Source: an uncultured bacterium (lineage in GTDB: Bacteria; UBP4; UBA4092). From it: a stretch of 64,000 nucleotides of DNA. The translations under genes were made by a program, and so were the position numbers. Where the stretch lies: NCBI GenBank assembly GCA_964644695.1, contig CAZXWN010000006.1, positions 196-64,195 of the forward strand. Reading direction: 5' to 3'. A model generated the notes under the pieces. It was given only the letters and a program-made list of their open reading frames with translations, was not told where the DNA came from and did not search any database. This document shows, in pieces, positions 1-64,000 of this stretch. Positions within the stretch are counted from its first letter, which is position 1. The number at the start of each line of letters is the position of its first letter.

Positions 1-662
1 TTGATAGCTGTCATGGGGGACGCCCCGCCTAAAATGGCACCGGTCATCATTCCTGGCAGGGATACCAGTCCCAAGGTGGCCATTGTCGCCACTGTGGGGG
101 CCATAGCCGCCCGAAAGGAATCCCGTAGATAATGCCGGGTGGCTTCAGACAAAGTCGCACCCTGTGCCAGTGTGAGTTGGAATGCCTTTTCATTTCGCCG
201 GATGGATTCATAAAACTGTTTGATTCCCACAATGTCTGCCCGCAGACAGTTCCCCAGAATCATCCCTCCAATGGGAATGGCATACTGGGCATCCAATGGG
301 TTGGGTCGATTGAGTATCGGAACAACAAAAAAGAGGGTAGGAATAACGGTTCCCAATCCTAAAGCTGCTATCAAAGGCCAGATAAAAGGTTTGATTCGTA
401 ATTGACACCCCTGAATAATGGATAAGTCAGCCACTAAGACCATAATAATCAGCCATATTGAAGTAAGCCAGAAGCTGTTTAACTTAAAAACTACCTCAAG
501 ATATAACCCTACCAGGAGAAGCTGAACCGTCATTCGGATAACAGAGATAATGGATTCCTTGATTAACGGGATCCGGTACCATAACATGACCGCCAGAGGA
601 AATGCCAGTAACAGATAGGCTGCTGCCAGTCCTTCGAAGGTGATATCTGAAGTGCCCGTCAT
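1..662 (-). CDS. ABC transporter permease, UPF0014 (YbbM/FetB-like), 3' end truncated by window edge
   Basis: Not in ORF track. Manual translation from ATG 662: MTGTSDITFEGLAAAYLL...QYAIPIGGMILGN...GLVSLPGMMTGAILGG, typical UPF0014 motifs. ATGA overlap with the upstream ATPase stop. Confidence 0.85.
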   Translation of the reverse strand, partial: MTGTSDITFEGLAAAYLLLAFPLAVMLWYRIPLIKESIISVIRMTVQLLLVGLYLEVVFKLNSFWLTSIWLIIMVLVADLSIIQGCQLRIKPFIWPLIAALGLGTVIPTLFFVVPILNRPNPLDAQYAIPIGGMILGNCLRADIVGIKQFYESIRRNEKAFQLTLAQGATLSEATRHYLRDSFRAAMAPTVATMATLGLVSLPGMMTGAILGGASPMTAI

Positions 663-1300
663 TCTTGATGATTTCCTTTCAAGGGAATCAAATGGTCGGG
701 ATAATAAAATCCTTCCCGGTCGTGACTGATAGCCAGTACTGTTACATCGGACTGTTCATCAAACCAGGTTTTTACCGCTTTTTTACTGTCAGCATCCAGC
801 GCCGAAGTTACTTCATCTAAAAGAAAGATTTTACGGTTTAACAATATGGACATGATGAGGGCAACTCTTTGTTTCTCTCCGCCGGATAACTGGGTAATAT
901 CCTTATCCAGTAAATCCGATGTCAGGAGAAACCGGTCAAACAATTCCGGGATATTATTCAGATTATTTTTCAGGGATTGGTTGGCTTGAAACTGAAAGGG
1001 CCGGGTAATAACTTCCCGGACCTGTCCTGCTTCCATCTCGGGTTCCTGGGGGACATAGGCCAGTTCCCTCCTCAATTTCCAGATGGTATTGGCGGACATC
1101 AATGTGCCTTTGACTTGAATCGTTCCTGATTGGGGTATGACAAACCCCAGGATGGCTTTTAATAATGTGGATTTACCGGCACCTGACGGGCCGGATAATG
1201 ATGCCTTCTGACCTGACATGAGGGACAGGGATAATCGGTCTATGACCGTTTTATCGCCGAATTGTATGGTTAGATTTTTAACATCTAATACAGGAGTCAT
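659..1300 (-). CDS. ABC transporter ATP-binding protein (YbbL/FetA-like)
   Basis: Walker A GPSGAGKS, signature LSGGEKQR, Walker B LLDEVTSALD; coupled to UPF0014 permease. Confidence 0.9.
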   Translation of the reverse strand: MTPVLDVKNLTIQFGDKTVIDRLSLSLMSGQKASLSGPSGAGKSTLLKAILGFVIPQSGTIQVKGTLMSANTIWKLRRELAYVPQEPEMEAGQVREVITRPFQFQANQSLKNNLNNIPELFDRFLLTSDLLDKDITQLSGGEKQRVALIMSILLNRKIFLLDEVTSALDADSKKAVKTWFDEQSDVTVLAISHDREGFYYPDHLIPLKGNHQE

Positions 1301-1340
1301 ATCATCCTGAATTATATCAGAATCATTTTTCTCAATAGTT

Positions 1341-4300
1341 CTAATCGACTTTGACCGGAATGGCTTCTTTTAATTTTGCAGCCAGATTCGTATCTTCCGC
1401 TTTTAATATCTGATACTGGGCTATGGCATTGGTGTAGTCTCGATTGTTTGCATATGCCAGACCTAATTGCAGGATGGTCTCCATATCTCCCGGACTTAAT
1501 CGCAGGGACTCCTGAAGTTCACGGAGGGCATCCTCATGCCGCTTGATTTTACTGTACACCATTCCGGCATACCGGTGAGCTTCTGCTGACTGGGGTGCCA
1601 TCTGGAGGGCCTGCTGAATCAGGGTATCGGCCTCAGTGGCTTTATTCATTTGAGCTTTTACCCACGCCAGGCGGTAAACAGATTCCGAGGAGTTGGGGTT
1701 TAGCTGATGCGCCTTGGTGTAATTCTTGACGGCTTCTTCCAGCTTATTTGCCCGTTCATTTCCTATCCCCATTGCCAAATAGACTTCGGGAGAATTGGGT
1801 GATAGTTTGATAGCTTCTTTTAATATTGTCTGAGCCAGGGTATCCTCTTCAATTTTCATATATAAAAGGCTTAACTGAACATGGGCTTCGGCCATTTTGG
1901 GATTTACCCTGATACAGTTTTTGAAGGCGTCTATGGCCTCGCCATACTGGGATAGTTTGGTGTAAGCCACCCCTTCCAGATAACTGGCAGACGTATTATC
2001 AGGCTGAAGTTTCATGACTTGTTGATAAGCCTTGATGGCCTCAGGATATTGTCCTAATCGGGTGTAAGTTACTCCCTGTCCATACCAGCCGTCCACCAGA
2101 TTCTTGTTTGCTCTGATGGCATTATTGTAGGCATTCAGGGCGTCCTGAAGTTGTCCCTGCTGCGTATAGACTTCGCCCAGTTTTAGGTAGGCCTGTCCGT
2201 AATTGTTGTTATATAAAAGTGCCGCCTTGTAGGCATCAATGGCCCCCTGAGAATCATCCGTCATGGCTCGGACTAATCCCAGGTGATAATGGGTTTCTGG
2301 AAGTTTGGGGCCAAGTTCCACCGCCTTGGTCATCGCATCAATGGCACTGGACATATCTTTCAATCCAATATAGGACAAACCAATCAATATCTGTGCACTG
2401 GGTAAATTTGCCTTATATGAGAGGGCGACTTGTGCGATGGCAATAGCGTCTGCATATTTGCCTGTATTATTGTAGATTCGGCCTAATGCCAGCATGGCAT
2501 CAGTATAATCTGCTTTATATTTAATGGCCTGTTTGAGTGAGCTGATAGCCTGGTCCGGTTGTTTCATCCTGTATTGTACTAATCCGAGATGATAGAGGGC
2601 CTGAGTATAGTTGTATTGCGTGTTGATGGCATCTCGATAGGATTTCTCTGCATCAACGAGCCGGTTTTGTTTCTCATAGACATTCCCTAACTGGAAATGG
2701 GCTTCTGTATAATCTGGCTTTTGGCGGATGGCCTGAAGATAAGCACCAATGGCATCCTGATACAATCCCTGAGTTGCGTATGTGTTTCCTAATTGCAAAC
2801 TGGATCGGTAATAAGAGGGTTTCAAGCGAAGTGCTTGTGTGAAGGCATTTCGGGCACCTTGATAATCTTTATTATCCAGACATACCAGGCCCAAAGCATG
2901 ATGGGCTTCGACGAGTAAAGGCCGTTTGATGGTCAGTTCTTTGAAAATCTGGATAGCCTCTTTATATTGTGTCAAATCTCTGTAAACCAGGCCTAAGTTA
3001 TACTCTGCGTTGAAATAATCGGGTTGTAACGAAAGGGCTTTTTGATAGGCATTCTGCGCATCTGTATATTTTTCCAATAATCGGGAAGCAATCCCCAGAT
3101 TGTACCAGGCTTCTGTCCAGTCGGGTTTCAGACGGACAGCTTCCTTGAAAGAGTTTTCTGCCTGTTGGTTTTCTTCCAAGCGAAGAGAAATAATCCCACT
3201 GTCATAATGGTATCGAGGATTATTGGGCTGGAGTGACAGGGCCTTCTGTACGGCTTCAAAGGCTTTGGCATAGTCTTGCTGCCGGGCATAACCCATCCCC
3301 ATGGCCTCATGGGCCTCTGGTGCGTCGGGTTTGATACGGATGGCCTCTGCTGCGGATTTGACGCTGTCTCGATATTTCTTCTCAGCATAATAGGCGCAGG
3401 CCAGTTCAAGATGCGCCTGATAGGAATAACTATCTTTTTTGATGGCCTTTTTCAGGACCTGGATAGCACGGTTATTTTCTTTTTCTCGACGATAAATATG
3501 TGCCAGGTAAATCGATGCCGGAGTGTAATCGGGTTGAATCTCTAATACGGATTCGAAGGCCTTTTGGGCTAATCGATACTGTTTGTCAGTATATAAACTG
3601 ATTCCCAGATTGTATTGTGCATCTACCCAGCCAGGATGGATTTTCACGGCCTGTTGATATTCCTTAATGGCATTTTTTATATCCTGATTTTTGTGGTCCA
3701 GATATCCCAGCCGGAACCATGCTTCCGCCATCCCCGGTCTGTTTTGAATGATGGTTTGATAACACTGTCGAGCTTCGACATTCTTGTTTTGGAGTTCCAG
3801 TAATCGGCCTAATTCGTATTGTGCCTGTACTAATCCCGGTTTGATTCTTACGGCTTGTTGGAAGGAAGCTTGTGCCTCTACGGGTTTCTTCTGGATTTGT
3901 TGGATGATGCCCGTGTAATATAACGCTTCCGGGAGTGCCGGATTTTGCGTCAGGAGGGTGGTCAGTATTTGTTGTGCTTCGGAAGTCTTTTTAGACTGAA
4001 TCAGGGCAGAGACTTTTTCCAATCGGGCTGGGGTCTGATAAGTTATGTCAGACTCGGCCTTGGTCAGGGATTCGATGGCTTTTTCGATATTCCCCTCACT
4101 CAGCAGAGATACCCCATTCCAGTAGTCATATTGCGGTGACTTATTCCAAACAGGTGACCCATTCCCCGGCCATTGGGCAAGGGATGTCCATACGGGATTT
4201 TTTAATTTATCCATCGGGATGTTGCCGGCTGGAATGGCGAGCACCTGGATTTGTTTGTCGCGGGTAATATATAAAGCGATGCCAATCGCTTCTCCTTTTG

Positions 4301-4838
4301 CATCTATGACAGGAACACCATTATCGGCAGGGGATAGCTTGGTGGATACTTGAAGGAAAGTTTGGCCGGAGGGGACGTCCCGATATGCCGTAATGTACCC
4401 TGGTTGGATCTTGCTGTTACCCAGAGTCCAAACAGCGGATCTATCGATGATGGCCGTTGTTGTAAAAGAAATAATACTAACTTCGTCTGGAGTTTTTTTC
4501 GGTTGGAGGAGCACAAGCTCTGGAGTTACATCACTGACCTGACTGATATCCCATGATTCTCCACCACTTTTGATGAGGCATTTTTTGCCGCCATCAAGAA
4601 GGTGTCTGCCCGTCAGAACCAGGCCCTTGTTGTTGATGATAATCCCTTTTCCCTCACTGAGGGTTTTCCCTTGATTATCACTGACAACAATATCGACAAT
4701 ACCTGATTTGCTTTGTTGAACTTCTCCGGGGATAGGTGTCCGGTTTCTGAAATACCAGAAACCGTATCCTGCTCCAGTTAAAAGAAGAACGGTAATCACA
4801 ATAGTTATGACTGTGACTCTTCCCGATTTTACTCTCAT
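1341..4838 (-). CDS. Membrane-anchored trypsin-like (degenerate) domain plus long TPR array
   Basis: N-terminal TM (VITIVITVLLLTGAGYGFWY), trypsin-like segments (GIIINNKGLVLTGRHLL, SPADNGVPVID), then about 25 34-aa TPR units. Start placed at ATG 4838 behind AAGAGG. Confidence 0.85.
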   Translation of the reverse strand: MRVKSGRVTVITIVITVLLLTGAGYGFWYFRNRTPIPGEVQQSKSGIVDIVVSDNQGKTLSEGKGIIINNKGLVLTGRHLLDGGKKCLIKSGGESWDISQVSDVTPELVLLQPKKTPDEVSIISFTTTAIIDRSAVWTLGNSKIQPGYITAYRDVPSGQTFLQVSTKLSPADNGVPVIDAKGEAIGIALYITRDKQIQVLAIPAGNIPMDKLKNPVWTSLAQWPGNGSPVWNKSPQYDYWNGVSLLSEGNIEKAIESLTKAESDITYQTPARLEKVSALIQSKKTSEAQQILTTLLTQNPALPEALYYTGIIQQIQKKPVEAQASFQQAVRIKPGLVQAQYELGRLLELQNKNVEARQCYQTIIQNRPGMAEAWFRLGYLDHKNQDIKNAIKEYQQAVKIHPGWVDAQYNLGISLYTDKQYRLAQKAFESVLEIQPDYTPASIYLAHIYRREKENNRAIQVLKKAIKKDSYSYQAHLELACAYYAEKKYRDSVKSAAEAIRIKPDAPEAHEAMGMGYARQQDYAKAFEAVQKALSLQPNNPRYHYDSGIISLRLEENQQAENSFKEAVRLKPDWTEAWYNLGIASRLLEKYTDAQNAYQKALSLQPDYFNAEYNLGLVYRDLTQYKEAIQIFKELTIKRPLLVEAHHALGLVCLDNKDYQGARNAFTQALRLKPSYYRSSLQLGNTYATQGLYQDAIGAYLQAIRQKPDYTEAHFQLGNVYEKQNRLVDAEKSYRDAINTQYNYTQALYHLGLVQYRMKQPDQAISSLKQAIKYKADYTDAMLALGRIYNNTGKYADAIAIAQVALSYKANLPSAQILIGLSYIGLKDMSSAIDAMTKAVELGPKLPETHYHLGLVRAMTDDSQGAIDAYKAALLYNNNYGQAYLKLGEVYTQQGQLQDALNAYNNAIRANKNLVDGWYGQGVTYTRLGQYPEAIKAYQQVMKLQPDNTSASYLEGVAYTKLSQYGEAIDAFKNCIRVNPKMAEAHVQLSLLYMKIEEDTLAQTILKEAIKLSPNSPEVYLAMGIGNERANKLEEAVKNYTKAHQLNPNSSESVYRLAWVKAQMNKATEADTLIQQALQMAPQSAEAHRYAGMVYSKIKRHEDALRELQESLRLSPGDMETILQLGLAYANNRDYTNAIAQYQILKAEDTNLAAKLKEAIPVKVD

Positions 4839-5112
4839 CCCAGAGCCTCTTTCTACCTCAACATTAGTCATGCAATTTACCACCACTCGGGATTTTAAAA
4901 AACTCCCATATAATCTACTTTTTATACCATTTTCAATTAACTTGCAACAGAAAATATTTTTATTAGTGTAAGTCTATTTCATTAGTATGTAAATAGTCAG
5001 CTATTTATTGGCGCTCTTTTCTAAAATGGCTAACTGACGATTGTGTGTATTATGTTAATTGGTTGTAAAAAGGTTGGGGTGAAGATGTGTATTAGAATTG
5101 GATTTATTGAAG

Positions 5113-5967
5113 TTAAATAGCAGGGGTAGTATGGACCGCTTTTGCCCAGTACCCAAATTGTTTCTGGATTTGTTCAGCCTTCTTTTCAGCTTCTTCCTGA
5201 GTACGGCAAATTCCAAAAATGGAAGACCCGCTCCCGCTCATCAAAACACCTTCACATCCCCACAGAGATAAGGCTTCTTTTATTTCGAGAATGGGCGGAT
5301 ACAGTGGGAGTGTGACTGATTCAAGTCGGTTGTACAGTAATGCCGACAATTGAGTTCGTTGGTCCAAACGAATACAGTTTAATATGGGTTGGGGTGACTC
5401 CGGTCGATAATAAACCTTTTCATCTAATTGCTGATAAACTTCTTTGGTGCTGACAAACAGGTTGGGATATACCAAGACCATCCAGAATTCTGGTGTCGGC
5501 AGATATTGGGCGATGACTTCCCCACGCTCAATCGCAAATGCTGTGCCGCCGCGAATAAAAAACGGAACATCCATTCCTAACTGTGCCCCTAAATCCTGCA
5601 ATGTTGTTGGAGATAACTTCAGATCCCAAAAGGTATTCAATCCCCGGAGGACCGCTGCTGCATCGCTGCTGCCTCCACCTAAACCCGCTCCAACAGGTAT
5701 TTCTTTTTCCAGGTGCATCGAAACCCCTTCTTTGACTGAATACTTTTCTTTCAGTAAGGCGGCGGCTTTCCATACGAGATTGCTCGAATCGACAGGAATT
5801 GTATCGGAGCTGCAGGTTAGTGATATGTCTGAATCAGAAGGATTGAAGGTGAGAGTGTCATAGAGACTGATGGATTGGAAAATAGTAGAAAGGCCGTGGT
5901 ATCGGTCAGGTCGTACCCCGGTCACTTCGAGGAATAAATTAATCTTTGCGTATGCTTTTACTTCCAT
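5113..5967 (-). CDS. ispE: 4-diphosphocytidyl-2-C-methyl-D-erythritol kinase
   Basis: AKINLFL, YHGLSTIFQSI, IPVGAGLGGGSSDAA, MSGSGSSIF GHMP motifs. Confidence 0.97.
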   Translation of the reverse strand: MEVKAYAKINLFLEVTGVRPDRYHGLSTIFQSISLYDTLTFNPSDSDISLTCSSDTIPVDSSNLVWKAAALLKEKYSVKEGVSMHLEKEIPVGAGLGGGSSDAAAVLRGLNTFWDLKLSPTTLQDLGAQLGMDVPFFIRGGTAFAIERGEVIAQYLPTPEFWMVLVYPNLFVSTKEVYQQLDEKVYYRPESPQPILNCIRLDQRTQLSALLYNRLESVTLPLYPPILEIKEALSLWGCEGVLMSGSGSSIFGICRTQEEAEKKAEQIQKQFGYWAKAVHTTPAI

Positions 5968-6033
5968 CTAATTGACATTTATAGCATAAAATGAGTTTTT
6001 GAGCTTAAAAAAGGAAAGAATACTAGCCATGAA

Positions 6034-6077
6034 AAACCAGTCCCGATTGATTGTGAATCCGAAATCGGGACTGGTTT
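6034..6077 (-). terminator. Intrinsic terminator after the bS22-like gene
   Basis: 15-bp perfect inverted repeat aaaccagtcccgatt/aatcgggactggttt with U-tract on minus strand. Confidence 0.75.
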
Positions 6078-6116
6078 AATATCCCACATATAAACAAAGG
6101 CGAGGTCGCCTTAATG

Positions 6117-6206
6117 TTATTTCTTTTTATGACGGTCACGACGACGGCGTTTCCGCAGTTTGTGCTTAGCCATTTTGGCGCGTTTGCGTTTTTTTCCGCA
6201 GGGCAT
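6117..6206 (-). CDS. 29-aa basic protein, AURKAIP1/COX24 (bS22/mS38-like) family
   Basis: MPCGKKRKRAKMAKHKLRKRRRRDRHKKK; GGAGG RBS upstream; below ORF-track length cutoff. Confidence 0.85.
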   Translation of the reverse strand: MPCGKKRKRAKMAKHKLRKRRRRDRHKKK

Positions 6207-6234
6207 TAGTACAACCCTCCTCTCTTGAAAATGA

Positions 6235-7650
6235 TCAACTGAGTTTCCTAAATGCTTCAAGTACTTTATTTAATTTAGCCTCATCGCGGCTTTCGGCATA
6301 ACATCTCAGCAGAGGTTCTGTTCCGGAGGGGCGGACCAGGGTGAATGTTCCATCTTCCAGTTCCCAACCAATTCCATCCACATTTTCTCTGTTTACGATT
6401 TTTAGTCCGGCAAAATCCGCACTGTTTCCCGTCTGGATTTCAGACCAAAGCGCTTCTTTTTTCTCTGGGGTCAGCCGTAAATCTACTCGGCCGGTGCAGA
6501 ACTTCCCGTATGTTTTTTCTATGTAGGCTAAAGTTTCCTTCAATGTTTCCTTACGGATAGCGACCATTTCCGTCAACAGCATACAAGCGATGAGCCCATC
6601 CTTCTCGGGCACATGACCCATGATACTGAGTCCGCCGCTTTCCTCCCCACCAATGATAACGGGTTCACTCTCCATCAGTTCACCGATGTATTTGAAACCT
6701 ACTGGCGTGACATGGACTTTGACTCCATGCTTTGCAGCCATCGTATCAATCAGGTGTGTAGTGGGTACGGTCCTTACAACAGAACCCTTCCACCCACGGG
6801 ATTCCATCAGGTGCAGAAATAATAGTGCCAATACCTGATTCGGGGTGATGAATGTACCATCACTATCTATAATACCAAAACGATCAGCATCTCCGTCGGT
6901 TGCCAGTCCAAGATTGTACTGGCCGGTTCTCATGGCGGTTAGTAAATCGGGCAGATGTTCTTCGTTTGGTTCAGGAATGTCATTCCCAAAATAGGGGTCT
7001 CGCCATGAATGCAGGAGGTTCACTCTGACGCCGGCGTCTTGGAGGAGCGTATCCAGATATTCGCGGCCGGTTCCATACAGGACATCCGCAGCAACGGATA
7101 GGTTAGCCTTCCGAATCGCGTCAAGATTGATTTTACTGCGAATTTCTTCCAAGTACCGTGGGCGGATATCTATTTTCTCAATCAGACCCTGTTCGACAGC
7201 CTTATCCATGTCCATTGATGCGGGTTGGTAGCCGTCAGCCAGAAATTTATTTGCATAATCTTCGATGGTCTTTGTGATTTCAGGAGTTGCTGGGCCTCCC
7301 CAGGACGGAGAAAACTTAATTCCATTGTAAGTGGCAGGATTATGGCTGGCAGTAAGATTGATGCCGCCCGCTGCCTTCCGAAAACGGATTTCGGAGGCGA
7401 TAGCCGGTGTTGGTGTATCGCGAACGGTCAGAAAACTTTTAATTCCTTCGGCGGCAAGTGTCTGGGCCGCAACGGCTGAAAATTCAGCAGACAGGAATCT
7501 CGTATCATATCCAACAACGACCCCTTGGGAAGCAACACCTGCTTCCTTCAGATAACGAGCAATAGCCGCTGTAACAACACGAACATTTGCAAATGTAAAC
7601 TCGTCCGATATGATGGCGCGCCATCCGGATGTGCCAAATTTTATTTTCAT
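6235..7650 (-). CDS. Phosphoglucomutase/phosphomannomutase family protein
   Basis: KFGTSGWR, TASHNP, DGDADR, GEESGG motifs. Confidence 0.95.
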   Translation of the reverse strand: MKIKFGTSGWRAIISDEFTFANVRVVTAAIARYLKEAGVASQGVVVGYDTRFLSAEFSAVAAQTLAAEGIKSFLTVRDTPTPAIASEIRFRKAAGGINLTASHNPATYNGIKFSPSWGGPATPEITKTIEDYANKFLADGYQPASMDMDKAVEQGLIEKIDIRPRYLEEIRSKINLDAIRKANLSVAADVLYGTGREYLDTLLQDAGVRVNLLHSWRDPYFGNDIPEPNEEHLPDLLTAMRTGQYNLGLATDGDADRFGIIDSDGTFITPNQVLALLFLHLMESRGWKGSVVRTVPTTHLIDTMAAKHGVKVHVTPVGFKYIGELMESEPVIIGGEESGGLSIMGHVPEKDGLIACMLLTEMVAIRKETLKETLAYIEKTYGKFCTGRVDLRLTPEKKEALWSEIQTGNSADFAGLKIVNRENVDGIGWELEDGTFTLVRPSGTEPLLRCYAESRDEAKLNKVLEAFRKLS

Positions 7651-7675
7651 GCTGTAAACCTCAAAAGAATAAACA

Positions 7676-8818
7676 TTATAACATGTTTAATGATGCCTGA
7701 TTTTTCAATGATATCCGTTGTTGGATGAATTGGCTGAAAGCAGCCTTGTCTTCAGGTTCCATTCGGAGTTCCGGATACATCAGGGGTAAATCGGAATCGG
7801 ATATATAGTCTTTTAATTTTATGACATCTTTTTCTGTGGTGAAAAGACCCTTAGCCCCATATTTTTTAGCTAACTGGTTTAGTTCAGCCCAATCAGCGGG
7901 TTGATAAGTGTAATGATCGGGATAAGAGAGGGTCTGAACCGGGGTTAAGTCTAAGTCAGTCAAGGTGTTATTGAACCCCACCGGATTTCCAATCCCGGAG
8001 AATGCCAGCAGAGGATTTGGAAGACGACTAAAGGGGATAGACTCGTTTGTGCGAGCGTCTCGAATTGGGCCTAAATGACTGATAAATCTAAATATGGGTT
8101 TATGAATATGATATTTCAACAGAGTATGTTCCAACTCTGGATAGGTTTCACCGGGCCGAGTACGGGTCAAAATGACAGCTTCCGCCCGTTCAATAGCGGA
8201 TACAGGTTCGCGGAGTAGTCCACTGGGAAGCATTCTGCCATATCCAAAAGGATTAGTAACATCCAGTAAAACAAAATCTAAATCTCTGAACAGCTGTCGA
8301 TGGGAGAATCCATCATCCAATACAATGATATCTGCCTGATAATCTTTGATGGCGATCTGGCCTGTCTCCCAACGGTTGCTGCCCACCAACAGAACAACTC
8401 CTGACAGATTTTGCGCCAATAACAAAGGCTCATCTCCCGCGGTTCGCCATGAGGCTCGAATGGCTTCCTGGTCACGGACTAACAGCGGTCCTTTCCCATC
8501 CGGTCGTTTATACCCACGACTGAGAATCGCCACAGTTCGCCCCTCATCTCTCAATAATTCGGCCACATATCGGACAATGGGAGTCTTTCCGGTGCCACCC
8601 GTAGTGATATTGCCGATACAAATAACCGGACACGATAACCGATGCACGGGGAAAATACGATGGTCATACATCATTCCCCGGGTCCAGGTAATGGCAGAAT
8701 AGGGGACAGACAATAAACTCAGTCCCGACCTCAATAGATGTTCAGTAATAGTCTTTGGGGGGTGAGCCAGCCATTGAGCCGGGGTTAAACGAGCTTTCAT
8801 CCTTGAATCATCCGTCAT
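7676..8818 (-). CDS. lpxK: Tetraacyldisaccharide 4'-kinase
   Basis: IGNITTGGTGKTP, LSRGYK, GDEPLLL, LDDGFSH, LPSGLLREP. Confidence 0.95.
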   Translation of the reverse strand: MTDDSRMKARLTPAQWLAHPPKTITEHLLRSGLSLLSVPYSAITWTRGMMYDHRIFPVHRLSCPVICIGNITTGGTGKTPIVRYVAELLRDEGRTVAILSRGYKRPDGKGPLLVRDQEAIRASWRTAGDEPLLLAQNLSGVVLLVGSNRWETGQIAIKDYQADIIVLDDGFSHRQLFRDLDFVLLDVTNPFGYGRMLPSGLLREPVSAIERAEAVILTRTRPGETYPELEHTLLKYHIHKPIFRFISHLGPIRDARTNESIPFSRLPNPLLAFSGIGNPVGFNNTLTDLDLTPVQTLSYPDHYTYQPADWAELNQLAKKYGAKGLFTTEKDVIKLKDYISDSDLPLMYPELRMEPEDKAAFSQFIQQRISLKNQASLNML

Positions 8819-8819
8819 C

Positions 8820-9986
8820 TTATTGTTTCAAGAACTGACGGGCAGGTGCAAAAGAAGAATCTATGCTCAAGGCGTCATTCCAATATTTTTGAGCTGTGCT
8901 GGAGTCCCCCAGGGCTCGGTAAGAGAGTCCCAGTCCATGACAGGCTTCTGCGGATTTGGGATAATCCTTCAGTATCTTCTTAAAGGAAGTGATAGCTTCC
9001 TGCATCTCGCCTTTATTGTAGATGTCCCAGGTGGCTTTTAAACGGTTTCGGAATTCGGGGGATTTCCGGAACGCAAATTCATCGATAACAGGTGCTGGGG
9101 TGGCTACTATATGAGCGGTGACCGTCGGTTCATTCGACAAATCACGACTGGGGACACCCCGAATCGCAATATTGTCATATATGGCAAAAGCCTGCCGCTG
9201 GAGTTTATCTCCGGTGAGAGATTCTCCAATATAAAAGTCTGGAACAGGCTTCAAATCTGCATTATATATGATTTCATACTTGGTATTATTATTGATTTCC
9301 AACGCAATATGATGCCTTTGTGGGTCAACCTGAATTGATATTGCATAGAGGTAACTGTTAGGAGCCGCCTGAGAAAATACATTCTGGTCCAATATACGAT
9401 AGTTGCCTTTTCCATAGGCATCAAATGATAAATTCGGGAGTCTGCTGTTTAACCGTAATCGGATATGGCCGAACTTCACCATATCAATTGGACCATATCC
9501 ATTGAATAAAAACCGCACTGAATAAGGTTGGTCAAATCGAATAGGGATGACGGGTGATTGTGCATAAAACCCGCGGCTTGTACCTTGTTTGTGTGGAACA
9601 AATTCGGTTTGTTCATTTCCAGGTAAGTTGGCGGTTCCATACAGGAAGAGATTAGAGGTTTGTTGGTTCTTTCTCACATCCATCCAATCCACAGTCCATG
9701 CGGATAAATCTCCAGATTCAAAATCATCAGAAAAAACTTCGCGAGAGGTCATTACCGTGGTCTTGTCTTTGTCGGGATTTACTTCTTTAACAACAGTTTC
9801 TGTCTTTGGCCAGTGAGACAATATGACAAAAAACAGTGCTAACGCTGTAAAGCCGCCCCAAGTACCATATATCCATCCGGGAACTGATCGAAAATGAAAT
9901 TCCCCCGTCCTTGCCATGTCTGGGGTTTTATCCTCAGTCGGTGTGGGACGGGCGGGTATCTGATTTTCTATCTTTTTGTCTGTCAT
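8820..9986 (-). CDS. Membrane-anchored hypothetical protein with C-terminal TPR
   Basis: One TM near residue 40-55, beta-rich middle starting FSDDFESGDLSAW, two TPR units at C-terminus. Confidence 0.7.
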   Translation of the reverse strand: MTDKKIENQIPARPTPTEDKTPDMARTGEFHFRSVPGWIYGTWGGFTALALFFVILSHWPKTETVVKEVNPDKDKTTVMTSREVFSDDFESGDLSAWTVDWMDVRKNQQTSNLFLYGTANLPGNEQTEFVPHKQGTSRGFYAQSPVIPIRFDQPYSVRFLFNGYGPIDMVKFGHIRLRLNSRLPNLSFDAYGKGNYRILDQNVFSQAAPNSYLYAISIQVDPQRHHIALEINNNTKYEIIYNADLKPVPDFYIGESLTGDKLQRQAFAIYDNIAIRGVPSRDLSNEPTVTAHIVATPAPVIDEFAFRKSPEFRNRLKATWDIYNKGEMQEAITSFKKILKDYPKSAEACHGLGLSYRALGDSSTAQKYWNDALSIDSSFAPARQFLKQ

Positions 9987-10051
9987 GGTTATTCCCGAAT
10001 GTCCTTTTGTGCTTTCATAGTTGCATTTTATAACAGAAAAGGTACTTAAAA

Positions 10052-11260
10052 TTAATATGAGTCAGTATACATATAATTCCATGAGACAACAGGCAGTAAT
10101 TCATCCAGTAATTTGACCCAGGTCTCAGGAATATTCTGGATTTGTATTTCTTCATAATAAGCGGGCAGCTGAGAGAATAATTTCCGTCCCAATACCCACT
10201 CTACCACCGCTGCCTGAGGTAAGTTTAATAGATGCTTACCCTCTTTATGTGTAACAGTAATCTGGCCCTTTACAGATTCCAAGGTGGCTTTCCCTTTGGG
10301 TGTTTGAATCGTTAATGAAATAGAATCCGGCCCCACCGGAGCACCCTCTAAAATCAGTTTCAGTAGTCCTTCCAGTTGGATTATATTCAACATTAGACCC
10401 TTATTATTCCGAGTCGTATAGGCGTTATTATTTTCCTTGAAGGCTTTTGTTAATGGATGGTTCAAGAAAATCCCTGGCAAAGCAAGCTTTCCCTGGTAAT
10501 TTTGGTTATAAGTAGAAGTGATGGCCCAGACCATTTCTTTCCAGAATAAGGAGTCGTCATTGGGACCTGCAATTTCCCTGACCCAGGCGTTGGTTTTTGT
10601 CGGGTTCATTCCACCGCGGAAATAACCTTTAATAGAACCTTTTTCATCAGTGAAAACTTGAAAAATCGGGTCTTTCCGATGCATCCACTTCAACTGTCCT
10701 GTCCAATATTCACGATTGCGGACGACCGGTCCTGTCAGATTCCGATTACAGGAGTCATAGAGTTTGATGATTGTGGACAGGTCTTTGTTTTCATAAGGAC
10801 GGACTTTATATTTTTTTAACCGACCGGGGGTCTGGTTCAGTGAAATTATGACATCCTTCTGAGGCCAGTTTTCAAATCCATGAGGTCGATACACTTCATG
10901 CACACCGGTATAAAGTCCGGATAGTAAGACCCCTTCATTTTCTCTCATGTAGCCGATGGCATCTTTTAAGACCGCTTCTATGAATCCCCGTCCCCGGTAT
11001 TCTGGCAAAGTGCCGACATTGGCGATTCCCGCAAATGGAACTTTTTTCCCCCGGATATAAACCTGCTTGATGAACATTTGGACTGAAGCCGCCAGCACTT
11101 CATTTTGAAATCCCAAACGGGTATGTTCCGGTTTCACTCCCGGATGATGATATAACTGGGGAGTAAAATTCAAGTCTCGATGTTCTCGAAATGATAATTC
11201 TAATTGTTCAAGAACCTGGTCTAATTCGCCTTGCCGGGCGCCGCGTACAAAAAAAGTCAT
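10052..11260 (-). CDS. GNAT acetyltransferase, Eis-like
   Basis: AGIANVGTLPEYRGRG acetyl-CoA motif, YRPHGFE; 402 aa fits Eis-type architecture. Confidence 0.85.
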   Translation of the reverse strand: MTFFVRGARQGELDQVLEQLELSFREHRDLNFTPQLYHHPGVKPEHTRLGFQNEVLAASVQMFIKQVYIRGKKVPFAGIANVGTLPEYRGRGFIEAVLKDAIGYMRENEGVLLSGLYTGVHEVYRPHGFENWPQKDVIISLNQTPGRLKKYKVRPYENKDLSTIIKLYDSCNRNLTGPVVRNREYWTGQLKWMHRKDPIFQVFTDEKGSIKGYFRGGMNPTKTNAWVREIAGPNDDSLFWKEMVWAITSTYNQNYQGKLALPGIFLNHPLTKAFKENNNAYTTRNNKGLMLNIIQLEGLLKLILEGAPVGPDSISLTIQTPKGKATLESVKGQITVTHKEGKHLLNLPQAAVVEWVLGRKLFSQLPAYYEEIQIQNIPETWVKLLDELLPVVSWNYMYTDSY

Positions 11261-11282
11261 AGATTAATCCAAAATTAAGTTT

Positions 11283-11858
11283 TTAGGTAAAGATGGGTAG
11301 TTCTGGGGGTATCCAAGGTACTTCCGGGCATCCCTCCCGTTTATTAACTGTCCTGGACATAACAAAGAGTAAATCTGATAACCGATTAAGATATTTCAGT
11401 CCCTCACGGTTAATGGTTTCTAAGGACATTAATACAACAACTGACCGTTCTGCCCTGCGGCACACACAGCGGGCTACATGGATTCTCCCTGCGGTCTCCG
11501 TTCCATTGGGAAGAACAAAATTTTTCAATGGCGGAAGGTCTTTTTCTAATTGGTCAATCCATTTTTCCAATTGTGTTGTATGAGTGTCTCTGATCCGATA
11601 CACGATTTTCTTTTTTTTGTCGGCGTTATCTGTTTCCATGCTGGATAAATCGGCTCCCAGTTCAAACAAATCCCCTTGAATCCGGGCAATCATATCGCGA
11701 AGGTCCGACTCTTTCAGCTTGGATAATACCAAACCCAACCAGGAGTTCAGCTCGTCCACATTACCGTAAGCTTCAATCCGGGCATTTGATTTTGGAACTT
11801 TCCCCCCGACGAAAAGGTAGGTTTCTCCCTGGTCGCCGGTTCGTGTGTATATACGCAT
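11283..11858 (-). CDS. pduO: ATP:cob(I)alamin adenosyltransferase, PduO type
   Basis: MRIYTRTGDQGET, EAYGNVDELNS, RCVCRRAER, YLNRLSDLLF. Alternative TTG start at 11897. Confidence 0.93.
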   Translation of the reverse strand: MRIYTRTGDQGETYLFVGGKVPKSNARIEAYGNVDELNSWLGLVLSKLKESDLRDMIARIQGDLFELGADLSSMETDNADKKKKIVYRIRDTHTTQLEKWIDQLEKDLPPLKNFVLPNGTETAGRIHVARCVCRRAERSVVVLMSLETINREGLKYLNRLSDLLFVMSRTVNKREGCPEVPWIPPELPIFT

Positions 11859-11945
11859 ATGATTGTCAGAATAGTGAATATCTGGTTTGTCTGTCAAGTG
11901 AGCCTCAAATTATCCCTGATATCCTCATAAAGAGGTATTCTACAA

Positions 11946-11992
11946 ACGAAGAATCCACGGACTTAGTCCGAGCAGCTCCGTGAATGGTTCGT
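11946..11992. repeat. 47-bp palindromic intergenic repeat, copy 1
   Basis: acgaagaatccacgga-cttagtccgagcagc-tccgtgaatggttcgt; homologous to 31230-31276 and 54464-54510. Confidence 0.85.
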
Positions 11993-12008
11993 CATAGATT
12001 ATAGAATA

Positions 12009-12491
12009 TTAAAGATTATCTTTTTGGAGAAGTACGATGGATTGGACCGCAATTCCCTGTTTATCCCCCAGAGCACCCAAATGTTTAGGGGTGGTGGCTT
12101 TCAGGCTCAGTGCATCGGGTTCGATTTTCAACAGGGGGCACAAGTGTTCCATCATAGAGGGCAAATGGGGTCCCAGTTTAGGAACTTGAGCGATAATCGT
12201 TGCATCGACATTTACGATATGGTAACCCTTCTCATGGATGAGGGTCATGGTTCTTTCCAGGAGTATCAGGCTTCGGATTCCCATCACTTCAGGAGTTCCG
12301 ACCCCAAAGACTCGACCAATATCTCCTAAAGCCAAAGCACCTAACAGGGCATCAATCAGGGAGTGAGCCAACACATCCGCATCGGAATCCCCTTCCAGAC
12401 CTCTTTCGTTGGGAATCGTTACTCCACCAAGCACCAATGGCCGGTTATCCATAAAAGGATGAACATCGAAACCTAATCCAACTCGATACAT
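12009..12491 (-). CDS. ispF: 2-C-methyl-D-erythritol 2,4-cyclodiphosphate synthase
   Basis: RVGLGFDVHPF, LVLGGV, SDADVLAH, DALLGA..LGDIG; 1-nt overlap with ispD stop. Confidence 0.96.
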   Translation of the reverse strand: MYRVGLGFDVHPFMDNRPLVLGGVTIPNERGLEGDSDADVLAHSLIDALLGALALGDIGRVFGVGTPEVMGIRSLILLERTMTLIHEKGYHIVNVDATIIAQVPKLGPHLPSMMEHLCPLLKIEPDALSLKATTPKHLGALGDKQGIAVQSIVLLQKDNL

Positions 12492-13204
12492 CAGCTATTT
12501 TCTCCTCGGCCCGAGGCTTGTTGTTGTCGATATATCCAACAGGCCAGTTTTAAGTCGTCAGGGGTGGTGATTTTGATATTCTCTGCAGGCCCGGGAACGA
12601 TGACGGCTTTCTTCCCGATTTTTTCTAAAAGAGAAGCATCATCTGTTACCGCCCATTGATGTTCATGAGACAGTTCGTACGCCATTTTAATGGTCGATAA
12701 TCGGAAACACTGGGGTGTTTGGACAGCCCAGAGAGCCTCCCGGGGAATGGTTCGGAGGATATGGCGATATTCGTCCACTTCTTTAAGTGTGTCATAGATT
12801 TTAGTGCCAATGATGGCTCCATCGGCATCTGCCAGGGCATTCCTACAGTCTGCTAACATTCCGGTCGATATGAAGGGGCGGGCTCCATCCTGGATAGCGA
12901 CAAATTCGGTAGATTCAGGAACCATTTTAATTCCTTCCCAGACGGAATGCTGGCGTTCTTTCCCGCCGGGGATGATATGAGTCACTTTTGTTATTTCATG
13001 GGATTCAACCAATTCCTGACACTTCTCTAATAACTCCATGGACGTCACCAGAACAATATCTTTGACAATCGGGGAGTGTTGTAATGATTCCAGAGTACGA
13101 ATGAGGACAGGTTTTCCTTCTAAATCCTGAAGGATTTTAGGTGTATCAATTCCGAACCGGGTTCCTTTTCCGGCCGCTACAACAATTACGGTGAATGGGT
13201 TCAT
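12491..13204 (-). CDS. ispD: 2-C-methyl-D-erythritol 4-phosphate cytidylyltransferase
   Basis: AAGKGTRFG, GGKERQHSV, DGARP, VQTPQ, NIKITTPDDL. Confidence 0.96.
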   Translation of the reverse strand: MNPFTVIVVAAGKGTRFGIDTPKILQDLEGKPVLIRTLESLQHSPIVKDIVLVTSMELLEKCQELVESHEITKVTHIIPGGKERQHSVWEGIKMVPESTEFVAIQDGARPFISTGMLADCRNALADADGAIIGTKIYDTLKEVDEYRHILRTIPREALWAVQTPQCFRLSTIKMAYELSHEHQWAVTDDASLLEKIGKKAVIVPGPAENIKITTPDDLKLACWIYRQQQASGRGENS

Positions 13205-13221
13205 ATTCCAATATCATACCT

Positions 13222-13260
13222 AAAAAAAACGGAGTATGACTGTTTGAGTCACACTCCGTT
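13222..13260 (-). terminator. Intrinsic terminator between yacL and ispD
   Basis: aacggagtatgac/gtcacactccgtt stem followed by U8 on minus strand. Confidence 0.65.
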
Positions 13261-13279
13261 ACAAATTTTTCTTTTGAAA

Positions 13280-14275
13280 TTATTCGCCGGCGACTTTCGC
13301 AAAAATCATACGGCCAGCAGTGGTTTGTAAAACACTGGTGACGGCGACATCGACTTTCTGATTCATGAATCCGCGTCCATTATCAACAACGACCATTGTT
13401 CCATCGTCCAGATAACCCACTCCCTGGTTATATTCCTTACCTTCACGAAGAATGAAAACCTTGAATTCTTCACCCGGTAGAACGACGGGCCGCAGAGCAT
13501 TGCCCAGTTCATTTATATTCAGAACATCAACACCCTGGATTTCTGCAACCTTATTAAGATTGAAATCATTGGTGATGATGGGGCAGTTCATGGCTTTTGC
13601 CAGTTCTACAAGTTTGGAATCCACCGCGGGTACGGAAGGATAATCAGTCTCAATGATTTCAACTGGATAGTTGATTTTTTGAAGCTTATTCAGAATATCC
13701 AGACCGCGGCGGCCTCTTTTTCGACGCATTGGATCCGAGGAGTCAGCGATGTGCTGCAATTCATTGAGAACAAATCGTGGAATAATCAATATTCCGGAAA
13801 GAAATCCAGTTTCGGCAATATCCGCAATGCGTCCATCAATGATGACGCTGGTATCGAGTATTTTGTAGGAGTCTTTGCCTGAGATGTTTGGCGCACCAGG
13901 TATGGATGGAGTAATTGCTCCCAGTTGGAATAAGTCGGATTTCTGGTATCCCAAAGTCAACCCGAGATACCCTAAAAACAAGGGCATCATGATAACAAAC
14001 AGGTCGGTATGTTTTGGAGGGATAACCATGATGAAGGCGTTGACAATGAGTAACCCAATCACCAAGCCTAACATCAACCCCAGCATTCCAAATACGATGG
14101 CTTTTATCTTCAGTTTACGCAACTGAAGTTCCAGCCCCAAAATTAAAAGTCCGAGTATGAATCCCAGCACCCCGCCGATTAGTGCCTGGTTTAAGGGGAA
14201 TCCCTTCGTGGATAATAAATAGAATGTGAATGCGGCGGTAAGAATGACAAAGATTGTTCTTACGATGAGTAGCAT
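13280..14275 (-). CDS. yacL: PIN/TRAM domain membrane protein (YacL family)
   Basis: N-terminal TMs, [43 protein letters not shown]; radA-yacL-ispD-ispF synteny. Confidence 0.92.
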
Positions 14276-14369
14276 CTATGTTACACCTCCTTTCCAGTCA
14301 GCAAATTTTTCTAAATGTATTAATTAACCATTATAGATTAAATATCAATAGCACGGCAAAGAGGATGAC

Positions 14370-15758
14370 TTACAGTAATGACAATTGTTTCAGCGCTTCA
14401 TCAAGGCTGGAAACAGGATAGAGTTTGATTTTTCCGCGTTCATATTTAGGGTCGTAATTACTTTTGGCCATCAGAAGATGAGTAAATCCGAGATTATCCG
14501 CTTCGGCGATTCTTTTTTCAATCCAATGGACAGAACGGATTTCACCCGATAATCCGACTTCTCCAGCAGCGGCCCAATCCGGACTTACAGGCCTGTTTCT
14601 AAAACTGGACGCCAACGCAATAGCCATACCCAAATCCAGTGCAGGTTCTTCAATTTTAATACCACCCGCAATATTTACATAAACATCTGACTGGCTTATA
14701 TGAAGTCCGCATCTTTTTTCAAGAACGGCCATAAGGAGCGAGGCCCGCCGGATATCAACACCGGTGGACATCCGTCTTGGAGCTCCGAATCCTGAACCCG
14801 GTGTAACCAGAGCTTGTACTTCAACCAGTAACGGGCGTGTTCCCTCTACACTTGGAACGACGACAGAACCGGGAGCATGATCGGGTCTTTCTGACAAAAG
14901 GATTCGAGAAGGATTATCCACTTCCATCATCCCTTCTTCACGCATTTCAAAAATCCCCATCTCATCAGTTGAACCAAATCGGTTTTTTACGGCACGCAAA
15001 ACCCGGTACCGTTGATATCTCTCACCTTCCAGATACAGGACGGTATCGACCAGATGTTCCAATACACGAGGTCCGGCAATAGTTCCATCTTTGGTGACAT
15101 GTCCGACCAGGAAAACTGGGATGCCCTCATTTTTTGCAAGGAACATCAATTGGGCGGCACATTCACGCACTTGCCCTACGGAACCGGGTGCCGATGTCAG
15201 GTCTGGCTTATAGACAGTCTGGATGGAGTCAATTACTACAGCGAAGGGACGCATCTGGATGATTTGTTCACAGATGACATTTATATCTGTTTCAGGAAAA
15301 AGGAAGAGACCTTCTGAAGTCAGTCCCAGTCTTTCAGCTCTTAGCTTCACTTGGAGAGAGGATTCTTCTGCGGAGACATATAGCAAGGGTCCGGATTGTC
15401 GGCTGATGGAGTCAGCTGATTGTAATAACAGGGTAGATTTACCGATCCCCGGCTCTCCCCCAATTAAAACGAGTGACCCCGGAACAATGCCGCCTCCTAA
15501 TACCCGGTCAAATTCACGGATTCCTGTTGCATGGCGGTTATGTTCTGAGGTTTTGATTTCTTTTAATTTCTGGGGAGCTTTTATTCCTGTGTCCAGTCGT
15601 TGTCGGAGATTGGAAAAGGATGATTTATCAGGCCCTGGCATGGACTCTTCGACCATGGTATTCCATTCCTGACAAGCAGGGCATCGTCCTGTCCACTTAG
15701 GGGATTCACCCCCACAGCTCTGACAGACAAACCGGGTTGCATTATTTTTTCCTGCCAT
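14370..15758 (-). CDS. radA: DNA repair protein RadA/Sms
   Basis: CQSCG..W.GRCPAC zinc finger, GGEPGIGKST, KNRFG, Lon-like C-terminus. Confidence 0.97.
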   Translation of the reverse strand: MAGKNNATRFVCQSCGGESPKWTGRCPACQEWNTMVEESMPGPDKSSFSNLRQRLDTGIKAPQKLKEIKTSEHNRHATGIREFDRVLGGGIVPGSLVLIGGEPGIGKSTLLLQSADSISRQSGPLLYVSAEESSLQVKLRAERLGLTSEGLFLFPETDINVICEQIIQMRPFAVVIDSIQTVYKPDLTSAPGSVGQVRECAAQLMFLAKNEGIPVFLVGHVTKDGTIAGPRVLEHLVDTVLYLEGERYQRYRVLRAVKNRFGSTDEMGIFEMREEGMMEVDNPSRILLSERPDHAPGSVVVPSVEGTRPLLVEVQALVTPGSGFGAPRRMSTGVDIRRASLLMAVLEKRCGLHISQSDVYVNIAGGIKIEEPALDLGMAIALASSFRNRPVSPDWAAAGEVGLSGEIRSVHWIEKRIAEADNLGFTHLLMAKSNYDPKYERGKIKLYPVSSLDEALKQLSLL

Positions 15759-15767
15759 AATGTTGGC

Positions 15768-17198
15768 CTAGTACCTAATCATCATGCCGGCATTGACTTC
15801 GGCTTCTTTATTCTGAATTTCAGCGCCAGCAATGCCGTACCAGTCCACATCCAGATAATTAAACATTTTGTAATTCGTCTGAATATCAACCCGAGGGTGT
15901 GTGTCCGTTAATCCGACTCCGGTTACACCAACAGACCATTGATTGGGTATCAGATTATAGTCAAAACCTGCGGCTGCCTTGGACTCTAATACACCCAGTT
16001 TGACGTCCAGTTTCCCAAGCCGGCGGTAATACATTAAATCCAATCCTGCTTTTTGACCGATATCGCTGGCACCAATCATATAGTATTTTTCATCACTGGG
16101 AGCATACCGGATATGGATATCATTCCTTAATCGGTCAAGGTGTCCCCTGTATCGAAGGTCATATTCGTATTGTGTTTTGGATAAAGCACGGTTGGCTGAG
16201 GAAAGAGATAAAGCCACTTCCTTGATGGCAGACACTGTGGACGTCGTCTGGTTATACAAGTTATCGTCATGAACCAGTTTCCCAACATTTCCTTCACCTT
16301 TTTCAATCTTGGCGGCAATGTTGTCCAATCGTTTCATGGTGGTTTTAAAGTCTGCTGAGGCATCTCGGAAATTCTTTAATGTAGTTGTCAGATCTGGACG
16401 CCCTTCTGTGGCCGTAGTTCCAAGTTCATAGGTAAGCTTATCCAGGTTTGTCATGATAGCGCCTGTATGTTCCCGCATATCTTTGCTTGTCTGGGCCAGG
16501 TTTGCCACAATCACCCGGGTATCGGTTCTGTTTTCTTTCAAAAGAGAATCAACTTCCAGAACGGTTCGATTCATGTTCTCGGATAAGATTCGGAGGTTTC
16601 GGATAAAGGATTCAGTATCTCCACGACGACCGGCAACCAACTCATCAATATTTCGGCTAATGGAATCCATTCGCAAAATAGTATTTTTTAACGACATCTT
16701 GGTGCTTTCCACCGCAAAGACATCCGCAATGGCTTCCATGGTTTTAGCCAGGTTGTCGGCGACTGATTTCGAGGCATTAAGAATTTCCTGTATCTCAGTT
16801 GGGCTTTGCCCAATAATGGGCGCTCCCACTTCATTGAAAGGGGAATCTGCGGTACCGGCGTATATCTCAACATACTTCTCACCCATTAATCCCATTGTAT
16901 TAATGAATGCACGGCAATTTTGATGTAATCTGGCTTTTTGTGTTAGTTCGATATCGACAAATACGGGGGGGACTGAATCTGGGTGAATCGTGATGGATTT
17001 TACGGTGCCTACTTTTACCCCATTCAAATGGACAGGCGCTCCGGTTTGTAAGCCACTGACAAAATCAAACCGGACCTGTAATGGATAGGTCTTGGTGAAT
17101 AAGTGGAATTTTCCTACAAAGAGGGTTCCAAATCCTAATACAAGAAGGGCCAGTAGGGTTAAAATTCCGATTTTAAACTCGGGTGATAGTCTCTTCAT
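15768..17198 (-). CDS. mlaD: MCE/MlaD family protein with helical region and probable C-terminal beta-barrel
   Basis: EFKIGI TM anchor, FVSGLQTGAPVHLNGVKVGTV, GLMGEKYVEI; amphipathic strands ending in terminal Tyr. Confidence 0.88.
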   Translation of the reverse strand: MKRLSPEFKIGILTLLALLVLGFGTLFVGKFHLFTKTYPLQVRFDFVSGLQTGAPVHLNGVKVGTVKSITIHPDSVPPVFVDIELTQKARLHQNCRAFINTMGLMGEKYVEIYAGTADSPFNEVGAPIIGQSPTEIQEILNASKSVADNLAKTMEAIADVFAVESTKMSLKNTILRMDSISRNIDELVAGRRGDTESFIRNLRILSENMNRTVLEVDSLLKENRTDTRVIVANLAQTSKDMREHTGAIMTNLDKLTYELGTTATEGRPDLTTTLKNFRDASADFKTTMKRLDNIAAKIEKGEGNVGKLVHDDNLYNQTTSTVSAIKEVALSLSSANRALSKTQYEYDLRYRGHLDRLRNDIHIRYAPSDEKYYMIGASDIGQKAGLDLMYYRRLGKLDVKLGVLESKAAAGFDYNLIPNQWSVGVTGVGLTDTHPRVDIQTNYKMFNYLDVDWYGIAGAEIQNKEAEVNAGMMIRY

Positions 17199-17366
17199 AT
17201 TTTGAGATGAGATTGCCTTTCCAAAAAGTAATCAGGGGCAAATATCTGTTGCACTCTCCAATTATTTGAATTATAGGTGTGTTAGCCATTAAAATTCAAG
17301 CAATATAGAGTATCAAGTATAAGTATATCTTATGATAAAGTAAGTGGAGAGAGAGGTGGACTACTT

Positions 17367-18707
17367 ATGAACACACTTATAGCTTTTGTAGTTTTGCTGG
17401 TTATTGCCATCATCTTCCATGAGTTGGGGCATTTTTTAATCGCCAAAATAGTGGGAGTTCGTGTGGAACAGTTCTCCCTGGGATTCCCTCCTCGTTTGTT
17501 CGGTGTCAAAGTCGGAGAAACGGATTACTGTGTATCTGCGGTCCCCATGGGCGGATATGTAAAACTGACTGGGCAGGACCCAGGTGAGAGCTTGACCGGT
17601 GCTCGGCATGAGTTTCAATCTCGATCTCCCTGGGTAAAAATTGCCATTGTAATTGGGGGGCCATTTGCCAATGTGGTGACAGCCTATGTACTTCTTGTTT
17701 TGGCTCTGGTTATTGGATTTCCAACTATCAGCCCTATTCTAGATACGATTGAACCGGGTTCTCCTGCAGAAAAAGCGGGATTGAAAACAGGCGATTTGCT
17801 GACTTCAGTGAATGGGATTTCTTATGCCAAATTGGATGATTCAAATTTCAAGGCTAAAGAGCTTGCTGGTAAACAAATAAAAATCGGAATTCTCCGCGAT
17901 AACCAGAATATGGATATCCTGGTGACTGCACCCGATAAGTTTGAGGCTCTCGACAGTTTAGGCTTTGATTATTTATTGCCAGCATTAATTGGTGTGGTTC
18001 AACCCAATTCCCCGGCTGCCCGTGCTGGATTACAACAGGGTGACAGAGTTGTAAGTGTAGATGGTAAACCCACTAATGATAGATGGATGAATGTCAGCAA
18101 GGCTATTCAGGCTGCCAAAGGCTCTCCCGTTGTGTTAGGTGTTAAACGCGGTAGTCAAGTCTTGGATGTCAAGGTTCAACCCGAACCCAGTTATTATCCC
18201 GAGGATACCGGTAAAGATAAACGTTATGTTATTGGAATTGTGGTTCAGCCGTACAGCAAATCCGGTCCAGTGATTCGACTTAAACCCACTGAAGCCCTTA
18301 TACAGGGGGGTGTGGAGTTAGTAGATAAAATTAAACTGATATTTGATGGTTTCTACATGGTGTTTGCAGGCGTTATTCCTGTTAAACAGGCTCTAGGTGG
18401 ACCTCAGTCTATTGCTGTGATTGCCGGCCAGTACAGCCAGTTGGGTCTTTCACATTTTCTGATGTTCTGCGCCATGATTAATTTGTCACTGTGGATATTG
18501 AATCTGCTGCCGATTCCTGTTTTGGATGGTGGGCATGTCTTGTTTTATGTGATTGAATTAGTCAGAGGAAAACCCGTCTCGCGTAAGGTTTGGGATTTAG
18601 CCACACGGGCAGGAATGACGTTGCTTCTGGCTTTGATGATCTTTGTCATTGTGAACGACTTTATAAGCTCAGGAATACTCGGTCGGTTGTTTGGTATTGG
18701 CCGATAA
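17367..18707 (+). CDS. rseP: RIP metalloprotease with two PDZ domains
   Basis: HELGH, NLLPIPVLDGGH, PGSPAEKAGL and PNSPAARAGL PDZ motifs. Confidence 0.95.
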   Translation: MNTLIAFVVLLVIAIIFHELGHFLIAKIVGVRVEQFSLGFPPRLFGVKVGETDYCVSAVPMGGYVKLTGQDPGESLTGARHEFQSRSPWVKIAIVIGGPFANVVTAYVLLVLALVIGFPTISPILDTIEPGSPAEKAGLKTGDLLTSVNGISYAKLDDSNFKAKELAGKQIKIGILRDNQNMDILVTAPDKFEALDSLGFDYLLPALIGVVQPNSPAARAGLQQGDRVVSVDGKPTNDRWMNVSKAIQAAKGSPVVLGVKRGSQVLDVKVQPEPSYYPEDTGKDKRYVIGIVVQPYSKSGPVIRLKPTEALIQGGVELVDKIKLIFDGFYMVFAGVIPVKQALGGPQSIAVIAGQYSQLGLSHFLMFCAMINLSLWILNLLPIPVLDGGHVLFYVIELVRGKPVSRKVWDLATRAGMTLLLALMIFVIVNDFISSGILGRLFGIGR

Positions 18708-18817
18708 TAGCACGGGATTATTTATCCTTATTTGTCCTGAGTGGGTCGGGTAAGGTAAAATGTAAAATCCTTTAGTAAGGTTTTATTTAATCATTCTGTA
18801 CGGAAAGATGAATCACC

Positions 18818-20545
18818 ATGCGTTGGTCTAATACAATTATCCCTACTTTGAAAGAAATCCCGGCGGAAGCCGAAATTGCTTCGCATCAGTTGATGTTGCG
18901 TGCTGGTTTAATGCGGAAACTGGCTTCAGGCCTCTACACTTACCTTCCATTAGGCTGGAGGTTCATCCGCAAGGTTGAACAAATTGTCCGTGAAGAAATG
19001 GACCGTGCTGGTGCCTTAGAACTGGTGATGCCTCAATTACATCCCATTGAATTATGGGATCAGTCCGGTCGTTCCAAAATCATGGGTAAGGAAATGATGA
19101 GGCTTAATGACCGCAATGAGCGTCAGTTTGTACTGGGACCCACTCATGAAGAAATCATTACCTCATTAGTCGCTAATGAAATCCGTTCTTATAAGCAACT
19201 CCCGAAGAATTTCTATCAGATTGCAACAAAATTCAGAGATGAGATTCGTCCTCGTTTTGGAGTGATGCGTGCCCGTGAATTCATTATGAAAGATGCTTAT
19301 TCATTCGACGCGACAGATGAAGCAGCGAATAAGTCATATAAGGCAATGTATGATGCCTATTCCCGAATATTTAAGCGTTGTGGCTTGGATACTTTGCCAG
19401 TAGAAGCGGATACCGGGGCAATTGGTGGTAATTCCTCCCATGAGTTTATGGTGCCAGCTGAAGTGGGTGAAGACCAAATGGTTGGCTGCCCGGGATGTCG
19501 TTACTCCGCTAATCTGGAGAAGGCGGAATGTGTTGCCGGCGATTGGACTGGAAAAGAAATTGCGGATGACTTGATGCCGATTGCCGTTGAAACTCCAGGC
19601 CAGAAGACAATTGATGACGTCTCCAAATTCCTGGGGATTTTACCCTCTGAATTAGTGAAAACTCTTATATATGAAGCTGATGGTGTCCCTGTTGCTGTCT
19701 TATTACGGGGCGACCATGATGTTAATGAGATTAAATTAAAGAAGGTTCTGGGGTGTGAGGAGTTAGCTTTGGCAACCCCGGATGTTATACAAAAAGTGAC
19801 TGGAGCTCCGGTTGGATTTGCTGGTCCTGTAGGCTTGAAAGATGTTCGCATCGTGGCCGATTTAGCGGTGACTCGAGTTCGGTCCTGTGCCGTAGGTGGA
19901 AACCAGCAGGATGTTCATTTGACCCAGGTAAAACCAGGCCGTGATTTTGTTTTGAGTGAAACAGCAGATCTTCGGGTTGCAAAAGATGGTGATTCCTGTC
20001 CTCGTTGTGGCCAAATTGTGAACTTATCGTGGGGAATTGAAGTGGGCCATTGTTTCAAGCTGGGCACGAAATATAGCGAAGCTTTTTCGGCTAAGTATCT
20101 GGATGAAAACGGTAAGGAACAAACTATCATCATGGGTTGTTATGGTATTGGTGTGACTCGGACAGCGGCGGCAGTTATTGAATGTCATCATGACGCTGAT
20201 GGAATCATATTCCCGTGGTCTGTAGCACCCTATCAGATTGTTTTGTTAAACTTGAACCCCAAAGTCCAGGATATGAGTCAATATGCTGAAAATCTTTATC
20301 AAGAATTAATGGATAATGGGTTTGAGGTAATATATGATGAAAGAGATGAAAGACCTGGGGTAAAATTTAAAGATGCCGACCTTTTAGGATTTCCAATTCG
20401 GATTACGGTTGGAGAACGCAATTTCAAACAGGGTCAGGTGGAAATAGTAGTACGATCAGATAAACGATCACTAACTATCCCTCTGACAGATTTATTGGAT
20501 ACTGTGAAGAATTTGCGACAAGAATTGTTAGACGTTTTGAATTGA
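18818..20545 (+). CDS. proS: Proline-tRNA ligase (with editing insertion)
   Basis: ASHQLMLRAG, KFRDEIRPRFGVMRAREF, MGCYGIGVTR. Confidence 0.98.
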   Translation: MRWSNTIIPTLKEIPAEAEIASHQLMLRAGLMRKLASGLYTYLPLGWRFIRKVEQIVREEMDRAGALELVMPQLHPIELWDQSGRSKIMGKEMMRLNDRNERQFVLGPTHEEIITSLVANEIRSYKQLPKNFYQIATKFRDEIRPRFGVMRAREFIMKDAYSFDATDEAANKSYKAMYDAYSRIFKRCGLDTLPVEADTGAIGGNSSHEFMVPAEVGEDQMVGCPGCRYSANLEKAECVAGDWTGKEIADDLMPIAVETPGQKTIDDVSKFLGILPSELVKTLIYEADGVPVAVLLRGDHDVNEIKLKKVLGCEELALATPDVIQKVTGAPVGFAGPVGLKDVRIVADLAVTRVRSCAVGGNQQDVHLTQVKPGRDFVLSETADLRVAKDGDSCPRCGQIVNLSWGIEVGHCFKLGTKYSEAFSAKYLDENGKEQTIIMGCYGIGVTRTAAAVIECHHDADGIIFPWSVAPYQIVLLNLNPKVQDMSQYAENLYQELMDNGFEVIYDERDERPGVKFKDADLLGFPIRITVGERNFKQGQVEIVVRSDKRSLTIPLTDLLDTVKNLRQELLDVLN

Positions 20546-20559
20546 GTGTGGAGGCAGTC

Positions 20560-20949
20560 ATGTCCGTAGATGCCAAAAAACTAGTATTAGTTGCTGAAGA
20601 TCATGAAGATATCCGGCGGTTGCTGGAAATAGTATTTACCCAGGCTGGATATCAGGTAAAAACCGTTGCTGATGGCCGGGCCGCTCTTAAGGAAATTGAA
20701 ACAGAGAAACCTAACTTGGTCATTACTGATATTCTTATGCCTTATCTAAATGGATTTAAACTTTGTGAGTCCATAAAGACGGATCCCAGGTTTTCTTCTA
20801 TTCCAGTGATCATGATGACGGCCGTATATCGTCAGGATCACCATGTGGATATGGGGTTTAATTGTGGCGCAGATGCTTATTTTTCTAAACCCTTCCAAAC
20901 AGATAAGGTTTTGGAAGTTGCCATTAAATTGATGGGTGACGAAAAATAG
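20560..20949 (+). CDS. Single-domain response regulator
   Basis: AEDHED, ITDILMP (phospho-Asp), FSKP; ATG 20560 behind GGAGG. Confidence 0.9.
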   Translation: MSVDAKKLVLVAEDHEDIRRLLEIVFTQAGYQVKTVADGRAALKEIETEKPNLVITDILMPYLNGFKLCESIKTDPRFSSIPVIMMTAVYRQDHHVDMGFNCGADAYFSKPFQTDKVLEVAIKLMGDEK

Positions 20950-20966
20950 CCTAAACAAATAAAAAC

Positions 20967-21006
20967 AAAACCCTGTGAGATGTTATAAAGTCTCACAGGG
21001 TTTTTT
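20967..21006. terminator. Bidirectional intrinsic terminator
   Basis: aaaaccctgtgaga/tctcacagggtttt between convergent genes. Confidence 0.8.
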
Positions 21007-21020
21007 CTATGCCTGTTGTA

Positions 21021-21737
21021 TTATTTTTTCATGGATGCCTGAATGAAGGCCTTGAATAAAGCCAGATGCTCTTTTTTGTGGATCAAACATTCTGGATGCC
21101 ATTGGACACCCAACCTGAACTGTTTTTTATCCCCTTCAATTGATTCAACGACACCATCTTCCGCTTTTGCAGAAATTGTCAGCCCTGGAGCTGGTTCACA
21201 AACTGCTTGATGATGGAAGCTATTCACCACAATTTCATCAAGACCAACAATGGAGTGGAGCAGGGTTTCTTTCATAATTGCAACTTTATGGGTTGCTTTT
21301 GATCGTGCTTCTTTCTGGCTGTGGATGATAGGCTCTTGGATTTGGGAAGGAATGTCTTGTATGAGGGTTCCGCCCATAGCGAGGTTCAGTGTCTGTGAGC
21401 CAAGACAAATTCCCATAATGGATTTCCCCATATGAATTGCATTTCGTGCGATGGCCAATTCATATTGTTGCCGATGAACATGGAGCAATTCTGCTTTTTC
21501 ATGTTTTGGCTCACCAAATAATGCCGGGTCATGGTCATTCCCTCCGGTCAACAGCACCCCATCCACTCGCGAAAGGACTTCTTTCAGGTCAACATCATGG
21601 GCCGCGCCGGGGAGTATCAAGGGAATACCTCCTCCCGCAATAACTGCCTCGACATAAGAATTATTTAAATAATATCGTTCCCGACCGTCCTGACCTAAGT
21701 CGAAATCGGGAGTGATTCCAATTACCGGTTTAGTCAT
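21021..21737 (-). CDS. Gamma-glutamyl-gamma-aminobutyrate hydrolase family (peptidase C26)
   Basis: KPVIGIT, DGVLLTGG.D, GICLGSQ, VNSFHHQAV, VQWHPE; ATG 21737 behind AAGGAG. Confidence 0.9.
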   Translation of the reverse strand: MTKPVIGITPDFDLGQDGRERYYLNNSYVEAVIAGGGIPLILPGAAHDVDLKEVLSRVDGVLLTGGNDHDPALFGEPKHEKAELLHVHRQQYELAIARNAIHMGKSIMGICLGSQTLNLAMGGTLIQDIPSQIQEPIIHSQKEARSKATHKVAIMKETLLHSIVGLDEIVVNSFHHQAVCEPAPGLTISAKAEDGVVESIEGDKKQFRLGVQWHPECLIHKKEHLALFKAFIQASMKK

Positions 21738-21976
21738 TTCAATAATCTCCTTTATCGGAATACATTTTATCAAAATATTGATTTTAGTGAAGATATCCCC
21801 TTGAGCTTCTTTGGGGTGCCTGTTGTATCTATTTGAAGATTCAATCTATCTGCTCCGACTCTCTGGCTTAAAAATGCGTATCTATTTTACAAGAGGGCAA
21901 CTCATGGTAAACTTTTGAAAGGCCATTCCAAAAAAGGATGGAATAAATCATTTGGAATCTAATATAGGACAGGAAA

Positions 21977-22681
21977 ATGAAAAGTAAAAAACGCGAATCA
22001 GATTTCCAACGAGGTGTTGAACTCTTTTTACGAATTGCCCGTAAACGAATGACCGAATTACAGGCACAAAACATTACTGTCCGAGAGTTGATTGATAATG
22101 CCGTCGTTCGAGGTCGTCTCGAAAAAGATGATGCCATCACTCCAAGTTATTTGTCCCGGATTCTGGCCGGGAAGTTATGTCCTAAAACAGAAGAAACCTA
22201 CGACAAAATATCAGCCCTTCTGGACATTCCGACTTTATTTGATGTCCGTTCATTCCTCCTTCCTCATGACAAAAAGGTTACTTTTATCGGTAAAGGTGAG
22301 ACCGACCCACAAAATGGCGAATGGCTGGAAGTTCCCTTCGAAGGGATCATCTATCGAACCCCTAAGGCAAATATTATTGATTCACAAATGTGTCCCTTTA
22401 TCCTTGATTTAGAACCCGGTGAGAAAACCAAAAAAGGGAAATTTAAAACGGATAATGGTGAAGAAATAGCTGTTTTATTGACGGGTGAGGAATTTACATT
22501 AAAGTTTGAAGATGGGGAAGAGATTCCAGTCCGAAAAGGGGAGGCAGTACACTTCCTGGCAAGTCGGCCCCATTTTACAGAAAACACGGGAAAAGTCATG
22601 GCGCGTATTATGGTGATTCGGTCCGATCCATCTTTGTACCGGGTTATCTCAGATGCCTTCAGGCATGCTGCTCAGGTCTAA
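21977..22681 (+). CDS. XRE-like HTH plus cupin transcriptional regulator
   Basis: ITPSYLSRILAGKLCP helix; cupin LEPGEK..GEE..GEAVHFLASRPH. Confidence 0.75.
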   Translation: MKSKKRESDFQRGVELFLRIARKRMTELQAQNITVRELIDNAVVRGRLEKDDAITPSYLSRILAGKLCPKTEETYDKISALLDIPTLFDVRSFLLPHDKKVTFIGKGETDPQNGEWLEVPFEGIIYRTPKANIIDSQMCPFILDLEPGEKTKKGKFKTDNGEEIAVLLTGEEFTLKFEDGEEIPVRKGEAVHFLASRPHFTENTGKVMARIMVIRSDPSLYRVISDAFRHAAQV

Positions 22682-22699
22682 TCCAAAATCATAGTCAAT

Positions 22700-22748
22700 A
22701 AAAATCCGGTTCAATCCTGTGATGGAGAGAACCGGATTTGTTTTTTTA
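22700..22748. terminator. Bidirectional intrinsic terminator
   Basis: aaatccggtt/aaccggattt stem with A and T tracts between convergent genes. Confidence 0.7.
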
Positions 22749-22753
22749 TGAGA

Positions 22754-23779
22754 TTAGGCGTTGCCGGGAGCGAAGGCAGAACGAACTCTGATATCCGGCT
22801 GCTCAGGATACAACTTAAGGAAAGCGTCCACTATTTGTGGAGAAAACTGAGTTCCCTTATTGACTGTAATTTCATTGATTGCTTTTTCATGAGGCATTGC
22901 CCGCCGATAAGGCCGGTCAGAAGTCATGGCATCATAGGCATCCGCAATGCAGATGATTTGAGAACCTAGAGGAATCTCTTCACCCTTTAAGCCATCTGGA
23001 TAACCAGTGCCGTCATAATGTTCATGATGGTGACGGACAATGATTCTGGCCTCAGCCAGATAATTCACATTATTGAGGATGTCACTTCCCAGACTTGGAT
23101 GTCGGCAAATTGCGGCATATTCATCATCGGTCAGTCTTCCGGGCTTGTTCAGGATATGGTCTTCAATACCAATCTTGCCGATGTCATGAACCAGAGCCGC
23201 ATACCGAATAGCTTCCACACGGGCTTGCGGCAGGTCAAAACCATCTTCCCGTAGATATTCTGTTAAATCCAGTGAATACTTCATAACACGATCGGAATGA
23301 CCGAACGTATAACGGTCTTTAGCATCAATGGCGGCGGCAAGGGCTTTTACGGTCAAATAGTAGGCCTGGCGAAGCTCCCAGTTTAGCCTCCGATTTTCCT
23401 GTGTTTGATTCCTGACATGGATGGCACGATGCACACTATGTTTTAAAAGTTCGATATTGCAGGGTTTGATGAGATAATCACAGGCGCCGCGACGGACAGC
23501 TTCTATTGCTGAATCCAGACTGGCAAATCCCGTCATTAAAATAATAGGAGTATCGGCATATTGAGCCTTGATGTGGGTAATGAGATCCAGCCCTGAATCG
23601 GATCCAATACAAAGGTCTGTTAAGACTAAAGCAAATTCCCTGTCTTTCATTAACGACTTTGCATCGTCAAAGGTTTCTGCTGTTATACAGGCCAGCCCTT
23701 CCTCACGAAGAATAGCAGATAAACTGTCTCGGATAATCTGTTCATCATCCACAATGAGTATCTCATCTCTTCGATACAT
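22754..23779 (-). CDS. Response regulator with HD-GYP phosphodiesterase domain
   Basis: ILIVDDE receiver, HDIGK, HHEHYDGTGYP; ATG 23779 behind AGGAG. Confidence 0.92.
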   Translation of the reverse strand: MYRRDEILIVDDEQIIRDSLSAILREEGLACITAETFDDAKSLMKDREFALVLTDLCIGSDSGLDLITHIKAQYADTPIILMTGFASLDSAIEAVRRGACDYLIKPCNIELLKHSVHRAIHVRNQTQENRRLNWELRQAYYLTVKALAAAIDAKDRYTFGHSDRVMKYSLDLTEYLREDGFDLPQARVEAIRYAALVHDIGKIGIEDHILNKPGRLTDDEYAAICRHPSLGSDILNNVNYLAEARIIVRHHHEHYDGTGYPDGLKGEEIPLGSQIICIADAYDAMTSDRPYRRAMPHEKAINEITVNKGTQFSPQIVDAFLKLYPEQPDIRVRSAFAPGNA

Positions 23780-24983
23780 CTGGTTCTCCTTCTCCACTTC
23801 TCTGACGGTGAACAGGCAGTGACAAAGTAAACCGAGTCCCGCCTTCTGGCGAGGTATCCAGATTTATCTGTCCCTTATGTGATTTTACTATTTGTTTGAC
23901 AATCGTCAAGCCTAAACCGGTTCCTTTTTCTTTTGTGGTAAAAAAAGGTTTGAATATTTTAGAGCGAATCTCTCGTGGAATTCCAGGTCCACTATCATCT
24001 ACATGAATGAAAATTTGGTTCTGATTTCCTGGATCTATCTCTCCACGGATAACAATGGAACCGCCATTGGGCATGGCTTGGAGCGCATTTAACATTAAAT
24101 TAAGGAAGGCGGATTGCAGTTGCCCGGAAACACCCTCAATACAGGGGAATGCGGAGGGGAATTCATAGTCCAGTTTGAGTGTTTTGCCATCCAGTCTATT
24201 TTCCATTAGTGGAGCAAGTTCTCTCACCATCTGCTCAATATTGATTGATTCTGTCGGCAGTTCCTCAGGGTGATAGAGTCCGGCTAATTGATTGATCATT
24301 TCACCGGCTTTTTTGAGTTCATCGTCCAATACCTGGATGTATTGCTGATTAGGGTGCTCTGCGGGAGTATTGTTTTTTAACAGGTGGATATAATTTTTTA
24401 AACCTTCCAGTCTGTTATTGAGTTCATGGGAAATGGACGCGGCCAAAAGTTCAGTCTGACCTACATTATCCTGTCCCGGGAATAAAGATGTTCCCTGAAC
24501 ACTTGCCTTTTGAAATGTACTTTCTAATGCCAGAACACAGTATTGGCACCATTGCTGAAGCTGATTGATTTCATCACTGAGAAATTCCGGAGTGGCTCGA
24601 AATAAAAATATCATGAGACCCCATTGTCCGGTCTTTCCCCACAGGGGAAATGTCAGGGCACTCCGGAATCCGTATTGGAGAGCGACTTCTCGGTCATGGG
24701 CTGTACTGGGTTCTTCAACAGCATAGGCGTCTGGCATGATGATGACTTGAGCATTCTTCCCCATGGCGCCGCAGGCATGAGTTTTCTCAGGTTGATAAAA
24801 ACGAATCAGGGTATCCGTCGTACCTGTGGAGGAAATACATTGAATGGATTTGTTATCCTGAAAACGATATAACAATACCGTATCCGCTTGTGATATTTCT
24901 TTAGACAATAGGGGAATAACCCGTAATATACGGTCCTGTTCCATGTTTGCCAGGAGCCCGGCAATGGCAGAATTTAAGTTCAT
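23763..24983 (-). CDS. GAF-domain sensor histidine kinase
   Basis: GAF-like N-terminus, ISHELNN H-box, NALQAM, DDSGPGI, FFTTK..GTGLGL. Confidence 0.92.
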   Translation of the reverse strand: MNLNSAIAGLLANMEQDRILRVIPLLSKEISQADTVLLYRFQDNKSIQCISSTGTTDTLIRFYQPEKTHACGAMGKNAQVIIMPDAYAVEEPSTAHDREVALQYGFRSALTFPLWGKTGQWGLMIFLFRATPEFLSDEINQLQQWCQYCVLALESTFQKASVQGTSLFPGQDNVGQTELLAASISHELNNRLEGLKNYIHLLKNNTPAEHPNQQYIQVLDDELKKAGEMINQLAGLYHPEELPTESINIEQMVRELAPLMENRLDGKTLKLDYEFPSAFPCIEGVSGQLQSAFLNLMLNALQAMPNGGSIVIRGEIDPGNQNQIFIHVDDSGPGIPREIRSKIFKPFFTTKEKGTGLGLTIVKQIVKSHKGQINLDTSPEGGTRFTLSLPVHRQRSGEGEPDVSKR

Positions 24984-25218
24984 TCCCTGTTAATCTCCCC
25001 TTGGTAAATTCGAACCAAGGACTTATTACCCTGATGCAATATATTTTATTGTATTTTCCGAGTATGTCAATTGAAATAGTACCGGAAATTAAGAATGGGT
25101 CAAAATGATTATTTATATGTTTTCAGGATTTTGGTGAAAAATGAGTTTGTTTTGTAAAACAATTCGGTTCAATCTAAAATAGTGTGATGTTTATAGTTGC
25201 TGACAAGGAGTATGTTGT

Positions 25219-26280
25219 ATGAATTATTTACCGTTATTGGGAATGAACAGTTTGGCATTATTAAGTCAGGCCGAGAGCCGATCCTGCTCTCCGGAAAATC
25301 CGACCGGTGAACGTGGCAAGGGTGCAATGGCGATTCCGGGGCCGGAATATCCGTCCTCTGGTGCCTCATCAGAATTAGGGCAGGGGTGGAAAGTCCGTCC
25401 TTATCTGAATCTGGAACCGGGTGAGACTGTTGTATTGGCTGACATTGAAGGGCCCGGACAAATCACTCACATTTGGATGACTCTGACCGATAAGGTGTAT
25501 CGTCATTACATTTTGCGGATGTACTGGGATGGGGAAGAAACTCCTTCCGTAGAATGTCCGGTGGGAGATTTTTTCTGTAATGGACATGGTCTTCGCTACA
25601 ATGTGAATTCTTTTGTGGTGTGTGTGAATCCCTCCGGTGGATTTAATTGTTACTGGCCGATGCCATTCCGGAAATCCTGCAAAATTACCATGGAAAATCA
25701 GTATTGGGAAAAGATTGATGGATTATATTATGAGATATCTTACAGTCTTCAGGATATCACCATGGACACTGGTTATTTTCATGCACAGTTCCGGAAAGGA
25801 TTGACGACTCGAGAATATCCTGAACATGTCATTCTGGATGGCGTCAAAGGACTGGGCCATTATGTCGGGACTTTCCTGGCCTGGGCGCAGATGTCCAATG
25901 GGTGGTGGGGTGAAGGTGAAATCAAGTTTTTCCTTGATGGGGACAAACAATTCCCGACCATCTGTGGTACAGGGACCGAAGATTATTTCGGGGGTGCATG
26001 GAGCTTTGGTGAAACCTATTCGACGCCCTTTCTGGGATATCCCCTGTGGAGAAAAGAACCCGGTGAAGTTCCGCGGCATGCTCTGTATCGGTGGCATGTT
26101 TTGGACCCTGTCCGGTTTAAAGAAGAGTTGAAAGTTACGATTCAGGCCCTCGGATGGTATCCCAATGGTAAATTCCAGCCGTTGACTGATGATATCGCCT
26201 CTGTGGCATACTGGTATCAATCTGAACCGCATGCGGCATTTCCGATACTTCCTGACCGAACTGAACGGTTCAGTCGTTAA
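25219..26280 (+). CDS. DUF2961 / glycoside hydrolase family 172, no signal peptide
   Basis: SRSCSPENPTGERG, GPGQITHIW, WWGEGE, GTGTEDYF. Confidence 0.9.
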   Translation: MNYLPLLGMNSLALLSQAESRSCSPENPTGERGKGAMAIPGPEYPSSGASSELGQGWKVRPYLNLEPGETVVLADIEGPGQITHIWMTLTDKVYRHYILRMYWDGEETPSVECPVGDFFCNGHGLRYNVNSFVVCVNPSGGFNCYWPMPFRKSCKITMENQYWEKIDGLYYEISYSLQDITMDTGYFHAQFRKGLTTREYPEHVILDGVKGLGHYVGTFLAWAQMSNGWWGEGEIKFFLDGDKQFPTICGTGTEDYFGGAWSFGETYSTPFLGYPLWRKEPGEVPRHALYRWHVLDPVRFKEELKVTIQALGWYPNGKFQPLTDDIASVAYWYQSEPHAAFPILPDRTERFSR

Positions 26281-26300
26281 ACATTCAGGCAAACAATTCA

Positions 26301-26344
26301 AAACACCTGGGAAAAAGGGTTCTCCTTCTCCCAGGTGTTTTTTT
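26301..26344 (+). terminator. Intrinsic terminator
   Basis: aaacacctggga/tcccaggtgttt plus U-tract. Confidence 0.75.
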
Positions 26345-26418
26345 ATTATCGGGTCTTCACAAACAGAACCCTGATGATATTATGAATGAAATGAGTAAAG
26401 GAAAAGAAAGGGTTTCTT

Positions 26419-27558
26419 TTGGACTTTAAAAAGATAATATTGATTGTAAGTGGTTTATGTCTGATAGGTGTAGCGCTTTATGGGCTTTCCTACAACGCAC
26501 ACCGGTCGCATGTAGTCTCTTTTCCTGGAATAAACAGTCTGGCCATCCTGAGTGATGCGGAGAGCCGATCTATTACTCCTGAAAATCCAACGGGTGAAAA
26601 AGGTAAAGGGGCAATGGCTGTTCCCGGCTCAAATATACCGTCATCATTTCCAGCTCGCGATTTGGGGCAGGGTTGGAAGGTTCGTCCATATATTAATTTG
26701 GAACCGGGGGAGACTGTTGTCCTGGCTGATATGAAAGGACCGGGGCAAATCGACCACATCTGGCTCACTGTAACAGAAAAGGTCTATCGTCAGGCCATTC
26801 TCCGAATATATTGGGATGGAGAAAAAACTCCCTCCGTGGAATCCCCTGTGGGAGATTTCTTTTGTAACGGACATGGGCTTCGGTATAAGGTAAATTCACT
26901 GATGGTTTGTGTGAACCCTTCCGGTGGATTTAATTGTTATTGGCCGATGCCTTTCCGGAAATCCTGCAAGATTACTCTTGAAAATCGATATCCCGGAAAA
27001 GTGGTTGGATTGTTTTATCAAATTTCCTATAGTCTGGGTCAAATCCCGAAAAATTCTGGTTATTTCCATGCTCAATTCCGAAAAGGATTGACCACTCAGA
27101 AATATCCGGAGCATATTATTCTGGAAGGGGTCAAAGGCCGAGGCCAATATGTCGGGACCTTTCTTTCATGGTCTCAGAGGACCTCTGGCTGGTGGGGTGA
27201 GGGGGAAGTAAAGTTTTATTTCGATGGGGATAACCGATTCCCGACGATTTGTGGGACAGGGATGGAAGATTATTTTGGGGGCGCATGGTGTTTTGGAGAA
27301 GAATATTCATCACCCTATTCAGGATATCCTTTGTTTGACAAGAAAACAGGCAAACTACCCCGACATGCCATGTATCGATGGCATATAACCGACCCTGTTC
27401 GGTTTAAGCAAGACTTAAAAGTGACCGTTCAGGCGTTAGGATGGGATTCCACTCAGTCTAAATACCAACCGCTGGAAGATGATGTGGCTTCGGTGGCCTA
27501 CTGGTATCAAACGGAACCCCATACACCCTTCCCCAGTTTTCCTTCTAATCTGGAATAA
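26419..27558 (+). CDS. DUF2961 / glycoside hydrolase family 172 with N-terminal signal/TM
   Basis: MDFKKIILIVSGLCLIGVALYG then same family motifs (WWGEGE, GTGMEDYF); TTG start. Confidence 0.88.
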   Translation: MDFKKIILIVSGLCLIGVALYGLSYNAHRSHVVSFPGINSLAILSDAESRSITPENPTGEKGKGAMAVPGSNIPSSFPARDLGQGWKVRPYINLEPGETVVLADMKGPGQIDHIWLTVTEKVYRQAILRIYWDGEKTPSVESPVGDFFCNGHGLRYKVNSLMVCVNPSGGFNCYWPMPFRKSCKITLENRYPGKVVGLFYQISYSLGQIPKNSGYFHAQFRKGLTTQKYPEHIILEGVKGRGQYVGTFLSWSQRTSGWWGEGEVKFYFDGDNRFPTICGTGMEDYFGGAWCFGEEYSSPYSGYPLFDKKTGKLPRHAMYRWHITDPVRFKQDLKVTVQALGWDSTQSKYQPLEDDVASVAYWYQTEPHTPFPSFPSNLE

Positions 27559-27600
27559 ATACACCCGGGAATCGGAATTGTCTGATTCTCGGGTGTATTT
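27557..27600. terminator. Bidirectional intrinsic terminator
   Basis: aaatacacccgggaatc/gattctcgggtgtattt between convergent genes. Confidence 0.75.
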
Positions 27601-27611
27601 ATGTGTTTCTA

Positions 27612-28391
27612 TTAAATGGGTAATTTAATGAGTGAATCAGATTTCAGGAGTACGGTCAGTTCATCCAGTCGGATTCCTTCCTGCCCTTTCAAATAACCTG
27701 AAGGGTCATGACCGGGAGTGACTTTGATTTCCAGTTCATAAGGTCCCTTGATTCGACAGGGGGGAATGGTCCCAATTTTCATAACGGCATCTGTAGCCTT
27801 TTCACGAATAAGTTTACAGGATTTAGCTGAGGACAGGGAGAGGGCCAGTTCCAACCCTAATCCTTTCTTGGTCGCAGCTCCTACAATATCGGGAATCAAC
27901 GCTTTTGCTTCAGCAATAGTCTTATCATCCCCAGAAACAAAGACGGACGGAACATCCAGTTCGCCGGCCATGGCGGCTCGACATCCCAGTTCTCCGATAG
28001 GTTTCCCGTTGAGCTTGAAATATTCAATAGATAATGAGGAGTAGGTGTGGGCCAGATTACCTTGAGGAGTTCCGGCCATTGCATGTTGGCCGACAAAAAA
28101 CAGGGCATCGACTGATTTATCAATGTAATAGGGAGGGTCTATGGGGCCGCGGGCAATAAACTTGCACTCAGGATGTAATCGAGTAATATCAACTCCACCC
28201 GAACCGTGTCCATCCCAGACTATTATCTCGGCATCAGCATCCACTTCCCGGATACCGTCAATACAGGCGTTGATTTCATCCGTCAGAAACCGCATGGCGA
28301 TGGCTTTTGCCTCTGGGGTAGGATTTCGTGTCTGATTGAATCGGGTGACCATTGCCGCACCTTCTAAATCTGTCATGATAAATATTCGCAT
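27612..28391 (-). CDS. M55 family D-aminopeptidase (DppA-like)
   Basis: IFIMTDLEG, WDGHG, VGQHAMAG, LAHT, VSGDD. Confidence 0.9.
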   Translation of the reverse strand: MRIFIMTDLEGAAMVTRFNQTRNPTPEAKAIAMRFLTDEINACIDGIREVDADAEIIVWDGHGSGGVDITRLHPECKFIARGPIDPPYYIDKSVDALFFVGQHAMAGTPQGNLAHTYSSLSIEYFKLNGKPIGELGCRAAMAGELDVPSVFVSGDDKTIAEAKALIPDIVGAATKKGLGLELALSLSSAKSCKLIREKATDAVMKIGTIPPCRIKGPYELEIKVTPGHDPSGYLKGQEGIRLDELTVLLKSDSLIKLPI

Positions 28392-28500
28392 TAAAGGGAT
28401 ACCCTCCTATTTGAATTAGTTTCATGTCACCCATTTTCAGAAACTGGGTTCCAATGATATTATGATACCCATCATCCTCAATAAGAAGGAGAATTATTTT

Positions 28501-29955
28501 ATGAAACTAAAAGGGTTGTTGGCTGTCGGAGCGATTTGCCTGATGACAGCAGGATGGAGTGCTCCTGTGAATGAAGTATGGACTCGTATTGTGGCGTTGA
28601 AGGATGCGGGTGAATTTTCCCAGTGTTCGGCTTATGTGAATGAGGTGATGGCCTCGCCTGCCTACAAGAATTATCCAAAACCGGAACAGGACCGGATTGT
28701 CTTCCAGATTGATTTATTAAATCGGATTAAACGAGACTTTCGTTTAGATGAGCAGATGATGTGGGACCAGTTAACGGCAGTTATGCCGGATTTATCCAAG
28801 ATTGAGTTTGAAGGTCTGGTCAATTCCAGGATGTTGGATTGGAAATTGATTGATGGTCAGAAACGATTCTTTTCTTCATCCAGAGCCAACCTGTTTATCC
28901 GTTATCCTGATTGGGCAAAACGGGCGAATAAGTATGATTCAGAAGATGGCGAAATTCTGAAATGGAGTTATTACCTGAAGGCACGGGATGAGCACGATAA
29001 GACAGGGAAATCTTATGTGGCTCCCCAAAAATATAAAATGACGATGACCCTGACGGTGAAGCCGGATGAAGCGCCTGATGGTGCGGTTGTGAAGTGCTGG
29101 ATGCCTTTTCCCCGGGAAGTGGCGCATCAATCCGATATCAAATTCCTCTCATCTAATGTCCCCCTCATAAAATTATCCGATGGGAAAGCCTGGCAGAGAA
29201 CGGCTTGTTTTGAACGGCAGGCGGTAGCAGGACAGACGACTGAGTTCCAGATGTCCTATGAATTTACGGCATGGGGCAGATACAATCCCATGAGTCCCGA
29301 CAAGGTAAAACCCTACAAAAAAGATTCTGAATATTCCAAATGGACTCAGGAAAAATATCCTCATGTTTATTTCTCGCCGCTGGTTAAAGAAATCAGTCCA
29401 TCCATTGTGGGGCAGGAGACCAATCCTCTTAAGAAAGCTCAGTTGATTTATAACTGGATTGCCAAAAACACTAAATACAGTTATGCCCACGAATACTCCA
29501 CCATGCCGAATATTACGGATTTTGTATTGACGCGGCGATATGGTGATTGTGGTCAACATGGTATGACATTCATTACTTTGTGCCGATATAACGGGATTCC
29601 GGCTCGGTGGCAGAGTGGATGGAGTTTGAAGCCTAATCAGGAGAATTTGCATGATTGGGCGGAATATTATGTGGAGCCCTATGGTTGGATTCCCTGTGAT
29701 CCGGATGCCGGGGTATGGATTGCTCACAGCCAGTATTTGTCGGAAGAACAGAAAGACATCCTGTTGAATTTCTATTTCCAGGGTGTGGACCATTACCGAC
29801 TGACCTGTAATAATGACCATGGTGTTGATTTTGACCCGGTCAAAAAGTCTCATCGGTCGGACGATGTAGATTCTCAGCGAGGTGAGATAGAAGTCAATGG
29901 TCAGAACCTGTATTATCCGCAATGGGGATATAACATGTTAGTGGAGCGCTTATAA
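28501..29955 (+). CDS. Secreted transglutaminase-like domain protein
   Basis: Signal peptide MKLKGLLAVGAICLMTAGWSA; Cys-His-Asp triad GDCGQ, HDWAE, WIPCDP. Confidence 0.88.
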   Translation: MKLKGLLAVGAICLMTAGWSAPVNEVWTRIVALKDAGEFSQCSAYVNEVMASPAYKNYPKPEQDRIVFQIDLLNRIKRDFRLDEQMMWDQLTAVMPDLSKIEFEGLVNSRMLDWKLIDGQKRFFSSSRANLFIRYPDWAKRANKYDSEDGEILKWSYYLKARDEHDKTGKSYVAPQKYKMTMTLTVKPDEAPDGAVVKCWMPFPREVAHQSDIKFLSSNVPLIKLSDGKAWQRTACFERQAVAGQTTEFQMSYEFTAWGRYNPMSPDKVKPYKKDSEYSKWTQEKYPHVYFSPLVKEISPSIVGQETNPLKKAQLIYNWIAKNTKYSYAHEYSTMPNITDFVLTRRYGDCGQHGMTFITLCRYNGIPARWQSGWSLKPNQENLHDWAEYYVEPYGWIPCDPDAGVWIAHSQYLSEEQKDILLNFYFQGVDHYRLTCNNDHGVDFDPVKKSHRSDDVDSQRGEIEVNGQNLYYPQWGYNMLVERL

Positions 29956-30016
29956 TCTAAATTAGATAAACTCTGACCGTGAAACGGTGGGGCGGTTAGC
30001 TCTTAAAAATACAAAC

Positions 30017-30050
30017 GAAGGAGCATGAGAAATCATGTTCCTTTTTTATT
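30017..30050 (+). terminator. Intrinsic terminator
   Basis: aaggagcatga/tcatgttcctt plus U-tract. Confidence 0.7.
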
Positions 30051-30135
30051 TAATACAGAGTGGGTGGGGAAAGTTTATAATAAGGATAGAGGGTTGAATG
30101 AAACGCCCGGCTTGACTGAAAGGAAATAAATCCTC

Positions 30136-31146
30136 ATGCCAAATCCTGAACATGAATCCATTGTCCGAGAATTGACCAGCCGAATCCGCACCTGGCGTAA
30201 AAAACACCCTGATGTACAACTGGACCTCCGGGAAGCCAGTCTGCAGGATGTAGAGATGCCCTATGCGGATTTACATGGAGCGGATCTGACCTCATCGGAC
30301 CTGTCGGTGGCGGATTTATCTCAATCGGATTTATCGGAAACCCTGCTGCGGTCTGCGAATTTGTTCGGGGCAAAACTTCGGGGTGCCCGATTGACTGGAG
30401 CCGATTTGTTCTCTGCGGATTTACGGGGTTCGGATTTACGGGATTGTGACCTGACCGGAGTTAATCTGATCGGGGCGGCATTGACCGGAGCGAAACTTCA
30501 GGGATGTAACTTCACTGACACACTGATGGGTTTTACAGCTTTGGGAGATGTCGATTTATCTGGGGCGATAGGACTCGAAACCGTCAAACATTACGGCCCG
30601 TCAATTATCGGATTTGATACCTTACACCGGTCCATGGGGAAAATCTCTCCCGTTTTCTTGGAAGGATGTGGTGTGTCTGCCGATTCATTCCGGGCTGCCG
30701 CCGAAACTTTATCCAAACTACCTTCGTATCTGACCTGCTATCTCCTGTTTACCGCAGACGGAAAAGACCTGGCGGATAAACTGGCTTCCAGTTTGAATCA
30801 AAAGAAAATCCGAATCTGGAAATGGCAGTCGGAAGATGAGAACTCTCCATTGGTGGCAGCGCTGGACCAGGCTATCGACTTGTACGATAAATTGATTCTT
30901 CTGGGAACCAAAGAATCCCTTGAGAATCCAGACATTATCAGAGAAATTGACCAGGCACTTAAGAAGGAAAAATCAAACGGGACTCGGATATTGTACCTGC
31001 TGGATGTGGACGGGTATGCGGCGGAACATTGGCAAGACCCCAAAGCACTCACTCTCCAGGCCCGGGGTATCATTGATTTTGCAAACTGGCAGGACGATTA
31101 CCGATACTTCAAATCTCTCGACCAGTTGACCTCACACCTTAAATAA
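30136..31146 (+). CDS. Pentapeptide-repeat protein with C-terminal TIR (TIR_2-like) domain
   Basis: ADLxx pentapeptides (ADLHG ADLTS SDLSV ADLSQ); C-terminal TIR-like pattern DQAIDLYDKLILL..REID..EK..RILYLL.VD. Confidence 0.8.
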   Translation: MPNPEHESIVRELTSRIRTWRKKHPDVQLDLREASLQDVEMPYADLHGADLTSSDLSVADLSQSDLSETLLRSANLFGAKLRGARLTGADLFSADLRGSDLRDCDLTGVNLIGAALTGAKLQGCNFTDTLMGFTALGDVDLSGAIGLETVKHYGPSIIGFDTLHRSMGKISPVFLEGCGVSADSFRAAAETLSKLPSYLTCYLLFTADGKDLADKLASSLNQKKIRIWKWQSEDENSPLVAALDQAIDLYDKLILLGTKESLENPDIIREIDQALKKEKSNGTRILYLLDVDGYAAEHWQDPKALTLQARGIIDFANWQDDYRYFKSLDQLTSHLK

Positions 31147-31229
31147 AAATATCTATTCCGACCCTCTTCCAGAAACGAAGAGGGTCCCTTATATCACCTC
31201 TCTTATCAGAATTTACAACTCTCCCCCGA

Positions 31230-31276
31230 ACGACTCACCCACGGACCTGCTCGGACTACCTCCGTGAATGATTCGC
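31230..31276. repeat. 47-bp palindromic intergenic repeat, copy 2
   Basis: acgactcacccacgga-cctgctcggactacc-tccgtgaatgattcgc. Confidence 0.8.
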
Positions 31277-31435
31277 TATAAAATCAGCGTTACTTATTGC
31301 ATGAAGTATATAGGGAAAAGGCTGTATTAGAAGTTTAAAACGCACAGGTTTTGTCGTGTAAAAGTTGAATAATTGATTTGGGATAATTATAATCTAAACA
31401 AAAGATATAAAACTAAATCATTGGGGTCGTGTGAT

Positions 31436-34400
31436 ATGAAACGATTATCATGTTTTATTCAAGGAAGTATTATTTTAACTTTTTGTTTAACGATTGTTTC
31501 TTCTGTCTGGAGTAGTCCTCAGGTAAAAGGAGTAAACCTTCCGCAATATTTCATTGAGAATCGTGGACAGGCAGACAGTCAAATAAGGTATTATTCTCCC
31601 AATGGGGATTTCTATTTCACTCCAGACGGGATTTTTACTCACCTGATAAAACGAGAATCCGTTACAGGTCAGGACTCGTCTTTGATTCATGAAAAACATG
31701 TCGTTTTGAAGAAACACTTTTTGAAGGCGAATACTTCCTGTGAAATAGTGGGTGAGAATGAGCTTCCCGGTAAAGTGAATTACTTTATTGGAAATGACTC
31801 CACCAAGTGGAAGACCCATCTAAAGACATTCAAACAAGTCAGATATAAGAATATCTATCCAGGAATTGACCTTGTCTATCATGGAAACAACGGTCCCACT
31901 GAATATGATTTAGTGATAAGTCCAGAAGCCCCTGTTTCCCAAATCGAATCTGTTATTGAAGGTGCGGATAAACTGGAATTATCTTCTGATGGAGATTTAT
32001 TAGTACATACTCCCCTGGGTATTCTGAAAGAGAAATCTCCCGTATCCTATCAGGAAAATGCTGGATTAAAACAGTCTGTCTCCAGCCACTTCTCTTTGTC
32101 CGCTCAGAATACGCTCTCGTTCTCTGTTTCTCAATATGATAAATCCAAAATTCTCGTAATAGATCCCTTGATATATTCCAGCTTCCTGGGGAATGGTGAT
32201 ACAACTGATATGTTTTCCAGTAAAGTCATCCTGGATTCTGATGATAACTACTATATTGCCGGAGTTACGATGTTCAACAACTTTTCCGTAACTCCCGGAG
32301 CTTATGATACAACTTATAGTGCAGGGCAGGATGGATTTATCACGAAAATCAATTCCTCAGGTTCGGCACTGATTTTTTCAACTTATCTGGGTGGTTCTTC
32401 TATGGACTACATTAGTGGAGTTACACTGGATACTTCCCGTAATATTTTTATGACAGGAACATCTCGTTCTTCAAATTTCCCCATTACTCCCGGTGCATTT
32501 GATTCAACTCTGAATTCTCAATTTGATGGTGATTATATTGTTGTAAAATTAAACGCCACAGGTTCATCTCTTATCTACTCAACCTTTATTGGGGGAAATA
32601 ATGATGATCAAGCCTATGGGATTGCTGTAGATTCTACAGGATGTGCCTATGTTGCTGGATTTACCCTGTCAACAGATTTTCCTCTGGTGTCGGCATTTGA
32701 TACAACCTGTGTCAATGGTGAAATAGGTGTATGCAAACTTAATAATACGGGAACCGCTCTGTTATATTCTTCATATCTGGGTGGGACAAGCTGGGATTCT
32801 GTCGCAGATCTCGTGCTTGATGCTAAAAATAATGCTTATATTACTGGGGTGACGTCTTCCACTGATTTCCCAATAACGAGTGGCGCTGCTGATTCTACTC
32901 ATAACGGGAATATGGATGTGTACTTAGCTATTATTGATTCCTATGGGGCACTGTCTTGCGCGAGTTTTATTGGGGGAAATAGTTCGGATATGGGGAATGC
33001 GATTGCCCTTGATAGTACGGGTAATATTTATATTGCCGGGGAAACAATGTCTAATAATTTCCCAACTACTTCCGGTGTCGTTGATCCAACTTTCGATTCA
33101 TATTCTGATGCTTTTATTGCAAAATTTAACCCCACAGGAACACAAATACTTTATTCCACTCTTCTAAGTGGAAATAATTCTGAAACTATTTATGACATGG
33201 TTGTGGATTCTGCGGGCAATGCGATTGTTACAGGAGGTACTAGTTCACCGAATTTCCTGGTGAGCAGTTATCCAATAGACAATACCCATAATGGTGATTT
33301 TGATGTTTTTGTCTCAAAGTTAAATTCAAATGGAACTGCCATACTCTATTCAACCTATATGGGTGACACTGGCAGAGATGTGGGGACGGGTATTACTCTC
33401 GACAGTCATGGAAATGCTTGTATTACAGGGTATACTTTGTCTCCGAATTTCACTATCACGGATAATGCTCTTGAATCCGCGTTTTCTCACCACTTTTTTG
33501 CCAAACTGTCATTGTATGATGTTCCACCCAATTCTCAGCCAGACATCTTCAAACTACCTGACCTGAAACTGTTTGTTGGTGAAAGTGTGGCAAACATAAT
33601 GGATTTGGAAAAATATAATGATGGATTAACGGGAGATTCTTACCAATTCCTTTCTAATTTCATGGGTTTGGAGAGCTTATCTGGCAGTACCGTATCTCAA
33701 AATGCTTACAGCAGTGCTACGGTTGGAAGTAATACCTATGTCATCAGTAATCTTTATGGGGCCTGTACGGTCAGTAATAAAGTGAAATACTCTACCTATA
33801 AATTAAGAAAACTTCCTGTTGTAGCTTTGAAACCGGGACAGTCTGAAACGATTGATCTTTCTGGATATTGTTATGGTGATTCAGGTACTACAACACCAGA
33901 AAGCTTCGGAAATCCTGACAGTATTTTTGAAAGTAATCCTTCTTTAGTGACGGGGAACTGGAATGGAAGTAATAAAGTTGTCATCAGCTCACTGGGTGGA
34001 TTTACCAGTGGTCAAGCCCGGATTGAAGTGGTCGCATCTACCGTTTCAACAGAACCGTTTGACGAAGATTATGATAAAGAACCTGTCCATGTCTATCCTG
34101 ATTTACTGAATGCTGGCTCCTTTACATCAAGTACTGATTTAACAAATCAGTTTGGAGTTGAGGGTATCGCTGGTTTGTCTCTTCCCACAATCGGATACCT
34201 CTCCACCGTAACCGATATTAAAGGAAAAGAACTCTCTGGAGTTATTTCTTTCGGATTTGTGGGGAATACCCAGGGTGTGAAACTGACCCCCAAGATTGAA
34301 AATATGGTATCTTGCGACTCTGACCAGTGGTGGACAGCTCGTGTCCGGGTTTATAGTCCTAATCCCGGGAATTCCATGGAAGCACAGGTATATAATTTCC

Positions 34401-35179
34401 GGGGAATTATTCCGGGAGACAGCGTGGTTGATTTAGGAGCTAATATTCTGTTTGGTGTCCCTACTGCCTGGAGTTGGATAGATATTCCCGTCTACACAAC
34501 GGCAACTGGAAAAGGGTATCCTCAAATTATCCTGAAGGGTGGGAGTGGTTCTGGAACGATTTACCTCCAATCGGTCCAATACTTCCAGGGAGTCCCGATT
34601 CTATTTGATGGGAATCGGGGTAATCATGATTCAAAATATCCTTATCGAAAACCCTCTACAATGAGTCAATTAAGCAGTGGTTGGGCAACTGGTGAGATGT
34701 ATGGGACTGAGACGCCGACAGGATTAGGATTCAGCATTGAAAGCAGTAGTTTGGTCTTGGATTACTCCGGAGCCGCTACCGGTAATAATCAGAAAGGTTC
34801 CAAGATAACAGCCAAGAAACCTGAAGGGGGCGTTTTTACCAGTCAGACTGTTCCTGGATACCAGGCGGGTATGAAGATGAAAGTGGAGAAATTATCCGGG
34901 AGTTTTAATACCTATGATGCGATTCTGTTGTTAGCCTGCTATGGAGTTCAAAGTGAGGGCGGTTATGATTTCTGGAGTCCCGGTGGACAATTGATCGCTT
35001 CTGCCCAGTTTGGGGATATAAGTGATGGATGGCACTGCCTCGCAGCTCCAGTCCGGAATTCCTGGCAACAATTCCAGTTTGTTACTAAAAACAGCCAGTC
35101 TGGGAAAATTAAAGTTCATGAAGTTGATTTCCTTCGTGACATGGATGACCCCTACTATGGCGATGGAAATTACTTTTAA
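31436..35179 (+). CDS. Large secreted SBBP beta-propeller repeat protein with unknown C-terminal region
   Basis: Signal peptide, FIENRGQ N-terminal domain, repeats of YxGG..D...IAxDSxGNxYxxGxTxSxxFP, about 550-aa unassigned C-terminus. Confidence 0.85.
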   Translation: MKRLSCFIQGSIILTFCLTIVSSVWSSPQVKGVNLPQYFIENRGQADSQIRYYSPNGDFYFTPDGIFTHLIKRESVTGQDSSLIHEKHVVLKKHFLKANTSCEIVGENELPGKVNYFIGNDSTKWKTHLKTFKQVRYKNIYPGIDLVYHGNNGPTEYDLVISPEAPVSQIESVIEGADKLELSSDGDLLVHTPLGILKEKSPVSYQENAGLKQSVSSHFSLSAQNTLSFSVSQYDKSKILVIDPLIYSSFLGNGDTTDMFSSKVILDSDDNYYIAGVTMFNNFSVTPGAYDTTYSAGQDGFITKINSSGSALIFSTYLGGSSMDYISGVTLDTSRNIFMTGTSRSSNFPITPGAFDSTLNSQFDGDYIVVKLNATGSSLIYSTFIGGNNDDQAYGIAVDSTGCAYVAGFTLSTDFPLVSAFDTTCVNGEIGVCKLNNTGTALLYSSYLGGTSWDSVADLVLDAKNNAYITGVTSSTDFPITSGAADSTHNGNMDVYLAIIDSYGALSCASFIGGNSSDMGNAIALDSTGNIYIAGETMSNNFPTTSGVVDPTFDSYSDAFIAKFNPTGTQILYSTLLSGNNSETIYDMVVDSAGNAIVTGGTSSPNFLVSSYPIDNTHNGDFDVFVSKLNSNGTAILYSTYMGDTGRDVGTGITLDSHGNACITGYTLSPNFTITDNALESAFSHHFFAKLSLYDVPPNSQPDIFKLPDLKLFVGESVANIMDLEKYNDGLTGDSYQFLSNFMGLESLSGSTVSQNAYSSATVGSNTYVISNLYGACTVSNKVKYSTYKLRKLPVVALKPGQSETIDLSGYCYGDSGTTTPESFGNPDSIFESNPSLVTGNWNGSNKVVISSLGGFTSGQARIEVVASTVSTEPFDEDYDKEPVHVYPDLLNAGSFTSSTDLTNQFGVEGIAGLSLPTIGYLSTVTDIKGKELSGVISFGFVGNTQGVKLTPKIENMVSCDSDQWWTARVRVYSPNPGNSMEAQVYNFRGIIPGDSVVDLGANILFGVPTAWSWIDIPVYTTATGKGYPQIILKGGSGSGTIYLQSVQYFQGVPILFDGNRGNHDSKYPYRKPSTMSQLSSGWATGEMYGTETPTGLGFSIESSSLVLDYSGAATGNNQKGSKITAKKPEGGVFTSQTVPGYQAGMKMKVEKLSGSFNTYDAILLLACYGVQSEGGYDFWSPGGQLIASAQFGDISDGWHCLAAPVRNSWQQFQFVTKNSQSGKIKVHEVDFLRDMDDPYYGDGNYF

Positions 35180-35201
35180 TTGTTTTTGATATAAATAATC
35201 T

Positions 35202-35240
35202 AAAGGGACAGGATTGATTCTCCTGTCCCTTTTATTTTTG
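35202..35240 (+). terminator. Intrinsic terminator
   Basis: aaagggacagga/tcctgtcccttt plus U-tract. Confidence 0.8.
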
Positions 35241-35290
35241 TGCCTCGATTGTTTGATGCTGTGCTTTCATAAGTCTTGAAGCAGACCCGG

Positions 35291-35320
35291 TTGACAGAGC
35301 CTCTGGATTCCCTATATACT
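35291..35320 (+). promoter_or_regulatory. Sigma70-type promoter for riboswitch-nrdDG
   Basis: TTGACA-18bp-TATACT, 8 bp before the riboswitch P1. Confidence 0.7.
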
Positions 35321-35328
35321 GACTCAAA

Positions 35329-35512
35329 GTATCGGTTCGCTTTTGTGATTAAAAAGCGTCCCAAGAGGGAATCCGGTGGAATTCCGGAACTGCCCCGCAG
35401 CGGTATTGAGGAACGAACACCGTCATTTAAGCACTGTTCCAGAAGGAATGGGAAGCGACGGTCAATAGTATAAAACCAGAATCAGCCTCTAAGTCCGAAG
35501 ACCTGCCGATAC
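35329..35512 (+). ncRNA. Cobalamin (AdoCbl) riboswitch
   Basis: P1 gtatcgg/ccgatac; core aagagggaatccggtggaattccggaactgccccgcagcggt; GGGAAG; B12-box-like aagtccgaagacctgcc. Confidence 0.92.
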
Positions 35513-35763
35513 AACGCAATTATATTGCGTAAGACGACTTGCAGCCTTCGCGGGAAGGGTCAGGACGAACAGGCCATCAGAAAGATACGCTATATTCTGG
35601 GGACCTCCTCCATCCTGAATTCATTATCCTTTTCCGTACGGTCTGCTCAATATTGCTCGAGGGGAGCAATGTCGTACGGAGTAAGCAGACAGGATATTTC
35701 GCTTCACTGTTATTCCGCGCACGATTCTATTCCTCCCCCGAAATAATACAGGAGAATTTTGCT

Positions 35764-37884
35764 ATGTCAGTACAGGAAAGAATGGAAGCCCCCGGATTTA
35801 CTTCATTAAGCCATGTCATAAAAAGGGATGGCCGTTGTGTTTCTTTTGAGTCAGAGAAAATAACTCGTGCCATACACAAGGCCAGCCGAGTTACAGGTGA
35901 GTTTGGAGAAGATGTTGCCAGAGAGTTGATGAAACAGGTCTTGTTGAAACTGAAGCAATCGTTATCAAAAGAGGCCCCTTCTGTAGAAGACATCCAGGAT
36001 ATTGTGGAAGATATTTTACTTTGTTCGGAATATAAGAAAACCGCAAAAGCCTATATTTTGTATCGTGAGCAGCATCGAAAGATAAGGGATTTAGTCCAGA
36101 AAGCGGATATGGACTTGATTGACAGTTATCTGGATCGATTGGATTGGCGAGTCAATGAAAACAGCAATATGGCCTATTCACTTCAGGGGTTAAACAATTA
36201 CATATCCAATCAAGTCACAGAAGTGTATTGGCTAAACAAGATTTATGATGAACCCACTCGTGAAGCCCATTTGTCAGGCGATTTCCATATTCATGATCTG
36301 GGTTTATTATCCGTTTATTGTGTTGGATGGGATTTACAGGATTTGCTTAGAACAGGATTTAAGGGCGCCTATGGAAAAGCGGAAAGCCGTCCTGCCCGCC
36401 ATTTCCGTTCTGCCTTGGGTCAGATAGTAAATTTCTTTTATACTCTTCAAGGTGAAGCTGCGGGGGCACAAGCCTTTTCCAGTCTAGATACTCTCCTGGC
36501 GCCTTTCATCCGATATGACCAGTTATCCTATAAAGATGTGAAACAGGCTATTCAGGAATTTGTGTTTAATTTGAATGTCCCGACAAGAGTAGGATTTCAA
36601 ACACCGTTTACGAATATCACCATGGATTTGTGTCCTCCCAGGATGTTGTGTGACCATCCGGTGATTGTGGGTGGTGAACTTCAAAAGGAAACCTATGGTG
36701 AATTTCAAGAAGAAATGAATCTTCTTAATAGAGCTTTTTTAGAAGTGATGTCTGAAGGTGATGCGAAAGGAAGAGTCTTCACCTTTCCTATCCCAACCTA
36801 TAACATTACGAGCGATTTTGATTGGGAATCTCCAGATATTGAGAATCTCTGGGAGGTCACTGGCCGATATGGAATTCCCTATTTTTCCAATTACATTAAT
36901 TCTGATATGTCTCCGGAAGATGCACGTTCCATGTGTTGCCGGTTACGGTTGGATACCCGCCAGTTAAATCGAAGGGGTGGTGGATTATTTGGTGCAAACC
37001 CTCTGACAGGTTCTATTGGTGTAGTTACATTGAATATGCCACGATTGGGTTTTGTATCCCAGGACGAACAGGATTTCATTAAGAAGCTGGATCATTTGAT
37101 GGTATTAGCCAGCGCAAGTCTGGAAGTAAAACGAAAGATTTTGGAAGTATTCACAGAGAAGAATTTATATCCATATACTCGGTTCTATTTGAGAGATATT
37201 AAACAACGGTTTGGCTGTTACTGGAAAAATCATTTTTCTACTATTGGACTTGTAGGAATGAATGAGGCTTGTATGAATCTCTTAGGCGTTGATATTGGAA
37301 GCACTGAAGGCCGGGAGTTCTCCTGCAGGGTGTTGGATTACATGCGGAACCGACTGGAGGATTTCCAGGAAGAAACAGGAAACCTCTATAATCTTGAAGC
37401 GACTCCAGCTGAAGGCGCCGGCTATAGACTGGCCCGTCTGGACACGGATAAGTATTCAGAAATATTGTTTGCGGATAATACTCCTGGTACAGAACCTTTT
37501 TATACTAATTCAACCCAACTTCCAGTAAATTATTCAAAAGATATCTTTAAAGTATTAGATCTGCAAGATGAGCTGCAAACAAAATACACAGGTGGTACAG
37601 TGCTGCATATGTTTATGGGTGAATCTGTTTCAGACCCAGCGGCAGTGCGCCAGTTTATTAAAAGGGTTTGTACACAATACAAGTTGCCTTATTTCACGAT
37701 GACTCCTTCATTTTCGATTTGTCCGAATCATGGGTACCTCATAGGTGAAGTGGAATCATGCCCAGAATGTTCAGTTCCAACAGAAATATATTCCCGAGTT
37801 GTGGGATATCTTCGACCCGTTAATCAGTGGAATTTAGGCAAAAAGGCAGAGTTTGCAATTCGCTCCCATTATCATATCGACTAA
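35764..37884 (+). CDS. nrdD: Class III anaerobic ribonucleoside-triphosphate reductase with ATP cone
   Basis: VIKRDG ATP cone, HIHDL, SMCCRL, EATPAE, CxxH..CxxC, glycyl radical RVVGYL; ATG 35764 behind GGAG. Confidence 0.96.
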   Translation: MSVQERMEAPGFTSLSHVIKRDGRCVSFESEKITRAIHKASRVTGEFGEDVARELMKQVLLKLKQSLSKEAPSVEDIQDIVEDILLCSEYKKTAKAYILYREQHRKIRDLVQKADMDLIDSYLDRLDWRVNENSNMAYSLQGLNNYISNQVTEVYWLNKIYDEPTREAHLSGDFHIHDLGLLSVYCVGWDLQDLLRTGFKGAYGKAESRPARHFRSALGQIVNFFYTLQGEAAGAQAFSSLDTLLAPFIRYDQLSYKDVKQAIQEFVFNLNVPTRVGFQTPFTNITMDLCPPRMLCDHPVIVGGELQKETYGEFQEEMNLLNRAFLEVMSEGDAKGRVFTFPIPTYNITSDFDWESPDIENLWEVTGRYGIPYFSNYINSDMSPEDARSMCCRLRLDTRQLNRRGGGLFGANPLTGSIGVVTLNMPRLGFVSQDEQDFIKKLDHLMVLASASLEVKRKILEVFTEKNLYPYTRFYLRDIKQRFGCYWKNHFSTIGLVGMNEACMNLLGVDIGSTEGREFSCRVLDYMRNRLEDFQEETGNLYNLEATPAEGAGYRLARLDTDKYSEILFADNTPGTEPFYTNSTQLPVNYSKDIFKVLDLQDELQTKYTGGTVLHMFMGESVSDPAAVRQFIKRVCTQYKLPYFTMTPSFSICPNHGYLIGEVESCPECSVPTEIYSRVVGYLRPVNQWNLGKKAEFAIRSHYHID

Positions 37885-37897
37885 GGAAACAGAATAT

Positions 37898-38527
37898 ATG
37901 GAAATTGGTGGATTCCTTCCATTCAGCCTTTGTGATTATCCGGGGAAAGTCGCCGCTGTTGTGTTTACTCAGGGGTGTAATTTTCGTTGTCCTTTTTGTC
38001 ATAACGGAGAATTAATCTCTTTAAGAAAGGAAACTCCATCGGAGTATTCTGAAGAATTGATTCTGAGCCGTTTACAATCGCGGTGTCATGTTTTGGATGG
38101 GGTTGTTGTGACCGGAGGCGAACCGACCATTCACCATGATTTATCTTTATTCCTTGAGAGGATTAAAGGAATTGGATTATCTGTAAAACTGGATACAAAT
38201 GGAAGTTGTCCTGATGTCTTGGAGGAAGTGATTCGGTTGAACTTGGTGGATTATATTGCGATGGATATAAAGTCTCCATGGGATAAATACGATTTATTAA
38301 CAGGGATTCAAGCTCCTCTGGAAAACATCCAGCGGAGCTTGAATATTATTATAAAATCTTCCATCCCCAGTGAATTTAGAACTACAGTTGTTCCGAAATG
38401 GCTTGGACCAGAAGACCTGGCGGTCATACAAGGTTATATCCCAACTGGAATTTTATATCGAAAACAGAAGTTTATTCCGACTCATGCCTTCTCGCCAGAA
38501 CTGCGAAATAATCACCATTGTTCGTAA
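37898..38527 (+). CDS. nrdG: Anaerobic RNR activating radical SAM protein
   Basis: DYPGK...GCNFRCPFCHN, GGEPT, KLDTNG; directly after nrdD. Confidence 0.92.
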   Translation: MEIGGFLPFSLCDYPGKVAAVVFTQGCNFRCPFCHNGELISLRKETPSEYSEELILSRLQSRCHVLDGVVVTGGEPTIHHDLSLFLERIKGIGLSVKLDTNGSCPDVLEEVIRLNLVDYIAMDIKSPWDKYDLLTGIQAPLENIQRSLNIIIKSSIPSEFRTTVVPKWLGPEDLAVIQGYIPTGILYRKQKFIPTHAFSPELRNNHHCS

Positions 38528-39021
38528 TGGACTCTTTCGGGATTATATCGGTCGGATGGTGGCTTATCTTCACCGGGATGTCCAAAGACCAGAAAGGCCA
38601 GCGGAACAATTCCTTCGGGGAGTTTGAATAATTTTAAGTAACTCTCGACTCGATGTTCTACCGGATAAATCCCAGTCCAGACGCCGCCCAATCCCATGCC
38701 ATGCGCGGCCAATAAGATATTCTCAATGGCGGCTGAACAATCCTGAACCCAGTATCCTGGATATTTTTGAAGTGCCAGCTCCCCACAAACCATAATTCCT
38801 AAAGGAGCCTGTCGCGCCATCTTTGCATACGGATTTATTTCGCCCAGCTGGTCTAGCTTTTCCCGGTCGGTTACAACGACAAAATGCCACGGTTGTTGAT
38901 TACCTGCTGAAGGAGCGGCCATCGCCGCTTTCAATAATGTGTTAATTTGGTCAGGAGTGATGTCTCCTGGTTTGTATTCCCGAATACTTCTACGGCTCAA
39001 GATACATTCAATCGCTTCCAT
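38512..39021 (-). CDS. Nitroreductase family protein
   Basis: RRSIREY, AAPSAGNQQPWHF, ENILLAAHGMGLG. Confidence 0.93.
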   Translation of the reverse strand: MEAIECILSRRSIREYKPGDITPDQINTLLKAAMAAPSAGNQQPWHFVVVTDREKLDQLGEINPYAKMARQAPLGIMVCGELALQKYPGYWVQDCSAAIENILLAAHGMGLGGVWTGIYPVEHRVESYLKLFKLPEGIVPLAFLVFGHPGEDKPPSDRYNPERVHYEQW

Positions 39022-39172
39022 AAAACATCCTCACTTTTACGATTATTTCCCCTATTTTATCAGACAGATTGAAAAATATATTATGTATCTGATTATGGTG
39101 AGCAATGTTCCATGTAAAATATAGAACTGTAATTGATTTTAAAGAATTCATATTCACTCTATTGGGATAAAA

Positions 39173-40966
39173 ATGATGGATGATATAAATAAGCCACAAG
39201 ACTTAATCGAAAACCAACCAGAGTTCATCAAATCGGCGAATTACTTATGGATACCCTGGGCGACTTTGTCGGTTATACTTCTGCTTGTTTTTGGCAGTTT
39301 TATTGATAAAGGTGCGGTCACCTGGGCGTTTAATGCTATTCAATATATGCCATTTTTGTATGGAATAACGACATTAGTCTTTTTAGTGTTTTTAATTATC
39401 GGGGGAACTCTTTACAAGAAACAATTAGAACAATGGATTCCCAATCATAGAACTGGGACAATCATCAAAACATTGTTCTTGATTTTGGGGATTCTGATTA
39501 TCCTTTTTCACAGTCCACTATTTCCCCATATGGAAGGGGATACTCTTCCGTCACAAGGGCGGTTTGGATATAGCATTGCTTCAGAACTGTCGCGGTTAAC
39601 GGGAATTTCTTTTTTAGTATCCGTTCAGATTATCTGGAAGTGTGTCGGGGTTATCTACCTGTTATTCTGTTGTTATTTTACGGGTACATTATTTGATCGA
39701 TATTGGGATAAATTAAGTAGTTTTCTATTTATGGTCAGTTATCCTGGCATTATGAATTTTATTGGGTATTATGACAGTTATGGTGATTTCTTTACTTTCG
39801 GGAGTATTTTTCTGGGGAGCTGCTATCTCTGGTATTTAAAACGAAAGTGGATATACTTGATTACTGCGGCTGTGTTCCTGGGATTATCAGGATGGGCTCA
39901 TCACTCTTTTTATGCCTTGCTGTTTTATCCCTTATCAATGTTGATATTGATGTGGATAAAACCAGGGAAACTCTATCATTTTATCAATAAAAGAATTTCA
40001 ATTCTATTCTTACTGGGGATATTGATTCCCGGACTTATCGTGGGATATAAGGGGTCACATAACAGCGTTTATCAAAACATTGGATATATGTTCACAAGGT
40101 ATTACAAAGTGGATGGAATAGTGTCTCCATTTTACCGTCCTTTTGAATTGATTTCTTCCTTCTTACTTTCATATATTTTCTTGATAGCGATGATGCTTAT
40201 TGCAGGAAAAACCAGGTTTTTCACAGTCCGTAACAAGGTTCTTTCTGTTTCTTTATATGCAAGTCTAGGCTTTGTTCTTTCGTATTATCTGGTTCAATTG
40301 CTTATGCCAATAGCTACTTATGAATTATTGGATTTTGTCTGTCAGTCGGGATGTTTAGGTGTTCTGGTCGTTGTTCCAATGATGATATTTCTTTCAAAAA
40401 CAGATTGGAAACAATGGATATATTGTCTGGTGGCATTGAATCTTTTTATTGTTATTCCTAACATGTACATTCATAACTATGGTGGAGTGGAAAGTAGAAT
40501 TTTAGCTTCACTGAAGGATGATCGATCTATATCCGCATGGGAAATGTCGCCTTATGTAACTGTTGGTCTTCACTTCAAAGAGGATAATCAAAAAGAGCTT
40601 GCATATGTAGCATTCAGCCTTGGCGTGAATGATAACAAACCACCGTTCAGAAGATTTTCCGATTCAAATCTTAATTTTTTGACGGCCTGGCAATATGAAT
40701 GGGGGAATTTTAAACCGGGCAAAATAAATATGGAAAAGCTGCTAAAGAGGAACCCCAAAAGTGGCGAGCTCCTGCTCAGTCCTGAAGCGGGATTATCCAA
40801 TCGAAAGTATTACACATTTAATACTTTGATACGGGTGAAAGATGTTTATGAAGTATCTCAAGAACTTTATAAAACAACCGGGGATCCCTATTATCTGAAG
40901 ATAGCGAAGAATGCGAAATATCTTTTATATAAGTATACGGCAGAAGTGTTGAAAAATAAGAAGTAA
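39173..40966 (+). CDS. Polytopic membrane protein, AT-rich, possibly GT-C-like
   Basis: About 11-13 hydrophobic segments followed by a soluble C-terminus; no recognised family. Confidence 0.65.
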   Translation: MMDDINKPQDLIENQPEFIKSANYLWIPWATLSVILLLVFGSFIDKGAVTWAFNAIQYMPFLYGITTLVFLVFLIIGGTLYKKQLEQWIPNHRTGTIIKTLFLILGILIILFHSPLFPHMEGDTLPSQGRFGYSIASELSRLTGISFLVSVQIIWKCVGVIYLLFCCYFTGTLFDRYWDKLSSFLFMVSYPGIMNFIGYYDSYGDFFTFGSIFLGSCYLWYLKRKWIYLITAAVFLGLSGWAHHSFYALLFYPLSMLILMWIKPGKLYHFINKRISILFLLGILIPGLIVGYKGSHNSVYQNIGYMFTRYYKVDGIVSPFYRPFELISSFLLSYIFLIAMMLIAGKTRFFTVRNKVLSVSLYASLGFVLSYYLVQLLMPIATYELLDFVCQSGCLGVLVVVPMMIFLSKTDWKQWIYCLVALNLFIVIPNMYIHNYGGVESRILASLKDDRSISAWEMSPYVTVGLHFKEDNQKELAYVAFSLGVNDNKPPFRRFSDSNLNFLTAWQYEWGNFKPGKINMEKLLKRNPKSGELLLSPEAGLSNRKYYTFNTLIRVKDVYEVSQELYKTTGDPYYLKIAKNAKYLLYKYTAEVLKNKK

Positions 40967-40980
40967 TCCCTTAAAATACT

Positions 40981-41017
40981 AACCCTCCCTATCATTGAGA
41001 GACAGGGAGGGTTTTAT
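40981..41017. terminator. Bidirectional intrinsic terminator
   Basis: aaccctccct/agggagggtt between convergent genes. Confidence 0.7.
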
Positions 41018-41028
41018 TAGAAACTGTA

Positions 41029-42408
41029 TTAGATGCTGACGTTATTGTTACGCAGCAGGGTTTGAACTTTCTTAACATCCACATTTCGGGGAAGAATATT
41101 ATCCTTGATGGAGATAGCCATAGCATATCCAGCGGCTTCACCCATGGTTCGGATAATACCCTGTACCCGCATGGCGGATTGACCTTCAAACGTAGCGGAG
41201 ATACATCGGCCCACCACTAATAGATTTTCAATCTTAAGAGGTACCATCGTCCGATAAGGCAATTCATAGAACCGTTCCCGGCTATGTTCACCAAACTCAA
41301 CCGACACATCCTTTTTAGTGGGTTGATGAATGTCCAGAGGATAGTTTCCTTTAACAATGACATCCTCAAATCGTGCAGGCTTGACTACATCTTGTGCGGT
41401 GAACACATATTCGCCAACAATTCGACGAGATTCACGAACGCCCACCATAGGTGCGGTCAATGCAATAAAGGCATTTTCAAAACCCGGGATATATTTTTTG
41501 CAGAAGGCGGCAACACGTCGAATTTTCTGTCTGCCGATAATTTGAGCATTGGATAAATCTTCGACATCATATCCCTTCACCCGATTGGTAATTCGGGGAC
41601 AGTTAAAAGACATTTCTCCAGGACGCCCGGGCATGGAGAAGTTTTGGAAATAGACAACGTCTTCAGCTGTCACATCGCCAGCGGCGATAGCTTTCTCAAA
41701 TATGGGACCCAACAGCCATTTACCATTAGGAGTATAAGCCGTTTCAACAAAGGGCCATTCGTAACGTACCCCATTCGTTTCATGTTCGTTTAGGAATGCG
41801 CACAATTTATCAAAGTCAATGCCCCCCATATTGAAGCGAAGAGACATCGCCTGATTTAATCCATCTTCCTTACGGCCTGATTCATAGGGAACACCTGCGG
41901 AGACCGAAACATCTGCATCACCTGTCGCATCAATGACTCTCTTGGCCAAGATGGCCTGACGGCCGGATTTTGACTGAAGAATCACCCCTTTGATCACATT
42001 GTTTTCAACAATAGTATCCGCAAAGAAACTGTGATACCGAAGTTTGACTCCAGCTTCCAGACATAAGTCTTCTAAAACATATTTGAGCATTTCGGGATTG
42101 AACCAACCATCGGCAATACCCGGCTGTTCTCCAGAATCGCCTGTTGCCAACATTCTTTGGCGAATTTCTTCGTTAATACCGCCAATCGTGGAGTGGTTGT
42201 CTGCCGTAATCAGCATTAAAGGGGTTACTAATGCTCCGGTCTGAGATCCACCCAGAAAACCAAACTGTTCTACTAAGATTACATCAAGACCTTCTCTGGC
42301 AGCAGCTATGGCGGATATCACTCCACCCGTGCCCCCTCCCACAACAATCAAGTCACACTGAGCCACGACTTCTGTTTTACGGCCCATTTCTTCAATAAAC
42401 TGGTTCAT
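41029..42408 (-). CDS. FAD-dependent oxidoreductase (PF12831-like)
   Basis: DLIVVGGGTGG..AA.AAAR.G, IDATGDAD, RESRRIVG, NLLVVGRCIS; ATG 42408 behind GGAG. Confidence 0.9.
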   Translation of the reverse strand: MNQFIEEMGRKTEVVAQCDLIVVGGGTGGVISAIAAAREGLDVILVEQFGFLGGSQTGALVTPLMLITADNHSTIGGINEEIRQRMLATGDSGEQPGIADGWFNPEMLKYVLEDLCLEAGVKLRYHSFFADTIVENNVIKGVILQSKSGRQAILAKRVIDATGDADVSVSAGVPYESGRKEDGLNQAMSLRFNMGGIDFDKLCAFLNEHETNGVRYEWPFVETAYTPNGKWLLGPIFEKAIAAGDVTAEDVVYFQNFSMPGRPGEMSFNCPRITNRVKGYDVEDLSNAQIIGRQKIRRVAAFCKKYIPGFENAFIALTAPMVGVRESRRIVGEYVFTAQDVVKPARFEDVIVKGNYPLDIHQPTKKDVSVEFGEHSRERFYELPYRTMVPLKIENLLVVGRCISATFEGQSAMRVQGIIRTMGEAAGYAMAISIKDNILPRNVDVKKVQTLLRNNNVSI

Positions 42409-42470
42409 GAAAATCATCTCCGTTAAAATGACAATACATAAATTATAAGTGATAGTTGGCAAATTGGGTT

Positions 42471-42508
42471 AAAACAAAAGCCTCACCGAAATATCTCCGG
42501 TGAGGCTT
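42471..42508 (-). terminator. Intrinsic terminator after DinB-family gene
   Basis: aagcctcaccg/cggtgaggctt with U-tract on minus strand. Confidence 0.75.
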
Positions 42509-42524
42509 CATTCGCCAACTGTTT

Positions 42525-43028
42525 TTATATTGCGGGAGGGTTCATTCCGTAATTGACCCATTCTTCACGACTTGGGCCCATAATTCCGGGGACTTTGAGG
42601 CCTGCCTGACGCATCAGCACTGTCATTTGTCCACGGTGGTGGATTTCGTGACTGAGGAGAACTCCGAGTGTCATTCCCCGCGGCCATTTCTCACCATATA
42701 CATCATCAACAATATGAAGATTTTCATCTGTCCAATTTTTAGCAATTATATCTGCCAGTTCCGATGCGGCCGCCGTGTAGGCTAAAGAAATTTCGTTCGC
42801 TGTTTTCGGGACTGGAGCATCTTTCTTAACTGAATTGATTACTAATCCGATATGTTCCATCATTTCCGGGATAGCTGTTGCTATATGCCAGGCTATCCTG
42901 CCTAAAGTCCGGTCATCATCCGATACTTTTTGAGCCAGAGATTCATCGGTCAATGCTGCCATAACTTTAGAGGTAGCATCTTTGTTGAGTTTCCATTCCA
43001 TGAGGAATTCTTGAATAGAGTGATACAT
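42525..43028 (-). CDS. DinB family protein
   Basis: TLGRIAWHI and HEIHHRGQ..V.MRQAG..VP His triad. Confidence 0.88.
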   Translation of the reverse strand: MYHSIQEFLMEWKLNKDATSKVMAALTDESLAQKVSDDDRTLGRIAWHIATAIPEMMEHIGLVINSVKKDAPVPKTANEISLAYTAAASELADIIAKNWTDENLHIVDDVYGEKWPRGMTLGVLLSHEIHHRGQMTVLMRQAGLKVPGIMGPSREEWVNYGMNPPAI

Positions 43029-43154
43029 AAGTTATTGTCTCCCAATTGATTTTAGATTTAATCCCGAGGTGTCTTTCTTTGTCCGAAACGGTGGACACCC
43101 AATAGTTTGTAATTATTACATAATACCACTTAAGGATAAAAATACTTTTGTGAT

Positions 43155-44102
43155 TTATCCTTTTACACCGCCGATGGTTAATCCACGGATGAAGTATTTT
43201 TGCAGGAATAAAAAGACCAGGAGAATCGGGCCTGCTGCAATGACGGCTCCGGCCATTTGTAATCCAAAATGGACATCGTGTTCCTGCAACTGTTGAAGGA
43301 TGGATAACCCGACCTGTAAGGTGTATTTATTTTCGGTTTTCAGGCAGATCATCGGCCAGAGGAAGTTATTCCAGTTACCGACAAAGACAAAGATACCCAG
43401 GACGGCCAGTACGGGTTTGCACAAGGGAAGAATAATCTTCCAAAAGATGCCGAATTCGGAGCATCCATCAATCCGTGCTGCTTCTTCGAGCCCTGATGGC
43501 ATGGACTGGATATATTGTTTCATCAGGAAAATACCAAAGACTCCGGCGATGGCTGGCAGTATCAAGGCCAGGTGAGTATCATAGAGCCCCAGATTAATCA
43601 TCATAAGGAATAAGGGTACCAGAACCACTTGTCCAGGAATCATCATTGTACAAATCAAGGTCCAGAACAGGAAGTTTCTACCCGGGAAATCACGTTTAGC
43701 AAAGCTGTATCCCGCTAATGAATCGAAGAACAGATTAAAGCAGGTATTGATTGTGGCCAGGAAAAATGAGTTCAAGAACCATGCAACGATTACACCGGTT
43801 GAAAAACGTAATTTGACGGCTTCAATTCCGAATATTTCCGTGAATCCGAGTTGGAGTTTATCAGAATGAAAGGCAAAAATATCTCTGAAGTTATCCAGAG
43901 TGAGGAGTCTTAAATTAAGGTCTGGAGGCATTTTCTGGAGTGCCTCTTTCGGTAGAAATGCTGTCAGGAACATCCAAATCATGGGGATGAAAGATATCAG
44001 ACCCCAGCTGATTAAAAATACATAAGTGGGTATAGTGTACCAAGCTGTCGCTTTCGTCAGTACTTTTTCGCCTTTTTGGATTTCGTCGTTATCGTATGCC
44101 AT
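43155..44102 (-). CDS. Carbohydrate ABC transporter permease (MalG-like)
   Basis: AGYSFAK, MIPGQV.LVPLF, LEEAARIDG EAA motif, WNNFLWP. Confidence 0.93.
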   Translation of the reverse strand: MAYDNDEIQKGEKVLTKATAWYTIPTYVFLISWGLISFIPMIWMFLTAFLPKEALQKMPPDLNLRLLTLDNFRDIFAFHSDKLQLGFTEIFGIEAVKLRFSTGVIVAWFLNSFFLATINTCFNLFFDSLAGYSFAKRDFPGRNFLFWTLICTMMIPGQVVLVPLFLMMINLGLYDTHLALILPAIAGVFGIFLMKQYIQSMPSGLEEAARIDGCSEFGIFWKIILPLCKPVLAVLGIFVFVGNWNNFLWPMICLKTENKYTLQVGLSILQQLQEHDVHFGLQMAGAVIAAGPILLVFLFLQKYFIRGLTIGGVKG

Positions 44103-44124
44103 TATATAGACCTCAAGTCAGGGC

Positions 44125-46749
44125 TTAATATTCAGTGTCACTTTTCAGGAATTTGAATTGAAGTACGGAAACAAACACCACCATGGCAAACAGGAACAAT
44201 GCCTGAGCGGAAGCTACTCCGAATTCGAAAAATTCAAATCCGCGACGATAAATAGTCATTACCAGTGGTGTGGTTGCATAGCCAGGACCACCATTTGTCA
44301 TAATGAGGATTTTTTCAAATATCTGGAAAGAGCCAATTGTACCCATGACCAACAGGTAGAGGGTGGTGGGCCGAATCAGAGGCACCGTAATGTTCCACCA
44401 TCGACGAATGGGGCCGGCTCCATCTAACATTGCACATTCGTGGAGTTCTTTAGGGACACGGCCCATGGCAGCCAGGTAGAGAATAACGCCACCACCGGGT
44501 GCCATCAGCATCCCTGAAAGCATAACAGACATTAAAGCAATATCGGGGTCAGTCAACCAACCGACTTTACCGGAGGTCATTTGGACGCACATGGGACCCA
44601 GGGCGCTGAACAGTTTTACATATACAAATTTGATGGAAAGAAGTCCCACTAAGATGCCGGGAATAGAGAGCCAGACAAGATAGTCTTCCCAAGTGGGTAA
44701 TGGTTTATATTTTTGCAGAATTGCTTTGAAGAAATTCATTAGCAAAAACCATACAAAGACGGCGGCTATGATACATGCAATGTAGGGCAATATAAAGAGG
44801 AAGCCTTTGAAGCTGCTATAGAGTATCGGATACGGTTGCAGTGTCTTGACTAGACCGGTTAAAAGCTGATTAAACAAACCAAAGGAAGGATCGAAGATCC
44901 ATTTCCAAACCATGGCAATAATAACACCGGATATAACGCCTGGCAGATAATAGGCTCCCCGGAAGAAAGTCTGGCTACGATTGGATAATGGGGCAATGAT
45001 ACTTGCAAGAATTAAGGAAACAAGGATGCCCTCGGGAACCATGATCAAGGTATAGAAGAGAGTGTTTGGAATAGCGTATTCCCAGAACACTCCATCATGG
45101 ATTACTTTGTTGAAATTAGATAACCCGATGAAATAGGAGCCGTTTACTGAGAATTTTTGAAAAGCCAACAATAGCGAATAACAAACGGGCATCAATAGAA
45201 ATACTGTAAACACAAATAGTGAGGGTGTAATGAAAAGATAGGACCAATAGTGTTTCTTTAACACTTTTTTGGGGTTGGGTTGTTTCAATAGTAATATTGC
45301 GCATGTGCCAAACAATATTAGAAGAATACTAATTGATATCCAGAGCATTGTGGTGCGTGGAGTTAGTCGTGGACCTTTATATTCTGCCTGGGCCGTTCGT
45401 TCCATTTTGTATTGAGCCAGAATATCCCCAACACCTTTTGCTGCTTCGGTCATGGCCTGTTCAATCGATTTACGATTAATCATGGCCTCCTGCATATTGC
45501 GTTGTACAATTTCATCCATCTTGGTACCTTCAGGATGGAAAGGTGGCATGATGACGCTCTCAAAGGCTTTTTGAATTAAAGCAAAATCCTGGTCATTACC
45601 ATAAATATTTCCAATGGATTTTCTGACAGGAATAACACCAGAGTTGTAATTCATCTTTTGAGCTTCGTCGGACCATGCTAATTCTTTCGCCAGTTCAACA
45701 CACAGTGCCAGTTTTTCTGGGGGATCATTTGGTTTGGGCTTGAATATAACGAAATTACCAACACCGGGGGATGCGATTTCAGGTTTGCCCGTTTTGCCGA
45801 TAGGAGGCATGGCGGCTCGGTAATTGACAGGTTTCCATTCACCTTTCACGGCTTCCGGATCTTTATTGAAGATCTTTTCGTTTCGTTTTTTGAGGGAGAT
45901 GATGGCCCATTCTCCCTGGAAGCTTGCTGCAAGTTTTTTGTCTTTGGATAAAAAAGTATTCCAAACGTCTCCTGAAGGATTCAATCCTCCTGCATTGGGC
46001 AAGGCGACTTTGAATGTGTGCTCTAGATCATAAAGTCGGCGGACACCTGACATGAATTCAGGTGTAGTGACTAAACTAACTGTGAGGTTTGGATCATAGA
46101 ACTGTCCCCCATCGGAATAGAGGGCGCTCCAAGCTTCACCTGTGCCAGGCTGTATACCAAATCCGATACCATAACAATCGATGATGCCGTCACCATCACG
46201 GTCAAAGGTGAGTTTTTTCATTTTGGATACAAACTCATCCCACGTCCACATTCCGTTTACGGGAGGTTCAACTCCGCGTTCTTTAAATACATCCAGGTCA
46301 AGTATTGTTAAATAAACAGTCGCGTACCAGGGGAAAGCGTAAACCTTATCTTCGAAGGAGCATACTTTGAGCGCTTGAGCGTTAACATCGGCTCTTTCTT
46401 CAGGAGTTATGTATTTATCCAGAGGGACAAGGACATCTTGCAATACATAAGCGGGCTTCATGGCTGAGCCACAAATGTCTGGGTAGGTCCCTGAAGCTAC
46501 GGAAACATCAAGTTTCTGGTTACCCCGTCCCCAGGATAGCATGGTATATGTTACTTTCACATTGGGGTGTTTTTTCTCAAAGCGGTGGAAAACTTCTTGC
46601 TGCCATAAGGCGGTAGTATCTTTAGGGCGAGGAAAGTCCCATACTTCAATAGAGATTTTGCCGTCATCTTGTTTTTTGCGGCAGGCGGATAATGGCAAAA
46701 GAATTGCCATTGACAATATTAAAACAATCAACAGTTTTATATAGCGCAT
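44125..46749 (-). CDS. Fusion of lipoprotein sugar-binding protein (SBP family 1) and ABC permease (MalF-like)
   Basis: Lipobox LSAC, SBP motifs (GTYPDI, VYAFPWY), then YLFITPS, YYLPGVIS, ELHECAMLDGA in one ORF; ATG 46749. Confidence 0.88.
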   Translation of the reverse strand: MRYIKLLIVLILSMAILLPLSACRKKQDDGKISIEVWDFPRPKDTTALWQQEVFHRFEKKHPNVKVTYTMLSWGRGNQKLDVSVASGTYPDICGSAMKPAYVLQDVLVPLDKYITPEERADVNAQALKVCSFEDKVYAFPWYATVYLTILDLDVFKERGVEPPVNGMWTWDEFVSKMKKLTFDRDGDGIIDCYGIGFGIQPGTGEAWSALYSDGGQFYDPNLTVSLVTTPEFMSGVRRLYDLEHTFKVALPNAGGLNPSGDVWNTFLSKDKKLAASFQGEWAIISLKKRNEKIFNKDPEAVKGEWKPVNYRAAMPPIGKTGKPEIASPGVGNFVIFKPKPNDPPEKLALCVELAKELAWSDEAQKMNYNSGVIPVRKSIGNIYGNDQDFALIQKAFESVIMPPFHPEGTKMDEIVQRNMQEAMINRKSIEQAMTEAAKGVGDILAQYKMERTAQAEYKGPRLTPRTTMLWISISILLILFGTCAILLLKQPNPKKVLKKHYWSYLFITPSLFVFTVFLLMPVCYSLLLAFQKFSVNGSYFIGLSNFNKVIHDGVFWEYAIPNTLFYTLIMVPEGILVSLILASIIAPLSNRSQTFFRGAYYLPGVISGVIIAMVWKWIFDPSFGLFNQLLTGLVKTLQPYPILYSSFKGFLFILPYIACIIAAVFVWFLLMNFFKAILQKYKPLPTWEDYLVWLSIPGILVGLLSIKFVYVKLFSALGPMCVQMTSGKVGWLTDPDIALMSVMLSGMLMAPGGGVILYLAAMGRVPKELHECAMLDGAGPIRRWWNITVPLIRPTTLYLLVMGTIGSFQIFEKILIMTNGGPGYATTPLVMTIYRRGFEFFEFGVASAQALFLFAMVVFVSVLQFKFLKSDTEY

Positions 46750-46841
46750 ATTTATCCCACACAGTTCTATAGTACTAAATGATGTACACAATAAGTTATT
46801 ACCCTAATACTGTATCACGGTTGTCAATTCGAGAGAATAAG

Positions 46842-46873
46842 AAAAGCCCCCATTTTGTGGATATGGGGGCTTT
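46842..46873 (-). terminator. Intrinsic terminator after pilin-like gene
   Basis: aaagccccca/tgggggcttt. Confidence 0.7.
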
Positions 46874-46895
46874 AATGAATCATAAAGTAATCGAA

Positions 46896-47492
46896 CTAAC
46901 GAGTTACATCATATTTTTCCTGGTCTGCCTGGGTACGAATAATATTGCCTAAAGAGACTGTGCCATTAGATGGATCGTAGTTGGTATAAACACCGTATTC
47001 ACCAAGGAAAGGCGCTGCTTGATTAGAATTGCGGTCAGGACCCCAAGAGTAAATTAACCAGTCACCCGATCGACGGCGTTGGTTTACAAATCCTCCACCA
47101 GCTATACCCTGATATTGCGGAAAATTATAATAAGTATATCGATTGTAAAAAGAGTATGCTAATGAACCTGCTGGTACAGTTAAAAATGGATCAATGGGTA
47201 AGGAACTCAAATATGCCACTGGGGTGGTCAAAAAGGCTGGAATTCTTGAATGGAATGCAGGTTCAGTATAACTATCAGCCCAAGTATAATCTCCCATGGG
47301 TGGATAGGAGTTATTGTCAACATAGTATGATTCTAATCCAGTTGCAACACTTCTCGTTTCACTCTTAACGCGAGAAACTTTAGCTCTTACTTGAGCCGCC
47401 AGGAAGTTTGGAATAGCAATCGCAGCTAAGATGGCAATAATTGCTACGACGATTAACAATTCAATTAGAGTAAATCCTTGTTTTGATGTCAT
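46896..47492 (-). CDS. Type IV pilin / pseudopilin-like protein (copy A)
   Basis: KQG|FTLIELLIVVAIIAILAAIAIPNF cleavage/methylation motif; ATG 47492 behind AAGGAGG. Confidence 0.9.
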   Translation of the reverse strand: MTSKQGFTLIELLIVVAIIAILAAIAIPNFLAAQVRAKVSRVKSETRSVATGLESYYVDNNSYPPMGDYTWADSYTEPAFHSRIPAFLTTPVAYLSSLPIDPFLTVPAGSLAYSFYNRYTYYNFPQYQGIAGGGFVNQRRRSGDWLIYSWGPDRNSNQAAPFLGEYGVYTNYDPSNGTVSLGNIIRTQADQEKYDVTR

Positions 47493-47602
47493 TGATATCA
47501 CCTCCTTTTGCCTGGATTTTAATTCGTTCATTGGTAATAGTCAATTGTTAATTTATGAAATGGCTATTCATGTGAATAGTTAGTCTCATATGGTCTTGTG
47601 TT

Positions 47603-48739
47603 ATGATTAATAAAAGAATAAATACCCTCATGTCAAAAACTGATCTTATAGGACTTCCACTTACTGAACTGTCTACCTTCGTTCAGAACACCCTTGGTGC
47701 CAAACCCTACCGGGCAAAACAGCTGTTTCAATGGTTGTACCGTCGTCGGGTGACGGATATCACTTTAATGACTGATTTATCTAAGGATTTCCGGCAATTA
47801 TTGTCAGAAGAAGCTGAGATAAGCCAGTTAAGGCCTATCCAAAAACTGATTTCCAGTGATGGGACCCGGAAATATCTTTTTCAGCTGGAAGATGGCGAAT
47901 CCATCGAATCGGTAATGATTCCTGGTGAAGACCGTTTAACAGTATGTATTTCATCGCAGGTAGGCTGTGCTATGGGATGTAAGTATTGTCTGACTGGGAA
48001 AATGGGATTTAAACGGAATTTATCATCAGCAGAAATCGTCAATCAAGTTTTGGCGGTGGAATTAGATTTGACTCAGGATCCCCCTCTGGATGAAGCGGGT
48101 CAGCCATTATTACCTAAAGAACATGGTACGGTTGAGCGTTATTTATCTCATGTGGTAATGATGGGAATGGGCGAACCCATGATGAATCTCCCCTCAGTGT
48201 TAGCGGCGATTCAGGTCTTAACCGACCATAATGGATATAACCTTGCTCCCCGAAGGATGACCGTCTCGACTGTAGGGCTTGTCCCGAAGGTTGAGGAATT
48301 TATTGCCGCCAATACAGGAGTTCGACTAGCTATATCACTGACAGCAGGCAGCAATGAGTTACGGAACCAATTATTACCAATCAATCAGAAATATCCCTTG
48401 GAAAAGCTATTACCTGCATTAAAGAATTATCCGACTCAGAATCGGAAACCTATTACGTTCGAATATGTCATGTTAGCTGGTGTGAATGACCGTGCGGAAG
48501 ATGCCCGCGTGTTGATTAAGCAGATTCATGATTTGGAATGTAAAGTGAATCTGATCCCCCTGAATGAATCCCCTGAAATTGAATACCGCTGCCCCTCCGA
48601 TGAGTCCGTTATGGAATTCCAACGCATATTATGGGATGCAAGAATTACAGCGACTGTGCGTGAAAGCCGTGGTCGCGATATACTGGCTGCATGCGGACAA
48701 TTAAAAACACAAACCAAGAAAAACAGCTCCTGCAACTAA
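47603..48739 (+). CDS. rlmN: 23S rRNA m2A2503 / tRNA methyltransferase
   Basis: DGTRKYL, CISSQVGCAMGCKYC, MGMGEPM, NLIPLN, AACGQL. Confidence 0.97.
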   Translation: MINKRINTLMSKTDLIGLPLTELSTFVQNTLGAKPYRAKQLFQWLYRRRVTDITLMTDLSKDFRQLLSEEAEISQLRPIQKLISSDGTRKYLFQLEDGESIESVMIPGEDRLTVCISSQVGCAMGCKYCLTGKMGFKRNLSSAEIVNQVLAVELDLTQDPPLDEAGQPLLPKEHGTVERYLSHVVMMGMGEPMMNLPSVLAAIQVLTDHNGYNLAPRRMTVSTVGLVPKVEEFIAANTGVRLAISLTAGSNELRNQLLPINQKYPLEKLLPALKNYPTQNRKPITFEYVMLAGVNDRAEDARVLIKQIHDLECKVNLIPLNESPEIEYRCPSDESVMEFQRILWDARITATVRESRGRDILAACGQLKTQTKKNSSCN

Positions 48740-48770
48740 GTCAGGAGTCTTACCTGTTTAGAAAGAGATT

Positions 48771-50879
48771 ATGTTCAAAAAGATAGTACAAAATTATTTA
48801 CAGAAGAATTATACCCGACGTTCATTTGAAGTTCGGGATATTCATATTGCCTTCAAAAAGGAAGGTCTGGAATTATCTGACTTACGTCAAATCCTGCGAG
48901 AACTGGCGGATGAAGGAATATTACACCGAGTCCGCGGAAACCGATTTACAATGGCCTCTAATTTGAAATTGTTTACAGGCCGATTGGAAACCTTTGCCAA
49001 AGGATTTGGTTTCGTTATTTGTGAAGACCCCAATCAAGCGGATATTTATATAGATGCCCGTGATATTGGTAGAGCCATGGATGGGGACCAAGTCATGGTG
49101 CGATTGGAATCTAGTCGGCGCATGGGAAAGCCCGCAGGGACTATCGTACGCATCATATCCCGAAAGCGAAATCAATTAGTGGGCGTTTTGCAGAAGGGTA
49201 CTTACGGTTGGTATCTGGAGCCTGATGAGAAAAAGATTTGTCAGGACATCTTTGTTATTCCCAAACATACCCATGGTGCAAAACCTGGGCAGAAGGTCGT
49301 TCTCCGTTTGCTGGAGGATGAGTCGAAACGAGATTATCTGCAGGGTGAAATTATCAATATTCTGGGTTATCCCGGTGAACAGGGTGTAGATATTTCAAGC
49401 CTGATTTATCAATATGAGCTGCCGGGTGAGTTTCCAGAAAAGGTATTAAAAGCCGTTGAAGATTTTGATGATTCTAAGATATCTCCGGCAGGCCGTCTGG
49501 ATTTACGGGACAAACAAATTATCACCATCGACCCGGCAGATGCCAGGGATTTAGATGATGCTATTAGTCTGGAAATGACTCCGAAAGGTAATTACCTCCT
49601 GGGGGTTCATATTGCGGATGTCAGTCATTACGTTCAAGAAGGTGGTCCCCTGGACAAGGAAGCTCTTCACAGAGGGACTTCTGTTTATCTGGTGGACAGG
49701 GTTATTCCGATGTTGCCGCCGGCATTATCCAACGGAGTATGCAGTCTTCATCCAGGTGTGGACAGACTGACTTATTCCTGCTTTATGGAATTTGACCCAC
49801 AGGGACGGATGATTAATCATCACTTTGCGGATTCCATAATTCGTTCTGAGTGCCGATTTGATTATGACGAAGTTCAGGAAATCTTCGATAATCCCACCAG
49901 CCCATTACAACAGGAGTATCAGGCACAAACAGATCTTTTAGGGCGGATGAAGACGCTGGCCTTATTGATTCGGAATCGCCGTCAGCTTCGAGGCAGTATT
50001 GATTTTAATTTGCCGGAAGTTAAGGTGATTTTGGATGAAAAGGGAAAACCTGCCCAATTGAAGCGGGAAGAAAATACATTATCCCACCAAGTGATTGAGG
50101 AGTTCATGTTGTCGGCAAATATGACTGTTGCCAGTTATATGTCCAATCGACGCATACCATTTGTGTACCGGATTCACCCCTCACCGAATCATGAAAAGTT
50201 AATGGCTTTTGCTGATTTTGTTCGTACTTTGAATTATAAATTAAAGGTAACCGAACCCATGGAGCCCCGGGAGATTCAACGACTCCTGAAATCTGTTGCC
50301 GGGAAACCTGAAGAACATCTGGTAAATAACCTTATGCTGCGAACGATGCAGGAGGCGCGATACAGTGCTGAAAATGTAGGACACTTTGGATTGTCTGCTC
50401 CGTTCTATACGCATTTCACTTCACCCATTCGCCGGTATCCGGATCTGGTGGTTCATCGCTATTTACGCCGCGCATTACAAGGCAAGATGGACCGAATTGA
50501 TTCTGGAAAATTAACAGGGCACTTGGAAGAAATCTGTGTTCAATCCAGCAATATGGAGCGGCGAGCAACGGGTGCTGAAAGAGATTCTGTTGAAATGAAA
50601 AAACTGGAATTTCTGGAGAACCGTATTGGACAGGAGTTTGCAGGTGTGATTGATGGTGTGACAGGATTTGGGTTGTTTGTAGAGATTCAAGAATTTCTAG
50701 TGGATGGGTTGATACCTTTAGAAATGCTGGGGTCTGATGAATGGACTCATGATGAGAAACTGCATCAATTATCAGGTCGTAAATCCAGGAAGAAATATCG
50801 AATGGGTGATAAGGTTCGAGTTCAAATTGTCCGTGTCAATCGACATGAGCGGAAGATGGATTTGGCTTTAGCAAAATAG
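48771..50879 (+). CDS. rnr: Ribonuclease R
   Basis: Cold-shock domains, TIDPADARDLDDA, HFTSPIRRYPDL, C-terminal S1. Confidence 0.95.
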   Translation: MFKKIVQNYLQKNYTRRSFEVRDIHIAFKKEGLELSDLRQILRELADEGILHRVRGNRFTMASNLKLFTGRLETFAKGFGFVICEDPNQADIYIDARDIGRAMDGDQVMVRLESSRRMGKPAGTIVRIISRKRNQLVGVLQKGTYGWYLEPDEKKICQDIFVIPKHTHGAKPGQKVVLRLLEDESKRDYLQGEIINILGYPGEQGVDISSLIYQYELPGEFPEKVLKAVEDFDDSKISPAGRLDLRDKQIITIDPADARDLDDAISLEMTPKGNYLLGVHIADVSHYVQEGGPLDKEALHRGTSVYLVDRVIPMLPPALSNGVCSLHPGVDRLTYSCFMEFDPQGRMINHHFADSIIRSECRFDYDEVQEIFDNPTSPLQQEYQAQTDLLGRMKTLALLIRNRRQLRGSIDFNLPEVKVILDEKGKPAQLKREENTLSHQVIEEFMLSANMTVASYMSNRRIPFVYRIHPSPNHEKLMAFADFVRTLNYKLKVTEPMEPREIQRLLKSVAGKPEEHLVNNLMLRTMQEARYSAENVGHFGLSAPFYTHFTSPIRRYPDLVVHRYLRRALQGKMDRIDSGKLTGHLEEICVQSSNMERRATGAERDSVEMKKLEFLENRIGQEFAGVIDGVTGFGLFVEIQEFLVDGLIPLEMLGSDEWTHDEKLHQLSGRKSRKKYRMGDKVRVQIVRVNRHERKMDLALAK

Positions 50880-50902
50880 TCCACAGAATATCTAAAACAA
50901 AT

Positions 50903-50937
50903 AGGGGATTCACTTTATTAAGAGTGAATCCCCTTTT
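50903..50937. terminator. Intrinsic terminator between convergent rnr and hup
   Basis: aggggattcact/agtgaatcccct. Confidence 0.75.
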
Positions 50938-50961
50938 GATTTAATACGAGTAAAGAAAGGA

Positions 50962-51240
50962 TTACTTATTGACCAGATCTTTCAGAGCCTTACCAGGAGT
51001 AAATTTGGGCGCTTTGCGAGCCGCAATCTTAATCTCCTTACCAGTCTGTGGGTTACGACCGGTGCGGGCTTTTTTCTTCACGACAGAGAAGTTTCCGAAA
51101 CCGATAAGTGCAACCTTCTTACCTTTCTTTAGCTGTTCAGCAATGGAGTCCAAAACGGCATCCACGGCTGCGGCAGCTGCTTTTTTGGTCTCGAGACCAG
51201 CTTTCTTAGCAACCGCTTCGATCAGTTCCTGCTTGTTCAT
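50962..51240 (-). CDS. hup: DNA-binding protein HU
   Basis: [27 protein letters not shown]. Confidence 0.96.
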
Positions 51241-51288
51241 TCCAATACCCCCTTTACAATAATTTGAGTATGTTAGAAAACCTCTTGA

Positions 51289-51316
51289 ATATTAGCAAAA
51301 CCCCTTGTATTGTCAA
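51289..51316 (-). promoter_or_regulatory. Putative hup promoter
   Basis: Minus-strand TTGACA-16bp-TAATAT with extended TG. Confidence 0.5.
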
Positions 51317-51502
51317 TCTTTTTTTAATGTTTTCCCGAAAATAATTATTTCCTGGAATATGGAAAAACTGCACCAATTGGCCTTTTTACCCTTGGGTGAA
51401 AAGAAGAAGGTTGCTTTAACTTGTTGATAAGCAGTTGATTAGGAGTGAGTTGAAAAAGTATGGGATTGACGGGTATCACGATTTCTCTATAAAGTAGAAC
51501 AC

Positions 51503-52648
51503 ATGATGTGGAATCGACAATTGCAGGAAGAACAGGAAAATCGCACACTGGCTCACTATTCAATGTTGAGTTGTAACAGTGAGGGACGTTCATATCCTGA
51601 GCCGGAACATCCCTTTCGTACGGCATTTCAACGAGACCGTGATCGGATCATTCACTCAACGGCTTTCCGCCGGTTGCAATACAAAACCCAGGTTTATATC
51701 ACCATGGAAGGTGACTATTATCGGACGCGTCTGACTCACACCCTGGAAGTTGCCCAAATAGCTCGGAGTCTGGCCCGGATGCTTCAGGTCAATGAAGACC
51801 TGACGGAGGCTATTGCTTTAGGACATGATTTGGGCCACACACCTTTTGGTCATGCCGGTGAATGGGTCCTGGATCGCTTAATGAGTGGTGACGGTGGATT
51901 TGAACATAATCGGCAAGGTCTTCGTGTGGTAGATTGGCTCGAAGATAAGTATGTTGCATTTCCGGGTTTGAATTTAACACGAGAAGTCCGTGAAGGTATT
52001 CTGAAGCATGCTGTTTTGGAAAACGACTCCGGCAACCAGCGACAGCAGACAACCCTGGAAGGTCAATTGGTAGATATGTCTGATGCCCTGGCTTATAACA
52101 CTCACGATTTGGACGATGCTTTGCAGGAAGGCTTACTGACGCTGGATGATATGAAGCCGATTGAGATTTGGCAGACCCGATATGAAAGGATTATCTTCAA
52201 TCAGCCATATATTTCCTGGAATACAGCGCGTTCAATGACTATTCGAATGATGATCAATGCGTTGGTTGATGACCTGGTGCAAGAGACGGGCAGACGGCTG
52301 GAATCGTATGGGATTTCAGATTCTGAATCTATCCGGCGTCATCCCGAAAAGACGGCTGCTTTCAGTCCAGAAATGGCGAGACAGTTGAAGGAACTGCAAG
52401 TATTTTTGACCCAACGGGTTTATCGACATCCCCTGATGAAGGAACGAAACGAATTGGCTGAAACGATACTCTCCTGCCTGTTTGATAAATATCTGAAACA
52501 CCCGGACCAGATTCCAGAAACAATGACTCGCCGACTTGTCGGTGTGACACGCAAGCGGACTGTCTGTGATGTTATCGCCAGTATGACGGATCGGTTGGCT
52601 CAAGAGTTATATGAAGTACAAATTACAAATAAGGAAAATCGGGGTTGA
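51503..52648 (+). CDS. dgt: Deoxyguanosinetriphosphate triphosphohydrolase
   Basis: FQRDRDRIIHS.AFRRLQYKTQV, RTRLTHTLEV, HDLGHTPFGHAGE. Confidence 0.95.
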   Translation: MMWNRQLQEEQENRTLAHYSMLSCNSEGRSYPEPEHPFRTAFQRDRDRIIHSTAFRRLQYKTQVYITMEGDYYRTRLTHTLEVAQIARSLARMLQVNEDLTEAIALGHDLGHTPFGHAGEWVLDRLMSGDGGFEHNRQGLRVVDWLEDKYVAFPGLNLTREVREGILKHAVLENDSGNQRQQTTLEGQLVDMSDALAYNTHDLDDALQEGLLTLDDMKPIEIWQTRYERIIFNQPYISWNTARSMTIRMMINALVDDLVQETGRRLESYGISDSESIRRHPEKTAAFSPEMARQLKELQVFLTQRVYRHPLMKERNELAETILSCLFDKYLKHPDQIPETMTRRLVGVTRKRTVCDVIASMTDRLAQELYEVQITNKENRG

Positions 52649-52785
52649 TTCTCCTTTTAAATCTACTGAGTTTGTTATAATAGCAAAAGGTATGGGATTA
52701 AGAATCATAAGTCTGGATTTATCCGGTCGGGATTAACTGGGGACTGGGAAAATCTGGATTATTTTGGAAAGGAGGGTTCCTTTTT

Positions 52786-53166
52786 ATGGCAACCCGAAAG
52801 AAAGTATCCGCATCTGAGCCGGTTGAGAAAAAAACTGCCCCTGTGAAGAAAACGACTGTTAAAAAGACAACAGCGAAAACTTCTACGACGGTCTCTAAAC
52901 CCAAAACAAAATCAGTGGTCCTGGAATTAGCGGCGCCGTATGCCCGTATGGTTTACCTGGCAGGCGAATTCAATGACTGGAGTGACCAGTCACATCCTCT
53001 AAAACAAGATGCAAAAACGGGGCTTTGGAAAATTACAATCAAGCTCCAACCTGGTTTGTATCACTATAAGTTTGTGGTTGATGGGGAGTGGTGGTCTGAT
53101 CCATCCAATCCTAATTGGGAATGGAACCAGTATGGTTCACATAACTCCTTTTTGAAAGTTGAATAA
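52786..53166 (+). CDS. Glycogen-binding (CBM48/AMPK-beta-like, early-set) domain protein with K/T-rich N-terminus
   Basis: VYLAGEFNDW, W...L.PG.Y.YKFVVDG.W..DPSNP, NS. Confidence 0.87.
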   Translation: MATRKKVSASEPVEKKTAPVKKTTVKKTTAKTSTTVSKPKTKSVVLELAAPYARMVYLAGEFNDWSDQSHPLKQDAKTGLWKITIKLQPGLYHYKFVVDGEWWSDPSNPNWEWNQYGSHNSFLKVE

Positions 53167-53174
53167 TCAAAATT

Positions 53175-53213
53175 AAAATCCCCGGGAGGTGGAAACCTTC
53201 CGGGGATTTTTTT
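53175..53213. terminator. Bidirectional intrinsic terminator
   Basis: aaaatccccgg/ccggggatttt between convergent genes. Confidence 0.8.
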
Positions 53214-53222
53214 GTGTATTGT

Positions 53223-53774
53223 TTATGGACCAAAGCGGAGGATGTCTCCGTCACTGGTGGTTCCATTGGTGGGGTCATACTGTACTTCGCCTTCGTCATC
53301 ATCGACATCCGGTCCATGACTGGCAATATACCACATTCGGTTATTTCCGGCCCCAGGTTGTTCATTGTAATAACTCTCATACACTTCGGCAACACGGTCT
53401 AGCGTTTGATTTCCATTCAGATAATGAAAAGGATGATAGGGAGGTCTGCCTGATTCATTACTCTGGTTGGGGAATACTTCCTTTGTCAAAGATGACAAAT
53501 AGGCCACTGGAGTGGTCAGATTAATGGGCATAAAGAACTCACCTTCAGCTTCGTCATCCAGAGAATTGTTGTACCACGGATAAACATTATTATCGACATA
53601 ATAAGATTCTATTCCGGTGGCGGCGGTCTGCATTTCAGCCTTTACTCTGGAAACCTTACTTCGAACCTGGGCATTCAGAAAATTGGGGATGGCAATCGCC
53701 GCTAAAATGGCGATGATGGCCACAACAATCAATAATTCAATCAGGGTAAAACCCTGTCGAGAACGAGACAACAT
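53223..53774 (-). CDS. Type IV pilin / pseudopilin-like protein (copy B)
   Basis: RQG|FTLIELLIVVAIIAILAAIAIPNF; shares LTTPVAYLSSL and YDPxNGT with copy A. Confidence 0.9.
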   Translation of the reverse strand: MLSRSRQGFTLIELLIVVAIIAILAAIAIPNFLNAQVRSKVSRVKAEMQTAATGIESYYVDNNVYPWYNNSLDDEAEGEFFMPINLTTPVAYLSSLTKEVFPNQSNESGRPPYHPFHYLNGNQTLDRVAEVYESYYNEQPGAGNNRMWYIASHGPDVDDDEGEVQYDPTNGTTSDGDILRFGP

Positions 53775-53783
53775 GGTGATACG

Positions 53784-53855
53784 CTCCTTTAATTTTTGGG
53801 ATTTAGTTTTAATGTGGAAAAGTAATGGTTAAAAACTAAACCGATAAAGGAGGCG
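53784..53855 (-). promoter_or_regulatory. SD-sequestering hairpin (putative translational attenuator)
   Basis: CTCCTTTA (53845-53852, in the PP-L codons) is the exact complement of SD TAAAGGAG (53784-53791); inner stem TTTAGTTTT/AAAACTAAA. Confidence 0.75.
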
Positions 53856-54306
53856 CACGGGGAGATTGCGGGTCATAAAAATACTGGATAAGGGGTTTAT
53901 CAGGCTCAGGAATGAACCAGATGAAAGAAACAAGGGCAACCCATAATAGAGTTAATTCAGCAGGGATGCTGCCTAATAAAACTTGTTTCCCCATACAAAC
54001 CCTGCAGGGTTTGTGGGGAGGATGAGAATGTTCAGCATGGGTGTGGCTGAGGGTGTACCCTATACCGGACAACAGGGTGATGGTTAGTAAAAATAAACTG
54101 ATACAAGACCAAAATATAAAATCGGGAAGATAAGAAAATAAAGAGTTTTCAAAAGTACAAACAGGACAATGTTGAGCCATACCGACCGCCAGGCTTGCAT
54201 GTCCGTGTAATGGAGATATACCAGTCAGGGTAATCAGTGAAAATAAAATCAGGATAATAATAGCGGTTAATTTCTGATTTCTAAAGCTGTTTACTATTTT
54301 GACCAT
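53836..54306 (-). CDS. DUF2946/CruR-like leader protein with two HxH..CxxC modules and C-terminal RAPP
   Basis: HGH..CPVC, HTH..CRVC, hydrophobic segments, ends PQSPRAPPLSV. Confidence 0.75.
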   Translation of the reverse strand: MVKIVNSFRNQKLTAIIILILFSLITLTGISPLHGHASLAVGMAQHCPVCTFENSLFSYLPDFIFWSCISLFLLTITLLSGIGYTLSHTHAEHSHPPHKPCRVCMGKQVLLGSIPAELTLLWVALVSFIWFIPEPDKPLIQYFYDPQSPRAPPLSV

Positions 54307-54463
54307 CTTAGTATTGTATCTGAAATGAATAACTTTAATGCCACTATATATTTGTTACAGGCATTTTGATGGTTCCTGCCGGAGGTGTTCTTTAGGAATA
54401 TATTGACCATCTCAAATCTCAATGTAATTCATCTAAAAACAAGCCTTTACTTCATTAATTGTG

Positions 54464-54510
54464 ACGAATCATCCACGGAGCAGCTCGGACCAGGTCCGTG
54501 GATGATTCGT
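54464..54510. repeat. 47-bp palindromic intergenic repeat, copy 3 (perfect 16-bp arms)
   Basis: acgaatcatccacgga-gcagctcggaccagg-tccgtggatgattcgt. Confidence 0.88.
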
Positions 54511-54568
54511 TATTGAAAAAAGAGAAGAAAATTGATTACAGGAAGAGCTTTATTGTTTATTCTGATGA

Positions 54569-55561
54569 TTAGAGGGTGGGGAGGGTTTCCAGATATTGAT
54601 TCGTCAGATTACAAAATTCAGCGTACTGGTGAATATTGTTGAGCTGACCACGAAGATGAGAGGCTCTCGGCCATCCTTCAATATAATAATGAGCATGAGT
54701 CCGAAACATCCTGCAGGCAATATCTTCGCCATAAATATCAACCATCATCGAAAGATGTTCCCGCATTAATGCAATTCTCTCGGAAACTGGAGGTTCTGGA
54801 CTGGCAATTTGTCCCGATAACAGTTCAAGTGTTTGGGCAAATATCCACGGATGACCCATGGCACCCCGGGCAAGCATCGCCCCATCAATTCCCGTTTCAT
54901 TGAACATCCGGATAATATCCGGAGCTTTCATCAGTCCCCCAGACCCGATAACCGGAATGTTCAGGATAGCTTTGAGTTCCTTTAATAATTCCCATCTGGG
55001 AGTGCCGGAATAGGGTTTATCTGCTGTTCTGGGGTGTAGTGTGATAGCTGACAGTCCCGTTCCTTTAAGTTTTTCTGCAATCTCCAGAATGTTAATGGTA
55101 TTTTCTGTTCTCCCAGACCGAATCTTGATCGTTACCGGCACCTTCACCGCCGAGACCATTTGATGAATCATCTCTGCCAGACGGTCAGGGTCGGACATCA
55201 TGGCCGCCCCCGCATTTTGTTTGATTACTTTTTTTACGGGACATCCACAATTGATATCAATGACAGCCGCTCCATGGTCTTCCACAATACGGGCGGCTTT
55301 GACCATTCGGTCAGGTTCGGAACCAAATAATTGAACTCCCAGAGGCTGGTCATCGGGAGTGGTTTTTAACATTTCAAAGGTCTTTTTAGAATCGTAATGA
55401 AGCGCCGTTGCGGATACCATCTCCGTAAAAGCCAGGGCCGCCCCATACCGTCTGCACAAAAGCCGAAAGGGTAAATCAGTGAATCCAGCCAGTGGAGCCA
55501 GGATCAAAGGATTTGGAAGGGTCAGAGTGCCTATTTTCAGGGGTTGAATCATAAAGTTCAA
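54569..55561 (-). CDS. dusB: tRNA-dihydrouridine synthase B
   Basis: LAPLAGFTD.PFR, TEMVSA, VQLFG, DINCGCP, VTIKIR, HPRT. Confidence 0.94.
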   Translation of the reverse strand: MNFMIQPLKIGTLTLPNPLILAPLAGFTDLPFRLLCRRYGAALAFTEMVSATALHYDSKKTFEMLKTTPDDQPLGVQLFGSEPDRMVKAARIVEDHGAAVIDINCGCPVKKVIKQNAGAAMMSDPDRLAEMIHQMVSAVKVPVTIKIRSGRTENTINILEIAEKLKGTGLSAITLHPRTADKPYSGTPRWELLKELKAILNIPVIGSGGLMKAPDIIRMFNETGIDGAMLARGAMGHPWIFAQTLELLSGQIASPEPPVSERIALMREHLSMMVDIYGEDIACRMFRTHAHYYIEGWPRASHLRGQLNNIHQYAEFCNLTNQYLETLPTL

Positions 55562-55851
55562 AGGGTAATATGTTTATTCATACAATAATCAGATTTTAGA
55601 ACACTCCTTCATTTTAAGGAGGAGTGGTAGATTCGCCGTCGAAATGATTGATTTTTTATTTTACAACTAAATCCCTATTCCTATCATCTTTATAGTCTAC
55701 CCCTCCGTCAACGAGTGGTCTTTACGGAATGTATTTATAAAATAATTGTCAGGATTTGGGCTTTGAGATTGTCTATATATAAAGAAGGTCTGATACGGCG
55801 TTGTCAGAATCTGAAAAGTTATTTATAATCCAACAAACAAGGAGTGTTGAT

Positions 55852-57243
55852 ATGAAACTCATCCAGGGACTGCGTTGGTTCATTATTATTATCTGTCTGG
55901 GAGCTTTTATTGTCCCAACATTGGTACATGCGGATTTAATCTTTCTTAAAAACGGGAAAATTATCGAAGGGTCTGTGAAAAATCCTGAAGGCCCGATTCT
56001 GGACATCGAAACCGGTCGTGGAATTATGAAGATCAATAAATCCACCGTAGAACGGATTCAGTATCAACCGAAAACAAATGAATTTACGAATTTTGTCCTG
56101 GAAGTTTACAGCGATGTAAAGAAAGAGAATACGGACAGGGTTATCCAATATTTGGTGGCAAAGGGTGTGGAACGAGTCCGGATGACCTTTGAGGATCCTT
56201 ATTATAAGGTCAATGTGGGCCCTTTCCCGAAGGAATCCGAAGCATTGGATGTGTCTCAGAAAATCGGAGCCATGGGGGTTCCCTTTGTGGCGGCAGATAA
56301 ACTCCGAATTATTCAGATTAAAGCCAAACAGGCCGCGGCCTTTTTTGAGAAACCTTCCGCCAGTATGGTCCAAACCAATATTGCCCTGTCTGAAAATGGA
56401 GCCAAAGTGGAAGCGGATTCATTCCAGGAGGGTTTCCCGGCACTAAATGCTGTGGACGGTAATGTTCGTGACCCGGAAAGCCGTTGGATTTCAAAAAATA
56501 TTCCCGGATCCCACTCCCTGGTTATTCAGTTTCCTGAACCGAAACCCTTTGAACGCATTGAGATATACACTGGAGGGGAAACCGATCCTGCGTATGTCCT
56601 GAAAGACTTCTCCGTCCAATACTGGAATGGTGTGGAATGGGTGGATTTAGGTAATGTTCGGGGAAATCTGGCTGAAAATCCCAGTTTTAGTTTCTCTCCC
56701 GTTACTTCTAATCGGGTTCGTCTTTATGTTACGGGAAGCAATTATCTGGATAATGCTGCCAGAGTGTTTGAAATCAATGTCTTATCCAAGCAGGAAAGGC
56801 AAATGTCTGCCTTGCCTCGCGAAAAACAAACTCGTGCAGAATTTAACCTGATTGACCCTGAATTCTTGAAGTCTAACGGAGTTTTTACTACAAAACCGGG
56901 ACAATGGTATGAAATCCCTGTCAAACTTACTTATGAAGTGACCTCTGCCACTGGAATAAATCTGGCGATCAACCCCGATTTTGACAGTTATTGGAAGGAC
57001 CTTAAGTTCCGTGAATACATTGGGTTATCGACGGTAGAGGCCAGCACTACCCTTAATTTCGATACCAAATTTGCCGAAAATCCGACTGTGGAAGGGTTGG
57101 GACAGTTAAAAGCACATCTTCGAAGCCGTACCCCCGCCCGTCCCGGCACCTACCCCCGGTCCATTCGAGTTAACTTCTATGACCCGGCAAATTATAATAT
57201 GCTCCGGACCCGGGAATTTACATTCCAACTTGTCGTTGAATGA
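55852..57243 (+). CDS. Secreted multidomain protein with SPOR-like and discoidin (F5/8 type C)-like domains
   Basis: Signal peptide ..VHA|DLIFLKNG; YKVNVGPF...EA; AVDGN..SRW..LKDFSVQ..VRLYV; ATG 55852 behind AAGGAG. Confidence 0.72.
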   Translation: MKLIQGLRWFIIIICLGAFIVPTLVHADLIFLKNGKIIEGSVKNPEGPILDIETGRGIMKINKSTVERIQYQPKTNEFTNFVLEVYSDVKKENTDRVIQYLVAKGVERVRMTFEDPYYKVNVGPFPKESEALDVSQKIGAMGVPFVAADKLRIIQIKAKQAAAFFEKPSASMVQTNIALSENGAKVEADSFQEGFPALNAVDGNVRDPESRWISKNIPGSHSLVIQFPEPKPFERIEIYTGGETDPAYVLKDFSVQYWNGVEWVDLGNVRGNLAENPSFSFSPVTSNRVRLYVTGSNYLDNAARVFEINVLSKQERQMSALPREKQTRAEFNLIDPEFLKSNGVFTTKPGQWYEIPVKLTYEVTSATGINLAINPDFDSYWKDLKFREYIGLSTVEASTTLNFDTKFAENPTVEGLGQLKAHLRSRTPARPGTYPRSIRVNFYDPANYNMLRTREFTFQLVVE

Positions 57244-57265
57244 TATCGCATTTTAGTGCGTTTTC

Positions 57266-57295
57266 TTGACAGTAGGAACCTATTGACGGTATGAT
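57266..57295 (+). promoter_or_regulatory. Putative rpsU-apt promoter
   Basis: TTGACA-18bp-TATGAT. Confidence 0.6.
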
Positions 57296-57383
57296 ATTAG
57301 GACGGCAATGTCACAGAGGTCAGTATTGCCGTTTATTAGACGAAATTTTTAACCTTATATAGAAATGGGGTGTCCCATCTATC

Positions 57384-57581
57384 ATGGCAGAAGTGCGGAT
57401 TTCAGAGAATGAAACCATAGACCGCGCTTTGAAACGCTTCAAAAAAGAATGTGAAAAACATGGCATTCTGGCTGAAGTGAAAAAACGGGAGTTCTATGAA
57501 AAGCCCAGTGTCAAGCGTAAACGGAAAAGAATTGCAGCCATTCGCAAAATCAAAAAACGTGAGTCTAAATTTAACAGATAA
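57384..57581 (+). CDS. rpsU: 30S ribosomal protein S21
   Basis: [29 protein letters not shown]. Confidence 0.97.
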
Positions 57582-57598
57582 ATATTAGGAGTTCTCGA

Positions 57599-58126
57599 GT
57601 GCCTGATTTAAAACACGAAATCAGTCAGATAATTAGAGATATTCCGGATTTTCCAAAACAAGGGGTGATATTCAAGGATATCACCCCTTTACTGCGTCAT
57701 CCGGAAGCATTCAAAAAAGTTATCGACTGGATGATTGAACCGCATTTGAATAAGGGAATAGATATTATTGTAGGTGTTGAGTCCCGTGGATTTATGTTTG
57801 CCAGCCCTGCCGCGTATAAGCTGGGTGCGGGTGTTGTTCCGGTCCGTAAACCCGGTAAACTCCCTTGGAAAACGCTGGAAGCCTCCTACCAGTTAGAGTA
57901 TGGGGTGGACAGACTTCAGATTCATCAAGATGCCATCACTCCCGGACAGAAAGTCTTGATTTTGGATGATGTCCTGGCTACCGGCGGAACTGCCGAAGCC
58001 ACCTCATCCCTGATTAAAAAACTGGGGGGAGAGATCGTCGAAGCTTGTTTCCTGATAGAGTTGTCTTTCCTGAAGGGTCGAGATAAACTTCCTGGCGTAC
58101 CTGTCCGCAGCCTTTTACAATTTTAA
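57599..58126 (+). CDS. apt: Adenine phosphoribosyltransferase
   Basis: IRDIPDFPK.G..FKDIT, ESRGF, RKPGKLP, LEYG, DDVLATGGT. Confidence 0.97.
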   Translation: MPDLKHEISQIIRDIPDFPKQGVIFKDITPLLRHPEAFKKVIDWMIEPHLNKGIDIIVGVESRGFMFASPAAYKLGAGVVPVRKPGKLPWKTLEASYQLEYGVDRLQIHQDAITPGQKVLILDDVLATGGTAEATSSLIKKLGGEIVEACFLIELSFLKGRDKLPGVPVRSLLQF

Positions 58127-58270
58127 AATATTATTTTGATAATCCAGGTACTTGTAGGGAGTGTCATCTTTTCCTATAATGAGTAACAGAATGCTCAACC
58201 CGCACCTTTCGGTCTTTCGTTGAAATCGCGGGCAACGTCCCCGGTATTTCTCTGGGGTACCAACCGGGAT

Positions 58271-58347
58271 GCGCCCGTAGCTCAGTTGGATAGAGCAGCG
58301 GTTTCCTAAACCGTTGGTCGGGGGTTCAACTCCCTCCGGGCGCACCA
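58271..58347 (+). tRNA. tRNA-Arg (CCT)
   Basis: GCGCCCG/CGGGCGC acceptor, D-arm AGCTCAGTTGGATAGAGC, anticodon loop TTCCTAA, T-loop GTTCAAC, encoded CCA. Confidence 0.95.
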
Positions 58348-58398
58348 AATTCTTGATGGCTCGGAATTTTATTTGAAGGATAAGGAAGCACAATAACA

Positions 58399-59127
58399 AT
58401 GTCAAAAATTGACAAACACACGCTCAAAGATAATGAAGTAGATCATTTTATTGTTAAAGCGCGGGAATTTGTTCAGGAAAATCCCCGTCAGATCATCATT
58501 CCAATAATTGTCGTTGTGGCTGTTGTTGCCGGTGGGATTTTCGGAGTTAATTACTATAAATCACAGAGTGTAAAAGGTGATTTATCTTTAACCTCGGCCC
58601 AAATCCGCTATCAGCAGGTTGATAATGCCTCTGACCGTGGTTCTGAACTGTTAGCTTTAAGTGAATCAGAAAAAGCCTTTAAGAAAACAGCCCAGGATTA
58701 TTCCGGAAATCGTTATGGAAAAATCGCCCGGGTCTATGTGGCTGATAATATGTATAAAGCCGGCAAGTATGATGATGCCATCAAGGCCTATCGGGAAGCT
58801 ATTTCATCCGGTGCCCCTAAGAAGGGTGAAACTGCTGCATGGGCTCAAATGTCTATTGGATATTGTTATCTGAATAAGAATGATTACAAAACCGCTAAAA
58901 CTGAATTTGAAACGCTGACGAATAAATATCCGGATTCTTTCCTGGTTCCTTCTGCTAAGTTGCAAATTGCCAGCTGTCTGGAAAAAAGCAATGATGTAGA
59001 AAAGGCCAAGGAAATATACAAATCTGTCGCTGAAACTTATACGGACAGTTCCTGGGGCGCTGAAGCCAAGACTCGATTAGCGGCTTTGGGCGTTGATATT
59101 GCTCAGACTGCCAAGTCAGCCAAATAA
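58399..59127 (+). CDS. Single-pass TPR protein (YfgM-like)
   Basis: Short cytoplasmic N-terminus, one TM, TPR repeats with xYPxS motifs. Confidence 0.75.
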   Translation: MSKIDKHTLKDNEVDHFIVKAREFVQENPRQIIIPIIVVVAVVAGGIFGVNYYKSQSVKGDLSLTSAQIRYQQVDNASDRGSELLALSESEKAFKKTAQDYSGNRYGKIARVYVADNMYKAGKYDDAIKAYREAISSGAPKKGETAAWAQMSIGYCYLNKNDYKTAKTEFETLTNKYPDSFLVPSAKLQIASCLEKSNDVEKAKEIYKSVAETYTDSSWGAEAKTRLAALGVDIAQTAKSAK

Positions 59128-59191
59128 TAACTAACGAAGTATTATACTGGGATGAAGTTTTGATAATTACGCACTCCTGGTTTAAGGAGAT

Positions 59192-59827
59192 ATGAACATG
59201 AAAACAAGATCACTAAAATTATGGGCAATATTGGGAGCATTGGTCCTCACTTCAGTGTGGAGCTGGTCCGCTGAAACATCCACAGACACCACAGTCAGTA
59301 CGGATTCTATTCAACACAAAATTGAATCTGCTCAGAAATCATTAGACCAACAAAACTATGACAAGGCTCTGGCAGAATTAATCGAAGTTATTAAGCAACA
59401 ACAGAAGACTATTGATTCAATGAAGAATTCTACCGTGTTACCTCCGGCTCCGGGACCCAATGCTACTCAGGAGGAAAAAGACAGTTTCCTGAAACAAGTG
59501 AGTAAAAGTATTCCATTCTTGGGTGCCGATATTGGAGATGTAGAATACCAATGGCAAAAGGCGTATGATTTGCAGCACAAGGCTGTCTTTGATATGTCCC
59601 GCAAACAGGCAATACCCGTTTTCGAAGAGTCCATCAAGGAATATCGCCGTCTAATTGAACTGTATCCCCAGTCTCGGCGGGCTCCTCAGGCGACTCGGCA
59701 AATTGGCTGGATTTTACAAACTCAGTTAAAGAGAAAAGAAGAAGCCAAAATCGAGTGGAACACCATTTTAACGAAATATCCCAATTCACCTTATGTGGCA
59801 GATGCCCGGAAGTATTTAGGGCAATAA
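59192..59827 (+). CDS. Secreted TPR protein (CpoB/BamD-like repeats)
   Basis: Signal peptide; LIELYPQS..AP.A and LTKYPNS.Y...A repeats. Confidence 0.7.
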   Translation: MNMKTRSLKLWAILGALVLTSVWSWSAETSTDTTVSTDSIQHKIESAQKSLDQQNYDKALAELIEVIKQQQKTIDSMKNSTVLPPAPGPNATQEEKDSFLKQVSKSIPFLGADIGDVEYQWQKAYDLQHKAVFDMSRKQAIPVFEESIKEYRRLIELYPQSRRAPQATRQIGWILQTQLKRKEEAKIEWNTILTKYPNSPYVADARKYLGQ

Positions 59828-59928
59828 AATAAACAAATCAACCTGGAAAAAAGATTTTATAGCGGCCCTGCGATGCCCGTTCCTTTGAAGGACCGGACAC
59901 GGAGGGCCGACCAATATCGGAGAATTAA

Positions 59929-61338
59929 ATGTCATTTCAGCCTTCCAAAAAGCCCCTGAAAATATTCATCATCGTCACATTACTCCTGGTTGTGTCCTTG
60001 ATTGTCGGAAGTGGTTTTTCCCGTGCCAAAAACAGTGGCAGTGGTTCTGATATATATGAAAACCTGCAGTTGTTTGCGGAAGTCCTGGCAAAAGTGCAGA
60101 ATAACTATGTTGAGGAAGTGTCTCCGAAGAAGTTGGTGGAAGGCGCTATTCGTGGCATGATTGCAACACTGGACCCTTTTTCTCAATTCATGGACCCAGA
60201 GCAGTATAAAGACTTGGAAACCAATACTACAGGTGAATTTGGTGGGCTTGGAATCCAAATCATCATGAAAGACAATTGGGTTACTGTTGAATCTCCCATT
60301 GAAGGGACTCCCGCGTTTAAGGCAGGAATAAAGGCCAATGACCGGATTGTCAAAATTAATGATGAATCTACGGAAGGTTTTACCCTTGAGCAAGCTGTTA
60401 GTAAAATGCGTGGTCCCAAAGGCACTCAGGTTAAAATTCATATTTTCCGTAAAGGGTTAAAAGAACCCATGGCTTTTGTCATCACCCGGGATATTATTCT
60501 CCTGGACAGTGTGAATGCAAAGATGATTCAGGAAAAACCCGAGAAAATTGGGTATATCCGTATCAAGGAATTCAGAGAAAAGACCGGTGCGGATCTTGCT
60601 GCTGCATTAGAAAAGCTGACGAAGGACGGAATGACAGCGCTTATCCTGGACCTTCGTTATAATCCCGGCGGACTGCTTGATTCTTCTGTTGAAGTGTCAG
60701 ATTTATTTCTCCCTGCAAATCAGATTGTTGTCAGTACCAAAGGTCGGGCTCCTGGCAACGATAAGGAATATCGTACCAGTGATGGAGAAATCGTTAAGTA
60801 CTTGAATGTTCCAATGGTGGTGTTAGTTAATGAAGGGTCTGCCAGTGCTGCTGAAATCGTGTCTGGAGCTTTACAGGACCATCACCGTGCCATATTAATT
60901 GGACCTTTGGGTAAACGCACCTTTGGTAAAGGTTCCGTTCAATCCGTGATGAATTTACGCAATGGAACAGCTTTACGGTTGACGACAGCGAAATACTATA
61001 CACCCAGTGGAAAATCGATACATGGAACGGGTCTAAGACCTGATTTGGAAGTTGAGGTTCCCCGAGATGTTGAAGATTCTATTTTGTTCTCTGGTAAGCT
61101 GGGTGAGTTAACTGTTGCCAAGGTTACCCGAACCCTATCTGATGAATCGACAATTCGATTCGATACCAGTGAAACAGAAAAGGTTGAGGATGCTCAATTA
61201 ATGTATGCTCTGTCTATCTTCAAAAAGAAAGAGTATTTCCCCAAACCAGGATTTGTAAATCCTCCACCTCCTCCACCAGACAAATCTACGACAGATAGAA
61301 ATCATAGTGTTTCTACTACAAAAACTCTGGATAAATAA
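59929..61338 (+). CDS. ctpA: S41 C-terminal processing peptidase
   Basis: GMIATLDPFS, G.FGGLGIQI PDZ, DLRYNPGGLL, SASAAEI (Ser), TFGKGSVQ (Lys). Confidence 0.95.
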   Translation: MSFQPSKKPLKIFIIVTLLLVVSLIVGSGFSRAKNSGSGSDIYENLQLFAEVLAKVQNNYVEEVSPKKLVEGAIRGMIATLDPFSQFMDPEQYKDLETNTTGEFGGLGIQIIMKDNWVTVESPIEGTPAFKAGIKANDRIVKINDESTEGFTLEQAVSKMRGPKGTQVKIHIFRKGLKEPMAFVITRDIILLDSVNAKMIQEKPEKIGYIRIKEFREKTGADLAAALEKLTKDGMTALILDLRYNPGGLLDSSVEVSDLFLPANQIVVSTKGRAPGNDKEYRTSDGEIVKYLNVPMVVLVNEGSASAAEIVSGALQDHHRAILIGPLGKRTFGKGSVQSVMNLRNGTALRLTTAKYYTPSGKSIHGTGLRPDLEVEVPRDVEDSILFSGKLGELTVAKVTRTLSDESTIRFDTSETEKVEDAQLMYALSIFKKKEYFPKPGFVNPPPPPPDKSTTDRNHSVSTTKTLDK

Positions 61339-61356
61339 GTAATTCGCAGAATATAT

Positions 61357-61394
61357 AAAAAGAGGGAAACCTTCCGTTTCCCTCTTTTCTTTTA
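61357..61394 (+). terminator. Intrinsic terminator
   Basis: aaaagagggaaac/gtttccctctttt plus U-tract. Confidence 0.8.
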
Positions 61395-61452
61395 TTTATA
61401 ATTATTCGATGGTATTGCTATAATTCAATGCTAGATATCCATCATAAGGAGA

Positions 61453-62487
61453 ATGATACATATGGTTCGCTACCTAATTAAATTAATGATGTTAGTCTTG
61501 GTCTTGGGAGTTCTTGTGGGTTGTGGTGAAAAGAAATCCACACCAGCAAGCGATAAACTCCAGGTTGGTTTAGTCTTTGATATTGGAGGCCGGGGCGACA
61601 AGTCTTTTAATGATTCGGCTTTTGCTGGATTAGAGAAAGCATCCAAAGAGTTTAATTTAGAAATGGGAAAAGATATTGAATATATAGAGCCTTCAGAGGC
61701 CGCCGATCGGGAATCCGCTTTACGACAGTTGGCGTCCAAAGGAAAAAACTTGGTGGTTGCTATCGGGTTTATTTTTAGTGAAGATGTAAATCGTGTTGCC
61801 AAGGATTTTCCTAACACTAAATTTGCCTGTGTTGATTATGTTCCTCCAGCCGATGGCGTTGTTCCGGCTAATGTGGTGGGTTTGAAATTTAATGAAGAGG
61901 AAGGTTCTTTTCTGGTTGGCGTTATTGCCGGGTTGGTGACAAAAACAAACAAAATTGGTTTTGTCGGTGGAATGAAAAGTCCCCTCATAGAAAAATTTGA
62001 GAAGGGGTTTAAGGATGGCGTTCTTTATTCAAATCCCAAATGTACAGTCTTCTCCAATTATGCTGGGGTAAAGCCCGAGGCGTTCAAAGACCCTTCTAAA
62101 GGTAAAGAACTTGCACTATCCATGTATGGTAAAGGTGCCGATATCATCTACCATGCATCCGGGGCAACTGGCTCAGGAGTTTTTGAGGCTGCTCGTGAAC
62201 AGAAGAAGCTGGCCATCGGTGTGGATTCTGATCAATATAACGAAGCTCCAGGCTTTGTGCTCACCAGTATGGTGAAACGTGTGGATGTTTCCGTTTTTGA
62301 AACGATCAAAGCTGTAAAATCGGGTACTTTTACCAGTGGCATTAAAACATTTGATCTGGCAAACAGCGGCGTGGATTATGTTTATGACGACAATAACAAA
62401 GCATTAATACCCTCTACAGTGAAGGATAAAGTTGAAGAGGTCCGTCAGGGAATTATATCTGGGAAAATATCTGTTAAAACAAAGTAA
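61453..62487 (+). CDS. BMP family ABC substrate-binding lipoprotein (PnrA/TmpC-like), copy 1
   Basis: Lipobox LVGC, GGRGDKSFNDSA, GADIIYHASG, GVDSDQ, SMVKRVD. Confidence 0.93.
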   Translation: MIHMVRYLIKLMMLVLVLGVLVGCGEKKSTPASDKLQVGLVFDIGGRGDKSFNDSAFAGLEKASKEFNLEMGKDIEYIEPSEAADRESALRQLASKGKNLVVAIGFIFSEDVNRVAKDFPNTKFACVDYVPPADGVVPANVVGLKFNEEEGSFLVGVIAGLVTKTNKIGFVGGMKSPLIEKFEKGFKDGVLYSNPKCTVFSNYAGVKPEAFKDPSKGKELALSMYGKGADIIYHASGATGSGVFEAAREQKKLAIGVDSDQYNEAPGFVLTSMVKRVDVSVFETIKAVKSGTFTSGIKTFDLANSGVDYVYDDNNKALIPSTVKDKVEEVRQGIISGKISVKTK

Positions 62488-62500
62488 TTCTTTTTGGATT

Positions 62501-62546
62501 AAAATAAAACCCCTTTCTGTTTGATTCTCAGAAAGGGGTTTTATTT
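62501..62546 (+). terminator. Intrinsic terminator between BMP paralogs
   Basis: aaaacccctttctg/cagaaaggggtttt. Confidence 0.75.
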
Positions 62547-62616
62547 AGTCTTTTTTTACTGTTTGGTGAAACAGTCGTTCTCGCTTATAATTTTGATAAA
62601 TGGAGTGTTGGATATT

Positions 62617-63651
62617 ATGTTGATGCATAAGTGGTTTCTATTTATTGGAATCGTTTTATTGGGTGGACTGGTAGTAATGGGATGTCAGAAAAAGGTTCAG
62701 GTCTCTGAAGATAAAAATAAACTTCAGGTTGGTCTTGTATTTAATGTGGGTGGCCGTGGTGATAAATCATTCAATGACTCCGCTTATGCAGGATTAGAGC
62801 TTGTTGCAAAGAAATATCAATTAGTAATGGGAAAAGACATTGAATATATTGAGCCTTCTGAATCAATGGACCGTGAATCAGCTCTGAGACAGCTGGCGCA
62901 AAAAGGAAAGAAAGTCATCATAGGTACGGGATTTCTTATCAGTGATGATATTAACCGGGTGGCTAAAGACTATCCACAAATCAAATTTGCTTGTGTTGAT
63001 TATGTCCCCCCTAAATCAGGTGAAATTCCAGCAAATGTCGTTGGATTGCAATTCAAAGAAGAACAAGGTTCTTTTTTAGTGGGTGCCCTTGCCGGGATGA
63101 TGACCAAAACTAACAAAGTGGCTTTTGTCGGTGGCATGCAAAGCCCTATCATTAAAAAATTTGAAGATGGATATCGTGCAGGCGTTCAATATGTGAATCC
63201 TGACTGCAAAGTGGCCTCGAATTATGCAGGATTAACCTTAACAGCATTTCAAGATCCAAATAAGGGTAAAGAGCTTGCACTGACGCATTATCAAAAAGGT
63301 GCAGATATTATTTATCAGGCCTCAGGAGCTACAGGGCTTGGAGTGTATGAGGCTGCCCGTGAGACGGGTAAATTTGCTATTGGGACTGATGGAGATCATT
63401 GGGAAAATGCTCCCGGGTTGGTGATTACCAGTATGGTAAAACGAGTGGATAATGCTGTTTTAGATACTGTCCAATCTGTTGCGGAAAACCGTTTCAAAGG
63501 GGGTATTAAGCAACTGGATTTAGCTTCCGGTGGTTTGGATTATCTCTACAATGATAATAATAAAAAGATAATACCTTCCGATATCAGAGAGAAATTAGAA
63601 TTAATCAGGCAAGACATTATTAAGGGAAAAATTAAAATAGCAGATTACTAA
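62617..63651 (+). CDS. BMP family ABC substrate-binding lipoprotein, copy 2
   Basis: Lipobox VMGC, GGRGDKSFNDSA, GADIIYQASG; ATG 62617 behind GGAG. Confidence 0.92.
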   Translation: MLMHKWFLFIGIVLLGGLVVMGCQKKVQVSEDKNKLQVGLVFNVGGRGDKSFNDSAYAGLELVAKKYQLVMGKDIEYIEPSESMDRESALRQLAQKGKKVIIGTGFLISDDINRVAKDYPQIKFACVDYVPPKSGEIPANVVGLQFKEEQGSFLVGALAGMMTKTNKVAFVGGMQSPIIKKFEDGYRAGVQYVNPDCKVASNYAGLTLTAFQDPNKGKELALTHYQKGADIIYQASGATGLGVYEAARETGKFAIGTDGDHWENAPGLVITSMVKRVDNAVLDTVQSVAENRFKGGIKQLDLASGGLDYLYNDNNKKIIPSDIREKLELIRQDIIKGKIKIADY

Positions 63652-63657
63652 TATAAA

Positions 63658-64000
63658 ATGGCAGATTCATCCTTAAACGCTATTGCTGTCGAACTTCGCA
63701 GTATAACAAAGACATTTGGCTCATTACAGGCTAACAGTAATATTTCACTTACTGTTCGTCAGGGTGAGATTTTGGCTTTAGTTGGGGAAAATGGTGCTGG
63801 AAAATCCACCCTAATGAATATATTGTATGGTATGCATCAGGCCGATTCCGGTGAGATTCTGATTCAAGGTAATTCTGTGAAAGTGTCTTCACCCTCTGTG
63901 GCAATCAAACATGGTATTGGAATGGTTCACCAACACTTTATGCTGATTCCCCCATTCACAGTTACCGAAAATATAATATTAGGGAATGAACCTGTCAAAT
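63658..64000 (+). CDS. Nucleoside/sugar ABC transporter ATP-binding protein, 5' part (truncated by window edge)
   Basis: Not in ORF track. Manual translation [48 protein letters not shown]. Confidence 0.92.

Follow-up and report, generated by a model that had tools for sequence, protein, structure and literature searches.

The window, by which we mean the whole 64-kb stretch of DNA that was analysed, contains on its minus strand what is probably a two-gene unit made up of a regulatory leader of the CutF/CruR type (DUF2946-like) and a GspG-like pseudopilin with a His motif. The leader-pilin feature itself is real. A preliminary description of the locus had proposed that a stalling leader switches translation of the pilin-like gene, and this interpretation is supported by all the computational checks put forward in that description. 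The 156-aa ORF at 53836-54306 with RAPP at 53848-53859, from which the proposal had started, was confirmed on the minus strand. All features are listed in Table 1.

Table 1. Features of the leader-pilin locus (window positions).
Feature	Position	Strand	Remarks
Leader ORF	53836..54306	-	156 aa; three-helix membrane protein (predicted), two His/CxxC modules, C-terminal RAPP-LSV-stop
Hydrophobic segment 1, residues ~13-29	54220..54270	-	Kyte-Doolittle scan; helix in low-confidence AF2 model
First sensor module (putative), H34-G-H36 ... C47-P-V-C50	54157..54207	-	unchanged in close relatives
Hydrophobic segment 2, residues ~60-83	54058..54129	-	Kyte-Doolittle scan, AF2 model
Second sensor module (putative), H88-T-H-A-E-H-S-H-P-P-H98-K-P-C101-R-V-C104	53995..54045	-	aligns to PF11162 CxxC region
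Hydrophobic segment 3, residues ~109-132	53911..53982	-	Kyte-Doolittle scan, AF2 model
RAPP arrest motif, residues 150-153	53848..53859	-	codons CGT GCG CCT CCT
Anti-SD CTCCTTTA	53845..53852	-	overlaps Pro-Pro-Leu codons; outer stem runs 5' through GTGCGC to 53858
Inner stem 5' arm GGTTTAGTTTT	53832..53842	-	covers last codons and stop TAG (53838-53836)
Inner stem 3' arm AAAACTAAATC	53800..53810	-	MFE fold and inverted-repeat search
Shine-Dalgarno TAAAGGAG of pilin-like gene	53784..53791	-	9 nt before ATG at 53774; inside outer stem
Pilin-like gene	53223..53774	-	183 aa; GspG/PilA-like N-terminal helix and small globular domain ending YDPTNGTTSDGDILRFGP
H114-P-F-H117-Y118 motif of pilin	53421..53435	-	signature of leader-linked subfamily
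Bidirectional intrinsic terminator	53175..53210		16-bp stem, T-runs on both strands

The leader ORF ends in ...YDPQSPRAPPLSV (SPRAPPLSV), with the stop codon three codons past RAPP. K3, R9 and K12 precede a hydrophobic stretch located within residues 10-35 (Kyte-Doolittle maximum 2.45), and the positive-inside rule predicts that segment 1 serves as an N-in signal-anchor; the leader is thereby predicted to possess the N-terminal export signal or N-in/C-out anchor of DUF2946 proteins. By the same rule, the CxxC at -45 should be cytoplasmic in the three-helix form, whereas it is periplasmic in CutF. This CxxC, formed by C101 and C104, lies 45 residues upstream of RAPP, and H90, C101 and C104 are invariant in an alignment of 12 leaders. 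At the position matching the first sensor module, the leaders of three related loci (L085, L087 and L091) carry HHH...C-x-x-C. The AlphaFold model of the leader (pLDDT 53.6) was too poor to judge clustering of the His and Cys residues. Six near-identical metagenome copies keep the leader ORF. Compared with the related locus L001, dN/dS was 0.17 for the whole ORF, 0.25 for the N-terminal 100 codons and 0.028 for codons 101-156, where nine synonymous changes and one nonsynonymous change were counted. The leader peptide is under purifying selection, which is strongest in the C-terminal third. A simple scan upstream of the leader yielded no convincing sigma-70 promoter.

RAPP occurs only once in the six frames of the window, namely in the leader ORF. 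RAPP and RGPP are robust, EF-P-refractory arrest cores; proteomes are depleted of them, and they are over-represented where small exported proteins end (PMC12992588; PMC10951233). By analogy with the toeprints of CruR and further RAPP peptides (PMC12992588, PMC10951233), the stalled ribosome is predicted to hold the first Pro codon (53853-53851) in its P site and the following one (53850-53848) in its A site. We infer that RAPP arrests the ribosome in the context of this leader as well; judged by geometry, segment 3 would remain in the exit tunnel with the ribosome on RAPP.

The pilin-like gene has a Shine-Dalgarno (SD) sequence that is predicted to be buried in a hairpin. CTCCTTTA (53852-53845) and TAAAGGAG (53791-53784) are an exact 8-nt inverted repeat, which verifies the SD complement noted in the preliminary description. 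The nested second stem that had also been proposed was recovered as an exact 9-nt repeat, TTTAGTTTT (53840-53832) and AAAACTAAA (53810-53802), that comprises 11 bp in the MFE structure. RNAfold returned the proposed hairpin: the MFE structure of the 111-nt RNA consists exactly of the SD:anti-SD helix and the nested stem and has -23.8 kcal/mol, compared to -10.9 +/- 2.4 for 200 shuffled sequences (z = -5.37), none of which folded as stably (0/200). A duplex of -16.2 kcal/mol is formed by the 30 nt from the Arg codon with the 22 nt before the pilin ATG, and none of 261 control windows of the same locus reached this value. Counted from the predicted P site, the anti-SD lies at +2 to +9; the target SD is therefore paired with a strand inside the predicted footprint of the stalled ribosome. 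In L001, a G-to-T exchange in the Ala codon is offset by a C-to-A exchange after the SD, turning a G-C pair into U-A. Both stems are invariant and the loop is variable in close relatives; no conservation of the inner stem was found in L085 and L087. The spacer between leader and pilin amounts to 61 nt, not 62 nt as first given, and is A/T-rich; the 45 nt between stop codon and SD contain no G at all. An Rfam scan of the leader-pilin region revealed no known RNA family. A reading of the hairpin as terminator or attenuator was rejected because its 3' arm is not followed by a U-tract.

The downstream gene belongs to the type IV pilin/T2SS pseudopilin superfamily by its prepilin N-terminus, in which MLSRSRQG is followed by FTLIELLIVVAIIAILAAIA (FTLIELL start; Glu at +5, hydrophobic N-terminal helix). 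It matches PF07963 (E = 1.3e-9) and TIGR02532 (E = 2.8e-9), GspG and Myxococcus PilA models match its N-terminus, and PDB pilins match the protein over residues 9-76. The AF2 model has a pLDDT of 86.8 and gives weak fold matches to the pseudopilins EpsG/PulG (TM 0.55-0.60 on target, E >= 0.14); the GspG equivalog TIGR01710 scored 46.7 bits over the N-terminal 66 residues only, below its cutoff of 88.85. Among about 20 larger window ORFs scanned against Pfam, no secretion or pilus assembly gene was found. Identity with the DUF1559/HX9DG proteins was rejected, as PF07596 (SBP_bac_10) and TIGR04294 were unlisted at E <= 1; the C-terminus YDPTNGTTSDGDILRFGP has no H-x9-DG. The only histidines of the pilin are H114, H117 and H153. 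In the fetched loci, H..HY occurs in eight of nine leader-linked pilins compared to 0/82 leaderless family members, and all examined pilin orthologues with H..HY possess a leader. L172 and L173, both with leader, have the motif; it is missing in L174, which has no leader, and in a leaderless paralogue within the window (46896-47531). By sequence, the leader-linked pilins are a subfamily marked by H..HY. Relatives of the pilin stem mostly from Sumerlaeota/BRC1 MAGs. The unit ends at the terminator, which is common to the convergent CBM48 gene.

An exhaustive phmmer search with the leader returned no homologue beyond its own 90% cluster, a word-indexed search likewise, and a profile of eight leaders recovered only five proteins. 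As these searches were unproductive, relatives were sought through the pilin and synteny, and all of them consequently rest on synteny and motifs. The leader evolves so fast that phmmer missed orthologues in perfect synteny, which makes it a cautionary example for homology searching. Synteny and neighbourhood defined 14 leaders (the window, L001, L085, L087, L091, L088, L005, L092, L093, L102, L172, L173, L032 and L084), among which those of L085, L087 and L091 are orthologues at the matching syntenic position. All 14 have R[AG]PP at 1-9 residues from the stop and a CxxC-to-R[AG]PP distance of 43-47 residues. The downstream prepilin gene is kept next to the leader in relatives, and the metal regulator NikR adjoins one related locus only, L088.

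Pairing between stall region and pilin SD is found in six of ten independent lineages, each time with different sequences: CUCCUUUA/UAAAGGAG in the window (-16.2 kcal/mol), UUUUCCUUUUAGC/GCUGAAAGGAAAA in L085 and L091 (about -18.5 kcal/mol), CUCCUCC/GGAGGAG in L088 (-13.3 kcal/mol) and CUUUUUUCCU/AGGAAAAAAG in L173 (-13.0 kcal/mol), in addition to stall-side/SD duplexes of -10.7 kcal/mol in L087 and of ~20 bp with -28.0 kcal/mol in L172. Each of the six pairings was equalled by at most 1.5% of the control windows of its own locus. In all six, the paired stall-side nucleotides begin at -4 to +10 of the predicted P site, so that at least the 5' portion of the anti-SD would lie beneath a stalled ribosome. 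The duplex test detected no SD pairing in the remaining four lineages (L005, L092, L093 and L102; mostly GC-rich), which accordingly have either another read-out or none, and the MFE folds of L005, L084 and L032 displayed no significant structure. The conservation that the preliminary description had looked for in homologues was thus found for RAPP/RGPP and the downstream prepilin gene, and for SD pairing in six of the ten lineages.

DUF2946 (PF11162) is the only Pfam family recurrently matched by the leaders (7 of 12 members). The window leader scored 12.1 bits (E = 0.34), with residues 30-153 aligned to profile positions 13-117 of 117, and other leaders scored 21.0 (L093), 16.6, 15.6, 14.4 and 10.7 bits; no leader scored reaches the Pfam gathering threshold of 23.7 bits. 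All matches end at profile position 117/117, a few residues from the C-terminus near R[AG]PP. In more than 2000 DUF2946 proteins, 45 +/- 1-2 residues separate CxxC from RAPP (PMC9426467), and the window leader has the CxxC, the C-terminal RAPP/RGPP and the ~45-residue spacing. When the leader family was compared by hhalign with eight annotated DUF2946 proteins, only the 13-residue RAPP tail aligned. The DUF2946 relationship suggested earlier holds for the recurrent match and the spacing, with all scores below the threshold. DUF2946 leaders head copper-homeostasis operons; here the sole downstream gene is pilin-like and is followed by the terminator, and no metal-homeostasis genes, including those for Cu, were found in the 64-kb window.

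We propose that the leader would be translated and inserted co-translationally into the membrane, and that the RAPP at its C-terminus would halt the ribosome while Pro-tRNA occupies the A site. On free mRNA, the Pro-Pro-Leu codons would pair with the pilin SD and so block pilin initiation. A ribosome parked on RAPP would keep the anti-SD strand in the mRNA channel and leave the SD single-stranded, so that a second ribosome could start the pilin. The His/CxxC modules of the nascent chain would set the parking time, most likely by binding a transition metal, for which analogy points to copper, with nickel, cobalt and zinc possible as well. Arrest length would in this way control pilin synthesis. 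The metal nature of the signal, the ligand sensed and the direction of the switch are likewise inferred. The polarity proposed earlier, in which the ligand frees the stall and turns the pilin off, is that of CruR; CutF has the opposite one.

The stop codon follows closely behind RAPP and any terminating ribosome would open the hairpin too; part of the architecture could accordingly be due to plain translational coupling. In its full form, this alternative holds that the leader is a true membrane metal-binding protein partnering the pilin, that RAPP slows translation with no regulated arrest, and that the hairpin merely ties pilin synthesis to leader translation. With the stop three codons after RAPP, the anti-SD is also within the footprint of the terminating ribosome; moreover, the N-terminal 100 leader codons are under purifying selection too (dN/dS 0.25), and three predicted membrane helices exceed the needs of a pure sensor. 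However, every one of the 14 leaders retains R[AG]PP, and they have otherwise diverged past phmmer detection. Proteomes strongly avoid this motif unless it serves arrest (PMC12992588). Constraint peaks in the C-terminal third (dN/dS 0.028), and in a mature folded protein there would be no reason to keep CxxC and RAPP at a set distance of 43-47 residues, a ruler that proved necessary for CruR regulation (PMC9426467). We consider coupling without regulated arrest unlikely.

Also unlikely, and slightly more so, is control as in CruR, where a stalled ribosome would mainly block Rho loading on the spacer, release would terminate transcription before the pilin, and the hairpin would be secondary. 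This is the mechanism of the best-studied RAPP member of DUF2946 (PMC9426467), the G-free 45 nt from stop to SD fit a rut-like, G-poor tract, and the lineages devoid of detectable SD pairing (L005, L092, L093, L102) need another read-out. Yet the spacer is just 61 nt long and A/T-rich instead of C-rich, and six lineages have arrived at an SD:anti-SD pairing by way of different sequences, an argument for selection on SD occlusion itself.

It is improbable that the leader monitors membrane insertion or pilin biogenesis by the logic of SecM, MifM and VemP, with a pulling force from Sec/YidC instead of a metal releasing the arrest. The RAPP peptides ApcA, ApdA and ApdP do monitor Sec/YidC (PMC7897499, PMC10987492), the leader combines a predicted N-terminal signal-anchor with other hydrophobic segments, and pilins are themselves inserted into the inner membrane. 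The downstream gene, however, is a substrate and no component of the machinery; the end of helix 3 lies only ~20 residues from the P site, so its insertion cannot have begun at the stall; and invariance is seen in His and Cys residues (H90, C101, C104) rather than in hydrophobic features. The CxxC ruler is the signature of DUF2946 metal sensors. Finally, a spurious ORF combined with a fortuitous inverted repeat, conceivable since short inverted repeats arise easily in AT-rich intergenic DNA and the Pfam match alone is insignificant (E = 0.34), is effectively refuted by the fold (z = -5.4), dN/dS (the ORF is under purifying selection), duplex and motif results, with synteny and motifs conserved in 13 other loci.

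It has been recognised only recently that arrest leaders of the DUF2946 type can carry an extracytoplasmic metal signal directly to the translation of the next gene. To our knowledge, work on them has so far been confined to Proteobacteria and to copper transporters and oxidases as targets; the window locus would extend the same logic to an uncultured non-proteobacterial lineage and to an orphan pilin-like target. The locus is unusually clean in its anatomy, as the stalling codons themselves contain the anti-SD. Orphan prepilin-like genes form huge unexplained expansions in Sumerlaeota, Planctomycetota and relatives, and the pairing of leader and H..HY provides a testable functional hypothesis for some of them. 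A tentative and rather doubtful extension is that H..HY pseudopilins are periplasmic or surface fibre subunits that handle metal via H114, H117 and H153, the leader being a nascent-chain metal sensor that tunes their supply. If so, the subunit would bind, buffer or deliver a transition metal, the leader sensor would have both periplasmic and cytoplasmic His/CxxC modules, and one branch of the orphan prepilin-like genes would receive its first physiological role. Sensing of the DUF2946 type would then reach beyond copper, for example to nickel, as is hinted by the NikR-headed L088.

Of the known systems, ApdA/ApdP/ApcA, SecM, MifM and VemP share with the window leader a C-terminal arrest motif (in several cases of the RAPP/RAPG/RAGP type) and a stalled ribosome that remodels a hairpin hiding the SD of the next gene. 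They differ in their Sec/YidC machinery targets, in release by translocation force and in having no conserved His/CxxC ruler.

Closer in target are uORFs ending in RAPP (112 cases) or RGPP (116 cases) upstream of genes annotated 'DUF1559 domain-containing protein' (Fujiwara 2025, PMC12992588), a downstream class enriched 6.5-fold for RAPP and 8.7-fold for RGPP (PMC12992588 Fig. 4 source data). A pilin target is hence not without precedent, contrary to what had been assumed at first, since DUF1559 proteins are prepilin-like. One RAPP example has CLIC 43 residues before the motif, and one RGPP example is His-rich with CxxxxC before RGPP (PMC12992588 supplement); the class is a table row in that study, where mechanism, hairpin and target are undiscussed (PMC12992588). 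Like the window leader, these uORFs encode small exported proteins ending in RAPP or RGPP directly upstream of prepilin-like genes, but neither DUF1559/SBP_bac_10 nor HX9DG is matched by the window pilin. DUF1559 proteins also appear to be typically longer than its 183 aa. We know of no study of the DUF1559-linked RAPP/RGPP uORF class.

CruR (Bp2923) of Bordetella pertussis, the founding RAPP member of DUF2946, has an identical layout: CxxC, 45 residues, RAPP, three residues and stop. As predicted for the window leader, an export signal lies at its N-terminus, and like that leader it heads its operon. Downstream expression depends on its RAPP, and toeprinting demonstrated the arrest (PMC9426467; PMC12992588). 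CruR scores above the Pfam threshold and the window leader below it; CruR has as its targets a PepSY protein and a TonB-dependent transporter, and that of the window leader is pilin-like. The read-out differs as well, with Rho-dependent termination in a 162-nt GC-rich spacer for CruR and a 61-nt spacer with an SD hairpin in the window. The earlier view that CruR and CutF both act through an SD hairpin is consequently right for CutF and wrong for CruR (PMC9426467; PMC9973294).

CutF of Rhodobacter capsulatus (cutFOG, DUF2946-like) resembles the window leader in its small exported product, in having a Cys metal motif and in ending with a proline stalling motif, as well as in a stem-loop between leader and target that hides the target SD until stalling permits its use (PMC9973294; bioRxiv 10.1101/2025.02.05.636593). 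CutF acts in cis and is by necessity located immediately upstream of its target (PMC9973294; bioRxiv 10.1101/2025.02.05.636593). Stalling combined with an SD hairpin is thus already known from CutF, and the novelty of the window locus is lower than first estimated. Differences concern the motifs, CxxxC and an EF-P-relievable PPP in CutF compared to CxxC and RAPP (EF-P-refractory in tested cases) in the window leader, and the topology, a cleavable signal peptide compared to three hydrophobic helices with a duplicated His/CxxC module. The target of CutF is a multicopper oxidase, that of the window leader a pseudopilin-like protein, and, unlike in CutF, the anti-SD of the window leader lies within the stalling codons themselves.

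Reading of the minus strand bore out the leader ORF of the preliminary description, and no second RAPP motif besides its own occurs in any of the six frames across the 64-kb window. The described complementarity of eight nucleotides between its stall codons (anti-SD) and the downstream pilin-like gene's Shine-Dalgarno sequence (SD) was likewise exact, and the nested second stem was present, but the gap of 62 nt was not: leader stop and pilin ATG lie 61 nt apart. ViennaRNA folding of 111 nt at the junction recovered the two-tier hairpin exactly as proposed, at -23.8 kcal/mol, with the minimum free energy (MFE) structure equal to the centroid. Dinucleotide shuffles of the same 111 nt gave -10.9 +/- 2.4 kcal/mol (native z = -5.37), and none was as stable. 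The RAPP leader and its SD hairpin are confirmed and are no chance feature.

Coordinates of the features in the window and in related loci (L numbers)
Feature	Position	Strand	Remark
Leader ORF	53836-54306	-	156 residues, C-terminus ...FYDPQSPRAPPLSV, stop
RAPP codons CGT GCG CCT CCT	53859-53848	-	near leader 3' end
Anti-SD CTCCTTTA	53852-53845	-	exact reverse complement of SD
Pilin SD TAAAGGAG	53791-53784	-	9 nt before ATG at 53774
Inner-stem arms TTTAGTTTT / AAAACTAAA	53840-53832 / 53810-53802	-	exact complements
Leader stop-to-SD spacer	53792-53835	-	zero G in ~45 nt; compatible with a Rho-utilisation-like tract
Pilin-like gene	53223-53774	-	183 aa
Terminator	53175-53210		strong, bidirectional, after pilin
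Two-module leader region	53995-54207	-	looks like an internal duplication
Palindrome	54464-54510		between Dus and leader; 23-nt arms, 87% complementary; outer 15 nt exact, ACGAATCATCCACGG/CCGTGGATGATTCGT
Pilin paralogue	46896-47531	-	211 aa
Solute-binding/permease fusion	44125-46791		888 aa; paralogue lies upstream of it
Cobalamin riboswitch	35316-35524	+	full-length, Rfam RF00174, 103.9 bits
NrdD and radical-SAM activase ORFs	35539-37884, 37853-38527		NrdD: PF13597, E = 1e-191
Leader orthologues	L085 2467-2937; L087 2454-2936; L091 2947-3417		perfectly conserved synteny with window leader
NikR to pilin orthologue	L088 224-3558		see text
Hairpin CCGGAAAGG-TTTC-CCTTTCCGG	L093 2340-2384		perfect, 9 bp, directly 5' of pilin SD (GGAGG); RGPP locus
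Three-gene variant	L084 2084-4615; L032 2221-4260		also in L089/L090

Comparison of the leader with its most divergent close copy (L001) gave a dN/dS of 0.17 for the whole ORF and of 0.028 for codons 101-156 (9 synonymous, 1 nonsynonymous), indicating that the ORF is translated and that constraint is strongest in its C-terminal third. Three hydrophobic segments (residues ~13-29, 60-83 and 109-132) enclose two similar modules, HGH...CPVC (34-50) and HTHAEHSHPPHKPCRVC (88-104). C101-R-V-C104 is followed by exactly 45 residues, R150-A-P-P153, three further residues and the stop. The near-perfect palindrome upstream of the leader, which is missing in the close relatives L002 and L004 (other upstream context), might terminate Dus transcription despite lacking a U-tract, or might act as an operator at the leader-pilin promoter.

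The target gene begins with MLSRSRQG|FTLIELLIVVAIIAILAAIA and matches the prepilin N-terminal methylation motif (PF07963, E = 1.3e-9; TIGR02532). GspG, ComGC and Myxococcus PilA models match its N-terminal helix, all far under equivalog cut-offs, and a profile of 41 homologues matched solved type IV pilins and GspG at residues 9-76 only. The AlphaFold model (pLDDT 86.8) consists of a long N-terminal helix and a small alpha/beta head, with weak fold matches to the EpsG/PulG pseudopilins. Based on the methylation-motif, N-terminal model and fold matches, we assign the target to an undescribed subfamily of the pilin/pseudopilin superfamily. Neither the DUF1559 nor the HX9DG signature occurs in this pilin. 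A Pfam scan of the ~20 larger window ORFs yielded no gene for pilus or secretion machinery or for metal homeostasis.

Searching with the leader, by word index and by exhaustive phmmer against 1.84 billion representatives, recovered nothing beyond its own 90%-identity cluster, six variants that are 89-99% identical and all keep the leader-pilin pair. In these close relatives both stems are invariant while apical and internal loops vary; L001 has T for G within the Ala codon together with a C-to-A change just past the SD, which turns an outer-stem G-C into U-A. Distant leader relatives were reached through the thousands of pilin homologues (closest at 50-65% identity). Related contigs with a window-like neighbourhood (Dus, leader, pilin, convergent CBM48, HD, HU, RNase R) carry a 156-160-aa ORF in the leader slot, with the double His/CxxC layout and the C-termini ...PVRAPPVFSF (L085/L086), ...QVRAPPVFSF (L087) and ...PIRAPPAFSF (L091). 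The leaders of L085, L087 and L091 are only 22-33% identical to that of the window and were missed by exhaustive phmmer (E <= 0.001), whereas the adjacent pilin is 65% identical; motifs excepted, the leader evolves very fast. In other contexts, a pilin orthologue follows a shorter leader with a single module (L088, L005, L173, and L172, where the gene finder did not call the leader), and RGPP leaders precede more distant members of the pilin family (L092, L093, L102). Against the refuting outcome named in the preliminary description, relatives keep the pair of R[AG]PP leader and downstream prepilin-like gene. In every one of the 14 leaders, R[AG]PP lies 1-9 residues before the stop, with CxxC 43-47 residues upstream of it, and H90, C101, C104, R150, P152 and P153 are invariant in a 12-leader alignment. 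The long leaders (window, L085, L087, L091) resemble an internal duplication of a [helix, HxH, CxxC] module that is single in the 93-127-aa leaders L088, L005, L092, L093 and L173; MAFFT places the short leaders on either module, varying with the sequence set.

For conservation of the pairing, the best duplex that the 30 nt beginning with the Arg codon can form with the 22 nt preceding the pilin start was compared with those of all other 30-nt windows within the same locus.

Duplexes between stall site and pilin SD region
Locus	Duplex (kcal/mol)	Controls as good
Window	-16.2	0/261
L085	-18.5	0/1253
L091	-18.4	0/1225
L087	-10.7	0.2%
L088	-13.3	1.4%
L172	-28.0	0/803
L173	-13.0	0.7%

Of 10 independent lineages, 6 keep the hairpin; pairing was undetectable by the duplex test in L005, L092, L093 and L102 (mostly GC-rich, with longer spacers). 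MFE folding of L085, L087 and L088 likewise gave the SD:stall-site helix; conservation of the window's inner stem stops at its own species group. The pairing sequences vary by lineage (e.g. CUCCUUUA:UAAAGGAG, UUUUCCUUUUAGC:GCUGAAAGGAAAA, CUCCUCC:GGAGGAG, CUUUUUUCCU:AGGAAAAAAG), and the anti-SD falls on the Pro-Pro-Leu codons of some lineages and on the last codons plus stop of others. Because sequences and codon positions differ, the pairing has been repeatedly maintained or rebuilt and was not inherited as one helix. In all pairing lineages the stall-side paired nucleotides begin at -4 to +10 of the predicted P site, so that a stalled ribosome would sit over the anti-SD, or at least over its 5' part. 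The hairpin in L093 may be a different read-out structure.

The suggested relation to DUF2946, a family whose definition rests on three features (Roy et al., PMC9426467), held in part: matches recurred in 7 of 12 leaders (best 21.0 bits, E = 6e-4), but none reached the threshold of 23.7 bits. The window leader scored 12.1 bits (E = 0.34) over residues 30 to 153, ending on the second Pro of RAPP; all matches end at profile position 117/117, few residues short of the C-terminus and near R[AG]PP. DUF2946 was the sole Pfam family matched by more than two leaders. Profile-profile alignment with eight annotated DUF2946 proteins (PMC12992588 supplement) covered a 13-residue tail only, and some of these proteins show the same order of helix, His-rich stretch, CxxC, helix and RAPP. 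As the matches are sub-threshold and the profile alignment covers the tail alone, we call the leader DUF2946-like in its architecture and in the geometry of its motifs, but do not count it as a proven member of the family.

Among 165 pilin-like genes with sufficient upstream sequence in the fetched loci, 91 had a YDPTNG-type C-terminus, 9 of them with a CxxC...R[AG]PP leader ending <=350 nt upstream. Eight of these 9 carry an H..HY motif (H114-P-F-H117-Y in the window), against none of the 82 that lack a leader (Fisher p ~1e-10, with no phylogenetic correction and about five or six independent lineages involved). The further orthologues L172 and L173 have both motif and leader, and L174 has neither. 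The window paralogue serves as an internal control, being of the same pilin family without RAPP leader and H..HY; its N-terminus is almost the same as that of the leader-controlled pilin. The window pilin has no histidines other than H114, H117 and H153; that they form a metal site is a sensible guess and no more.

Hints to the sensed metal are thin. In L088, NikR is followed by a pilin-like gene (205 aa), an ECF-transporter-like membrane protein, an FmdE-domain protein, a 101-aa RAPP leader and the pilin orthologue (61% identical), then by Nitro_FeMo-Co, BMC and encapsulated-ferritin-like genes; this locus is the sole direct hint of nickel or another metal, not copper, as the signal. In L032/L089/L090 and L084, a similar leader (CxxC-43-RAPP) precedes a secreted YncE-like beta-propeller (~375-425 aa) and then a pilin-like gene. 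The L084 variant adjoins what we take, by eye from the translations, to be a CobN-like chelatase gene and a sulfite/nitrite reductase-like gene. Elsewhere in the window, the cobalamin riboswitch lies directly upstream of the anaerobic ribonucleotide reductase NrdD and its activase, an arrangement that puts a B12-independent RNR under B12 control.

RAPP and RGPP form robust arrest cores that EF-P does not relieve; the stalled ribosome carries RAP-tRNA at its P site and Pro-tRNA at its A site, as also shown for CruR of Bordetella pertussis (PMC10951233; PMC12992588). A RAPP-arrested ribosome would hold the anti-SD (+2 to +9) in the decoding centre, so that the SD 60 nt downstream would be left free; upon its departure the hairpin would re-form. 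The duration of the arrest would be set by the His/CxxC modules of the nascent chain, the first being predicted to be periplasmic (loop 1) and the second, 45 residues from the stall, cytoplasmic by the positive-inside rule and just past the tunnel exit. Plain translational coupling, force-sensing of membrane insertion and Rho control, the last with a precedent in CruR, where stalling blocks Rho-dependent termination (PMC9426467), each explain the invariant R[AG]PP and the fixed CxxC ruler less well than arrest. The logic of CutF (Rhodobacter capsulatus) with a CruR-type motif is the best-supported reading. The switch could have either of two polarities: in CutF metal prolongs the stall and turns the target on, whereas in CruR metal relieves the stall and turns the target off.

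The mechanism class of stalling leaders is known, and the notion that no pilin target had been recorded stands only in part. DUF1559 proteins are prepilin-like. The source data behind Fig. 4 of Fujiwara et al. 2025 (PMC12992588) have 'DUF1559 domain-containing protein' within the top 30 classes downstream of uORFs, with 112 cases for RAPP uORFs (6.5-fold over AAPP) and 116 for RGPP uORFs (8.7-fold), and Fig. 7B of the CutF paper includes a 'PILIN' signal-peptide class among downstream proteins. Neither paper discusses these pilin-type cases, and full-text literature searches found no paper joining arrest peptides to pilins or pseudopilins. Compared with the known systems, the new elements are the target, a non-DUF1559 pseudopilin subfamily defined by H..HY; the apparently duplicated three-helix sensor; the explicit SD:stall-codon pairing, re-created recurrently; and the lineage, that of an uncultured bacterium with pilin relatives mostly from Sumerlaeota/BRC1 MAGs.

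Follow-up and report, generated by a model that had tools for sequence, protein, structure and literature searches.

Repeats dispersed through bacterial genomes are as a rule classed as selfish REP or MITE sequences, and these cluster. REP, BIME and REPIN sequences are short extragenic palindromic repeats, species-specific, present in hundreds of copies and in some cases combined with other motifs in mosaics, and REPINs are found mostly as doublets at fixed short distances, being otherwise randomly spaced (PMC3116915). Palindromic duplex sites in tens of copies, read by a dimeric or multimeric protein and distributed in a manner tied to the replication map, are represented by matS with MatP in the Ter macrodomain of E. 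coli, by the NBS of Noc in B. subtilis and by the SBS of SlmA in E. coli. The matS, NBS and SBS sequences span 12–16 bp and are not evenly spaced. In the case of matS, 23 copies of a 13-bp site occupy the 800-kb Ter region (PMC3330122). Several phased, inverted protein-binding repeats also make up the ends of transposable elements with target immunity such as Mu, Tn7 and Tn3. The immunity systems of these elements go with 5-bp duplications and require rve or Tn3-type transposases. The cis-immunity of Mu is strongest over ~5 kb and returns to the bulk level by ~7 kb (PMC7350765). The uptake sequences (USS/DUS) of Pasteurellaceae and Neisseriaceae are over-represented, lineage-specific motifs of 9–12 nt that are reported to be more evenly spaced than chance, with about one copy per kb and many copies within genes (PMC1939737).

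The 47-bp palindrome described here (P) and two further site families of the same genome (G and S) recall matS, NBS and SBS as palindromic duplex sites whose distribution, in the case of G at the terminus, is tied to the replication map. They differ in their length of 24–47 bp, in having three phased blocks in each half, and in their ~190 copies, which are intergenic and extend over the whole chromosome in a quasi-periodic manner with a hard minimum distance. P resembles REP, BIME and REPIN sequences in being a short, extragenic, species-specific palindrome of high copy number that is sometimes part of a mosaic, but comes without a RAYT, without hairpin covariation and without doublets or clusters, and is under purifying selection copy by copy. 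With the ends of Mu, Tn7 and Tn3 it has in common several phased repeats in inverted order and an exclusion of several kb that lies in the Mu range (PMC7350765), while it lacks a target-site duplication, TG/CA termini and an accompanying rve or DDE_Tnp_1 gene, no AAA+ target selector was identified with it, and its copies are fixed between strains. USS and DUS differ from the present sites in being non-palindromic, without regional types and without a hard exclusion distance.

The family was recognized in a 64,000-nucleotide stretch of DNA (the window), which corresponds to positions 196–64195 of contig C6 in a 28-contig draft genome of 3.07 Mb that is 98.7% complete. An earlier note, made from the window, had reported three copies, and these recur at 11946–11992 (copy 1, minus strand), 31230–31276 (copy 2) and 54464–54510 (copy 3); a recount of the 16-nt arms likewise gave 13/16, 12/16 and 16/16 pairs respectively. 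Copy 3, centred on G 54487, scores 63.6 bits with nhmmer and folds as a single-stranded DNA hairpin of −20.1 kcal/mol. It lies 58 nt 3′ of the stop of a Dus-like gene (54569–55561, minus strand) and 158 nt 5′ of the next minus-strand ORF (start 54306). Its outer block CGAA occupies 54465–54468 (mirror TTCG 54506–54509), its inner block ACGGA, 11 bp past the outer one, 54475–54479 (mirror TCCGT 54495–54499), and its central block TC-G-GA 54485–54489, flanked by variable triplets (54480–54484 and 54490–54494) of which the two sides are anticorrelated. Copy 2 (centre 31253; 47.1 bits; weak hairpin, −8.3 kcal/mol) lies between plus-strand ORFs at 30136–31146 and 31373–35179, and copy 1 (centre 11969; 58.7 bits; weak hairpin, −8.8 kcal/mol) in a 111-bp gap between minus-strand ORFs at 12009–12491 and 11283–11897. 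The pattern CACGGA-N3-GCTCGGAC-N4-TCCGTG has exactly three matches in the window compared with none in 100 shuffles. The loop core GCTCGGAC, taken in the earlier note to be invariant, is so for the three window copies only; genome-wide, TC-S-GA alone is invariant.

The expectation that three copies in the window meant many per genome was borne out, since a nhmmer profile built from pattern matches gave 126 P loci, or one per 24 kb, with 125 detected on both strands. With all filters off the scores were bimodal, 125 copies falling at 33–68 bits and one half-copy at 20 bits, apart from 311 noise matches at or below 11 bits, so that there is no tail of decayed copies. Judged by gene boundaries from crude longest-ORF calls, 109 of the 118 classifiable copies are in intergenic gaps and the rest mostly in doubtful ORFs of 80–100 aa; none is found in a long ORF. 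The consensus is a near-perfect 47-bp palindrome, CGAA-N6-ACGGA-N5-TC-S-GA-N5-TCCGT-N6-TTCG, and alignment of 242 arms defines the half-site AA-CGAA-N6-ACGGA-N5-TC, two of which face each other across one central G:C. All but one of these arms (241) contain ACGGA, with adjoining positions conserved to ~50–60%; CGAA is found in ~86–96% of them, and its C, G and A do not vary among 52 aligned copies. The triplets around TC-S-GA vary across the genome (GCT, CCT, GCA, CTT, GTT and others). Each half thus presents three blocks, CGAA, ACGGA and TC, at a spacing of 10–11 bp, which puts all three on the same side of the helix, the halves being in inverted orientation. The looser pattern ACGAA-N6-ACGRA occurs 210 times in the genome compared with nine for a control, and in 12 relatives its frequency is that of the background. 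The asymmetry of the loop proposed in the earlier note holds in so far as the inner arm triplets pair below chance, but not for the consensus, which is itself close to a perfect palindrome. The centre is usually not self-complementary, the inner positions being enriched in G/C-type combinations and depleted in C/C, for which avoidance of a long perfect palindrome is one possible reason. The orientation of the central G/C relative to local GC skew (33:33 and 14:28) gives no replication-oriented polarity.

Pairing between the arms was compared with that obtained when right arms were re-dealt among copies. The number of Watson–Crick pairs at variable stem positions equals the shuffle expectation and falls below it at inner positions 5–7 (z = −3 to −4). 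Over 52 copies, 79.9% of cells are paired compared with 80.8 ± 0.7% after shuffling, and the covariation score is 0.112 compared with 0.118, so that the compensatory changes which the earlier note had suggested looking for are not seen between the arms. The mean single-stranded fold of real 47-mers (−11.5 kcal/mol) is matched by arm-swapped chimeras (−11.6 ± 0.25) and is far from that of perfect palindromes (−27.9). As the chimeras fold equally well and the arms do not covary, the symmetry of P derives from two conserved half-sites and not from pairing. An Rfam search with P returned only generic miRNA-precursor hairpins far under gathering scores, and a search with an ~170-bp composite containing S nothing relevant; with 126 loci and no Rfam match, the outcome that the earlier note had set against its own proposal, namely three copies only and a match to a known operator or Rfam family, did not materialize. 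Nor is P an intrinsic terminator: no T-run follows any of the window copies, as the earlier note had remarked of their U-tracts, and 32 genome copies lie between divergent genes. By gap class the copies divide into 52 tandem, 32 divergent and 25 convergent, which is near the background mix, the convergent gaps being the class most often occupied (29% of those of at least 100 bp).

Among public metagenomes the motif occurs in Ga0116193 and Ga0208826 (JGI) alone, whose 53 contigs are 92–99% identical to the genome and represent a second strain at ~97% identity (ANI). One of them, contig L122, carries an orthologue of copy 1. All 49 copies within aligned DNA are orthologous between the strains and none is unique to either, a one-sided test in that the contigs were retrieved for carrying a copy; the comparison of empty with filled sites suggested in the earlier note accordingly disclosed, under the same one-sided retrieval, no presence/absence polymorphism. 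Gapped alignments of 42 loci between the two strains gave 13 differences in 1050 positions (1.2%) for the conserved blocks, 31 in 924 (3.4%) for variable core positions, 375 in 7293 (5.1%) for flanking intergenic DNA and 72 in 3291 (2.2%) for nearby coding DNA. The blocks therefore diverge four times more slowly than the flanks (Fisher p = 2e-10), and ACGGA/TCCGT shows one change in 420 positions. That the blocks are held while the spacers drift, copy by copy, implies that sequence-specific recognition is important at each locus, and the comparison indicates that each P copy is under purifying selection where it is located. Three strain-specific indels or replacements adjoin a P copy, in one of which a DUF975 gene starts 3 nt past the P arm.

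The genome was also searched for the machinery and traces of a mobile element. No match to PF01797 (RAYT/IS200 Y1) was obtained in this 98.7%-complete genome by a search that detected control genomes, and with no PF00665 (rve) or PF01609 (DDE_Tnp_1) gene either, the transposase flanked by the repeat that the earlier note had envisaged was not encountered. None of the multicopy segments of at least 300 bp resembles an IS. The only recombinases found belong to the tyrosine (two, both Xer-like) and serine (one, large) types. Direct repeats of 2–8 bp are not in excess at any boundary from ±20 to ±31, and the 'CG...CG' at ±21–22 was rejected as a 2-bp duplication, being part of the CGAA/TTCG blocks, which recur elsewhere as 11-bp units. 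Like REPs, P is a short imperfect palindrome that lies outside genes and has many copies, but these form neither inverted doublets nor clusters, the minimum distance between them being 7.9 kb. In the tests that define them, P does not behave as a REP/REPIN, a MITE, a terminator or a structured RNA.

G is a palindrome of the form (a)TCGAACRAGAT-NN-ATCTYGTTCGA(t) in 35 copies, 33 of which lie on contig C1, 10–20 kb apart and exactly in a stretch free of P. S, AACGAAsCAGAwACGAAknGGG, is a direct repeat of two 11-bp ACGAA units that may be joined directly to P ('type B' arms), lie 8 nt away from it ('type C') or stand alone, including on contigs C10, C13 and C19, which are without P; the family was defined by pattern, and nine matches inside ORFs were set aside as doubtful. 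P, G and S are all built of CGAA/TTCG units at 10–11-bp phasing, and sites form part of mosaics that include further repeat modules (types B and C; R3–R6). In the window, a small palindrome at 31160–31186, GACCCTCTTC-cagaaac-GAAGAGGGTC, 44 nt upstream of copy 2, includes the second S-motif unit (CAGAAACGAAGAGGGT) and is for this reason regarded as a mosaic module of the same repeat system.

The 104 P intervals within contigs are all at least 7.9 kb, where a Poisson process of equal mean gives ~31 under 8 kb. Each of the 46 G and S sites likewise lies at least 7.9 kb from the nearest P, while circular shifts place on average 17 of them within 6 kb. Taken together, P, G and S amount to ~185–190 intergenic sites with a median interval of 14 kb, or ~12 genes, and none under ~6.8 kb. 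When 185 sites were placed at random 2000 times into eligible gaps of at least 100 bp, intervals under 6 kb numbered 53 on average and 36 at minimum (observed 0), the coefficient of variation (CV) of spacing was 1.03 on average and 0.75 at minimum (observed 0.42), and the largest gap was 98 kb on average and 46.6 kb at minimum (observed 45 kb). The long gaps hold no further site family, except for one degenerate G copy. Assembly artefact does not explain the layout, given that most copies are internal to contigs, that about four distinct contig ends lie in a copy and that JGI contigs of up to 13.9 kb contain exactly one each. The distribution of P, G and S intervals has a sharp lower bound and a long right tail, a shape which is that expected of an exclusion process, through target immunity or selection against close pairs, and not specifically of a functional ruler.

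The layout is also related to replication. On contig C1, cumulative GC skew climbs to ~375 kb and then drops, which locates the replication terminus at this peak. G is centred on the skew maximum and covers ~400 kb around the terminus: C1:225–600 kb holds 23 G and two P sites, both types occur on the shoulders, and P is almost alone at the contig ends. The dnaA gene is on contig C2, which is without a skew switch, and the single parAB locus is on C13, a contig with S only; the ParB_N gene count of one means that there is no Noc-like paralogue. We suspect that S marks origin-proximal DNA, which is a guess in so far as, in a draft of 28 contigs, the succession of P, G and S regions can be read from contig C1 only.

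Comparison with related genomes separates G from P. The G core GAACRAGA-N3-6-TCTYGTTC occurs 33 times here and has 46, 19 and 57 occurrences in three further members of this sparsely sampled class, but is absent from one family-level relative, four outgroups and a reversed-pattern control, and G would on this evidence be a class-wide and older palindrome. P was found by pattern and by a sequence-only covariance model in this genome alone among its relatives and is specific to the genus or species; a scan of public genomes with a loose pattern yielded only unrelated chance palindromes and the repeats of other species. One relative (G002), of which 1.2 Mb was examined, has five palindrome families at 62 intermixed loci, one of them G-like and another a 49-bp palindrome with a single central base. 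Its spacing is weakly regular (CV 0.65; nine intervals under 6 kb compared with 16 expected), and in view of this weak under-dispersion the strict spacing rule is not generalized to relatives. Synteny block ends relative to G002 are 2–3 times enriched in sites (p = 0.002–0.03), with 10 of 69 break-point gaps of G002 containing a palindrome compared with 5 of 163, but no weight is placed on this since the enrichment is confounded by gap length; sites fill 17–36% of all long intergenic gaps.

The blocks on one helix face, the lack of selection for a hairpin, the selection in place, the class-wide motif and the layout around the terminus together point to duplex sites with an organising role. The reading that we prefer, at a little short of an even chance, is that P, G and S are protein-binding sites in duplex DNA which are kept by the host as a quasi-periodic array with region-specific types and whose function is most likely to organise the chromosome. 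That a protein binds the sites is probable; that their role is architectural is put forward more tentatively, with the balance tilted somewhat against it. P would be a duplex DNA site for a sequence-specific candidate protein, probably a multimer, and not a hairpin-forming or mobile repeat, with P serving over most of the chromosome, G over the ~400-kb terminus region and S on contigs without P. The sites may be where a nucleoid protein is anchored or loaded, with an action that extends a few kb to either side; such a reach, with an organising role, would account for the exclusion between neighbours and for the terminus having its own site type, the mutual exclusion arising either from the reach of the bound protein or from the cost of very small domains. 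Two properties of known chromosome-organising sites are found here: a palindromic duplex site in which sequence rather than structure is conserved, and a distribution tied to the replication map, with 33 of 35 G sites on C1 and P nearly absent from C1:225–600 kb. A broader version, in which the whole chromosome would be marked by binding sites at about one per 14 kb or 12 genes, of terminus (G), arm (P) and possibly origin-proximal (S) type, is doubtful. Against the preferred reading, no binder was identified among the searches made here; the regularity in G002 is weak; repeat mosaics and insertions adjoining sites recall mobile or recombinogenic elements; and the known organising sites are shorter and unevenly spaced. 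Among the three options offered by the earlier note, a protein-binding site fits the data, while a REP/MITE-like element fails its defining tests and a structured RNA is unsupported.

The main rival is a repeat that spread under target immunity: a non-autonomous mobile element, REP/REPIN- or MITE-like or dependent on an unknown recombinase, whose insertion was blocked near existing copies and which may now be immobile or domesticated. Much in the layout agrees with it, as P is dispersed, intergenic and confined to one genus, the relatives have their own species-specific palindrome families, and the sharp lower bound with a right-skewed tail is like that of a car-parking process, with an exclusion of ~6–8 kb that matches the range of Mu cis-immunity (PMC7350765). 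Copies built into mosaics with other repeat modules, contigs that break at copies and the three strain-specific indels or replacements next to a copy, including the DUF975 case, are in keeping with the same idea. The expected traces of movement are missing, however, in that tested boundaries show no target-site duplication, where the known immunity systems of Mu, Tn7 and Tn3 make one of 5 bp, and there is neither a Y1/RAYT, rve or DDE_Tnp_1 gene nor a multicopy IS. Decayed copies are absent, the two strains share all 49 comparable copies at orthologous sites, purifying selection acts on the conserved blocks in place and the G core is conserved across a class; left and right arms, moreover, assort independently, which is unexpected if whole elements were copied. 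We regard a mobile origin of this kind as unlikely.

A self-recognition signal for DNA transfer, either a transformation uptake sequence or a GTA-like packaging signal present once per transferred fragment, is improbable, and clearly more so than the mobile repeat. Uptake sequences are the only dispersed bacterial motif described as significantly evenly spaced in the part of the literature drawn on here (Karlin et al., in PMC1939737), the absence of gaps above 45 kb fits the need for one site per fragment, and the sequence differs between lineages in the way of uptake-sequence dialects. Such a signal nevertheless predicts an upper limit to gaps and no hard minimum distance, leaves the terminus-specific site type unexplained and is typically short, about one per kb and often genic, whereas the sites here are palindromes of 24–47 bp, ~15 kb apart and outside long ORFs. 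We give very little weight to the sites being operators of a large regulon, read by a global regulator on 11-bp-phased repeats in the manner of OmpR/PhoB or ArcA. Response regulators of the winged-helix type typically have half-sites with 11-bp phasing, 19 of the 27 stand-alone S sites point to a co-directional gene 100–500 bp downstream, and type C composites precede members of one family of paralogous genes whose promoter is conserved; P and G, on the other hand, favour convergent (3′/3′) gaps and also occur in tandem gaps of apparent operons, and a regulon would explain neither the mutual exclusion over 7 kb nor the sites peculiar to the terminus. A hairpin acting in RNA, as a terminator without a U-tract, an mRNA 3′-end stabiliser or an RNase processing site of the kind proposed for some REPs, is equally far from likely, even though the consensus can be folded into a long hairpin, copy 3 does so at −20.1 kcal/mol (z = −7.4) and convergent gaps are those most often occupied. 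Two of the three window copies fold weakly (−8 to −9 kcal/mol), arm-swapped chimeras fold as well as real copies, no compensatory covariation or Rfam family is found, and conservation resides in sequence blocks rather than in pairing; the 32 copies between divergent genes, in an overall gap-class mix near background, and the kb-scale spacing are not accounted for by a function in RNA.

What sets the duplex-site array apart is a strict spacing rule common to three sequence families, together with a switch of type around the replication terminus. Bacterial supercoil domains have been proposed to measure ~10 kb, with boundaries regarded as stochastic. If a protein reads the sites, the genome sequence would encode a regular domain structure of ~14 kb, near the size of supercoil domains, and what sets domain boundaries would become testable in a lineage with boundaries written in its DNA. 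A scaffold of this kind, hard-wired into the DNA and defining loop or topological domains, would be chromosome organisation of a kind undescribed before, and the class-wide G motif would then imply a conserved architectural protein. Should the spacing instead stem from target immunity, a genome-wide footprint of such immunity would for the first time be seen for a miniature element without target-site duplication.

Some resemblances to known sites and proteins were considered and set aside. The likeness of the ATCCACGG part of P to a DnaA box was rejected, as the positions concerned are among the variable ones. The LexA 'Cheo box' is GAAC-N4-GTTC. It was rejected for G, where the spacing is N12 and not N4 and where copy number and layout are unlike those of a regulon. 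A DnaA paralogue at C1:706623–708323 was considered as the binder, but is without the DNA-binding domain IV of DnaA, and no link to the sites was found. By eye, the N-terminus of this paralogue looks GspE/MshE-like.

Copies of the 47-bp palindrome P coincide with or adjoin breaks in the draft assembly, at the end of contig C9 and the start of C3 and at C5:13, C6:22 and C26:76. The C9 end and the C3 start share one and the same copy of P, and a single metagenome contig (L111) spans both, so that these two ends are neighbours in the chromosome. In the relative G004, contigs are likewise broken at its own palindromes of the G type. Comparison of the genome with the P-bearing metagenome contigs L125 and L092 further revealed strain-specific, single-gene insertions adjoining P copies, at C11:30211-31002 and C24:3104-4333. 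The former carries a DUF975 gene that begins 3 nt past the P arm, while the latter, 35 nt from a P copy, holds a gene for a 371-aa protein, which gave no match in a Pfam search, flanked by a duplicated 40-bp terminator.

P also occurs in larger arrangements. The type C composite, in which the P palindrome is joined by the direct-repeat motif S and further repeat modules, precedes every one of the secreted-protein paralogues listed here, at C2:192001, C6:75052 (about 11 kb past the end of the window), C22:11793, C11:42700 and C14:1000. Members of this paralogue family share the N-terminus MRMMKLLLCLLVLVL... and a conserved promoter-like upstream region (TTGACAGTCCATGATAAAGGGTATAGAT). A separate composite repeat of about 170 bp is present in at least five copies on contigs C10, C13 and C19 (loci L193-L197), which are without P; its layout is cTTGACA-N8-CCACTCCGyTTCCTGAA followed by ACGAACCAGATACGAATCGGG and TACGACCCTCACATGG...CCCCGTGAACTCCTCCGTAAA, and an Rfam search with it gave no match.

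Within the window, the sole Rfam matches at the gathering threshold are a cobalamin riboswitch (35316-35524, 103.9 bits) and a tRNA gene (58271-58344). An S-like sequence with two mismatches, ACGAACATGAAACGAATGGGG, lies on the minus strand at 41769-41789, inside a 477-aa ORF; it stands 10.5 and 12.7 kb from the second and third window copies of P, at the 'expected' spacing between them, and is probably a chance match.

The related G family consists of 24-36-bp palindromes, (a)TCGAACAAGATCGATCTTGTTCGA(t), with 33 of the 35 copies found genome-wide located on contig C1, outside the window, between 112953 and 828105 (locus L200 is an example). These copies follow one another at intervals of 10-20 kb, and their distribution has its centre at the terminus that the GC skew places near 375 kb. 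Thirteen copies show an additional TTCG 11 nt beyond the palindrome on the right side (plus strand), and three show one on the left. Three further genomes from this class also conserve the core GAACRAGA-N3-6-TCTYGTTC. The relative G002 presents five species-specific palindrome families on its contig C2:1-1200000 (loci L133-L192), namely (a) GTAGAGACGTAACATGTTACGTCTCTAC, (b) ATGAACGAGAyc..TCTCGTTCAT, (c) the 49-bp GGAGTTGAAGTGGAATTGAAAATTTCAATTCC..., (d) GGGATGAAGGAGATCGATCTCCTTCATCCC and (e) GGAGGTATACCTAGGAGGGTCAGACCCTCC..., and palindromes of different families are often paired there, less than 100 bp apart.

Contig C1 also encodes a DnaA paralogue of 566 aa (706623-708323), in which an acidic linker is followed by a DnaA AAA+ domain (TIGR00362, 328 bits, positions 51-343) and which is without the DNA-binding domain IV. 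Its N-terminus, judged by eye, looks GspE/MshE-like.

A loose-pattern scan of public genomes returned two repeat systems unrelated to P. The Chloroflexota MAG JAJRVT01 (loci L002-L077) carries a dispersed CACGGATTTTTTCWGAAAAAATCCGTG palindrome family, and Ilumatobacter (MAG JAGQSS01, loci L019-L078) and Acidimicrobiaceae MAGs contain paired inverted CACGGA...TCCGTG palindromes set exactly 57-58 bp apart.
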